A DNA stretch of 64,000 bases from Eledone cirrhosa. Lineage: Eukaryota. The stretch spans positions 196,726,001-196,790,000 of the forward strand of contig OZ024740.1 in the NCBI GenBank assembly GCA_964016885.1. Reading direction: 5' to 3'. The number at the start of each line of letters is the position of its first letter. The first letter of the stretch is position 1. The translations under genes were made by a program, and so were the position numbers. The notes below the pieces were generated by a model. The model saw only the letters and a program-made list of their open reading frames with translations, made no database searches and was not told the DNA's origin. This document shows, in pieces, positions 1-64,000 of this stretch.

Positions 1-43
1 ATCCATCCACTTATCATTACAACCACACAAAAATTCCGTTACA
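1..43 (+). repeat. 3' end of the 5' LTR
   Basis: Ends in ...CCGTTACA and matches 5174-5216. Confidence 0.93.
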
Positions 44-45
44 AC

Positions 46-56
46 TGGTGACCCCG
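46..56 (+). promoter_or_regulatory. Primer-binding site, tRNA-Trp
   Basis: TGGTGACCCCG lies 2 nt after the LTR and equals the first 11 nt of the canonical tRNA-Trp PBS (TGGTGACCCCGACGTGAT). Confidence 0.85.
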
Positions 57-95
57 TAAAACAGACACACAACTTCTGATCATCCACTACAAACG

Positions 96-1020
96 ATGTC
101 TCTGGCACCCGACGATTCATCTACGGCAGAAATGGCACTCAGGGCATCATTTACATAAAGGATTCCACCATTCTGGGTGCACGATCCAACACTGTGGTTC
201 GCGCACATTGAAGCGCAGTTCGCATCGAACCGGATCGTTAGCGAGGCATCCCGTCTCACACATGTCATCGGTTTGATGTCTCCGGAGATTGTGAATGAGG
301 TTCGAGACCTCATTTTAGCACCACCCGGCTCTGCGTCATATGATACATTTAAAAGAACATTAGTTAAGCGGACGTCGGAGTCACAGCAGAAGCGTTTACA
401 CCAGCTCCTCATATCGGAGGAATTGGGAGATAAAAAGCCAACGCAACTCCTACGGCGAATGAAGCAGCTTCTGGGCGAACATAAACTCCCGGATGAAATT
501 TTCAAGCAACTCTTCCTCCAGCGTTTGCCTTCTGCCACACAAGTTGTACTAACATCCACCAGGGAGTCCACCACCATAGAAGAACTCGCCGAGCTGGCAG
601 ATAAGATCATGGAGGTACCACATCTGCACTCAACTTTAGCGAATGTGACACCAGACGTGCCGCCCACCAATCCTTTCCTTCAGCCCTCCAGCGCCACAGA
701 GATGCCCGATCTACACCAGTTACTGGCACAGCAAGCAACACAGATACAGGCCTTGACACAACAAATTCAGGCCTTGTCACTGGATAACCCTGCCGCGTCG
801 GTCCAACAGTCGAACTCGCCGATTTGGTGGTCGCTCAAGAAGTCCGAGCGCATCTCGGGATTCACCAGATATGTGTTGGTACCACCAAAAATTCGGGAGA
901 CGAGCGCAAAAGTGCAGTCATCCCTGTTCATTTGTCGAATCAGGGAAACGACACAGCCAGAAACTAAATGCGACGGACGTTTCTGGCCCTCATAACCAAA
1001 GTCGCCTATTTTTCATTCAG
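96..1020 (+). pseudogene. gag: gag (disrupted)
   Basis: ATG at 96, in-frame TAA at 156-158, then IPPFW..PTLWFAHIEAQF. A frameshift near 790 leads into an RS-rich stretch and the CWYHQKFG..AQKCSHPC (CHCC) knuckle. Confidence 0.88.
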
Positions 1021-1021
1021 G

Positions 1022-1116
1022 ATCGCGTCACAGGCGATGAATCGCGTCACAGGCGATGAATCGCGTCACAGGCGGTGAATCGCGTCACAGGCGGTGAATC
1101 GCGTCACAGGCGGTGA
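1022..1116 (+). repeat. 19-bp tandem repeat x5 inside the protease region
   Basis: ATCGCGTCACAGGCG(A/G)TGA: two A-type units followed by three G-type units. Confidence 0.97.
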
Positions 1117-4091
1117 ATCACTCACATATTCCGACCTACGGAGAACAGTCCCTGACACTAAATTTGGGACTACGCTGCACTTTCCAGTGGGTATTCGTTG
1201 TGGCTAAGCTGCCGACCTCTATTTTAGGAGCTGACTTTCTTCAGCACTTCTTGCTGATAGTGGACCTGAAAAACCAACGACTCATTGATAACTCCACTGG
1301 TCTCGCTGTGCGCGGCATAGCCGCTAGGACAGCCACAGTCAGTCCAGTCATTTCACGATCGACAACAACAACCTGGCACAACCACATCATCAACAAATAC
1401 CCAGACGTAGCTCGACCACTATTCAACGCTTGCCCTGTAAAACATGACGTCACACACCACATAAAAACACACGGCCCACCTGTCGCTGCACGATCTAGAA
1501 GGTTACCACCAGACCGGCTGAAGTCCGTCAAACAAGAATTTCAGCACATGCTGGATCTCGGCATCATACGTCCGTCCAGCAGCAACTGGTCCTCACCCAT
1601 ACACTGTGTACCCAAGAAGTCGTCGAACGACTGGCAAATCTGTGGCAACTACCGTGCACTGAACAACTGCACCGTTCCTGACTCTTATCCAGTGCCTCAT
1701 CTACAGGACTTCTCTAGCTCGCTGCACGGGGCTCGTATATTTTCAAAGATCGATCTTGTGCGAGCTTACAATCAGATACCCGTTGAGCCCGCAGATATTC
1801 CTAAGACCGCCATCACAACACCCTTTCGAATGTTCGAATTTCTGCGTATGCCTTTCGGTTTGCGAAATGCAGCGCAGACATTCCAACGGTTCATTGATAC
1901 AGTCACCAGAGGTCTACCTTTTGTATACGCATACATTGACGACTTACTGGTGGCCAGCAGCTCCGATGAAGAACATGAGAAACACCTGGATCTCCTATTC
2001 ACACGTTTGCGTGAATACGGAATTGTTATCAACCCCAGCAAATGTAAGTTCAGAGTTGCGTCCCTTCATTTTCTGGGACACATCATTGACAAAGATGGTA
2101 TTCGCCCACTTAAGGAGAAAGTCAAATCCATCATTGACTTTCCACAACCTACATCTCTCCGCAAACTGTGAGAATTTCTTGGCCTGGTAAACTTCTACAG
2201 AAGATTTATACCCCACTGTGCAGAGACAGCCCAACCACTCACAGATTTGCTGCGGCAGCGTACAACCAAAAACGCAAACATCAATCTCAGCGAAAAAGAA
2301 TGTACCGCTTTCGCTGAGTTGAAGAAAATGACCGAGGCTACAATGCTGAGTTACCCCAAACCTGATGCCCCAATGTGTTTATTGACTGATGCATCCGATT
2401 TCGGAGTTGGAGGTGTGCTTCAACAACTCTCGGGCGATATTTGGCAACCTGTATCTTTTTTCTCTAAGCGATTAAAACCCGCCGAAACTAAGTACAGCAC
2501 ATTCAGTCGTGAATTATTAGCAGCATACCTTGCTGTCAAGCATTTTCGACACATGCTAGAAGGTTGTGTGTTCTCTATATACACCAACCACAAACCACTA
2601 GTGTACGCGTTCAACGCCAAGCCTGACCGACACTCACCCAGGGAGGTCCGACATCTGGACTTCATTTCTCAGTACACTACTGATATTCGGTACATTAAGG
2701 GTGCCACCAACTCAGCAGCTGATGCCCTATCGCGCATGAAGCTTAACGCAATCCACACCACTGCCACTATCAACCTCCAGAAGATTGTTGCGGATCAACA
2801 GAATGATGAGGAACTGCTGCAACTCCGGAGATTGAAGGAATGCCAGCTGCCCTCTTCTTCGGGTTATATTTGGTGCGATATCTCCACAGGCCACGAGCGC
2901 CCATACGTGCCCCGGAAACATCGACGCGACGTTTTCTCGGCACTGCATTCTCTGGCACACCCTGGCGTCCGCGCCATGCAGAAACTGATGGTTGCCCGCT
3001 TTGTGTGGCCCAACATCAACAAGGACACCCGCGAACGGGCTAGGAACTGTATCGCGTGCCAGAAGGCGAAAATTCACCGGCACATCAAAGCCCCGATCGG
3101 TTCTTTCGCAACACCTGATACTCGGTTCCAACATGTGCATATAGACATCGTTGGACCTTTGCCTCCTTCTCACAACTACACTCATCTTCTCACATGTGTC
3201 GACCGATTTTCTCGCTGGCCAGAAGCTTTTTCCCTGACGGATATTACTGCGGAAACTGTCGCCAAAACGCTAGTGTTTCACTGGGTTTCGCGTTTCGGCA
3301 CACCCGCGACCATCACTACGGATAGAGGACGTCATTTCGATTCGCACCTATTTACCGAGCTGACTCGTCTCCTCGGGTGCAAACACATCCGTACAACAGC
3401 GTATCACCCTGTCGCTAACGGCATGGTAGAACGCTTCCACCGCCAGCTAAAAGCATCTATCAAGGCTTACAAAAACTCCACTAACTGGTTCAAATACCTC
3501 CCACTCATTCTTCTCAGTATTCGTTCCACTGTTAAGGAGGGAGTCGGACATTTTCCGGCTGAAATGGTGTATGGCACCGTACTCACTCTACCCGGACAAA
3601 TGATCGCTCCAGTTTCGCCACAAGAACTTCCAGACTCAACAAAACATGTGCATCGTTTACGGTTATCGATATCGAATCTGTCTCCTTCAGCCCCTAAACA
3701 ACAGTACGTTACTTTACACATACCAAAAGACATCGATACATGGACGCATGTTTTCGTTAGAAATGACGGTATTCCATCGCAACTTCGTCCGACGTATTCC
3801 GGGCCCTATAAGGTGATACAGAAATGCCCTAAGTATTTCATCCTCGACTTGAACGGGAAACGAAATACCGTCTCCATTGATCGTTTAAAAAAAGCGTTCA
3901 TAGAACAGGATTTGCCACCAGTACCCACCGTCTCTCCAGCAGACTCACCAACAACTTTGCCCGTCACAAACATGACAAATTCTGCACAACCCCGACACAC
4001 CAAATCTGGAAGAACAGTCCGATGGCCCACGCGATACGTACAAGTTTATCGGGTAAGTACAAATTATGCATCAGGCCGACATTTCGGCTAA
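1113..4091 (+). pseudogene. pol: pol (protease C-terminal half, RT, RNase H, integrase) with one nonsense codon
   Basis: ORFs 1113-2171 and 2247-4091 are in the same frame, separated by TGA at 2169-2171 ([16 protein letters not shown]). Motifs: RT YIDD, RNase [15 protein letters not shown], integrase HIDIVGP/TDRG/NGMVER, GPY. Confidence 0.95.
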
Positions 4092-4454
4092 TTTGTACAT
4101 TTCAACGAATCGGCCAATTTCTGTGGTCATGAACTATTGCTACACACAAATCAATTAACTCTGTGCATCATACACATCAAAAGAAGAGACAAAAGAACAT
4201 TTTTCCATTTCTATGAAATGAACAAACTTTTAATCAACAAACTTTTCGTACAAACATTTTCAATTTTATGTAACATCACAGTACATTTTCCTGCATGTAA
4301 ATTTCTTTTGCTTTGCATGTTTTCTTTCATTTCTCCTGTTTGTAAATGACTTTCATGTGTTTTTTTTTTTTACTGATTTTCTTCAACAACACACCTAGTC
4401 ATACCTATCTTCATTTCACATGCACCTAGATCGTTCAATCTTAGCTTTCTCACT

Positions 4455-4469
4455 GGAAGGGGGGGGGGG
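4455..4469 (+). promoter_or_regulatory. Polypurine tract
   Basis: GGAA followed by a G run, ending 3 nt before the 3' LTR. Confidence 0.88.
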
Positions 4470-4472
4470 TAC

Positions 4473-5216
4473 TATAACGGCGGCGAAGATTCGAAATCGA
4501 ATCTGAGCTTTCCCCCAAAGGGCACAAGCCGTGGTAAGTTGTTTACGCTCAAGAGACTAACTCCTTGGGAGAGGCTAAACACAGGTCAGGGTGTTTACGC
4601 CTGACAGAAAATAGGTCAGAGGATATATCCATCTTTCTGACTTGTTTACGCTTGGCAAACTAATCTCTTGGGAGACTCTAGCCAAAGTTCAGAGGATATA
4701 TCTATCCTTCTAACTTCAACTCTTATAAATACAGGGCTTGTTTACGCCCCGACAGAAAAGAAGTGATATACAGACAAGACAAGTCGCATTTACAAGCTCT
4801 CGTCACGAAAAACCAGTCTGTCACTTATTCTCACCTTCCTGGCTGATCGCTGACTCCTACTACTAAAACAAGCAAATATACTGATACGCACACACGCATT
4901 CATAGTGAAGTTACACTGTTTGTATTTTCACACGCACCATTTCTGTTTATACATATTGTATCTTTTGGATACAGTACAAATTATATTATAATCGTATTCT
5001 GTGATACTTGAATTTACGTGGCTCGAAGAACCACCAACTTATTGTATGAATATTTTGTGTTATTGATTTTATCATTCAATATTCAAATTGAATATTGTTA
5101 TAATAAAATAAACTTTGTAACAACACAATCCTGGTATTTTTCTTTACATCGAAACCGCCATACCAACAGTTACATCCATCCACTTATCGTTACACCCACA
5201 CAAAAATTCCGTTACA
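4473..5216 (+). repeat. 3' LTR (744 bp)
   Basis: Starts TATAACGG (TGTAACGG with one change) and ends CCGTTACA, an inverted terminus. TATAAATA near 4725 and AATAAA near 5102; internal GTTTACGC / GAGGATATAT repeats. Confidence 0.93.
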
Positions 5217-5220
5217 TATA

Positions 5221-5975
5221 TATATACTAATTTAAGGTATCTCAACATATATAATATGTATGATGCTTATGTTTCTCAGTAGAAAAGCTCAATGGACATT
5301 TTCCCAGAGCATTAATAATTTAAATTAAGATATATGTATTTGAGAGAAAAAGCCATATATTGAGAAACACATAGTAGTTTGTATATATATACAGCACGTA
5401 ATATTTAGGAAAAAATATGTACTTCGAGGTGGAAAAGTTCTTCTTTCCTTATTTCATGATTTGTAAACCATAACAAAAATCAATCTATCACCAACTATCG
5501 ATTTTGGTAAAGCTATAGGAGAGGCCAATCTATCATTAGAGGAATTAGAGTCTTAGGTTAAGTTCCAATAAAGTATAGGGTAAAAAATATTTTTATATTT
5601 GTCGGGATCCAAGAGTTAGGCCAAAACCATAGACAGCATGGTGTGAGAACTTTTTAACCGTGGCGGCTGATATAAACAGGACTGGACGTCAAATCTGCTA
5701 GAAAGATGGACAAAGTACGAGTCACAGTGTGAGCAGCTCAACAAATTAAGAATTTGGAGCAGTTATATACTAATTTAAAGTATCACAACATATATAATAG
5801 GTATGATGCTTATGATTCTCAGTAGAAAAGCTCAATGTACAATATATCAAATTAAAAGATATATGTGTATATAGAGAGAAAGAGCCATATATTGTTTGAG
5901 AAACACATAGTATTTTGTGCATATATAAAGCACATTTAGGAAAAAACATACGTACTTCAAGGTGGAAAAGTTCTT
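5221..5975. repeat. Diverged direct duplication (~220 bp; 5221-5445 and 5764-5975)
   Basis: Both copies run TATATACTAATTTAA(G/A)GTATC...GTACTTC(G/A)AGGTGGAAAAGTTC. Confidence 0.85.
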
Positions 5976-8900
5976 TTTGTGTGTGCATGCCTGTGTGTAT
6001 GTATCTATGTAGCTTTATAAATCATGTGAAAGCATTAGACATAACTATTCTGTCAAACATGCTGCCAGCGTGACAGGTGTGATGTTTATCCCAATTCAGT
6101 GTATTACTGTCAATTTCAAAACTCAATGGCCTTCTGTACATTGAAATTTAGTGGTTCACCAAATATTTTCCAGTAAACACCCTGCTCTCTTGTTCAAATA
6201 ATTATTCCTTCAATAAAAATTTTAGTTCAGTTTTGAGAGTAATGGCATGAGCTGTGTGAAGGTATACATCTAGTTCCATCTTAATGTTTTTAAATAATCT
6301 TCATATTTTGTGTATCATGAAAATTTTACTCTTATTTTTGCACATAGTCAGTTATTTAATTTATTTTATATCACATTTTGTGAGCAATAATATTGTTTGT
6401 TATGGGTTTTCAACCGACTAAACACTGGTTCCCTACACAATAATTTCATTATTATTATTTTAAAACAAAACTCTCAAGAGACTTAGTTTATCTATTTTCT
6501 CATACATACTTACATCTTTCACCTAAAGATATATATATAATTGCTTCTACTTTTGGCACAAGGCCAGCAATTGTCCCAGTGCATTACATATATAATATTA
6601 TATATTATATATATCAGATATATATATAATATACAAAAGAGAGGTTTCTGTGCAGTTTCTACCCATTAACTTCTACTCATGAGGCAATGGTCAACTCAAG
6701 GCTATAGTAGAAGTTACTTACCCAGATGCCACACTGGGAGGTTGAACCCTGTACCACATAGTTATGAAGGTAACTTCTCACTTCATAAAATTGACCACAC
6801 CAGCTATCTATACTTCTCCAAATTATTTTATCAACTGATCTTATTGCAATTATCTTCCTTATTTCTTTTTGGATTCTAAACATTGCGAGGGGGAGTTTTT
6901 GCCTCCTGATTGTTTAGATAATTTCAGTTCTTCGGAATATTTGTATAATATATGTATATATGGGAAGGCAGGTCTCTGCAGTACAGCATAATGCCAGATT
7001 CTGAATCTGTATCATCTCCTTTGAGAGGTTTAATTGTACAAGGTCAGTTTTTATCACTTCAAGCCTCCTCCTCCTCCTTCTTCTTCTCCTTCTCCTTCTT
7101 CTCAATGAATGATTGGGAATTTGACACTAGAACTGATAGAAAGACATCAGCCTGCTTGAGGCGGGTGCCCTGTGAGGTGGGGTGGTTGTTGCATTAGGTG
7201 TCTTTGACCATTTTCTGCAGTAATGCCTTTGCCATTTTGTCCAAGGGGCATCGCTGAGGCACTGCTCAGACTGGAGTCTATTCCTTCCCTTTCATTGTTT
7301 GATTCTTTTTTTTTTTGTGTGTTTTGTTTTTATTAGATACTGCTCAATAATTTTCATATAATGTCGATGGTTTTTCACGATATTGTGAGATTTTAAATAT
7401 TGAATATGTTTGTCTTTATATTTAGTTGTTAAATTGATATACAACTGCTTATCAAATGAAATAATGTTGAACATTTCAATCTCAACTTTGAACATCCTGT
7501 TTATTAGTAACAATAATGATGTTGATAATGTGAGTAATTATAACAATGGTTTATAATAGTTCAAGACCTTTTGTGTGAAGGAGGTAACAATAGTGACTAA
7601 TATAATTATATTACTGAGAAAAGCTATCATGTTATGATCTATTAAGTGGACGTCAGGAATACTTTCTCCACAAAGTCATCCTGCTTTACCCAATCCATGC
7701 TAGAAACATACACTCAAGCTACTACATTCAACTATTCCACTTTTGCCTCCTTTTCTGAATCAGCAGAATGTCAGACATGCTTTGTGGCATATAATTATGG
7801 CCCTTTATGTTCTGAGTTCAAATCTTGCCATTGCCTTTCATCCTTACAGGGTCAATAAAATAAAGCACCAGTAATGCACTAGGGTCGATTTAATTGACTT
7901 ATCCTCCCCACAAAACTGTGCCTAAATCAGAAACTATTATTTTCCCAACTGTCATATTAATCATTTCCCCAAACAAACTTAAACCAAGAAGTACTCTCGT
8001 GGACAGAGTTACCAAATTAGGCTACAAATAACAGATTATGTTACTTTTCAGGGTTGTATCTAACATGGGTTAGATGAGTTGCCTCATTGTGAGACAAGCC
8101 AAATCAGATGACTGTCTTACTCATACAGAAATGATTTCGGCTTTGTTTCTATGACAGTAGGCTCTTCTTAACACCAACCCCATTTACAGTGTGTATAGGG
8201 TATTTTTTATTGAGGCCCCAAGATGACCAATTTACAGTGTTGACTGGGGCTAGGGTGAGGGAAGTGTGTGGGGATTGGCGAGGGTGAGGGGCTTATCTGG
8301 TGAAGCGTAGGGTGTTAGGATATTGGGACGTGAGTAGGTATTAGGAGGTAAGTGGAGTGTTATGACAGGTGTATAGAAGGGGGTATGGAGGGAGAGGTAA
8401 GGGAAGGTTGTGCATACTAGATGTACCATGTGTTTTTAACCCCCAAAAGTACCTCAGAGTGGAACTGAGCATGGTATTTTTGTGGAAGACCAGCAGTCAC
8501 CCATGCATAGCAATCTCCTCTGTCCATGCCAATGGTGTCCAAAGGAAAGGCAAAGGCCAATACAGCTTGGCACCAGTGATGTCACAACTAATTTCTCCAG
8601 CCGAGTGAACTGGAGCAATGTGAAATAAAGTGTCTTGCTCAAGAACAAAATGCATTAATGCATCATTTGGTCTGTGAATTGAACACACAACCTCATGGCC
8701 AACACTCTAACAGCTCTCTAACCTCACAACCAACTCTCTAACAGCTAAGCCACTCACCTTCACCTTTATATACATCAAGTATCACATCGAAGCTGAAGCA
8801 GCAATAGAGAAAACACCAGTCTAATTATTTGAGGCCGTCCTCAAGCACTCGATAATGTGAGGAATGAATGAATTTTTCCATCAGAGTGAACACATAAAGT

Positions 8901-9119
8901 TTTATGATGGAAACACAATGAAAAATATATAGACCAGGTGTATGTAGCTTATATATATTACTTTCATTATCATATTTCTAATGACAGACAATGCCTTGAT
9001 TTTCAAATCATTTTGAAAACAATTAAGAATTTGGACAGATTTACTAATTAATTAACTTTCTCATTATCAAGCCAACGTTGGGAGCATAACTTAATAAAGG
9101 TTCTTACATAGAATTTTCA

Positions 9120-9306
9120 TTGTTTCTACTTTTGACACAAGGCCAGCAATTACCCAGTACATTACTGGTACTTTATTTTATCGACCCCGTAAGGATGAAA
9201 GGCAAAGTTAGCCTCGGCGGGATTTGAACTCAGACCGTAAAGAGACGTAACTATGCCGGAAAGCATGGCGTCCGACTCTCTACCGATACTGCCAATTCAC
9301 CGCCGC
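9120..9306 (-). mobile_element. tRNA-derived SINE, well-preserved copy of the most abundant family
   Basis: Pol III A box (TGGCAGTATCGG) and B box (GAGTTCAAATCC), central GCCTTTCATCCTTACGGGGTCGATAAAATAAAGTACCAG, tail AAAGTAGAAACAAT. Related copies near 7760, 11420, 31400, 35070, 35930, 36150, 37735, 45918, 46046, 53070 and 63040. Confidence 0.88.
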
Positions 9307-10091
9307 TCACATAGAATTATAATGAAATGTTTATTGATAAATATAAACACCTTAAAATAAACTGCCTTGTATCATAGAATCAGGGGCAGTTTCATGTGGT
9401 TTGGTATCAAGAAGGATATATATATAACATCCAGCCCACATTGTAAAGTGGTTGTGTAGGGGTCACGACAAAAAGCACCCAGGCCAGACTGTAAAATGGT
9501 CATATAGGAGACACAACAAAAAGCACCCAGCACACACTGTAAATATGGTTGGTGTTAGAAAGGGCATCCAGCCATTGAAAACTAGCCAGAAACAGTTCTA
9601 TATAGCGAGACATGGTCACCCGACGCAACTTGCCTCAAATAGGGCAAAGCCATCTAACCCATGCTAGCACGGAAAGTAGACATTAAACGATGATAATATA
9701 TATATATACACACACACATACATATGTATATGTGTGTATATACTAATTTACTAGCAAAATTTTCATTTTGGTCTGCATTCTAACACAATCCACCGTTTTT
9801 TTAAATTTGTACTATTTTTTCTATGAAATTGACCTGGCATTCCTCTTCCTTCTGTAGGCTTTTTGGATCAAAAGTTTATTTCTGCACAGCAAATTGAATG
9901 GTAGATTTTATTCATGGATGAATTTAATACCACCACCTAATCTTTTGAGGCTTTTAGCTAAGTTCAATTTGTTACAAGCATTCAGATTAGGTCTCCTATT
10001 TAAGGTTTCTTTCTCTCTTCTACCAGTCTCAGAGGCTCTGCAAAGAATCATTGGTGCGTGCAACTTTTCCTCTGATGACTAAAAAACATTA

Positions 10092-10603
10092 CTGTATATA
10101 ATTGTATATAATTGTATATAAGCTGAGAAATATGTAACAAAATATTTGATGGAAAAATGGAGTGAAAGGGGTCAGCTTATATTTAAGGTCAATATTTTGT
10201 GCTTATTTTCACCAACTTCAAATTCTATGTAAATGAGGTGTTAAAATATTTTCACTTTGGAGGGGAATATTACACTGGTTTCATTTTGGACTTGAAATTT
10301 CTATTGTTTTTGGTGTGTTTTGAATGAATATGGCCTTCAAAACAGTCAGAAATTGGTTAAAAATCCTTATGTAATGGAGTTGTGAAACAAAAACTATACT
10401 CTGAATGACACCTAAAACAATTTGAATATCTAAATATTAAAACTTCATAAATATATTTTCCTCTCATGAGAATTTCAAAACTATGCCATCTAAACATGCA
10501 TTGATTAGCTGCCTCAGCTTATAAACAGGGTTTGGGTTTTTGCCCATTCCTCAGCTAAGTGGTCGGTGTATATTCAGATTGGCTTATATTTGAGTATATA
10601 CAG
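10092..10603. mobile_element. Non-autonomous Tc1/mariner-pogo-type element
   Basis: TA|CTGTATATA...TATAAGC and GCTTATATTTGAGTATATACAG|TA inverted termini. Confidence 0.6.
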
Positions 10604-11985
10604 TAAATAAATAAAACCCATAATCTTAGGAAAATAGTGATGATCTGACTGCATCAATAAAAATCATTTATTGTTATTTATAAATTTGGATAAGTTTGTA
10701 CCATCATCATCATTTCCGTTTAACGTCAATTTTTCCATGCTTGCATGGGTTAGACAGGTTGTCCACACTGGGAGGCAAGTCTGGCCAGGGTTGACTATGT
10801 GTTACACCTTGCTCTGGCAAGGACTGTAAATTTGGCTAGGTATTTTACAGCTGGATGCCCTTCCTAATACCAACCATGTTTACAGTGTAGAGAATTAGTG
10901 ATATCTTTAGCAAAGCTCTTTGTTGGAGAGGGACTATTTTATAATGTATATGGTAGCATTGAGAACTTCTTGCTTTGTTTTTTTTTAAACAGCAGTGGTG
11001 ATATCACTGATGTATTAATGTAGAAAATAGTTAAATTAGTCTTGAAATCAGCTGAAAGATTTTTTTTTCAATGAATTACAGAATTAAGACTTCAAAACAT
11101 CCATATGTTCCGTGTTTTAGAACCATAAATGTATCTCTATAAAACTATTGTTCAGTGATCTCATCTTCGCCTCTTTCAATCTGATAGGCTGATATCTGTG
11201 CTGTTCCTCCTCTCCATCTCTGTAATATTGGCACCAGTATTGCTGCAAGAGTTGCTAGAATGATGCATGGAAAACCCAGCTCAAGATTTCGTCTAGTAAT
11301 CAGAGCCATGATAAGGTAGGACCTTAATCTGAGATTTAAGCACCGAAGCAACATCTCCAGAATTTGAACTCTCCACAGAAAGTCAACAAATGTTATAGTG
11401 TTGATGCTGTTGGTTTAAAAGAGAGTGAATTAGCTGAGTCATTAGTGTATCAGATAGAATGCTTTGTGGTATTGGTTCCAGCTCTGAGTTCAAATACTAC
11501 AGTGTTCATCTTTGCTTTTCATAATTCTCTGGTTGATAAAGTACCAGTCAAATACTGTTGTCGATTGTTCTCTGTCTTTCCTTCTTTGTCTGTCTTTCCT
11601 GAAATCAGCTATGTTGAGAAGAATTGTGGGAGACAACTTGCAACATCCATTTCTTCAAATATGGAGAAGAGTTGAGTGTTGAGTTAGCAACTACTTCTCA
11701 TAGAAAAAACTAATATGTTACTAGAGTTGTCTATGGGATGGTTCAATGGGCAGAACAGCATTGAATGGAAAATTAAGAAGATGCTGCTGCTTATAGCCGA
11801 AGGTTGTTCCTATCATGTGATACCTATTTCAACTTGGTCAAATGGTCCAAGTTGTTGGTTAGGTGTCTTGTCTATGGATTGACACAGTACAAATGATAAT
11901 GTATCAATTGCCAACTGATTATCCATTGTTCATAGTGTGACTGTTTGAAAATTGAATAATTATTGTTGTTTATGATTGAGCAGAC

Positions 11986-11989
<4 letters not shown>

Positions 11990-12018
<29 letters not shown>

Positions 12019-12447
12019 AATTATTGTGTACAGTGCTCAGGTGCACTACAACTCATCAAAGGTGCATGTATAGTACATAGAATAATATACAAATGTCAGG
12101 GAAGTGAATAGTGTATAAGCCATGAAATACATGTGTGCGTGTATATGAAGGGGGAGTATTAAGTGTAGTGTTGGCGAATCTCAGGAAGCATGGAGGTTTT
12201 AAAGGATGCAGTGCCTCGGCAGCTAACAACTGATGCAGGCAGTTTGTTCCATGCTTCAGCAACTCGGAGCGTGAAAAAATGTTTCCAAAAGTCATGGGAG
12301 CTGTGCTGTTTTCTGACTTTGTAGGCATGCCCACGCGTGTTAGACACAGGGAATTCAAAAAGGTACTCAGGGTTATTGTTGGCAAGATGGTTAATAATTT
12401 TGTGGGTGTTTACCAAGTCAGTTGCCAGACGTTGGAACTTCAATGTA
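11990..12447 (-). mobile_element. CR1/L2-group LINE 3' fragment with (TTA)n tail
   Basis: DLVNTHKIIN...TRGHAYKVRK...FFTLRVAEAWNKLP, a typical CR1-group ORF2 C-terminus, followed by a 3' UTR and microsatellite tail. Confidence 0.88.
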
Positions 12448-12795
12448 TCCTTTAGTATGAAAATCCTTCAAAAATCCTATAGTATGAAAATATAACAGTA
12501 AATATAGAGCATGTAAATGGTAAAGGGTTAAAGATGGTTGGATTTGAAGGAGATTTGGCTGCTATTTCAAGCAGGTAAAATAACCATGTAAAGTGTCCTT
12601 CATTGGTACAGAATGACTATTGCAATGATCACGAGTGAGGAAGAATACTTATGTACATAGTATCGTTAGTATATCTGGAACACCACTGTTATCTTTTGTT
12701 TGAAGTGATTTAACAGATTTTATAATTCATAGGTATGATATGAAATAAATTGCTTGAAAATAAACAGAAAGAGATAAGCTGACATTTGTTAACTT

Positions 12796-12796
<1 letters not shown>

Positions 12797-12830
<34 letters not shown>

Positions 12831-14100
12831 TATCCTTTTACGTCCACTTTTCCTTGCTTGCAAGGGTTGGACGGGTCCTATTCAGAACTGCATCTCTCCA
12901 CTTGTCACGGTCCATCGTCATCTCCTTGTTGAGTTTCAGCGATCTGAGGTCTGCTCTCACCACCTCCGCCCATGTTTTTCGTGGTCTACCTCTACTGCGT
13001 CTTCCTTCTACTGGGATTTCTTGGCACCTCTTTACCCAGCGGTCATCCTCCATGCACATCACATGTCCATACCATCTCAGCCTTCTCTCCTGCACACCAC
13101 AACTTATCCCTCTTATATACAGTTTCTTTCTCAACTCGTCTATGCTTGGTCGTTCATGCACATTGGCATTGCACATGCAACTGTCCATACTTGCTTCATT
13201 TCTCTCCAGCCGTCGCATATCTTCTGCAGTTGTTGCCCATGTCTCACTACCATGCAGTATCGCGCATCTCACACAGGCACCATATATCCCTTCGTCAACA
13301 GAGGAAGCAGCTCCCTAAACTTCTTCCAACCCGTCCTTATTCTAGATACTATGGCCTCGGCCCCCCCCCCCCCCCATGCTAATCTGATGACCTAGGTACC
13401 AGAAGCTATCAACCACTTCTATAGAACCCACATGCATTGGAAAAATGTGTTTATCACTGCGCTTACTACTGCAAACTTTCCCTGTACATCTACTGCATAC
13501 GTAGTTTTCCCTACCTGTTAGTTTGCCTGCTATCCCACTACATCTCTTGTGTACCCAACATTTGCATTGCGTACATTTTATGGAATCTATGCCAGTTCTT
13601 TTCCTACATATCGAACATGACCATTTCCCTGATGAAATCAGAGTATTGTCCTCTCTTCTACTTATCAACACTTTTGTTTTAGCTATGTTCACTCTCAGGC
13701 CTCTTGATTCCAACTGCTGTTTCCATAGCCAGAATTTATTCTCTATCTCCTCTACTGATTCTGCTATAAGAACCAGATCATCAGCATAGAGAAGTTCCCA
13801 TGGGCAGCCAGTCTTAAACTCCTCTGTTATGGCTTGGAGGACTATAATGAACAAGAGCGGGCTGAGGTCCGAACCCTGATGTACACCTACATCTGGAATT
13901 CCTCACTAAACTCCATTCCTATTCTCACTTTACTGACAGCACCCCTGTACATAGCTTGCACTGTCCTCACAAGCCATTCTTCTACAACTAGTTTCCTTAG
14001 GGACCACCAGATGACAGATTGGAGACCCTATCAAAGGCCTTTTCTAGGTCAACAAAAGCTAAGTATAGTGGCTTTAAGAATCTCCCTTATAGTTGCCTCA
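12797..14100 (-). mobile_element. RTE-clade LINE, 5'-truncated and frameshifted
   Basis: RT LLYADD, C-terminal HGSETW...RLRWYGHV...GRPRKTW, (GAT)n tail. Confidence 0.93.
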
Positions 14101-14299
14101 CTAATGATGTTTAGCCAACTTCTATGCTGACTCTGCAAGAGAGAAATAACTGTATTGTATATACCTTAGTATATTTAGTTTGTTATCATCATTTATACAT
14201 TTGTTTTTCCATGGTTAATCAGGTTGGACAAGGCTTTTTAAGCAGTATTTTTTTGCTGGATGGCTTTCCTAACCCCTTACCTATGGTCATGGATCTTGA

Positions 14300-14500
14300 G
14301 TAATGACCAAAAGATTAGCCAAGCTCATGGATGTTATCCAATCATCTTACTTGGGGTTTACTCCTTGGTCTCCTGCCAGTTGGTTTTACCTGTAAAATCT
14401 GTCCAGCGATTCTTTCCTGAGACATTCTAACAACATGCCCATAATATCGGAGCTGTGATCTCTCAATTTGGAGAAGTAGCGGCTCTACCTAGAGTGACTA
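14300..14500 (-). mobile_element. Second RTE-like LINE family, 3' fragment
   Basis: Same sequence family as 28380-28670, 44975-45155 and 47070-47360. Confidence 0.7.
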
Positions 14501-15734
14501 TCGAGTAATTATGTAATTTAGTATGGCATTTTGAAAAGAATAGCATGTTTTCCCAGAAAAACATATAAGAGTAAAATTTAACTGGAGTACCTCTCTGATC
14601 TCCGAGCTCACTCCAGGATGAGATCAGAGAGTCACTTCAGGTAGAGCCACTACTTCTCCGATAAGTGCATATATATATATACATATGTAATATATATATA
14701 TATATATATATATATGCATATTTGAAATTATAAATATAGAGAAAAAGTGCTCTTTACCAAATTAGTGAATATTATACTTTTATTAAATTACTGAGATTTT
14801 TCTGTTGCTACTCAGAGATTGTCGGGTGCATGATCAACAGCAATCTTGGAAACTCAGAGTAGCAACAGAGAATAATATCTGTAATATAATAAATATGTAT
14901 GTAGGTAATGTATATATAGATGTATATAGGTAGGTATGTGTATATCTTTTGTTGATATATACCAGTGAAAGATGTGAGCTCTAGCAAGAAAAATGAAGTT
15001 TTCTTGCCAGTTTTTATAGTCAATACTTTGTCAATCTCGCCGTCAGATATGCACTTATCCAGTGTTTAACCCATTGGAAACCTGTAACCAATGATGCTAA
15101 TGTCCAACAAATGTTACAATAGTAGCAGTTATCCAACTGTGACTGATGTTAATAATGCAGGAGATTAAAAAAAAAAAAAGAGAGAGCGATATAATTTGGT
15201 TTTCTGTTGAAAGCTAAAAATATATATTTAGTCTTGTATAATAAGCAGATTTCAAACTAACATAATTTATATATATATATAACCATTGTAACAGAAATAT
15301 ATATCATGCAATAAAGCAATTATGGTGAAATAATCCTATCTTAATTACTCTTAATTTGGTGTATATATAAGGATCGATCGACTTTCGTCAAATCGGACTG
15401 AGGAAACAATGTTTCTGTTGGTCTTTCCAGTTGCTAGTACTATCTATCGGTTGCAACTCCAGGTAGAAGGAGCAACGTCAAAAATAAAGTGTTTTGCTCA
15501 AGGACATAACGCATCGCCCAGTCCAGGAATTGAACTCACAACCTCAAGATTGAGAATCCAATTCTCTAACCACTCAGCCACACACCTTCAATATATATAT
15601 GCGAGCAAGACAATCACTCTTGCCTCAAGTGGGACTACCCCCGTCCAAACCCATGCAAGCGTGGAACACGGACGTTAAACGTTGATAAACGATAAACATA
15701 ACCATGTAACAGAAATATATATCGTGCAATAAAG

Positions 15735-16277
15735 CGTTGGTATGGCCATGTGATGCATATGAAGGACGACAGCTGTATAAAAAAGTGCAGGGCAATGAAA
15801 ATTGATGGAAGCTGCGGAGTGGGTAGACCAAGAAAAACCTGGGTCGAGGTGATAAAAACTGACCATGCCCACCTACACCTCTCTAAGACAATGACACTGG
15901 ATTGAGACCTTTGGCACCATCCAGTTGTACAGAAGACAATTACCATTGCATACAAACCTACAGTCAGTAGACACCTCTTAACTCAATGTAAACCCCACTG
16001 CCACACCCTATCCCACCCTCCCTCTCCCGTTCAGTCCACTGTGTCAATGATACAACAGTCCACACTGTAAGGTGGCCGTGTAAGAGACATGGTGAAAATG
16101 TTCCCAGTCCAGACTGTAAATGTGGTTGGTGTTAGGAAGGGCATCCAGCTGTAAAAAAAAACCTGCCAAAGGCGCTTCCGTGCGAGCGAGACATGGTCTC
16201 CTGACTATTCACACATCAAATGAACCACAACCGTCTAACCCATGCTAGCATGGAAGATGGACGTTAAACGATGATGA
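15735..16277 (+). mobile_element. RTE LINE 3' fragment with 3' UTR and (GAT)n tail
   Basis: WYGHVMHM..GRPRKTW coding remnant; same 3' UTR as 18505-18870. Confidence 0.85.
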
Positions 16278-17350
16278 TATATATATATATAGGAAAAGAT
16301 TCAGGACCCCGACGGCTGAGCTCCGGCCATTTCGACAGCTAGTTCTGAACTACCCACTCTACTATCCATAGTATCGAGTACTCTGGTGCATTATGGTACA
16401 CCTGGTTCCTTACCACACTTCCTTCCTTATATATATATATATAAAGTATTGAAGTTTCCGAACGAATGAGGGTGTTTCTTGTATTCGTCTTATTCGGGAA
16501 ACCTCTGGTAATGAGGTAATTATATTGTATTGTTTATTATACATTATATATATATATATATATATATAAAAAAAGCCTTCGTGAGCCCCTTTTTTTAAGT
16601 AAAAAGAAATTCACACACACACACAAGCACACAAATAAACATACATATCTTTACTTTCTTTATTCAATAGAAAATCTGAATTCTGACACCCCAGCGAACT
16701 AACCATATTCACTGAACCAGAACAATTCTCCCATCCCATTTCTCTTGACCATTATCTTTTGCTTGTCATAAAATTCTCTAAAAAGGCTACAGAATAGATT
16801 TCCAAATAAGGGTGCGAAAATTTAATGAAAACTTGTTCATGTGACAGCCATAATTTCATTTATAACCAATCAAATTACGTTTATTAAAAAAAAGCCTCCG
16901 TGAGCCCCTTTTTTTTAAGTAAAAAGAAATTCAAACACTCGTATATGAAAAAACAACCTGTGCCTCCCCCCCTTTTGTTTGAAGAACTTTGTAACGCGAA
17001 CTGGCGCGAAATTTATTATAATTATTGACCAACCAATCAAATTACTTCTCTAAAAACCTGGCATTTCGAGCCACTTTTTTCCATATAAAACAAGTAACAT
17101 TAAGAGACCAACCAGATGTGAGAAAAACCACAGACCCTCTATCTCAACTCTACTTTTGAAAAGCAGAACTGCGAAACCGGTAAAGGAACCAAATAAATAT
17201 ATATATATTTTTTTTAAAATAAGACTCCAGTTGCATTTTCGATTTCATCTTTTTTTCTTTATACTTTCACCTGTGTAGGACACCTCTGTTATTTTTCATT
17301 TTGTAAAAAAAACCTCACTTTCTAATATATATATATATATATTACTTTAG

Positions 17351-18870
17351 AAAGCTAGGAGTAGATGAATGGCTTGTGAGAACTATACAAGTCATGTATA
17401 AAGATACAGTCAGTAAGGTTAGAATTAACAACGAATATAGTGAAGAATTTAGCATAAAAGTCGGGGCTCATCAAGGCTCTGTCCTTAGCCCCCTCCTGTT
17501 TATTATTGCCCTTCAGGCTATAACAGAGGAGTTTTAGACTGGCTGCCCATGGGAACTTCTATATGCAGATGATCTAATGCTCATAGCTGAATCTATGGCT
17601 GAACATGGAAGCATGGCCTAGAATCAAAAGGCCTTAAAGTTAACTTGTCTAAGACTAAAGTTCTAGTATGTAGAAAGGAAAATAAGGCATAGGTGCCCTC
17701 TGGAAAATGGCCATGCTCAGTATGTAGGAAAGGAGTAGGTAGAAATTCCATTCTATGTCCCAAATGCAAACTATGGGTACATAAAAGATGTAGTGGGATC
17801 ACAGGAAAGCTATCTAAGAACGTAGATTTTATATGTGGCCGATGCTCAGGTGCAATAAGTAGCAAGTGCCCACAGGATACTAGCTCCTTCTACTAGCTCC
17901 TTCCATAGAAATAGTGGACACTTTCTGTTACATGGGTGACAAAATCAGCAGTGGTGGTGGGTGTTCTGAAAGTACAGTAGCCAGAGTTAGAACGGGATGG
18001 AAAAAGTTCAGAGAGCTTATACCGCTGTTGGCCACAAAAGGTTTCTCTCTGAAAATGAAAGGCAGACTGTATGATGCTTGTATATGAACAGCAATGTTAC
18101 ATGGCAGTGAGATATGTGCATTGTGTGCAGAGGACCTGCGCAGACTAGAAAGGAATGGAGCATGCATGCTCTGTTGGATGTGTAATAGTAATATATATGT
18201 ACGACAAAACATAAATGAACTAAGTGAGAAATTAGGAATAAGAGGGATCAGATGCTGTTTACTCGAGAGAAGATTACGTTTGTACGATCATGTGATGCGC
18301 ATGAAAGACGACAGCTGTATAAAAAAGTACAGGGCAATCAAAATTGATGGAAGTTACAGAGTAGGTAGACCCAGAAAAACCTGGAACGACATGATAAAGT
18401 CTGACCTTACACACTTGCACCTCTCTAAGACAATGTCACTGGATCGAGATCTTTGGCGTCACGCAGTATTACAAAAGACCCACCTTCCCTACATGCAAAG
18501 TTAACCTACAGTCAGTAGGCCCCTCCAAACCAAACACACCCCAACTCACTACCCCATTCCATCCTCCCACTTCTGCCAACACCACCCTTTCTCTACACAA
18601 CATCCAGTCCAAACTAATGAGATTGTGTAGGTGTCACAACAAAAAACACCAGTTCACACTATAATGTGGCCATGTAGGTAACATGGTAAAAAGTTCCCAG
18701 TCCACACTGTAAATGTGGTTGGTGTTAGGAAGGGCATCCAGCCCTAGAAAACCTGCCAGATAGTCCTATATGAGCGAGACATGGTCACCCGACCAATGTT
18801 GCCTCAAGTGGGACAACTCCCATCTAACCCATGTTAGCGTGGAAGATAGACGTTAAATGATGATGATGAT
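17351..18870 (+). mobile_element. RTE LINE, 5'-truncated
   Basis: VGAHQGSVLSPLLF, LLYADD, HGSE, GRPRKTW; 3' UTR and GAT tail. Confidence 0.93.
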
Positions 18871-19477
18871 CATCATTACCACTGCTAACAACAAAATACT
18901 TTTCTGTCAGAGTGAAGGGTAGACTGTATGATGCCTGTGTGCAAACCACAGTGTTACATGGCTGTGAAACATGGGCCTTGACTGCAGAAGACCAGCGGAG
19001 GCTAGAAAGAAATGAGTCAGGAGAAGTTGTCATACCTTTGACACAACTGAGCATCCGGTGGAATGTGAGACTATATATAAGCAAGACACAGGTCCCTGGC
19101 CTGCTTGGGCGATCAGTGGCTCCGCATCAGTAATGAACCCGTCCAACCCTTGCTAGCAAGTAAAGCAGATGTTAAAACGCTGATGATGATAATGATTCCT
19201 ATATAATGATTAGTGTTCATCTGCCACTCATCTTTATTCTCAAGAATCAATTTATATAGTGTTTTCACTCTCTCTCTCTCTCTCTTGTGTCAAGGTAAAT
19301 TACATTTGTTCCAGAATAGGTTGATGTAACATTGTTGTAAAACCTGTATTAAACTAGTGTATTGATTATTATTTTTCTGTCTATATTTTTTTGAGCCTTG
19401 ACACTTAAACATTAGTAGGGGCACTAATACTTCAACTGCTTCTGCAATTCCTTCAGATTTTAGATCTTGAAACTTAA

Positions 19478-19899
19478 CCCTTTTGATACCCTGGTCCTAT
19501 GGTACAAAAACTATAAGCTTTCCATAATAATTTAACCCTTTAGCATTTACAGTACTCTATACTATTATATTTTCATGGTAAAGGCTTTACCTAACATAAT
19601 TATCTCACATAATATCGAATCTATAAAATTTTGATATTATTTATTTTGAGGACAATAACATAACATCAGTACGAGTGGCCAGTTACTGCCAGTTTGAACA
19701 GAAAGAGGTAACAGAATTCTGGCTGGATATGGCAGGTTTAAATGCTGGGTTAATGTAAGAAAATTTTGTTATGTTCTATAACAGTTTAATATTGACAAAG
19801 TTAATTATATTACTAAATTGGTACAAATTCTTGATTATTTCCAAAATTAATTGATATACATAGACAGTGTATTTTATTAGAAATATGGTAACAAAAAGG
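19478..19899. mobile_element. piggyBac-like MITE containing a nested second MITE at 19536-19749
   Basis: Outer element TTAA|CCCTTTTGATACC...GGTAACAAAAAGG|TTAA; inner element TTAA|CCCTTTAGCATTTA...TAAATGCTGGG|TTAA. Confidence 0.75.
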
Positions 19900-20290
19900 T
19901 TAAGCTTCATTGGTTTCTTAGTAAATCCACTACTGGAGTTGGTTGTCTAAAGGCTGTGCACTGATTATATTTTCTGAGAATGCTGTAGCATGGCCAGAGT
20001 TTCAATGGTTAAAGCTAACTAAAGGATTATTATATTTTTCATCAATGATGCCATTGATAAAAACTGATAAACACTGAATTTTGATAAGGATGAACAGGAT
20101 ACAGAATCTACTTTTAAGTTTATAAACTAGACTGCATCTTTATACAGTCTCTCTCTTTCTTTCTCTCTGCCCTCCCCCTCCTCCTCACTCTTTCTCTTTC
20201 TTTCTGTCTGTCTCTCCTGCTCCTTGTATAGCTCTCTCTTTCTCTCTCTCTCTCTTTTATTTTACATGGATCACAATGTTACACACATAC

Positions 20291-21297
20291 ATCATCATCA
20301 TCATCATCATCATCATCGTTTAACGTCCATTTTCCACGCTAGCATGGGTCTGGATGGGAATTGTCCCACTTGAGGCAAGATTGGTTGTCTTGCTCAGGAC
20401 CGTCTGGCAGGTTTTCTACGGCTGGATGCCCTTCCTAACACCAACCACGTTTACAGTGTGGACTGGGAGGTTTTTACCGTGTTACCTACACGGCCACATT
20501 ACAGCGTGGACTGTGTGTTTTTTTGTCGTGACACCTACACGACCTCATTTATTTAGGACTGGATGTTGTGGTACCAACATAGCTTTACATCGAAAGGGGT
20601 GGGGGTAGGGTTGGGACGGGGGTGTATTTTGGTTAAGAGGTGCCTACTGACTGTAGGTTTCGCTTTGTACTTAGGCAAGGTGGGTCTTCTGTATTATTAC
20701 GTAGCGCCAAAGATCTCAGTCCAGTGACATTGTCTTGGAGAGGTGTAAGTGTGTGAGGTCAGATTTTATCAAGTCGTCCCAGGTTTTTCTTGGTCTGCCT
20801 ACTCCGTAGCTACCGTCTATTTTGATCGCCTTGCACTTTTTTATACAGCTGTCATCTTTCATGCGCATCACGTGACCATACCAACGTAGTCTTCTCTCTT
20901 ATTCCTAATTTCTCACTTAGTTCGTTTATGCTTTGCCGTTCGCGTATATTACTATTACACATCCAACGGAGCATGTAAGCTTCGTTCCTCTCCAGTCTGC
21001 GTAGATCCTCTGCACACACGGCCCATGTCTCACTGCCATGTAACATTGCTGTTCGTATGCAGGCATCATACAGCCTGCCTTTTATTTTTAGAGAGAAACC
21101 TTTAGCGGCCAATAGTGGTATAAGCTCTCTGAACTTTTTCCATCCCGTTCAGACTCTAGCTACAGTACTTTCAGAGCACCCTCCACCACTGCTGATTTTG
21201 TCACCCAGGTAATGGAAGGTGTCTACTATTTCTATAGAACCATCTGGGCAATGGAATGAGCTAGTATTCTGTGGGCATTTGCTGCTACTTATTGCAC
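20291..21297 (-). mobile_element. RTE LINE 3' portion, inverted relative to 17351-18870
   Basis: KGFSLKIKGRLYDAC..HGSETW; same 3' UTR and tail. Confidence 0.92.
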
Positions 21298-21509
21298 ATA
21301 TAAACATATATACATACACATACATTCATACACACATACATACATGCACACATGCATACAAACATACAAACATACATACACACATGGTGGCTGCCAACTC
21401 GTTTTCGAGTACGGCCACTACTTTATATCCATGTAGGAGAACCCCTACCAAAGCGCTGAACGAGTGTGACTTTTTAGTCCAACCAGCGACTTGAAAACTC
21501 TGGTACAAA

Positions 21510-21975
21510 CACTACACTTGTGACAATTATTGACACATAGTGCTGGGCCCATGGTACCATGTGACAACAAGTGCAGAGAGATCTCTAGATATAAAGCAAT
21601 GCCTGTGCCATGAAGCTTTTATAGTGAGCAAAGGCACTGCACAAAGCCTTAACCAAGATGATATTTACCAAAAAGAAGAACAAGTCAACATCATTGGATA
21701 CCATCAGGATTGCAGGTGTTATATCAGAGTTTTCCTTCTCCTAGAATTCTGCCTTGACAAAGGCTAAGGGGTCATCTCTCGCGGTGATTTTGGATGGCCA
21801 TTGACTCTTAAGAGTTCCTTTGCCCTTTGACAGGTTTTGTTTTTAGTCCTGCAGGATGTCCAAAGTCACCCTCCTCACCAAGAAACCTTGGCGGGGTTGC
21901 CAGTTTAGTCGCCAACGACCCGACCATGAGACAGGTTGTACTGGGATACATGTTAGCACCAACTGGTGACCTGAC
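21510..21975 (-). mobile_element. Probable LINE 5'-region relic; related copy at 53950-54300 (+)
   Basis: Shared blocks CATGTA.CC.AGTACAACCTG..TCATG...CTAAACTGGC and AACTCTT.AGAGTCAATGGCCAT. LINE origin is inferred. Confidence 0.5.
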
Positions 21976-22455
21976 ATACACACATACAAACATACATACA
22001 TACATACATACATACACATACATACACATATACACAAATACATGCACACACACACATACAAACATACATACATATATTTATATGTATGTGTGTGTAGTGT
22101 TGTGAAGAGACTTCATTAATTAATGGTGTTTGTTGTTACACACTTCATCTATAAGGGAAATCTTTGTATAATAAATTGTTGTTTAATATCAGGCCATCCT
22201 AGATGGTATTGACATATGTCAAAAGGCATTCTAACCATGACCATCTCATCTTTTATTTTGGCATAATTTATCTTGGGCTACATTATCGAATTGTCCTTCC
22301 TATTTTAAGATGGTAGCGTGTTATTTGAGATCTGGCTGCTATTTCTAGCAGATCGAGTGACTCATTAAAGGTTCCCATCATCGGTTCCTTATATCAGGGA
22401 TACATGATAGTGATGGAGTGGCAGAACCTTTAAATGGCCCATACAAAAGCCTTAA

Positions 22456-22792
22456 CCCTTTAACATTTACAGGAGAGAAGGTATGGACATGTGAGGCACA
22501 TGGAGGCTGACCGCTGGGTAAAGAAGTGCCAAGAAATCCCAGTAGAAGGAAGACGCAGTAGAGGTAGACCACGAAAAACATGGGTGGAGGTGGTGAGAGC
22601 ATACCTCAGATCTCTGAAACTCACCGAGGAGATGATGAAGGACCGTGACAAGTGGAGAGATGCTGTGCTGAATAGGACCCGTCCAACCCTTGCAAGCAGG
22701 GAAAAGCAGATGTAAGATGATGATGATGATGATGATTACTCTATATTTACTATTATATTTTCACAGTAAAGGCTTTACCTCACATGATACTG

Positions 22793-22826
<34 letters not shown>

Positions 22827-23003
22827 GTTTAACGTCTATCCTCCACGCTAGCATGGGTTTAGACGGAACTCTATTGATATTCTGATATTATTTATTTTGA
22901 GAACAATACCTTAACATCAGTATGAGCAACCGGTTAGGGCCAATTTGAACAGAAAGAGATGAGAGAATTCTGGCCGGATACAGCCAGTTTAAATGATGAA
23001 GGG
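22456..23003. mobile_element. piggyBac-like MITE interrupted by an RTE 3' fragment (22471-22735, +) and a (CAT)n tail fragment
   Basis: TTAA|CCCTTTAACATTTA...GAAGGG|TTAA; body matches 19536-19749. Confidence 0.78.
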
Positions 23004-23204
23004 TTAAGCTCTGGCATGATTGTGTGGTTAAGAAGTTTAATTAAAAATCATGTGGCTTCAGGTTCAGTCTCACTTTACCATATGTTTTTTACTATAGCAC
23101 TGAACCAACCAATGCCTGGTCACTGAATTTGGTTGATGGAAGCTGGAAGTAAACCCAGCATGTATATATATATATCTGTGTGTGTGTTTATGAGTGTTTG
23201 TGTG

Positions 23205-23235
<31 letters not shown>

Positions 23236-23594
23236 ATTGTTTCTACTTTTGGCACAAGGCCAGCAAATATCCAGTGCATTACTGGTACTTTATTTTATCG
23301 ACCCCGTAAGGATGAAAGGCAAAGTTCACCTCGGCGGGATTTGAACTCAGAATGGTAAGGGCCGTAACTCTATGCTAGAAAGCATGGCGTCCGACCCTCT
23401 ACTGATACTGCCAATCCACTGCCCTAAATAATTGTTTCTACTTTAGGCACAAGGCCAGCAATTACCCAGTACAGTACTGGTACTTTATTTTATCGACCCC
23501 GTAAGGATGAAAGGCAAAGTTAATCTCGACGGGATTTGAACTCAGACTGTAAAGGGACGTAACTATGTTGGAAAGCATGGCGTCCGACACTCTG
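23236..23594 (-). mobile_element. Two tandem tRNA-SINE copies (23236-23424 and 23430-23594)
   Basis: Near-identical to 9120-9306. Confidence 0.88.
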
Positions 23595-23758
23595 AATAGC
23601 CAAGATGAAAAAGTAAAAACATTTTATTCTTCTAATATGTGTTTGGTTTCTATAAAGATAAGCAGAAAAAATATAAAGGAGGAATAAAAATGGTGAAAAA
23701 CCTTTGCTCAAGCTCCATTATTCATTTCTAGATGTGTCTATATATTATAGTCTGAGCA

Positions 23759-23825
<67 letters not shown>

Positions 23826-23926
23826 CCAAAAGTTAAACAAGGTTCATTGATTAATCAATGAATATAGTTTTGCAATAGATTAGAAGCACTCAACAGAAAG
23901 TTTTCTGGAGTTATTAATATTAATTC

Positions 23927-24195
23927 AAAATATTAATAAATATAGACATTCAACGTAATCAAATATATTTTATTATATATATTTTGGAGGTACTGTGCTG
24001 TTTTTTCAGTACGTCCTCATCAGATAAAATATATAAATTGATGTATGACATACCTCAATATATAAATTGATGTATGTCATACATCAATTTATATATTTTA
24101 TCTGATGAGGACATACTGAAAAAACAGTACAGTACCTCCAAAATATATATAATAAAATATATTTTGATTACGTTGAATGTCTATATTAATATTTT
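23927..24195. repeat. Inverted repeat with ~125-bp arms (23927-24053 / 24072-24195)
   Basis: Arms are reverse complements with a few substitutions and indels; 18-nt spacer; flanked by (TA)n. Confidence 0.93.
24091..24162 (+). ncRNA. Minimal type-I hammerhead ribozyme motif, core-mutated; mirror copy on - at about 23963-24033
   Basis: 11-bp stem I ATATATTTTAT/ATAAAATATAT, CTGATGA, stem II GGACATACTG/CAGTACCTCC, AAAA in place of GAAA, palindromic stem III, ATA triplet. Confidence 0.6.
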
Positions 24196-24222
24196 ATATG
24201 TATATATATACGCATGTGTGTG

Positions 24223-24275
<53 letters not shown>

Positions 24276-25914
24276 GCATGTGTGTGTGTATATATATATA
24301 ATCTGTTATTTTAATAAATATTTGCTCTACGGTTCTTATATATTTGATATATATTTATCCTTATGGAGCCCTCTTTGGATTTTAGTCTTCAAATTTATTA
24401 TTATTACTATATATGTTTGTATATACATGTGTGTATGTGAATAGGTGTGTATGCCAGTTGTTACAAACATCATATCAATAGTGTCTATATAGGCAGTGTC
24501 ATTGTTTTTACCTCCCCCTCTCCAATAAACAACAACCCATTGCATTCTGAGTTCAAATTCTGCTGAGGTTAACTTTGCCTTTCATCTTTCAGAAACCTTG
24601 TGTATTTGTTTCAGCTGTCTGTGCTCTGTATTCAAATCCCACTGAAGTCAACTTTACTATTTATCGTTTTGAGGTTGATAAAATAAAGATTTGGTCCAAG
24701 GTGAGGGATTGGCAGAATTGTTTGAACATCAGACAAATACTTAAGTTAAAGTTCTTCTTGCTTGATAGACTTAATCTGTCACCCAGTTTAACACCACCAC
24801 CTGGTCCTTAGGTGCCTTTAGCCGAGTATACTCTGTTGCAAGCATTCAGGCCAGGTCTCCAGTTTGAGGATATCTTCTTCTTCCCTCCTAATAGTCTTTG
24901 AGACCCTGAAAAGGATCATAGGCATTGCCTTACCCTCCTTCAGTAAACATTAAAAAAGGAAAGTGTCTTTTGGATGGTGTTAGAGTAGTATTGAGGGTAT
25001 GTTATAGATGTGTTTGACTGTTAGAGAGTAATTATACAAGTAGTGGCATGAACTGTAAACCTTTAGTTTAGTGTAAAGGACTCCAATTTAAGCATTTCAG
25101 ATTTAATAGATGAAATAATAAAAATACCATAATATACTATGACCATTTGAAAATACTCTTCAATGCTACTGTCAAAAGAGAAGTAAAAATTACATAAAAA
25201 ATGACATCTTATAACAGAATAATTATTACGTGCCTTCAAAAATGATCGCTATTTATAATATCTATACATAATATAAAAAAGAGATGTTTGTTTGTTGGTT
25301 CGTTGGTTCCTTCATGCTCACTCACACAAGTGATACAAACATACAAATACAGAGATGCGACTAATCTTAGAATGCTAGACTTCTATAGTTTCTCACCACC
25401 TCCTCCTTTCTCAGTCATCACATAGATGTGTGTTGTATGTAATAATTATTTTTTCTAAGTGTGTCTGTTTATATATATGTATGTGTAGATGCGTGTGTGT
25501 TTGTAATTCTATTGTCTATGTATCTTTCTAAATAAACACACACAAACACATATACACTCATGCAAAAATTATATATAAATATAATTTTCACAAACACACA
25601 TATACACACACACAGAAACACTCACGTAATCATAACAGCCAATGTGTGTATCCTATTCGCTATACATATAGACACACAGGGGTAGTGAATATTAGATGTT
25701 GCCACCCCTCCTTCCTCAGTCATCTCTAGTGTGTGACGGACAAATACACAAGGGTATTATATATTAGTAGGTGCCCTTTTGTATATTGTATTAAAACTTG
25801 TATTCTTTAAAAATAATAATAATGACCCCAATGTTAACTTCAATTGAACAGACTTTTGCCATTAATGGATACTTCCCCTTATTAGTCCATTAAATCAAGG
25901 GTTATCTGTAGAGT

Positions 25915-26552
25915 GTATATTCAATAAGTAATGAGAAAATTTTAGGGGAAGCATTAAATATCATTCAATTAGAATGCTACTTCATGGTGAAGTAGACTTA
26001 GATATAATGTATAAAGTGGTAACTGTCATCTTCCTATCTGCCTAGGTTAGAGCGTAGTGGTGTATGTGGTAGAACTAGTGGGATCCAATTTGCTGATCTG
26101 GCAACATGTGGAAAGATAGAGCAATGTTACACTATTAAATTTTGTGTTAAACTTTAAAAAAACAAAAGGATCTTGAGGGCCAAATTATCAAAGTTCAGGG
26201 AGAAGATGAGGCAGAAGAGGCTAGAGGAGTGGATAGTGGTGGTTCCACCAGGACAATGCCACAAGTTACAAGTCGATGCTAGTGACCACCTGGATGATTA
26301 ACAGGGGCATGAAAATGGTACAACACCCACCCTACAGTCCCCGACCTGGCTCCATGTGCCTTCTTCCTGTTCCTACACATAAAAGACAGCTCAGGGGAAT
26401 CAGGTTCAAGTCAACACAGGAGCTGAAGGAGACATTGGCAAAATTCCTGATGGGACTGCAGGAGGTCTTCCAGGAGTGGGGAAGATGTCTCTGCAAGTGT
26501 GTAGATGTTAGAGGCCAATATTTTGAAGAAGACAAAGTTTTGTAAGCTTATT

Positions 26553-26614
<62 letters not shown>

Positions 26615-26686
26615 ACGTCCGCTTTTCCCTGCTTGAAAATAAATAATGTCTTTCCTGAAATTTTCTCATTACCTATTGAACATATA
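25915..26686 (+). mobile_element. Internally deleted mariner relic
   Basis: Inverted termini TTCAATAAGTAATGAGAAAATTT / AAATTTTCTCATTACCTATTGAA; remnants EQCYTIKFCVKL, FHQDNA, HPPYSP, KCVDVRGQYFE; (CAT)n retro-tail inserted at 26549-26636. Confidence 0.85.
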
Positions 26687-26717
26687 TATTTAGTATTTCT
26701 CTTACTTCTCTTTGTAG

Positions 26718-26753
26718 ATGTCTTCCAGTGAGCGTGATGATGCTAGGAAAGAA
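26718..26753 (+). CDS. NEK1: NEK1-like exon [12 protein letters not shown]
   Basis: tttgtAG / GTaagt; 36 nt, phase 0-0. Confidence 0.88.
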
Positions 26754-29700
26754 GTAAGTACAAGCTTTAGTGTTTATACTTGCAATTGCTGTTGTTGTAT
26801 AGCTCCCAAGTCAGTCCAGATTGAGCATCCTCTAATTAAAAGCACACTAACTGAAACCATTACATCATTTTTTCAGCCATAGTGTATCTAAGACTTAATT
26901 ATCCAATGTGTCCTTTTTTTTAAGATGGTTGAGTGTGATTTGAGGAAGAATTGGCTGTTATTTCTAGAAAGCTGAGGGACTGCCTCATTTGTTTTGATCA
27001 CATAAAGATTCCTTCTTATGCAATATGTTATGGAGGGGTGGGATAATGATAATTTTGAGTTAGAGAAGGATCGTTAGTGGCACTGTACCATGTAGCAGAG
27101 ACTAACTACAGTATGACAAGCATGGCATGCGACATTGGCACCACTTGGACTCAGAGCACTTTCTATTAGTCAGATAAGCTATCACTGGAGAGTGAAAAAA
27201 AAAACTTCTTCAGTTGTATGATCTGTCTTTGATTATTATGGGTGAGAAAGATTATGGTAGCTGGATCATTAACTTTTCATGACTGCATTTCTAATGAAAT
27301 ACACTCTATTTTAATTAATTAATGAAGAGGGATTTACTTAAATTATTAATTATTTCATTACTAAGGTAGTAACTTAATGTAAGGTTCTTATATAAAATAA
27401 TGTTGAAAGATTTTAATTTAAATTAAAAACCTTTGAAATTGATGGTTCTATTTCATAGAACCAAAACTGGTTCTGGCCGGGCTGGTAACTAAAGTGTTAA
27501 ACCACTTATAAATTATTAGACTCAAAGTAATTTGGGCAAGGGTGTAATTTCACTGCTTGCCATAAGTGCTACTTTCCTTAGTTACACCTCTGTCATTTAG
27601 GGTTATATAAATGTTTATTTCAAATTTGTAAAAACCAAGAAATCTACCATGTAGTACTACTTATTAGCCTTTCTTATGAAATTTGCTGCTGCCAAGTTTT
27701 AGAAAAATGTTAAAATTTCTAAGCAGTTGGTGAGCAAAAGAGGATACATGATGTAGTTGAGATCATGCCAAATTCAACTTAACATTCCAATGCTGATTAA
27801 AATAAATATGTACTGTAAAGTGGTTGTGTAGGTCTCACAACAAAATGCACCCAGCACACACTGTAAAGTGGTTGTGTAGATCCCATGACAAAAAGCATCT
27901 AGCACACACTGTAAAGTGGTCGTGTAGATGTCATGACAAAAAGCATCCAGCACACACTGTAAATGCGGTTGGTTTTAGGAAGGGGATCCAGCTGTAGAAA
28001 CTAAGCCCAAACCAGTCCTGTATGAGCAAGTCATGATCATCAGACCCGGCTTGTCGCAGAACGGGGCAACTCGTCCAACCCATGCTAGCATGGAAAATAG
28101 ATGTTAAACAGTGATGATGATGAATCAAGTACTGGGAGTGAATATAATGGACTGTTCTCTTTCACCAAAATATGTAACCATGTTCTTTCCTATATTAGGA
28201 ATTGTTATTAATGTTCTTGTACTTTTTTTTCTCTTTAAGGTATCAATGCTGGCAACTCTCAAACACAAAAATATTGTTTCCTACGTAGAATCTTTTGAAG
28301 GTAATTCTTTTTTTTTTATTGGAAGCTTATTATGAACAGAGAAATGACAAACTGATATCATATGTTCAATATGTATATCGCACTTTCTGCGAATTCAGAG
28401 ATCACAGCTCTGATACTATAGGCATGTGGTTAGATTGTCTAAGGAAAGAATCGCTGGACCGATTTTATGGGTAAAACCAACCGGCAAGAGATCCAGGCAT
28501 AGACCCCGAGCAAGATGGTTGGATAACATCCATGAGCTTGGCTGGTCATGCTTGGGGATCCAGCCTGGTCAGCTGGAGCTGGTTGCTTTTGACAGGACCC
28601 GCTGGAAGGAGTGTTTGAGGACTCTGTCCCCACGACCCTCTCAGGAATAAATGGGAGAAGAAAAAGAAGATATCGCAACTTGCTCCTATATATTCTGTAT
28701 TGCGTCGGTTTTATGCATTTCCTGTGGACACAATCCCTGCAAATTGGCTTATTGCAAAAAATGCCTTCATAACCTTTATTACATCTACATATTCCAGATT
28801 GTAAGCAAGTGCCGTTGTAATATCTAGAACATACTACTCCTTTGCAGTTTGTTCCTTTGTATCCAGACTTACAGTTAGAGATATTTGGTGAGATACATGT
28901 GCCTATGTCAAAAATTCTTATATCCTTCTTGTGTATCAACAACCCTGTGTTTTTTATTTACTCTTTTTTCTCATTTTTTTGTTTAGAAGGCTGACACTAG
29001 GTTTCTAGTGATTACATGGTTAGCTCTTTTGATAACAAAACCCCTGAAACTGCCCCTGGTTTTATGAAACTAATCTGTTTGTTTTAATGGGTTTATATTT
29101 ATCTAAAAACTTTTCATCATAATTTTATGTTAGAACCTCTGTTAATTTATGTTCCAAACACCAGCTATGTTACTAAACTTTCCAAATTATTCTAAAAATA
29201 GTAGTGACAGCAGCTTGCCTACATCAATGTTTCATTGAACTAACAAATGAATGAATCAATCAATCAGTCAATTGATATTTTATTTAGTATATCACATTGT
29301 AGAACAAATGTGTTGAGTTTGTGACCTGTTTTAGATTCTAAATGTAACCATTTTACTTTAATTCCACTTCAAGTACCCTTAAGAGAAACACATGAACCCT
29401 ACATACTCATGTTTTCTTCTCTTAACCTTTTAGCACTTAAACCGGCTACATCCGGCCAGAATTCTCTCACTTTTTTCTGTTCAAACAGGCCATAACTGGC
29501 TGCTCATACTTATGTTAAGGTATAATTCTCGAAATAAATAATATCAAAATCTCATAGATTCGATATTATGTGCGATAATTATGTGAGGTAAAGCCTTCAC
29601 CGTGAAAATATAATAGTAAAAATAGAGTAATGTGAATGTTAAAGGGTTAAATCTGAATTCTTAACAGCCTATAATGATTTAGCAGAAAATATTTAAAAAC

Positions 29701-32700
29701 ACAGGTTTATTAATTCAAATGATTATAGTATCTTTACTAGGGGATAGATATTTGTGAAAATTTACAATAAACTGATGTAAAGACTTCAGTTTTTGATGTG
29801 CTGTTTTGTACTTTTCAAGAATGTCTTGCTAATGTGATTTAATATGGTGCATGATGTTATGATTTAAATGAGTGTTTCTATCATCATCATCACAATCATT
29901 TTTATGTCTGTTTTTTTCATGCTGGTATAGGTTAAATGAGACTTTTTGAAGTAGTATTCTATAGCTTGATGTCCTCCCTGATGTCAATCCATCCTTTATT
30001 TTAAGTGTGGTACTTTTACATTCAGGTATAATGTTAAAGTGCATTCAGGTGTTGCTATCCTATCACATTGTTCTTGCTGTTTTCTACTCAACCCCTTACC
30101 AACATATATCATCTCTTGTTCCTCGTTTCCTGATGTCCAGTACCCTTGTTCTTCATTTCACATTCATGTTTATACTCTTTCCTCTTTCAACCTATTGGCC
30201 ATCACTTCCCTGTAATTCATATTTTCAGTCACATTTGCCCCACCCCACCCCACAAATGGAGACGACATAGTGAGAAGAGGTTTCTTTAGCCTTGTGTAGG
30301 AGGAGGGGGAGCTCTTTAAACTTGTTCCACGATAAAATGCACCTAGTAAAGTGGTTGATGATCAATCAGAGACAGCATAGGATAGAGAGGACTCTTCATT
30401 TTTGTTGACGACCTGACAACATACATCCGGTACAGTCTGGTTGGTTTTAGCGAGGGAATCTACTCATTGAAACCATGTCAAAAATGGAGTATGCAAGTAA
30501 TACATGGACCTTCAACCCATCTAGAAGGACAGTAACTCCAAATAAGAACTGACTTAGACTGTGACAATCTGCTCCACCGATACTAGCTTGGAAAGTAGAC
30601 TTAAAATAATGATGATGATGATAATTGTGATGATGACAACAATATATATTTTCTCTGCCTGCCTCTCCTTCACCCTTGATATGTCTAGCACTTCATATCA
30701 ATCTTTTTATATCCTTTATTAATTGGTGTTTTTGTTTACTTTTAGAATCTGGGCGGCTTTACATTGTTATGACTTACTGTGAAGGAGGTAAGTTTTAATT
30801 CCAGCAAGAATCAATAGTGAATGTTCTTCAAATTAGAATATGAAACTGCAAAGGTGTTTTTTTTTTCCGACCTTGCAGTCCTTAAAATACTCTAGCCCAC
30901 TTTCCACTGCACTGCATTTTGACCCTATTATTTTATTGCCTTGTACAACAACCATATTAGTGAAGATATCATACTATATTATATGAATTAATACATTCAA
31001 TATTTAAGTCTTGCATTGATGGAAATTTTGGGAACTAAAATTCAAGTTAAAGATGGAACACATGACAAAGAAATGGGGTATTATAATTTGATCCATATTA
31101 ACTTTTAAGTTCAGTTTATATGAATACATGAGGCATCAACTCCACTATAACTAAAACCTCATGTATTCTTATGAAGATTTAAACATCATTATAAAATGTT
31201 GTTCACAGTCAGATAACGAGCTTGACAAATAATATTACATGAAATAAATAAAAACATGATATATGACATTTTGTATTTACATGTGTATATATGAAGTATT
31301 TATGTGTATATATTTGAAGTATTTATGTGTATGTATATGAAGTATTTATGTGTATGTATATGAAGTATTTATGTGTATGTATATGAAGTGTATATAAGGC
31401 GGCGAATCAGCAGAGTCATTAGAACATCGGATAGAATGCTTTGCCATATTTGTTCCAGCTCTCTGCTCTCTGTGTTCAAATTCAAACTTTGCCTTTCATC
31501 CATTCGAGGTCGATAAAGAAGTACCAGTCTAGTACTGGGGGTCGATTCTTCCTCTATATTTCTTTCTCACTTCCATTCTCTCACTCTCTATCATTCAGGA
31601 AGAAATAGACCAGGTTTAGAAAGAATGTCCAAGAAATGTCCTATGTCAATACTGCACCCCTATGACTCCCTCGGAAGTTACAGGACAATGCAATGCAATA
31701 TGAAGTGTATAAAGGTGGTGGATTGATAGAAGTGTTAGATCATCAAAGAAAATACCATACAGCTCATTTGTTTTGTGTTCAATTCCTGCTGAGCTCAGCT
31801 TTGCTTTTCACCCTTTCAGTGTCAATAAATTACGCATCTAGAGTGATGGACTGATTCAATCACTTATTGTTCTGGTATTTTGTATTCAGAGTTCAAATCC
31901 CACACTAACCTATCAGTTATCATGCAAAGGATTGGATCCCTACCATGCCCACTCCTATAGTTAACCATGGGTAGCATTAGAACAATCCATGGTATTCAAC
32001 TTGCTGAGAGCAGATGATATCTGATGATGATATGAAGTGTGTAAGAAGTATTTATACACATGGTGTATTTAGGAATGTTCACATGGAAATTGAGTGATGA
32101 TTCTTTTCATAAACTTTCTCACTGTTTTTTCATTCTAGGTGATCTCTATTCTAGGATTAATGACCAGAAAGGTGTGGAATTCTGTGAAGAGCAGGTAAGT
32201 AACAATTTAATCACATTTATTGCATTAACTTGATGTATATGAATCCTTTTTTTTTTTTTTGCATTCTGTTCCATCATAGATTATGTAATTCTGATCATTT
32301 GACATATTTTTTACATTTCTTAGTGTGTGGAAAGGGGCTGTGCTCAATCTATTTTATCCTATCTTAAATTGGGATAGGAAGCAGCATGGCTGAGTGGTTT
32401 AGAAATTGGGTAGAGGGAACCTGTGCTGAAGCCAATCAGATGGACTGCATCTGAAATTCAAAGGGCCAACCTTGTCACACTGTATCACACTGAATCTCCC
32501 TAAGAATTACATTAAGGTTATATATGTTTGTGGTACACTCAGCTTCTTACATGTTAATTTAGTAAGTAGGCTGATTTGTTGACTAAACACCTGAAACATT
32601 CATAATTAAAACTAACAGAGATCTTCAACAGCTAAATAGATTTGGGTAACTGGTTGAATTTATTGTGAATGACAACCCATGCAAGTGTGGAAAAATGGAT

Positions 32701-35700
32701 GTAAAATGATGACGATGGTGATGACATTTAGTTTGATTTGAATTGAGAAGTTATTGGGAAAATAAGAGATAATGGAGTTACAAAGAGAAGAATGAAGAGT
32801 AATGGTGTGTTTATTAAACAAGATTTATATTGAGATATCTTGAATGAATTGAGAAAGAAAATTGAATATATTTTGTAGGTTTAGCTGTTGGAAGTTACAT
32901 ATAGAGAAGCTTAAGATTTTGGAATATGAATTTCAAAGCTTTTAAGTCCTTTTTTAACATATATCTTTAAATCATGTGTGTTGTATCATGTCTAACATTT
33001 AGGTAGATACATAGAGGATAATAAAGTGGTGGGACTCATTTAAGAATTTGAACCCATAATTCATGTATACATATTCCAGTATGCTAACAATTACTCTGTG
33101 ACTGTATCTGATATAAATTCTATTTTATGAACAAAGTTTACTTGGAGTAGTAATTGCTAGTCATATTAGACTCAAGGACAGTTGATTTCACAACCATGAA
33201 ATTCCCAGTTTAATGCTATGGCATCGATTCTTGGATAAGTATCTTTCACCATAGCATTGGTTTCATCACATCACATTCTCACAACTGGTGCAGAGTGTCA
33301 CTCGAGATTCTTTCTTTGTCAGCCATCAGCACTGGTCTCTAATCTCTGTCATGCGTAGAAGGGTCTTGGTGTTGTGACCAGTCCAGTCTTTGATGTTGTC
33401 AGACCAGCATTTTCTTTGTCTGCCTCTCTGCTCTCCCTCAACTGTATCCTGAAGGATGGTTTTAGATAAGGAGTTGTGGTGGGATACATGACCATACCAG
33501 GCAAGCTTGTCTTTTCACCATTGCAAGGAGGGGTTCCTGTCTGCCAGCATGTTGGTTAACTGGCTGCCTGACAAAGCTGTTTGTTTTGTTCTCTTTGTAT
33601 AAGATGTGTAGCATCCTTCTGAGGCACTTGTGCTTGAATACCTGGATTCTTTGTTCCATATCAGCTGTGAACGTCCAACTCTGTCACCCATGAATGAAAC
33701 CAAGTAGACATAAACAAATTGGAAGTCAGTCAAATGATTTGTACTTCTTATTCAAGTCCTAACCATGCTATCGTGGAAAATTGACATTAAACGATGATGA
33801 TGAGGATGATTTAAAGGACTAGCTTTGTTACATAGTGTTACACAGAATCCTCCTGAGAATTTCATTAAGGGTACACATATCTGTGGAATATTCAGCCCTT
33901 TAGTGTTGTCTTTGGTGTTTTACTGCCCCAGGTTGAGACTAAATGTTAATTTTTCAAAAACATTGTTTAAAATAAAATAAAAAAAATAATTTGATCAAAT
34001 TTTCTCTATTTACTTTCTCTGAAAGTGTGCTTCAGAAACATACCAGTATGTCTTTGGTGTACAAGAGGTGGCATGTAAAAGACATACCAATAAGTTTTTG
34101 GCAGTCAAAGAGTTAATTTCACAAGTAGGCTGTTTCATTGATCGAACAACTGGAACCCTCAATGATGCCAGAAGAGGTTCATTTACTTACTTACTATTCA
34201 AACTACATGTGGTACCTGCCTATTGGGATCTTATTTATCCTGTGTATATCCTTCTGGACTCCCTAACAAAACAAATATGATGAAGTCTTTCAGTTTGTTA
34301 AATGATTTTCCTTCTGATAAGCTTCTATGTTAAAATAGCCTCTGCCCCTTCAAATGTCATTTTAATCACACATGTGCCAGTGATAGAGTCTCTACACAAT
34401 CAATCAACCTTAGCAACAGAATCTTCCTCAAAGCACACGCTGCCATTTTAAAATGGAAGCGAAAGATGGGATGGTCACAACTACAATGGAATATCTTTGA
34501 TGTCTGCTTGATCAGACATGACCCAGGGTTAAACAACATCAACTGATTCCACTGTTATTTGATGGTAGTGATGTTGTTGATGGTGGTGGTAGTAGTGATG
34601 TTGTTAAGGATGAGCTGTTGTTGTCATCATTGTTTGTGGTAGTAGAATGTTGCTGGCACTAAGATGTTGTTATTGGTGATAGATGATGTACAAGAAACAG
34701 CTTTTAAACTCATTCTCTCGTATATTATAATTGAGAAGTTTACAGTTTTAAAACTATTTACCTATAAAAGTAGTTTCTGCAAAAGTATACAAATGTCTAA
34801 GTTTTCAAAGATCATGTAAAATTGGATGTAAAAAATGTAAAGCAATTTAAATATTTTATTTCTGTCTCAGGATCTTTGTATTTTTATTTTCTAGATCTTG
34901 GATTGGTTTATTCAAATATGCTTGGCTGTGAAACATATACATGACCGAAAAATCTTACACAGAGATATAAAATCTCAGGTAATATTGTTTTACATCTGTT
35001 TTTCCATACTAGCATGGCTTGGATTGGGTCTTTTTGAGTACAGCGTTTTATCACTTGTTGGAGTCCTTGGTCTGGGGCAGTTGATTGGCAGAATCTTTAG
35101 AGCATCGGACAAAATGTTTTGCAGTATTTGTCATAGTGTTCTATATTCTGAGTTCAAATCTTGACAAGGTTAACTTTGCCTGTCTTCTTTGAGGGTCAAT
35201 AAAATAAAGTACTAGTCAAATGCTAGTGTGATTTAATCAACTAACCCTTTCTCCCAAATTTCTGGCATTGTATCTATGTTCGAAATAATCATCATCATCA
35301 TTATTTCTACTATCAAAGAGTGATTCTACATTTTGAGTACAAATTCTGCCTTTTATTGTTCTGGGATCAATAAAATAAGTAGCAGTCATGTACAGAGATC
35401 AGTTCAATTGGCTGTACCTTTTCCTAAAAAGAAATTATTATTAAGATAATCAACTCTTAACAACCTGTTCCACATTAAGCCATATTAATAAGACATTTTT
35501 GAAATGTACAAAACAGCACTATGACTGCATCACATTAAAAATTAAAGTATTACTTTAGTTTATTGAAATTTTCACAATTTACCCATTAGTGAAAAAAAAA
35601 AGGAATTGACTGACAAGATAGCAGACCTCATTTGCATACTGAGTGGGATGGAGCTCGTCAAATCGGACCAAGGAAACAATGTTTCCATTGGTCTTTTCTA

Positions 35701-38700
35701 TTGCTGATACTATCTACTAGTTGCAACTCCTGGCAAAAAGAGCAACATGTAATAAATGTCTTGCCCATGACTTAATGCATCACCTGGTGCAGGAATCGAA
35801 CTCACAACCTCATGATTGTGAATCTAATTCTCTAACCACTAAGCCTTCACATCCATTAGTAAATATACTATAAACATTTGAATTAACAAACCCATTTTTA
35901 AATATCATTACATGATGTTAAGAGGTAAGGCTAGTGAATTGGCAGAATCTTTAGAGTCTTTGATAAAATGTCTTGTGGTATTTATTTACAGTTCTTTATA
36001 TTATGAATTCAAATTCTCTCAAGGTCAACTTTGCCTTTCATCCTTCTGAAATAAAATACCAGTCAAATATTGGAGTCTATATAATTGACTGATCCTTCCC
36101 ATAAAATCCCTAGTCTTGTGCCTAAATTAGAAACCGTTATGTCATTTTCTCGGGTGGTGGATTGGTAGTATTAGCAGAGCATCTGACATGCTTTGTAGCA
36201 TATAGTTACATCTTTTATATTTTGAGTTCAAATCCTGAGCTTAGCTGAGCCTGTCATCCTTACAGGGCCAACAAAATAAAGTACCAGTAATGGACTGGGA
36301 TTTACTAAACCCCCCCCCCCCCCCCCCCAAAAAAAAAAAATTGTTGGCCTTGTGCCTAAATCAAAAACCATTATTTATTATGTCATTTTTGTTTTTAACA
36401 CTATTATTGTTAAGACTAATGGTTATTGTTAATATTTTATTATCTTCAGAATATATTTTTAACTAAAGATGGATCAGTGAAAATTGGAGATTTTGGTATT
36501 TCTAGGGTGTTAAACAGGTAACTAAGGTATTCAATAATTTATCTCTGATTCCTTATATTGAATCAATTCCTCCTGGTTTCTGTGACATTAAACGACTAAA
36601 AGTACATGACTCCCTCCTGGACAGGGTGCCAGTCTATCCCAGGGTTAAACCTCCAACTAGTGCTGGTACACATTTTCAGCTGACTATATTGGAGCAACAT
36701 GAAATGAAGTGTTTTGCTGAAGAACACAACATAACCCTATCCAGGAATCAAACCCATGGCATTATGATTGTAAGTCTAAAACCATTACCATTAGGCCACA
36801 TACCTCCACAACACACATATTGCAGAATCTGTAATATAATACTTACATTGTAATATCTATAATACAACACATATTGTAATATCATTGTTGTATATGTAAT
36901 ATTTACTTACATTACAGTATATGTAATATGTGGTTGAATGGTTAAGGAATTCACTTAGCAATCATTAGGTCCCAGGTTCAATCCAACTGCATTGCATTTT
37001 GGGCAAGTGTCATTTACCATAGACTAGAGTTGACCCATGCCTTGTGAATGAAATTGGGTAGACAGAAGTTATTTGGAATCCTGTCAGATGGACTGTACTT
37101 GTGATGCAAAGGGCCAGCCTTGTTGCACACTGTGTCATGTTGAATCTCCTTGAGATGACATTAGCTCTTTAGCATTTAAATCGGCTGTATCCGGCCAGAA
37201 TTCTCTCACCTATTTCTGTTCAAACCAGCCATAACTGGTTGCTCATACTGATGTTAAGATATTGTTCTCAAAATGAATAACATCAAAATCTCATAGATTC
37301 GATATTATGTGAGGTAAAGTGTTTACTGTGAAAATACAATAGTAAATATAGAGTAATGTAAATGCTAAAGGGTTAAGGGTGCTTATGTTTGTGAAATGTT
37401 TAACCACTTACACATTAATTTCATAATTTGATCGAATAACTGGAACACTCTTCATCTAAACCAACAAAGGTCTATTCCTTTATCCTTCTGTGTAATATAA
37501 CACACACATATTACATGACCGTTTATATAGCAAAGAGATGATTGTATTTTTCTAACATGTTTTAGTACCTGTGATATGGCAAAAACTTGTATAGGAACGC
37601 CTTTCTACCTTTCTCCAGAGATTTGTGAAAATCGGCCATATAACACTAAAAGGTTTGTAGCTTTCTCTTTTGTTTGTTTCCTTATTTCAATAAATTTGAG
37701 CCATATTTAACTTTTCTAGATGCTATGCTTTGCAGCATGGAGTTACGGCCCTTTACGGTCTCAATTAAAATTCCACCATGGTTAACTTTGCCTTTCATCC
37801 TTACGGGGGTCGATAAAATAAAGTACCAGTAATGCACTAGGGTAATTGCTGGCCTTATGCCAAAAGAAGAAACAATTATTTCATCCTCATAGAGAAATGG
37901 ATTGGCAGAATCATTAGAGCATCAAAACAAAATAAATACAATAAAGAATGGAAGTTTTTTCTATCTTTTTTTCCCTATAGTTATATAACCATATCTTCTT
38001 TATATATATAGATATAATTTATGCAAGCATGGAAAAGTGGACGTAAAAACGATCATGATGAGGATATTTTTTCTTGATTCTGATTAGTTCATCTGTAAAA
38101 GAAAAAATGTAATGTCAATTTTAGTTCAGATGATATCATTCAGAAATAATAAATAGCTATTCCTAACATGGTTTTGTCTTATTAGATTTCTGAGTATCAT
38201 TGAAAATGTTAATTTGTTTTGTATATTAGATACAAACATGATTTATGTGGTTATAAATTTACCTCACAATCATGAGGTTCAAAGTTTGATGTCACTGCAT
38301 ATAATTCTTGGGCAAGTTTCTTTTACCATAACCGCGAGTCTATTCAAGACCATGAGTAAAATTGGGTAGATGGAATCTGTGTGGACGCCCCAAATTGGAT
38401 TATATCTGTAAATCTGTCATATTTGGTACCTGTAATTATGTCATGTTTTGTCCCACCAATTCTGCTTGAGGATTATGTTGTGGGTATGCATGTCTCTGGA
38501 ATACTCAACCACCTACCAGTGGTACATCCAGTTGATTGGACGACTGAATGCTCATTGTTGGAACTGACAGAAACCCCCTCATATTGATTTTAAAAACTGT
38601 GAATATCTTTGTCTTTCTCTCTATATATCTCAAACTGTCCCTCATCTTTAACAGTGATATCTGGTCCCTAGGTTGTGTTCTCTATGAACTTACCAATTTA

Positions 38701-39347
38701 CGTCACCCGGTAAGGATGATTTTAATTTATATTTTCTTTGAAAAACATTTTTTTTTTCATTACCCTGTTTTATTCTTTTTAATTTGTTTAAAAGTCCATC
38801 ACATTAGTAAAAAAGACCCCCCCATAAATCTACTAGGTCAAGAGCAGAAGATAAACTAGACTTGCTGTCTCTAGTAGACAACATATTATTGGTCTATCAC
38901 CTCCTAGGCAAACATTTGGAGCAATGTTTATTTTAGTAGTTGTGGCTGTCATAGTTTGCACTTCATATAAAAGATATCCCCCTTTTCTCTAATAGAACAG
39001 CTCGTCAACTATACACCCAAAATGTCTAGGGTGAGGGATTGGCAGAATTGTTAGTATCAGACAAGATGCTCTGCAGTATTTGTTCTGGCTCTTTACATCT
39101 TGAATTCTTGGGTGGTAAAATAAACCATTGCTTGGATTAACAACACAACCTGCTCCTTGTGTGTCTTTAGCAGAGTTCACTTTGTTGCAAAGTATTGAGG
39201 CTAGGTCTCTGGTTTGAGGATAAGTTCCTCACTTCCTCCTACCCATCTTAGATGCCTTAAAAAAATAAAAAGCTCATCAGTGTTACCTTCTACTTTCTTC
39301 TTCTTCTTCTTCTTCTTCTTCTTCTTCTTCTTCTTCTTCTTCTTCTT

Positions 39348-39378
<31 letters not shown>

Positions 39379-42300
39379 TTTTTATTTTTATTTTTATTTT
39401 TCTTCTTCTATCACGGCAACAAGGACACCATTTTATTTAAATTAAATGTATTTGTCAGGACCTGCTGGAAGGAGTGTTTGAGGACTCTTCCCTCACTCCT
39501 ATCCTTCGCCTGGGAGGGTCGTTGGGGCAGAGTCCTCAAACACTCCCTCCAACAGGGCCTGACAAATATATTTAATTTAAAGTGGTGTCCCTGTTCCAGT
39601 GATACCATAAGTATGTGTTTATTTTGTTTAATGGTTAATCCAACCCTGTGTAAAAGGAGAAACAATTATCAACATTCATTATAAACAAAACAAAATAAAA
39701 AAAAAACGTTTCTGTAATTAGTCATTAAACATTAGGCAAGTAATAGAGTTGAGTTATTTTGTGAAATATAAACTACATTGAAAAACTAATTTAACACCTA
39801 TGAGTCAGAATCTGGCACCATTTTAGTCATTAGAACTCAACAAATCTGAGAAATAGTATTTCAAAAATTCACACATTCCACATTCAAAGGTATTTCATCC
39901 AAATCTGTTTTATGTTATCAATTCATCTATCTTTTTTTTAAATTTTACTTTCCTCTTTTTAATTTTCATATTTCTAGTTTGAAGCAAGGAATTTGAACAA
40001 CTTGATTTTTAAGATTGTAAGGTAAGAAATTTTATTTTTTTAATTAGGAATTCTTTATGAAAAAGCACACACATACATCCATTTGTCAATTAAAAACACT
40101 TGTTAGTCAGCTAAAAATATAAAACTTATACTGTTAAAACATATTTATTAATCTGTTAAAAATATATTTGTTAGTCTGTTAAAATCATACATTAGTTTGC
40201 AAAAAACGCCCATTACTGTGTTAAAAGCACCCCATTAATCTGTTAAATCACCCAATTAATGTTAAAATGCCCATTAATCTGTTAAAACACCAATTAGTCT
40301 GTTTAAAACACATTGATCTGTTAAAATCATATTCATTAGGGTATTAAAAACACCCATTTATTTGTTAATATATTCAGTAGGGTATTAAAACCATATCCAT
40401 TAGTGTATTTAAATGGCAGCCATTGAGACAAGGATGTGACAATATATGAAACTGAAACTGAATTGTGTGATTTACTTGTGGAGACATTAAACTAAATGTA
40501 GTGATAATATTAAGTTGATGCAAAATTAACAACAATTTTTATTCTTTATTCTACAATACAACACCAAACTAAAATCAAAACATGCTTAAATGATAATTCT
40601 GGAGCAAAATCGCCATCTACTTCAATAACTGCTTCCCATTTAATTGGCAAATAACCAGTTGTTAATTAAATAAATTAAAATAAAATATAGTCATTAATTT
40701 TGCATCATCTTCTATTTTACAAGGCTTGCATAAACTTGCTATAGTTTGTTTCAAATTATAATTAAATTTAATACTTGGTTGAATTTGGTTTAATCTTATT
40801 GTGTGCTCTCTTATAGTGGCAGATACCCACCAGTCCCAGCAAAATATTCATCCAATCTCAGGGACTTAATATCTGTGATGTTAAAACGATCAGCAATGTA
40901 AGTAAAACTCCACTGTCTTTTCCAATATTAATCCTTTTGATACCAACCTGGCCAGAACTAGTTTTGGTTTTATTATGAAACAAAACTACCCAGGGTTCCT
41001 ATTTAAATTTAAATCTTGTGATATATTTTTATATAAGAATCTTTCTTTGTGTTACTATTTAAGTAATGAAATAATGACTAGTTTTAGTAAGTCCTTCAAA
41101 ATTCTTCATTGATTCATTGGAATAAAGTGTATTTCATTAGAAATACCATCATGACAGGATTAAAGTTATATTAATTGGTGAGGTGGCAGAGCATTGGATA
41201 ATTAAATGCATTTTTTATCATTTGTATTATTGCATTGCTGAAGACTGAGTTTTTTAATTCTCTTGTGGCATTAATTGATGTATTTTTAATTCACTACAGA
41301 CTTTCATTTAACTGCAGTCAATTAGGATTGACATAGGATATTTCTAGTAGTTTGTCATTATAATGAGTTTCCTTCATTAACTCTAATGTCAATTAAATAT
41401 AACCATGATCATCATCATCTCCATTTTTATGCCCACTTCTCGATGCTTACATTGTCTCACCATTTGTTGCATTCTAATGTCATCTCTTTTGTGAGGTTCT
41501 ACATTCTTAAATCAATTTTCACCACTTCTACCCAAATCTTCCCTGTTCTTCCTCTTCTACAGCTTCCTTCCACTTAAAAATCCTTACACATCTTTATCTA
41601 ATTGTCATAATCCATACACATTACATCTCTGTACCAACATCTGACCAACATCTGACTCCTCTTATCTCCATTTTAAAAAAAACTCATCTATGCTTCATTT
41701 CTCATACACATTAAAGTTACATGTCCAGCTGAACATACTGGCTTCATTTCTTTCCAGACTTTGCATCCTCTACAATCAATGCCATGCCTCACTATCATGC
41801 AACATTACAATTTATACACATATATCATACAATTCCCTTTTTGGTCAGAGAGAGAATTCCTTTGTCAGCAGAAGTAATAGCTATCTGGACTTTTTCCATT
41901 TTGTCTTATTGTAGCTACTATGCTTACAGAGTACCTTCCCTCATGGCTGATTAGGCCACCCAGGTAACAGAAGCTATCAACTACTTGTATGGGGCCTTCT
42001 GGGCATTGGAAAGATTGTATTTTACTGGTGTTCTAACTACTGACTATTCCAGTACATCTGCCACATACAAAACCTACCTTTCTTGTCATCCTACTTATGA
42101 TCCCATACAAAGTTTCCCTACAAAAATTAACCTTATTGTTGGATAAAAGGAATCCTTTTCTGTTTTTGATATTTGAATGTTGAAATAACAACTAATAGGT
42201 GAATTAACTCTGTAACCTAGTTTCTATATGCTTTAATGCTAAAGAAATACTAAATAATGTTTTTAAATATTAACTTTATTGCAATTTCTTTAAATTGCAG

Positions 42301-45300
42301 TGAGCGTCCTTCAATTAACAATGTATTGAAATACCCTTTTATTGGAAAGAGAATTGCAAAGTTTTCAATTGGCATTGTAAGTATGGTTTTATTACAAAAA
42401 AAAAAAAAAAAATTAATTAGTCAAAACAGATAAGCGAAATTTTGAAAAACAGGGAATATAGGTTCTAAATTACTAAATATAGCTTGATGAGTGATAATGA
42501 AAACTGAAATAGAAGACTATTGTGGAAATACTATAATTTTTATTAACAGTCTGCGACAGTATCGAGGGTACTCGTGAAACTTGTTAAAAACATTTAACAC
42601 AGCCTCTGATGTTGCATGATACACCTAAAACTGAAGGCGAAAAATTAGTCAGAATATGAACTTTGCATTGATTTCCAGGGTATTTAGGGCTTGGGCAATG
42701 ATTGGTCAGTGGGAAAAATTCCAAAGTACCCTCAATGCTGTCATGGACTCTAAATACAATTTAAACATTGTCTATATTCAGAATGCATAATTTATATATC
42801 TACTTATATATATAACCAGCAATTTCTCTGTCTGTCTGTCCGACAGTGGAAACACGTGCGTAGAGAGAGTGAAAGAAAGAGACAGACTACGAGAGGGGTA
42901 TAGCGAGAGGGAGAGAGAGAGTGAATAGACGCTAAAACACATGCTACAGAAATATTACCTTCCCCTTCCTTTGAGAAACACTGTCGCTATAGAAACATTA
43001 CCTTCCCATCTCCACTGACTTTGGTCACTGAGGCCGAGGGAATCGCTGGTTGCTATAGAGACACCTTGCACAAGCCAGAAGTAACCAGTTCGAGGCGGTT
43101 CTGACTTGATACCATGCGAAGAAGGTTGCCATTGAATTTGTGGTTTGAAGAAGGTTGCCATTGAATTTGTGGTTGTTGTTGCTAATAATAAGGACCATTT
43201 GAAGAAGGTTGCTGCTGATGAGGTAATTTATTAATCAGATTGCGCAGTTCCATAACCTACGTTTGATTTGTTCAATTTTTTTCTTCAATTTTTTTTGTTG
43301 TTTTTTTTTATTTCTTATTGAAAAAATATAAATAATAAAATAAGGTTAGAAATTTAAATACAATTAAATACGATTTAATTTCCATTTCCAGCAGCCAATG
43401 TCCAGTGTTCAATTTCATGAAAAAATTGGAAATAATTAAAAAAATTGAAGTTTAACTTTTGAACATTTGTTTTGACAATAAAAAGATATTTCCTTATTCA
43501 CACCTAATGGTATGATTAAAATTTCATAGGAATATTTTTTTCTAACCACCAGTTATTTATTTTCTCCTTTTTCGTTTTAACATATTTATTTCAAAGATTT
43601 CACCGTATAGATAACATATATATTTATACATGCATAAAAGACACACCAAGAGACGGTGAACATGTGGTGCCGAAAACATTTCTCATCCAAATCTCAACAA
43701 TATCAGTATATACACTAGATTTGCTAGCAGAAAACCGCCCACCGGGTGGTTTTCTGCTAGTCTATATATATAAAACTGAGGTTGTCTGTCTGTCTACTAA
43801 AACGGTCGACACACATCTCCTCCTAAACTGTACGTTCAAATTTAGGTGAAATTGCTACACTTATAGATGAAGGTCCGGCGAAGACATTGGTCAAAAACAT
43901 TTTCAAATCGACCCATGCCGAGCGCAAAAATCGAATTTGTAATGTATTGATTTTTCAGTTCAAATGTAGAAATAGAAATGAGAGACGAGGTATTTCCCTT
44001 TTATGGCGTCATTCTGTCTATCTATTTACGTTACGAATATACGACGCGTGCAAAAGTACAAAAATACACGAAGTTTTCGGACCAGCAAAATTTTAACCTG
44101 CAAAATTCATGAGTTCGAAGTTTCAACATTAAGCTTCCATTTTGCTTTATTTCCATTAAAAAGTCTTTTAAAACAATATTTTTACTTGAAAACAAGCCTA
44201 TTTGAATACACCGTAAAACAAGCAAATATTTTGTAAAAAAAAGCATTGATCTCGAATAAAGCCTAATGAGATTTTCATTTAGAAGCAATGATTTTAAACG
44301 ACAGACAGATAACGCATTTTTTTGTTTTGTTTTTCATGCCCATCCAATTTCTTTGTTTCAAAATAACCGATAGTTTGGTTACGCTGATGTTTTTCTGAGA
44401 CAAGTGTTGTAGTGTTTACATTTTCGATTTTTGTTAATAGATTACCAGTGCAGTTTTTATCCCCAGCATCCTCTTTTGTTTTAACATTCGAGTTATGGTA
44501 ATGTTTTCTTAACTTCATAAGGGATACTGTTAGTTGAGGGAATATTAATCAAAAGTACCACATGAAAGTCTACACTGTAGACTCTACAGTTTTTAAGCCA
44601 AGAAAGGAACTTAACATTGTAACTTTAACACAGCTACTGAGCAGCCCCGAGCAACGCTGGGCTTTACTGCTAGTATATATATACAGAGAGAGAGGGGGGG
44701 GGTCGACAGAAATGGGTATAACACGCTTTCATTACCAATTGTGTAAAGGCGCAATGTATTAATCACTTATGGAAAAATACAGAGCATAATAATTCAATTT
44801 AGGTGAATAACCAAAGATAGTTTAAATCACTTTATTCATTTCTATGACCGTTTCAGTTTATTGAAATGTAATTGCAAACATCAATAACAATTTGTAGGTT
44901 AATTAATTGATTAATTAAATCAACAAACGTGGCAATTACATTTCACAAATCTCCTCAGGAAATAAATTCTCTTCTTTGCAACACTTATTTCTGAGAGGGT
45001 CACGGAGGCAGAGTCCCCAAACACTCCTTCCAGTGGGTCCTGTCAGAAGCAACCGTCTCCAACTGATCTGGCTGGATCCCCAACCGAGACCAGCTAAGCT
45101 CATGGATGTTACCCAACCATCTTGCTCGGGGTCTACCTCTGGGTCTCTCGCTGGTTAAAATTTGTGAGGCATGCCTGGCCTTCCATGATTAGCTTTTACA
45201 CCACCAGTATTATCATCATCATCATCATCATTAACGTCTGTCTTCCCTGCTATTAAGGGTTGGATGAGTCTTCACAAATGGAGTCATTACTCATGGAAAT

Positions 45301-47529
45301 GCCTACACACATTCCCATACTCTGCTGAATACATTTTATCATGGCACCAGCTCTTGGGAGCTTCTCATGTCTTCGACACTAATGAAGAGTCCTCCTGAAC
45401 CTTTTTTATGTCAGGTTTTCTATGGCTGGATGCCCTTTCTATCAGCAGCCACATTACAGAGTGTACTGGGTGTGTTTATCGCAGAGACTGCCAACACTAG
45501 AGAAGCTATCATATCTTTGAAACAACTAAAGAGTCCTTCCAACCCCAATTTCTGATGCAACCCAGCAGATTTATGGTGAAAGTGTTACTGAAAGAGAAAT
45601 TTCACATGTCTCGTTTGAAATATTTTCAGGAACCTTCTCAGGATATTAATCGTGATGTCCGTTCCTCAGTGCAATCTCGACCTGGTTCAGCACTATCACG
45701 ACCCTCATCTGGTAAGAATTAGTTGTTTCATTGCTTTTTGTTATATTTTCTTGCATATTTGACATATTTTGTGCTTCTCGTTTAGGCATTGTTGCTCTTA
45801 AACAGTAAAAAAAAATGAGATTGATAGTCATCATCATCACCATCATAATCTCAATCTACTATTGAATTTTATTGATCCTCAGTTTACTTTTTATTTGTAT
45901 GATTATAATATTTTGTTAATCCCGCCAAGGTTAACTTTGCCTTTTATCCTTATGGGGTCGATAAAATAAAGTACCAGTAATGCACTGGGTAATTTCTGGC
46001 CTTGTGCCAAAAGTAGAAACAATTATTATTTAAATAAGAGGGTCATGGATTGGCAGTATCGGTAGAGCGTTGGACAATACGTTTTGTGGCATATAGTTAC
46101 TATAGTTACAGCTCTTTATATTCTGAGTTCAAATCTCGCCAAGGTTAGTTTTGTCTTTCATTCTTATGAGGTCAATAAAATAAAGTACCAGTAACACGCT
46201 GGGGTTGATTTAATCGACTTTCCTCTCTATCATTCAAGTAGACCAAACCAGTTTTTGAACTCAAAATGCAAAGAGCCGAACAAATACGTAATGATTTTGC
46301 AACTACCTTAGACTGGTACTTTATTTTATCAACCTAGAAAGAATGAAATCCAAAGTTGATCTTGTGTTGATTTTAGCACAGAATGGATGGAACCAGAATA
46401 AATACTACAAGGCATTTCATCCAGTGTTCTAATGATCTTGTCAATTTACTGCCTTTTATGACTACATTCTGTCTTACAATGTGTGCCTAGCTTTGTGAGG
46501 CAGTTGGATGTGAATTGAGGGAGATTAAGCTACTATTTTTAGGAGGTCAAGTTACCATGTAGAGACCAGCTTACTCTTGTAACCCTAAAGAAAAATGCCC
46601 TCTGTCTTGTTGATTAACAGTTTAGGGAGAGTGGAGAGTATATATCATTGTTCACTACACATACTAGTATTCTTTTTCTAGTTTCAACCAATAGGCTGTG
46701 ACCATGCTGGGGCACTGCTAGTATGCTTATATTTATTACATATTTACTGTGAAACACTGTTCGCTTCTTTGTATACCTTAGTTTTTTTTTTATATGTTTG
46801 CATTGCTTTGGTTACTATTGATGTCAATAAGTATTACATCTTTCTTTTTACAGCGGCATCTGTGTACTCTAAGGGTTCTAACACACCGAAATATGACCCA
46901 GCTCGGATTTATGGATGCAAAGCTAGTGAAAGGTGACTATCAGATGTTTTATATATTGAGGTTTGGCATGAATGTGATTGTGAATACAAGCGGCTGGAAT
47001 AGGGTTCCTCCGAAGAGTCTTTGGAGTAGTGTATTTGATAGAGTACTTAGCTCATAGATCAGAAAGCCATTCCAGGTAGAGCCACTACTTCTCTGAATGG
47101 AGAGATCACAGCTCTGACACCATGGGCATGTGGTTAGAATGTCTCAGGAAAGAATTGTTAGATAGATTTACTGGTAAAACCTACTTGCAGGAGACCCAAG
47201 GGTAGACTCCAAGCAAGATGGTTGGATAACATTCATGAGCTTGGTTGGACATGCTTTGGGATCCAGCCAGATCAATTGGAGATGATTGCTTCTGATAGGA
47301 CCTGCTGGAAGGAGTTGTTTGAGGACTCTGCCTCCATGACCCTCCCAGAAATAAGTGGGTGAAGAAGAAGTTTAGCATGAAAAGAGAAATGTTGCAACTG
47401 TTGCTACTGATGATGATGGTGGAAGCAGTGATATTTTATATATGTGTATATGGTATGTGTCTGCGTGTGGGGTGCATAAATGTAAATTTTGTGTATATAT
47501 GAGTATTTGTGAATCTCTCTCTATATATA

Positions 47530-47616
<87 letters not shown>

Positions 47617-50600
47617 CACAAGAATCAAAGCTATGTTAGAGCATTTAATTGCTGACAATTGTTTCTTCCAAGCCTAGGCTTGGAGTCTTTGGAGCATTAT
47701 TAGCAATGTTTGTACATATAATCAGCCTCCTATTCCGCTGAAGAATTATACAGATACGTATTGTGGACAACAGTGTGGGATGGATGCGACATATATTATG
47801 TTAAATTGTACAATAAGATTCAAAATTAAAATTAAAAGCTTTTGGTGGGGCACATGTGGCAGATAATACAAGAGTGTCTAGTAAATAAATAATATTAAAG
47901 AGACAGTACGTGCGTTAGTCATATAAAGCAATTGAACAAGCAAAAGTATCAAGCATATATGAGTGCTGGGTGTTGCATATAAAATACAAGCACTTATAGC
48001 ATGTGTGTTATAGCATATGCTATAAGTGCTTGTATTTTATATGCAACACCCAGCACTCATATATGCTTGATACTTTTGCTTGTTCAATTGCTTTATATGA
48101 CTAACGCACGTACTGTCTCTTTAATATTATTTATTTACTAGACACTCTTGTATTATCTGCCACATGTGCCCCACCAAAAGCTTTTAATTTTAATTTTGAA
48201 TCTTATTGTACAATTTAACATAATATATGTCGCATCCATCCCACACTGTTGTCCACAATCATCATCATCATCATCATCATCATCATTTTACGTCGCCTTT
48301 CCCTGCTTGCAAGGGTGGGACGGGAACTGATTCTGGCTTGAGTTCTACAGCTGGATGCCCTTCCTAACACCAACCTCATTTACAGTGAGTGCTGGGTGCT
48401 TTTTTTCCGTGGCACCTACACGTCCACTTTACAGTGGAGTAAACTCTACAGCTGAGTAAACTGGAGCAATGTGAAATAAAGTGTCTTGCTCAAGGAAACA
48501 ACACATCACCCGGTCTGAGAATTGAACCCACAACCTTTCGATTGCAAGGCCAATGCTCTAACCACTAAGCCATGTGCCTCCATAATTAAACGCTTACGGC
48601 ACCTAGGGTTCCCAAGCGGTCACCCATCTAAGTACTAACTAGGCTCGACATTGCTTAACTTCGGTGATCGGACGAGAACCGGTGTTTTCAGCGTGATATG
48701 GCCGTAAACGTATCTGTATAATTCTTCAGCGGAATAGGAGGCTGATTATATGTATAAACATTGCTAATAATGGTCTGAAGACTCCAAGCCTAGGCTTGGA
48801 AGAAACAATTGTCAGCAATTAAATGTTCTAACATAGCTTTGATTCTTGTGTATTCTATATTACTGCTCTGTATAACAAATGTTGTTCTTACATTGAGCTA
48901 TTTATCTTACTGGTAATAAGGTAGTAATAAATTACTGACCTTACCTGTTTATAGTTGTATATAGTATAATATATACATAACTATAAGTAGTATCCTTAAT
49001 ATTATATATATATATATATATCATAATAAAAAACGTTATCATATGACAGCCACTTTGTGATAGTCTGAGAAGTTATAATGTGAGCATGTGCTTAATATAT
49101 TCCTCTCTCCCTCTTTATCTCTTTCACACATTGTTGACATGACATATCCACTCATATCAAAAGAGCAAACAATATATGTGTATATGTGCATGTGTAAATG
49201 TGAGTCTTTATTTATAACAAGAATAAAAACAATTACTCAGTGTTCAGAGGTATTGGAACAGCTACTGTAGCTATCTATTGCTTTATCTATCTCTCTGTCA
49301 ATCTGTCTATCTCTCTCTGTGTCACTCCATCTGTCTGTCTGTCTTTCTATCTATATCTATATCTCATCTCTGTGTATCACTCTATCTTTCTCTCTCTGTT
49401 TCTCTGTATGTCTATATCACTGTCTGTCTGTTCAGCTCTCTATCTCACTTGTTATTGTGTATTTCCATAAATAACAATTTGTTATTTAATCAATGTATCT
49501 GTTCTGTTAACCAGGCCTGGAAGTGGTGCCAAAAGGAAGAAAGTTGCTGTGGTAAGTTGTCATTTGTTTATCATATGGACTAGATTTTATATTTGTTTTT
49601 CTATGTCTGTTGATATACTAAGCTACATTTCAGAGAAGTTTAGGTTAGATCTCTCCCTTTTGTTGTATTGTTTAGCCCATTATTGGTGGGAAGGAAGGAG
49701 AAAGGTGTCTTCAAATTGTAGACCCGACTTCAAAAGCAAGCAACAGAGTGAACCCCATTAAAGGCACCCAAGGGCCAGGTAGGGGTGTTAAACTTTGCAA
49801 CAGATTAAGTCTACCACCCTAGTTTTGTTTCATCATCTTTTGTGAGTTATTTAATAGAACTAACATATCATGGGGCTCAGTTGTTACTTCTTCCTTTTAA
49901 AATTACTTTGTCTTAGAGAAAACAGGAATGAAGTAGTATTCAAACTAGTGTGATTTATATGGTTGGTAATAATTTTTTTATTTTCATTGCTTAGTCAGGA
50001 GGAAAAGCAATGCCTATAACCTATTTTTTGTGGGCATCTGAGAGTGGTGGAAGGGAAAATATCCTCAAACTGGAGACCTGGCCTAAATCCTTACAACAAA
50101 GAGGAGTCCACTAAAGGCACTCAAGGACCAGAGCATGGTGTTAAACAGAGTAATAGCTTAACCCTTTAGCATTTACATTACTCTATTTTTACTATTATAT
50201 TTTCATGGTAAAGGCTTTACCTCACATAATTATCTCACATAATATTGAATCTATGAGATTATGATATTATTTATTTTGAGAACAATACCTTAGCATCAGT
50301 ATAGGTGGCCAGTTATGACCTGTTTGAACAGGAAGAGGTGAGAGAATTGTGGCCAGATATAGCTTAAGAGTTAAGTAAAAAAATTACAGAGAAATGTATG
50401 AAGGGAGAGGGAGATTCTAGAATTTCAGTTCTTACAATGAAGAAATGTTATTCATCTAGTTTGTTTTTGCTTTTTATTAGCCCAAGGTCAGCCTTCCTCT
50501 AGCAGACCTCCATTTTTTAAATGTGAATTTCTGCTTCATTACAGATGGTACAGTATGTTCATGTGCAAGCAGCTTCATCCCATTAGCCCATAAACTGAAG

Positions 50601-53600
50601 GAATGTAGAAGTGTTAACAAATTGTTAGAAATTGATTACTTTAAATTATAATGAAATAATGATTAGGTTTAGAAAAGGTTCAAGTATTGTATTTACTTTC
50701 TTTTCATCTATTTTACTAGTCAGAAAGAAAGACACCTGAAAGAGCAGGTACACCAGGCAAGGTATGTCAATATCAGAAAATATTCATTCATTTATATATT
50801 TTTATTCTTGATTCTGTCATGATTAAAATTCTCTATGGCAACCTCCCACCCATTAGCCATATCATCCGTATCAGGCATCTTCAACTTGCAGGTCATGTCA
50901 TGAGAAACAACGAACCTGCTACAAAACTTTTACTGTGGAAGCCCACTAATGTGAAAATGCAAACGCAGAAGACCTCTCAAGACATTAAAGAGAGTCATTG
51001 AGGAAGATCAAGAATTGTCCAGTGAGGAACTGAGGCAGTTAATGTTGGATTGTGTGAGACGGAAAGGTTTTATCATGTCACCACAAAGAAGTGGTTGAAT
51101 TTAGTAGTAGTAGTTGTAGTTATTTTCATATCATGTATTTTGTGAACAATAGTTTTCCAATAGACCAATCACTAGTTAATTGCATGTACGACACTGAGAG
51201 CAACAGGTATCTGTACAACTGGAGCTGAATATATACTACAAGGTATTTTTGTTTGACACACTGATTTAACAGGAATGTTTCACTAATGTGTTTGTTTTTT
51301 TACCAATACATGGGAACACACACACATGTGCACTTACATTGTTTGTTATTTTTAGTATTATTAAAGTCACTCTTAACTGATAAAAATTGTATATATTCTT
51401 TCTCTATTGGACACCATGCAAAAATGACCAATCTCATTAATAGTTTCTCTCTCACTCTCTCTTGCTCCATATAATCCACTTAAGCAGGTAACTGACCATG
51501 TTCGACTCAGGTAGTTCATGAATGTGGCATATTCTCCATTTTTTAAGAAAGCTGCTGTGAGTGAGTGTGCTACATTTAAACTAAACAAATAATTATTTCT
51601 GTTACTTCTATTCTGCATGTGGCAGACTTGGGCCCTGAAAAGCACAGAGAAGGCAACCTGACTAGGAGAGCAGTAACTCTGAATATATACTGATACAGTG
51701 TAGAGAGGACATTCCAGTCCTGTCAGACTGCCTCTGTCATGCAGGTTGTATGAGAAATGGCCCTCAATCCATGCTGTAAAGGGCTTTGTAATAGGAAAAG
51801 CATCCAGCTGTAAAAGAACATGCCATAAATAGGACTGTTAGGTTACTGTAAAACATTAGCTACATGTGCAGTACCACAGTATTGGGGTGTCTAGTTGGGA
51901 ACATCTGGCCATATATGAGAACTCCTTGACTACCATCAAACGAGCACACCAACTCTCTTCTTTTCAAATGCAGAAAATAGACATTGAATAACCTGAATAC
52001 CATCAGAAATTCTCCTTTCCCTGTCAGGTGTAAATGTTCAAGGCTGCCTCTATCAATATTGACATGATGATAGGTAGGTCTGGAGAGAGTATAGTCATGC
52101 TAGGTTGGTGACACATAGATGTGTGCTGTGTACAAGGTGTCAGGTGAAGTGGAGTCTTAGCCAGACTTCTAACAGGCAAGGAACATAGGTACAAATTGTT
52201 CTGGGTTGGTAACAGTGTTGGAGTTGGAATTAGGGCCTATGAAAGAGGGGTCCAGCCAGTACTTTATTCCGGGGCCCAAGAGCTAAGAAGGCCCCACAGC
52301 AACCATACAACATCCATTTTGAGAAAAATCTTTACCTGCTTCGGGCCCCAAAGGAGTCTTGTACTACTTTGCAAAATGTTTCTTGGAGGCTCTGGTTGAA
52401 ATAGGCATATTGTTGGTAGAGATGTGGATAGATAAAGTTATTGAAGTAATTTGGGTATGTTACCGAATAATTAAGCTTAAACTGGTTATAAGTAACACAA
52501 CAGCAACATTGATCTCTGATATGCACCACAATCAAACTGATAGTGGAAAACAAATAGTCCTGTTAACCTTGAACAAACTACTCTTTCTCTATAGCACAGA
52601 TGAATGGTTAGAAGTGGGAAGGATACCCATTTCTAGAAATAGTTGCTTCAACAAAGTACAAATTAACCAATTTGAAGAGAAGTATCCTATACATAATAAC
52701 ATAAAAAAATGAATGTAAAATATTAAAACAAAAACCGTTATTTTTTTGTTTGCTTATGTTTTAGTATATCATTATTATAGTGTTTTGTTGTTGTTTCTCA
52801 TCTTTTATAGAAAACACCTGCTGTTCGTTCTTCAGGTGACTACAAGAAATACTATGATGCCTTTGATAAAATGGACAGAGAACGGGTGTCCAAGCCATCA
52901 AGACCATCTAATCAAGGTAATCTGACATTTTGATGAATATATTAACTTAGGTCAGGATCCTTCTTCATCCATCAAACTGTCAAACTACAGGACATAAAGT
53001 ATTGTCAATGGCAAGATATATATGGAGACAAAGAAATATAAATACACACATATATATATATATGATGATAGACAGCGAATTTACAGATTTGTTAGAACAT
53101 CAACTTTGTGGTATTTGTTCCTGCTCACTCAGTTCAAATACCACCAAGGTCAACTTTACCTTTCATCCATTCAAGATGGATAAAAAGTATCAGTCTAGTA
53201 CTTGGGGGAATTCTTCCTCTATATTTTTTTCTCACTTCCATTCTCTCACTCTCTATCTTTCTCTGGAAGAAATCTGCTGTATTAAGGACTGGAGAGGAGA
53301 TGGGTTCCACCAGGTTTAAAGATGATGTATGTCAATATGACACCCCTACAATTCCTTCAGGAGTTGCAGGAACATGCATGCATATGTATGATGGACTTCT
53401 GCATAGTTTATGTCTATGAAATTTCACTCACAATGCATTGGCTAGCCCAACATTATAGTAGAAAACACTTGCTCAAGTGGCCATGAAGTGGAGATCATAC
53501 CCAAAACACATGATTGTGAAGTGAGCTTCTTAACCAGGTAGCCATGCTCTTGCTTCTATTATGCAAAAATCAGAAATAGATGAAACTTCTTTCTTACTCA

Positions 53601-56600
53601 AATAAATCAAAAAGTTGAACACTTATTTTTTAAAAATCATTTATTTACAATTTTACTACTCTTTCTTTGTAGCATGGTACCTGAATCAGGCTCGACATAA
53701 ACCACTAAACATCTTAGGAGGAAAAGCAGTTGGTCCCAGGTCAGCCATTCTGTTATATATTTTATTATCTTAAAATAGTCTAATGAATCAACCAAACAAG
53801 TTGGGGGTGGGCATCAGAAGAGCCAGTTGCCATAGGTCTATTATTTTTTAATGGGATCCTATTCACCTCAAATTCTAGTTCTTTTATTTTGTTCTGTTAC
53901 TTGTAAGTACATCATGTACCCATATATATCCATAAATACTTATAAATTGGTTAGGTCAGCTCTGCTTCTAAAACCATGTAACCTAGTACAACCTGCTTCA
54001 TGATTGAGTGGTCGGTAGCTAAACTGGCTCTCCTACCAGACCCTGATTGGAGGAGGAGGTTAAGTGGAACTCCAGAAGCACAAAATAAGAGCTGTTAAAA
54101 AGGTGGATGAACTCTTCAGAGTCAATGGCCATTTACCCCCGACTATGAGTTAAATAGCGTCACTAACCTGCAATTGGCCAAGTGTGGTGAATATGGCTAC
54201 AACTCTGACATGACCAAAACCAAACAGAAAGCAGTGGATCATCCAGGGAGGGATTTCTCCACAGGAGTGAGAAGGCTCTGGATTGGATTGAACTTATAAA
54301 TCATATGTATTTAGCATTGATTACTAAAAGACTAAATGAACAGCTTGACATGGGATGGGATCGAGCTGGACGTATTACCAGCGTTGCACAAGTCCACTGT
54401 TGAGAGAAACATTTGTTTTTTATATTGAAAAAAAGAAATACTATCCTTAGAAAATATCATTTTCTCAATTATTTTTGTGGGGCAGTACACATGGTATTGG
54501 GGTCAGCTTTCAAAGGAACCAAACCAACTTATTCTGAAAGCTTGGTTCAAAATTCCCTTACCATTTACAGAAATTTCAATTGATAACTTTTATTTTTAAA
54601 ACCACAGGAATAGATTCAGCCCTACTCCTTGCCAAGGTAAAATTGTCTCTGACTTCCTTCAACGAAAAGCTGATGCTGCTCGTAACAAAATAAAAGTTCA
54701 GGTAAGAATTTTTTTTTAATTTTGTTTAATTTGGTACTGTTGGGCTCAAGCATGACTGTAAGGTTAAGATGTTTGCTTTACAACCACATAGTGGCTGGTT
54801 TAATCCTACTGCAACATCAGTGAGTGAAATTTGGTTGATGGAAACTGTGTGGAAGCCCATCATTTATCTATATGTGTTTGTGTGTAAGTTTGTCTCTATT
54901 ATGTATTTACGAGGGGAGATCAAAAAGTTCGCGGAATTTTTCAAAAAATATGATTTACCATCAATTTATTTTTCTACATAGTTGCTATCCAGGTCAATAC
55001 ACTTGACAAGGCGATGCTTCCAGCTTTGTAAGCCGTCTCTAAAGAAAGTTGAAGGCCTTGTTCGAAGCCATGTGTTGGCAGTGTTTTTAGCTTCTTCAAC
55101 ACCACTAAAACGGGTTCCTTTTAGCATTTCTTTGAGTTTTGGAAAGAGGAAAAAGTCTGATGGGGCTAAATATGGACTATAAGGCGGGTGAGGAAGCACT
55201 TCCCATCGAAATTCTCGAAGAACTTCTTTTGCAACCCACGCAGAATGCGCTGGTGCATTGTCATGGTGAAACAAGATCCCACCATGAAGTTTCCCTTTTC
55301 GTTTCTTGACTAAAGCCTCTTTCAGCTTCCTTAAAATATTTGCATAGTAAGCTCCTGTCACAGTTCTTTGACCTTCAAGATAATCTATTAGTATCACCCC
55401 ATCTGAATCCCAGAAAATGGTGGCCATCACTTTTTGATCCGACTTTTGAGATTTGAACTTGATTGGCCCCGATGATCCACGTGGAAGCCAGTGTTTTGAC
55501 TGCTGTTTGGATTCAGCATCATACTGGTAGATCCAGGTTTCATCTCCGGTGATGATTCTGGTCAGGAAATGCTCTTCATCAACTTCAATTTTGTTTAATA
55601 TCGTCAAAGACAGATCACTTCGAAGAATCAGCTGATCAGGGTGCAACGCTTTTGGGACCCATCGCGCTGAAAGCTTGCTTAGTCCCAAATTATCGTGCAG
55701 AATTGAATTTGCTGAACCATATGAAATGTCTAGGGACTTAGCTAACTGATTAACTGTTATTCTTCGATCTTCTTCAATTAAAGTCTGAGCAGCCTCAACG
55801 ATTTGGTCATTTTTTTATGTTCCTAGTCTCCCACTGTGATGGTCGTCTTCAAGGTCGTCTCTCCTTTGTTTGAATTGCTGAATCCACTTGTAGACAGCAG
55901 TTTTCTTTGGAGCAGTAGTACTGTAAACTTTAACTAAAACCTCCATAATCTGTGTCCCTTTCCATTTGAGTTTCACCAGAAACTTGATATTCGATCTTAT
56001 CTCAAAATAACTATTTTCCATTGTTCCAAAAAGAGGTTTTTTAAAGAGTGTCAGTACTGTACAATAGTCCACGCATAACTGACTGCAAGTGACTAATAGC
56101 AAGGTAAACACCCAGTGACAATGTTCTGACATGTTTAATATTGTTTTAATCTATTTTTTTCTTACTACGATAACATTCCGCGAACTTTTTGATCCCCCCT
56201 CGTACATTGACACTGCTGAAACAGCTGGTGCTGTTTATGTTCTTCTGCTTAGTGTTTCAATACTAAAAAATAAGGATTGGCACCAGGAAAAGCATCCACA
56301 TGTAGAATACTGCCTCAAAAAGTCCCATCCAACCTCTTGTAGTATGGAATAGCAAACATTAAAATGATATTGATGATGAAGACGGTGACAATGACAATGG
56401 CAATGGCCGACATCTATTAATTGACCTTGTATTTAGTGACCATATGATAAAAGGATTTGTTGTTTATCAGTAGATCTGATATTTCGTATTTTGGGATTGC
56501 AGAAATTCCTTTATTCCTGATTATTTTAGTGTTATACTATCTTAAACCTTTCATTACCATATTTCTAATTGAAGACAGCTTATGATTTGCAAATATTTTT

Positions 56601-59600
56601 TTTTAAATAATCAAGAATTAAGCTGCTGTTTTGAACATAACTTAACATAGCTTCTTACATTATCATGAAAGGTTTTAAGACAAATATTAACACTTTAAAA
56701 CAAACAGTTTGTGTCATATACTCAGATACAGTTTCAGGTGGGCTGGTATCAAAAGGGTTAAATTCTTCTAATTAGTCTTGTAAAATGTTTTAGCATCTTT
56801 TTAAATATATTTTTATTATATTTAATTTTCTTTTCTTTAAATTTCTTAGATCCTTTTCTAAAAAATAATATTTTTACTTTGTATTTTATGCTATTATAAG
56901 TTACCCTCCCCTATTGAAGGTAAGTGGCCTAGTGGTTAGGCTGTTAGATTGTGGATTCATGATCATAAAGTTGCAAGTTTGATTCATGAATGGGTGGCAT
57001 GTTGAGTTCTTGAGCAAAATAGCCTATTTCTATTGCTCCTCCTGCAAGCAGTTGTGACTGGCAGATTGTATCAGCAATGGAAAGACTAATGGAAACATTG
57101 TTTCCTTGGTCCAATCTATTAATTGGTTCCTTTTTTTTTCTATTTAAGTTATTTTCTAATTTTCCTTCTAAAGGCATAGTAAGAAAGGGCAAGAAATGGG
57201 GGCAGTCATACTTCTGGTGCAGGTGAGAAGGAGCACAAAATTCCCTCTGATTTTTTAAATATCTGTTAATTAAGGTATGGGTGTCAAAAATGTTCTTGAT
57301 CCCAAACACTGAAAATCCTTGTTATACTGTTGATAAGAATATTACTTATTTGATTGTCTACCTCTCCAGCTTATATATGTCTTGTACCATATTATAAGTA
57401 CACCACACCATAAATACACTGTACCATAATATAAGCACCATATCATAAAACTCTACTTAATACTGTTTTCTAGATTTTATATATATATTTTTTACAGGGA
57501 CAGAAATCTGCACTGCCAGACCATTCTAGTAAGTTGTTATTTTACTATAATTATTGTTTTTGTTCACTATAAGTTGCAACTTTACTATGGTGTTTGTTTT
57601 CTGCCTCCTAAGTAAAACTGCACTTGTCCTAGTTTATCTAAATTCAATGAGTTTAACCAAATTCTATAAGTTGTATACATATTTTGCTTCTCCAATTGAA
57701 ATGTAATTTAATTTACAATATGTGTATATGAGAGGATGGTGAGTGGTCAAAAATTATTTGAAGGATTGTAGTATTAACCATTTTGATACCTAACTGTCTA
57801 TGATGAACAACTGTTTATTTTAAAGTGTTTTTTGTTTATCTAAAAGTCTTTTATGCTAATATTATGTTAGAATATTTATTAAGTCATATTCCAAAAACTA
57901 AATTAATGATGAAAAAGTTAGTTATATTACTAAATTTCTTGTAGCTGGTGTCTCTGGCCATCCTTCATGGGGCACAGCTGAGGCACCGCTTAAAATGAGG
58001 TGTAGTGTCTGTTTCCCTCTTCTTCCTTTCTTTCGTTGCTTGATTCTTTTTTTCTTTTTCTTCTTTTCATTTCCCTTTAATAGTGTGTTTTGCTTTTGTA
58101 TAAACAATTTTGTGTAATGAAATTATTTATAGAAACTATTTTAAACATCCTTCTTACTTATTGTCAAAATGGATGTATTGGCAAAGTTAAATAGAAAAAC
58201 TTCATAAAATGAAGTAAATTTGTGTGAAACATGGAATCTGAAGACGCTAGGGATGGTCTATGTCAACAAATACAAAATGTTTACAAGATGAAATAAATTA
58301 TTTTGCCATGAAAAAGAGCAATATATATATAAATGGTCTTGTTTGAAACACCAGGCTTCGCATCTTCGAAAGAAAATAATTGATTCCACTTTGTGAATTG
58401 TTTATGAATATGTTACATTTGACATTGTCATACAATACCACCATTTTTTTCTGCTGCTGTACAATGATATGTGTATTTCATTCCAGTTTTTCTTCTTCTC
58501 ACTATCCTTTATTTTCTATTTTCTCACATTACTGAGGATATCACATTGCTGTGAATTTAATTTTCTTCACTTTCAGCACCCTTACCTAGGAATGCCATGC
58601 TTCATGGTACCACTGCTTCTCAGAAAAGGCAACAGCAGGAAAAGGTAATTAGTGTAATTAGTCATTAGTCTTAGTGTTCTAATATAATTCTGTTTTTATG
58701 TAGGATGCTTTATAGGAACATTAGTTTGACCCCAGTTCTTGACTGGTACTATATTTTAACCACCCCAGAAGGAATAAATGATTCCACTTCTGATAAAATC
58801 TTGCAGTTGTAAAATATTGGAATTAAAGACATAACTCCTGAAAGTGGTTTAAAGTTTCATGTATTAAAGAGATTTGAAATCTGGCCATGATTAGTAATTC
58901 TATATATTTCAATAGAACATGTGGAGGATTGAGATGGCTTAGTATTTTAAGTTATAGATGATTACGTGTACATCATCATCATCATCATCATCATCATCAT
59001 TTTATGTCCGCTTTTCCATGCTTGAATGGGTTGGACGAGTCTTTCTCAGCACGGCATCTCTCCATTTGTCGTATTCCTTCATCATCTCCTCTGCCAGTCT
59101 TAGCGATTTAAGGTCCGCTCTCACAACCTCTTCCCAGGTTTTTCTTGGTCGACCTCTATTGTGGCTTCCTTCCACTGGGACTTCACCCATCGGTCATTGT
59201 ATATATCATCAGATATAAACTCTTCTCCTCATATTATAGTCTTTCTTGGTATTGAGATCTTCAGTTAGAGTGTGAAAAGAGATTCTCTATTTACATTCTT
59301 TCATGTTATTTTGTTTCTAAAGAATGTGAAACTCTAAACATTATTTACTTTATTTTATTCATTATCTTTCAGGAATATCTTCTACATATACAGAAAGTAG
59401 CACAGGAAAATTTCCTGGAAAGACAAAAACTGAACCAAGAAGTATGTTTTTTCATTTTTGATTACATATGACAATATTCAGTGAGATATTTATATTTAGA
59501 ACCTATATAATTTAACTGTAGAATAAATCTTGAAGTGAGTGAGAATATAATGTAAGTTCTCAGCCCAATGGTATAGATTACAGAAAAATTAGTTTCACAA

Positions 59601-62600
59601 TTATTATCAGCTATCATATTTTATTCAATCGTGTTGAAAACATAATTTCAGAGTTGTATTTGTTTTGACAAGTGGCTTGATCTGAGACAGTGTTTTGAAA
59701 CAGAATTAATTACATTGTGGAAGAGTTATTTTAGCAATTAAAAATAGAAATTAAAAAAATCACACAAAAATTGTGTTCAATTTTCATTTATTTCATGGTA
59801 TCAAAATTTTCATCACACCTCTGTAACCTGGTCACTGACACTTCAACTTCACTTAACTTAGATCTAATTGCTTGAAAAAAATGATATTTTATAACTATAT
59901 AGAAATGCAGTTGAGTTTACATGTCAATAAGCTAATCTGAAAATTGGTGCATATTTGTGATTGTTACCTATATTATAAGTGATAATAGATGTGTGGTTTA
60001 TATTCCATTAGTGGTGTTTTTTTCTTTTCTGTCACAAAACATTTAATATTAATTGCTGTATTATTTGTTATATGGAAAAAAAAAGGTTTTAATAAACACA
60101 GAGACCAAGCTAGAAATACATTAACCAATCTTGTCCAGACTATTTTAGAATCATTAGCAATACATTTATGTACAATTATTTCCCCAAATGCATTTGTTTG
60201 GTAGGACTTATGTAGTTTTGTTGTTTTTTTCTTTGTTTAAATTTTACTTTAAAACAAAAACTATTTTCAATCTGTTTTCCAGCAAAAATCAACTTCTACG
60301 TAAGTATTTTTATTTTTTATTTTCCTGACTTAATTATTTCTTGATTCAAGAGATGGTTCCACAAAATATATCCTTTTGTTTAATTCAAGGTTGATTTCAT
60401 AAACATAAAATCAGTAAGTTTCATTTTAAAGAAACAGTTTGAATATAAATATAAACAATACGTTCTGTGTCTCAGTGGCTCAACATGCCAAGAGCAGTGG
60501 AAATCACTTGAAAATCAAGCATGGGTTGGTGTCAAGAAAGATGTTTGGCTGTAGAATACTACATCAAAACTTCTCATCCAATACATGCTAGTATGGAAAA
60601 GGTGGACATAAAAATGATGATGAGAATGAGTGTTAAAGGAAATATTAATATTAAAGTTTCATAAAATATGGACATCAAAGTTTAATGAAATATCCCTAAA
60701 CTTCATGGTTTAAATAAATACTCTGGATGTCAGGGATTCTTTTCTGAATCCCAATGACTCATGGTGTTTATCCTCAGTTTTTGTAGTGTTAAATGATTGA
60801 GGGGTGTATCTCCTGGATAGGCCACTATTTCTACCAAATTACGAACCTCCTTCATCCTCTCACTCTAAGAGAAATTCTCACAGATTATGAACAATTCTCC
60901 TTCTCCTTTGTAAAAAAGAAATGGAGGCTCAAGGCAGACTTTAGACTAGAAAAAACTTAGAATTATGTACTATATATAATTTTGTTATTCTATCCATATG
61001 ATTTTCAGACCAAAACCACAGAAATCTGTGACCCAAGTATTGAAAGAGATTGGAGTTGAAGAGAAACCGCGTCTGGAGATTTCAAAGGAGTATGTAACAC
61101 ATCTAATGGATTTTAATCTGGGTTTATTAATTTAGTTTGAATGTACGTGGCTTAATAGTTAGAGAATTGGATTTACAATCTTGGGGTTGTGAGTTCGATT
61201 CCCTGACTGGGTGATGTGTTATGTCCTTCAGAAAGTCACTTTATTTCACATTGCTCCTTCCGTCAGGAGTTGCGACCGGTAGATAGTATCAGCAATGGAA
61301 AGACCAATGGAAACATTGTTTCCTTGGTCCGATTTGACGAGTGCTAGCGTGGAAGATGAACGTTAGACAATGATGATATCCCACTCAGTAAGTGAGTGAT
61401 GTCTGGGATATTTCAATCGATTCTCTATTAATTTAATCCATTAGCCTATGTAATTCAATATAACTTACATATGAAAAGTTGAAGGTGTGTGGTTTAGTGG
61501 TTAGGGTGTTCAGCTTACGATTGTAAGGTTGTGAGATCTATTTCTAGCAATGCGTGGCGTCCTTGAGCAAGAAGCTTTATTTTACATTGCTCCAGTCCAC
61601 TCAGTTGGCTCTCATGAGTTGTATCTGTAATTCAAAAGGCCAGCCATGTTACACATTGTATTGTGTTGTGTCTCTGAGAATTATGTTAAAGGTACATGTG
61701 CTTGTGGAATACTCAGCCATTTGCATGTTAATTTCATAAGCAGGCTGTTTCATTGATCACATCAACCAGAACACTCATCGTTGGAGTTGACAGGTCCTAC
61801 ACACACACACATATATATATATATGGCAAGAAGTCTATGGAGTTCAGTGTAATTTGTAAATGGCTAAAAAGTCGATGTTTTTTTTTTCAAGTTTCACAAG
61901 ATGATATAGAATTAATTATAATTTCAAGGTAAACTTGACATTATCTTAACATATTTGTTTTCTGTTTCTAGGGAGGTTGTCTTAAGAGCTAATATAGATG
62001 AGAAAAAGGTGAGTTTGCCTGAAATACCAATATCAGCCTTCTATTATTTTCAAATGGAATTCCTCTTTGGATCATTAAACATCTGTTCTGTGCCTAATCT
62101 AATATAATTTTCTCTTATAATACATCTTAGAAGTGACTGGAATTCTAAGCATAGCTGTGTGACTAAGAAGTTCACATTTCAACAGCATGCTTTTGAATTT
62201 AATCCCTCTCTGTAATACTTTTGGCAAATGTCTTCCACTGTAGCTTTGGGTTGACCAATGTATTGGGAGTAAATTTGATACATTGGTACTGTTTAAGCAA
62301 GCACTGCCATTTGTTTATGTGTTGCAGCTTAGCAGTTCAATGAAAAATCAGAGGAATAAATATCATACTTAAAAGATAAATTATTACTTGATGTCATGGA
62401 GGGCATCTCGTTATTTAATTGATTGGAGTGGGGGATAGTAGAATTGGTCAAGTCTCAAACAAAATACCTTGTGGTATTTACTTATGCCCATTTATGTTTT
62501 GTGATCATATCTCAACAGTGTTGACTTTGTCTTTTATCTTTTGGGGATCGATAAAATCAAACACTAATGTTGATGTAATCGACTGTATAGCCCTCCTTTA

Positions 62601-64000: not shown

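What the first reader, a model, noticed from the sequence alone, without database searches (positions are those of the whole stretch)
48260..48709. 5S rRNA-tRNA-SINE-RTE-tail chimera apparently inserted as one unit
Seen on -: a near-complete 5S rRNA, a short TTAATTAT-like linker, a tRNA-headed SINE, an RTE-type 3' end and (GAT)n, all co-oriented. The opposite palindrome arm preserves the empty site (GTCCACAAT|ACGTATCTG), showing no target loss and no TSD, with short microhomology at both junctions. Known: LINE machinery makes template-switch chimeras (e.g. U6-L1) and 5S-derived SINE3 families exist. Inference: either a one-off RTE-mediated chimera or a member of an undescribed 5S+tRNA dimeric SINE family with two Pol III promoters.
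Basis: partly seen in the sequence, partly recalled or inferred. Interest (0 to 1): 0.72.

Follow-up and report, generated by a model that had tools for sequence, protein, structure and literature searches.

The report
5S rRNA precursor fused to SINE
A complete copy of a 5S ribosomal RNA precursor is joined end to end to a full-length short retrotransposon (SINE) and sits as one 448-base insertion in an octopus-like genome; it was probably made when a retrotransposon's copying enzyme jumped from the SINE RNA onto a 5S RNA, a known kind of accident that has happened at least 17 times with this SINE here.

Summary
On the minus strand, 48709-48260 reads: a complete 5S rRNA, then TTTAATT, a full-length tRNA-like SINE, a tail shared with an RTE-like LINE, and (ATG)9. 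The other arm of the palindrome, and other copies of that repeat, keep the unbroken site. So 448 bases entered with no target duplication or loss.

- **The linker is not random.** TTTAATT is the start of the genuine 3' trailer of one 5S gene array (GCG-TTTAATTTTTTTTT). It is followed directly by the SINE's own first base (ATGGAGGC). This looks like an unprocessed 5S precursor joined end to end to a SINE RNA.
- **This junction is unique, but the architecture recurs.** 16 other loci carry 5S + trailer + the same SINE head. They show about 13 different linkers and unrelated flanks. In 7 of the 17, the 5S part is truncated at its 5' end.
- **Other partners occur too.** Other dispersed 5S copies are fused to at least three other retroposon sequences.
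- **The SINE is abundant without 5S.** A 30-base marker of it has 11,143 exact hits.

Verdict: this is a recurrent template-switch chimera of the U6/L1 kind, and the likely way 5S/tRNA SINEs such as HaSE3 and AmnSINE1 arose. It is not a dimeric SINE family. It is a new member of a known kind, of moderate interest.

The parts
48591..48709 (-). Complete 5S rRNA retrocopy. It carries the variant ATATCACGCTG / CTTAGATGG, plus one CpG-to-TpG change (CAATG). Its first two bases, GT, are shared with the target.
   Evidence: Rfam RF00001, 110.5 bits, model 1-120. Comparison with array genes and dispersed copies.
48584..48590 (-). TTTAATT, the first 7 bases of the 3' trailer of one type of 5S gene. It is a remnant of an unprocessed 5S precursor.
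   Evidence: 37 of 38 5S genes in the array at C4 92.70-92.75 Mb end GCG-TTTAATTTTTTTTT (L079).
48287..48583 (-). Full-length SINE starting at its own first base (ATGGAGGCACATGG). It has a tRNA-like head, a body with the deletion-prone hairpin region missing, and a LINE-like tail.
   Evidence: Ordinary copies begin at A|TGGAGGC, also in flanks that are not TA repeats. Family copies are 80-94% identical. Alignments.
48515..48572 (-). tRNA-like head of the SINE, with A-box-like TGGCTTAGTGG and B-box-like GGTTCAATTCT.
   Evidence: Rfam tRNA scores 24.9 bits, below the 29-bit cut-off, E 0.22. ARAGORN finds none.
48260..48324 (-). 3' tail shared with an RTE-like LINE, ending in (ATG)9 at 48286-48260.
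   Evidence: 59 of 66 bases are identical to the 3' end of the LINE fragment at about 12810-12875 (minus strand), whose ORF stops about 10 bases before its (GAT)n.
48708..48856 (.). Outer part of the right palindrome arm: target DNA on the 5S side of the insertion.
   Evidence: Pairs with 47611-47759, 5 mismatches in 149.
48014..48259 (.). Inner part of the right palindrome arm: target DNA on the tail side of the insertion.
   Evidence: Pairs with 47760-48005, 1 mismatch in 246.
47611..48005 (.). Left palindrome arm carrying the unbroken (empty) site CAGATACGT|ATTGTGGAC at 47759|47760. It is a member of a dispersed long-inverted-repeat family.
   Evidence: The family search gave 2369 candidates, and the scored copies are 88-96% identical and uninterrupted across the site.
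12810..13902 (-). Fragment of the candidate partner LINE. It has the C-terminal part of a reverse transcriptase, a very short 3' UTR and (GAT)n.
   Evidence: Pfam RVT_1 and PHD on 13342-13902. Translation and tail match. Full-length relatives are about 1040-1090 aa with PF03372 + PF00078 on contigs of 3.3-3.8 kb.

Best explanation
This 448-base insertion is a chimeric retrocopy, probably made in one event when an RTE-like LINE's reverse transcriptase reached the 5' end of a SINE RNA and jumped onto the 3' end of an unprocessed 5S rRNA precursor.

Shown directly:
- The parts, their order and their shared orientation.
- The join of 5S gene trailer to the SINE's first base.
- The single gain at an otherwise unbroken site, with no target duplication.
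- 16 further loci with the same architecture but different linkers and flanks.

Inferred steps:
1. The LINE endonuclease nicked the bottom strand at 5'-ACAAT^ACGTA. This is a TA-like site, like the (TA)n that ordinary copies of this SINE prefer.
2. The AT at the primer's 3' end paired with the (GAU)n tail of the SINE RNA, and the SINE was copied to its first base.
3. The enzyme switched template to a 5S precursor still carrying UUUAAUU, and copied it to its 5' end.
4. The cDNA end was joined to the target through 2 bases of microhomology (GT).

The 5S used was a nuclear precursor, not mature ribosomal 5S. The chimera is most likely a dead-end by-product, not a propagating element.
For: **Anatomy.** Searches show the parts. 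The 5S is full length (110.5 bits, model 1-120).

**The linker is a gene trailer.** 37 of 38 5S genes at C4 92.70-92.75 Mb end GCG-TTTAATTTTTTTTT.

**The SINE starts at its own first base.**
- In the 20 unselected copies, my pattern located the head in 10. In 9 of those 10, TGGAGGC is preceded by A, also after non-TA flanks such as CA, GA and AA.
- The 29 copies mostly read ...TATATA|TGGAGGC.

**Single event.** The empty site in the left arm and in other family copies shows one 448-base gain. There is no target base between the parts, no duplication and no loss.

**Recurrence.**
- The gapped pattern gives 16 hits against 0 for the reversed control. L075 adds one more, making 17 loci.
- Their linkers are TTTAATT, TTTAATTTT (three loci), TTTAATTTTTTA, TTTAATTA, TTAAATTTGT, TTTACTTTT, TTTACTTTTT, TTTACTGCTATTT, TTTACTGCTATTTTG, TTTACTGCTATAT, TTTAAA, TTA, and an A-rich linker (two loci).
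- These are trailers of at least two gene types, cut at different lengths. Each is followed by (A)TGGAGGC or GAAGG.
- The flanks are all different.

**5' truncation.** The 5S part lacks 6 to about 43 bases at its 5' end in 7 of 17 loci, while the SINE part is whole. This is the signature of a cDNA that began at the SINE's 3' end.

**The SINE does not need 5S.**
- A 30-base marker of it has 11,143 exact hits.
- 0 of 20 unselected copies, and 0 of 29 copies most similar to this one, have a 5S core nearby.

**5S joins other partners.** By pattern matching, 27 of 48 dispersed 5S copies are followed within 75 bases by one of four retroposon sequences. These include 5'-truncated tails of the same RTE-like kind.

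**Target.** Ordinary copies end (GAT)n|ATATAT. This site reads (GAT)nG|ATTG inside ATACGTAT.

**Precedent.**
- HaSE3 is proposed to have arisen by template switching from a tRNA-derived, RTE-tailed SINE RNA to 5S rRNA (PMC3272025, passages).
- U6/L1 chimeras each have a unique junction and do not propagate (bioRxiv 10.1101/2025.02.02.635956, passages).
Against: - No allele or orthologue was seen, so a two-step history is excluded by parsimony only.
- Public contigs laid on the locus did not bridge either junction, so the assembly of this locus has no independent read support here.
- The exact 5S source gene was not found. The gene arrays with the TTTAATT trailer read CTTGGATGG/CGCCTGG, where this copy reads CTTAGATGG/CGCTTGG.
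- The LINE's clade rests on architecture, not on a tree.
- Three loci share the identical linker TTTAATTTT-AT. That could mean limited propagation of one chimera rather than three separate events.
- Template switching cannot be told from RNA-RNA ligation before reverse transcription by sequence alone.
Confidence: 0.78

Rival explanations
1. This copy belongs to a small, self-propagating dimeric SINE family (5S + tRNA-SINE). It would be transcribed from the 5S promoter through the weak TTT stop into the SINE, and mobilised through the SINE's tail.
For: - 17 loci share the architecture.
- Three share the identical linker TTTAATTTT-AT (L112, L113, L075).
- The copy has no run of four or more T between the 5S start and the flank near 48180, so a read-through Pol III transcript is possible in principle.
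- Most dispersed 5S copies share CTTAGATGG. That variant was not seen in any array gene examined and has 51 exact hits, all dispersed.
Against: - The exact junction has 1 hit, itself, at up to 3 mismatches.
- There are about 13 different linkers from at least two trailer types.
- This copy's SINE part differs from the other chimeras at subfamily-type positions that also occur in 5S-less copies: GTGGGTTC, GTGGACGTGTAGG, CGGAAAAAAAGC.
- 17 copies compare with more than 11,000 exact marker hits for the plain SINE.
- The count is below the 100-copy criterion of SINEBase (PMC3531059, passages).
- The conserved upstream flank of the 5S genes (...AAATTGA...) is absent here.
Confidence: 0.1
2. Two separate insertions: the SINE landed first and a 5S retrocopy later landed exactly at its 5' end, or the reverse order.
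For: - Both this SINE and some partner-less 5S copies (5S + trailer running straight into (TA)n: L039, L040, L049) use TA-rich targets. Pile-ups in one microsatellite are therefore plausible.
- One linker (TTTACTGCTA-TAT-ATGG, L121) could hold leftover TA units.
Against: - Here the target is known and is not a microsatellite (CAGATACGT|ATTGTGGAC).
- No target base lies between the parts.
- The same exact trailer-to-first-base join recurs at many sites.
- The 5' truncations lie only in the 5S part.
- A tail-less 5S RNA has no handle for the LINE enzyme.
Confidence: 0.05
3. The two RNAs were joined by an RNA ligase before reverse transcription, as RtcB does for U6/L1, and the ligated RNA was then copied through the SINE tail.
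For: - RNA ligation by RtcB can precede retrotransposition of U6/L1 chimeric RNA (PMC6789731; only the start of its abstract in a search listing was seen).
- The joins are clean end to end.
Against: - From recalled knowledge, not from a call: RtcB needs a 2',3'-cyclic phosphate or 3'-phosphate donor and a 5'-OH acceptor. A Pol III 5S precursor ends in 3'-OH oligo(U), and a primary SINE transcript starts with a triphosphate.
- 5S is also joined to internally truncated LINE-like tails (L053, L069). That fits an enzyme falling off mid-template as well as ligation does.
- This rival is not testable by sequence.
Confidence: 0.05
4. Assembly artefact: a mis-join of repeat-rich reads.
For: No laid contig bridges the junctions.
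Against: - The insertion sits precisely inside one arm of a palindrome, with both flanks in register.
- The architecture recurs at 16 other loci on 12 other contigs.
Confidence: 0.02

Closest known systems
U6/L1 and other small-RNA/LINE-1 chimeric retrocopies of mammals (Buzdin et al. 2003, cited in PMC3272025; bioRxiv 10.1101/2025.02.02.635956, passages)
   Same: - A full-length Pol III small RNA lies at the 5' side, in sense orientation, fused to a retroelement 3' part.
- The whole is inserted as one unit.
- Each locus has its own junction.
- The chimeras do not propagate.
   Different: - The enzyme here is an RTE-like LINE, not L1.
- The 3' partner is a whole SINE, not a truncated LINE.
- There is no target duplication.
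- The 5S is sense and full length with its gene trailer. Human 5S/L1 chimeras are reported as mostly antisense and truncated (same preprint).
HaSE3 of Helicoverpa armigera (PMC3272025, passages; PMC5786205, passages)
   Same: A 5S rRNA sequence is joined to the body and RTE-type tail of a tRNA-derived SINE. The authors propose template switching from the SINE RNA to 5S rRNA.
   Different: HaSE3 lost the tRNA head and is treated as a SINE family. Here the whole SINE, head included, is kept, the 5S carries its trailer, and the copies look like separate events.
AmnSINE1 (Nishihara, Smit and Okada 2006; paper not held; known to me from recall and as reference 10 of PMC3272025)
   Same: [quoted passage not shown]
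   Different: AmnSINE1 is an ancient, amplified vertebrate family. The structural details were not checked here.
5S-headed SINEs with RTE-derived parts (CoeSINE5, SINE-1_Pmo; PMC5786205, passages) and SINE3 (Kapitonov and Jurka 2003, cited only)
   Same: A 5S head with an RTE-type 3' end.
   Different: Those are amplified families with a fixed structure and no second Pol III head.
Chimeric retrogenes of Magnaporthe grisea made by LINE template jumps (PMC2104539, start of the abstract in a search listing only)
   Same: Chimeras made by a non-L1 LINE outside mammals, attributed to template jumps.
   Different: A different organism, different partners and a different LINE. Not read beyond the abstract.

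Membership tests
LINE-mediated template-switch chimeric retrocopy (U6/L1 type) | Copies of two unrelated RNAs fused head to tail in the same orientation, with the small RNA at the 5' side | tested here: met
   5S (48709-48591), then the SINE (48583-48287), both on the minus strand.
LINE-mediated template-switch chimeric retrocopy (U6/L1 type) | The 3' part ends in the tail used by a LINE's reverse transcriptase | tested here: met
   59 of 66 terminal bases match the 3' end of an RT-encoding LINE fragment in the window that also ends in (GAT)n.
LINE-mediated template-switch chimeric retrocopy (U6/L1 type) | Inserted as one unit (a single set of insertion junctions) | tested here: met
   The empty site in the opposite arm and in other family copies shows one 448-base gain with nothing between the parts. 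The intermediate state was never observed, so this is by parsimony.
LINE-mediated template-switch chimeric retrocopy (U6/L1 type) | Independent events: junctions differ between loci | tested here: met
   The exact junction is unique. There are about 13 linkers among 17 loci.
LINE-mediated template-switch chimeric retrocopy (U6/L1 type) | Target-site duplication flanking the whole chimera (as in L1 events) | tested here: not met
   No duplication and no loss. Ordinary copies of this SINE mostly lie in (TA)n, where a duplication cannot be read.
LINE-mediated template-switch chimeric retrocopy (U6/L1 type) | Made by the reverse transcriptase switching templates, rather than by ligation or read-through | not testable with these tools
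   Needs a retrotransposition assay.
Dimeric (complex) SINE family, SINEBase criteria | [quoted passage not shown] | tested here: not met
   16 pattern hits plus 1. Exact anchors were used, so diverged copies are missed and the count is a lower bound.
Dimeric (complex) SINE family, SINEBase criteria | Copies share one structure, including the junction between the monomers | tested here: not met
   Linkers differ in length and origin. The junction of this copy has no second hit.
Dimeric (complex) SINE family, SINEBase criteria | Head at least 60% identical to a Pol III RNA over at least 60 nt | tested here: met
   The 5S matches the genome's array 5S genes at 98% over bases 3-125 of the 125-base query, which spans the 5S and its first trailer bases.
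Dimeric (complex) SINE family, SINEBase criteria | Transcribed by Pol III from its own copies | not testable with these tools
   No RNA run was listed as holding the stretch.
RTE clade of LINEs (as the partner) | A single ORF of about 1000 aa with an AP-endonuclease domain and RT, in an element of about 3.2-3.5 kb | tested here: inconclusive
   Relatives of the window's RT fragment are 1037-1091 aa with PF03372 + PF00078 on contigs of 3.3-3.8 kb. The window copy itself is a fragment.
RTE clade of LINEs (as the partner) | A very short 3' UTR ending in short tandem repeats | tested here: met
   The ORF stop lies about 10 bases before (GAT)n. The criterion is recalled from Malik and Eickbush 1998, which I saw only as a citation.
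RTE clade of LINEs (as the partner) | RT groups with RTE in a phylogeny | not tested
   No reference set of LINE clades was at hand.

The most novel reading that the evidence does not exclude
The dispersed 5S copies of this genome are not random pseudogenes. They would be a tail-less, hitch-hiking 5S lineage, marked by CTTAGATGG, a variant found only outside the gene arrays. This lineage would spread by being captured again and again, as an unprocessed precursor with its trailer, onto whichever SINE or LINE RNA is being reverse transcribed. The partners include an RTE-like element, a second tRNA-SINE with A-rich linkers, and a 65-base element. On this reading the genome shows many independent births of 5S-headed and dimeric proto-SINEs caught at the earliest stage. 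The linkers would also be a fossil record of Pol III 5S precursor 3' ends.
Probability: 0.2. Interest if true: 0.65.

Novelty: new member of a known kind. Interest (0 to 1): 0.42.

Why it matters
- **Mechanism caught early.** SINE heads are thought to be acquired by template switching, but the step is usually inferred from old, amplified families. Here the raw products are visible in number, and their junctions are still readable to the base: 5S gene trailer, then the SINE's first nucleotide.
- **Which RNA is used.** The acceptor appears to be the nuclear, unprocessed Pol III precursor rather than the far more abundant mature 5S rRNA.
- **Which enzymes do it.** An RTE-like LINE, and probably other LINEs of a cephalopod-like genome, appear to do what is best documented for mammalian L1.
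- **Annotation.** These loci should not be called 5S genes or a new SINE family.

Tried and rejected
- **Dimeric family test.** The exact 34-base junction at up to 3 mismatches hits only itself. The family reading was rejected for this copy.
- **A 'short' SINE subfamily.** I first took this copy's missing hairpin as a subfamily marker. One search shows that the 28 most similar copies each have a different deletion there, so it is a deletion-prone spot. The independence argument now rests on other variant positions and on the linkers.
- **Inner arms homogenised by conversion up to the insertion.** The inner arms have 1 mismatch in 246 and the outer arms 5 in 149 (Fisher p = 0.03). This is too weak to claim.
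- **Read support and polymorphism.** Contigs of runs X1-X4 laid on 48150-48850 do not bridge either junction and mostly come from other repeat copies. No RNA holder was listed. Neither counts for or against.
- **Source gene of the TTTACTGCTA trailer.** The pattern has 21 hits, all dispersed, none in an array. The source was not found.
- **Source gene of this copy's 5S variant.** It was not found among about 130 array genes read.
A shorter plain pattern was used instead.
- **Earlier-notes look-ups.** One by words returned nothing, one by place near the window returned nothing, and one did not complete and was not repeated.
- **Nishihara 2006 (PMC1484453)** is not held.
- **Literature searches** for 5S chimeras in cephalopods listed no paper describing them. 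This is no proof that none exists.
Full report
**What is there**

Read on the minus strand, 48709-48260 holds these parts, in order:
- **5S rRNA.** It is complete, at 48709-48591 (Rfam 110.5 bits, E 5.3e-24, model 1-120).
- **Linker.** The seven bases TTTAATT (48590-48584).
- **SINE.** It begins ATGGAGGCACATGGCTTAGTGG at 48583.
- **Terminal repeat.** 27 bases of ATG/GAT repeat (48286-48260).

The SINE head is only weakly tRNA-like. Rfam tRNA scores 24.9 bits against a cut-off of 29, and ARAGORN calls nothing.

The last 66 bases match 59 of 66 with the 3' end of a LINE fragment elsewhere in the window (minus strand, ending near 12810). The reverse-transcriptase reading frame of that fragment stops about 10 bases before its own (GAT)n. 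Relatives of that fragment are single proteins of about 1040-1090 residues. They carry an AP-endonuclease domain and an RT domain, on contigs of 3.3-3.8 kb. This is the architecture of RTE-type LINEs, but I did not place it on a tree.

**The empty site**

The element lies in the right arm of a palindrome (arms 47611-48005 and 48014-48856).
- The left arm reads CAGATACGT|ATTGTGGAC without a break at 47759|47760.
- The gain is therefore 48260-48707, 448 bases, with no duplicated or lost target base.
- GT at the 5S end and AT at the repeat end could belong to either the insert or the target.
- The arm is itself a member of a dispersed repeat (2369 candidates). Copies at 88-96% identity run through this point uninterrupted. 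I read the site in 4 of the 5 copies fetched.

**The linker is a 5S gene trailer, and the SINE starts at its own first base**

This genome has several 5S arrays.
- The large one on C4 (36 of the 40 rows scored) ends GCG-TTTATTTTTTT.
- A second one at C4 92.70-92.75 Mb ends GCG-TTTAATTTTTTTTT in 37 of 38 genes read.
- A cluster on C14 ends GCG-TTTATCTTTTTT.

So TTTAATT is what a Pol III transcript of the second gene type carries beyond the weak TTT, before the real stop.

Ordinary copies of the SINE start at A|TGGAGGC.
- This is ambiguous where they sit in (TA)n.
- It also holds after CA, GA and AA flanks: 9 of the 10 heads located among 20 unselected copies.

The chimera is thus an end-to-end join of a 5S precursor's 3' end to the SINE RNA's 5' end, with no extra base.

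**Family or one-off**

The exact 34-base junction, at up to 3 mismatches, occurs once in 3.0 Gb. A gapped pattern (5S 3' end, 6-26 bases, SINE head) has 16 hits against 0 for the reversed control. One more locus (L075) was seen among the dispersed 5S copies.

The 17 loci have unrelated flanks and about 13 different linkers:
- TTTAATT
- TTTAATTTT (three loci)
- TTTAATTTTTTA
- TTTAATTA
- TTAAATTTGT
- TTTACTTTT and TTTACTTTTT
- TTTACTGCTATTT, TTTACTGCTATTTTG and TTTACTGCTATAT
- TTTAAA
- TTA
- an A-rich linker in two loci, whose SINE has the same head but another body

These are at least two different gene trailers cut at different lengths.

Other evidence that the loci are separate events:
- In 7 of the 17 loci the 5S part lacks 6 to about 43 bases at its 5' end, while the SINE is whole. 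That is what a cDNA started at the SINE's 3' end and ended early would leave.
- The SINE is very abundant without 5S. A 30-base marker has 11,143 exact hits.
- None of 20 unselected copies, and none of the 29 copies most similar to this one, has a 5S core nearby.
- This copy's SINE part carries variants (GTGGGTTC, GTGGACGTGTAGG, CGGAAAAAAAGC) that the other chimeras mostly lack and that occur in 5S-less copies.

I conclude that these are separate events, not a dimeric family. The three identical linkers leave room for a little propagation.

**The wider pattern**

An exact 31-base 5S word has 79 hits. They comprise two arrays or clusters and about 49 dispersed copies, which I fetched.

By pattern matching, 27 of the 48 dispersed copies other than this one are followed within 75 bases by one of four retroposon sequences:
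- a tRNA-headed SINE (6 copies)
- a second SINE starting GGGCGGTGGATTGGCAGTAT, often after an oligo(A) linker (11 by pattern; 14 by eye)
- a short element, ACAAGGGCGGTGCCCCAGCATGG..., that by itself has 2,803 exact hits (8 copies)
- 5'-truncated tails of the RTE-like kind (2 by pattern; 3 by eye)

Of the remaining 21:
- 8 run from the trailer straight into (TA)n.
- 3 have oligo(A).
- 10 were unclassified by the pattern.

Most dispersed copies share CTTAGATGG. No array gene that I read has this variant. It has 51 exact hits, all dispersed.

**Mechanism**

The best fit is target-primed reverse transcription of the SINE RNA by the RTE-like LINE, followed by a jump from the SINE's 5' end to the 3' end of a nuclear 5S precursor.
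- The nick would be at a TA-like site. Ordinary copies end (GAT)n|ATATAT. Here the site is ACAAT^ACGTA on the bottom strand.
- The far end would be joined through 2 bases of microhomology.
- All of these steps are inferred. The anatomy, the exact joins, the single gain and the recurrence are shown.

Rivals:
- a propagating dimer (0.10)
- two insertions (0.05)
- ligation of the two RNAs before copying, as RtcB does for U6/L1 (PMC6789731; start of the abstract in a search listing only) (0.05)
- mis-assembly (0.02)

Reads could not help. Contigs of four runs did not bridge the junctions.

**Comparison with what is known**

The kind is known.
- L1 makes chimeras with U6, other snRNAs and 5S rRNA. 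Each U6/L1 junction is unique, and the chimeras do not propagate. Human 5S/L1 chimeras are mostly antisense and truncated (bioRxiv 10.1101/2025.02.02.635956, passages).
- AmnSINE1 is recalled as a 5S/tRNA-SINE chimera. The paper is not held.
- SINEBase asks at least 100 copies of a family, and separates SINEs from RNA pseudogenes by shared substitutions (PMC3531059, passages).

What is particular here:
- the non-L1 enzyme
- a whole SINE as the 3' partner
- a sense, full-length 5S with its gene trailer
- the absence of a target duplication
- the number of raw events

My searches for such chimeras in cephalopods listed none. That does not show they are unpublished.

**Verdict**

The template-switch reading is supported, and the dimeric-family reading is not. 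This is a new member of a known kind, of moderate interest. The interest lies mainly in the genome-wide set of precursor-bearing 5S chimeras rather than in this one locus.

Earlier notes of this scan on other windows of the same genome called it octopus-like and described RTE-derived and ATTAT-targeting SINEs. They did not describe 5S chimeras.

Noticed in passing
window 47611-48856: The palindrome is an internally deleted member of a dispersed repeat with long inverted ends. The arm has 2369 candidate matches in the genome. Elsewhere two arms lie inverted 1-3 kb apart, for example C28:77073966(+)/77075674(-), C4:145422602(+)/145425871(-) and C4:190588627(+)/190591475(-). It is probably a DNA transposon or foldback element, here reduced to two 395-base arms 8 bases apart.
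   Followed up: partly
G000 dispersed 5S copies (L032-L078); pattern hits: Most dispersed 5S copies share CTTAGATGG (and CGCTTGG). No array gene that I read has this (about 130 genes). The 33-base word has 51 exact hits, none tandem. The source gene is not in the assembly's arrays, or a dispersed copy acts as the source.
   Followed up: partly
L034, L047, L054, L057, L063, L067, L071: 5S copies fused to a second SINE (GGGCGGTGGATTGGCAGTAT...) often have an oligo(A) run of 8-20 bases between the two parts. This is unlike the trailer-only linkers of the RTE-tailed SINE. It may reflect adenylated 5S RNA or another LINE's habit. Several have CATTAT 10-20 bases upstream of the 5S start.
   Followed up: no
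L077 = G000:C692:23313-25343; L134: A solitary 5S gene has the conserved upstream flank of the array genes (...AAAACTATTAAATTGAGCATAAGCTTTC) and the CTTAGATGG variant. It runs directly from GCG into that second SINE, minus the SINE's first few bases.
   Followed up: partly
L082-L110; SINE region matching window 48420-48450: The SINE's internal hairpin (GATGATAGGGAC/GTCCCTATCATTC) is deletion-prone. Each of the 28 copies most similar to the window copy has a different deletion there. Several, including the window copy, instead carry a short repeat of the upstream TTTACTC.
   Followed up: partly
G000:C14:42768000-42778000 (L080) and G000:C28:66800749-66800892 (L075): 5S genes on C14 are arranged as head-to-head inverted pairs rather than a simple tandem array. 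On C28 two 5S retrocopies lie inverted, 113 bases apart.
   Followed up: no
L039, L040, L049, L060: Some 5S copies with a trailer run straight into (TA)n without any retroposon partner. The same (TA)n-seeking machinery may sometimes prime directly on a 5S precursor ending in ...CUA or ...UAA.
   Followed up: no
window 159-4091 (+), 54966-55814 (-), 28439-28957 (-): An LTR-retrotransposon pol region (RT, RNase H, integrase), a mariner-type transposase fragment, and an open frame with EGF-like domains.
   Followed up: no
window 47959-48060: Many sub-threshold Rfam microRNA-precursor hits on both strands. They are simply the centre of the palindrome and are not evidence of a microRNA.
   Followed up: yes
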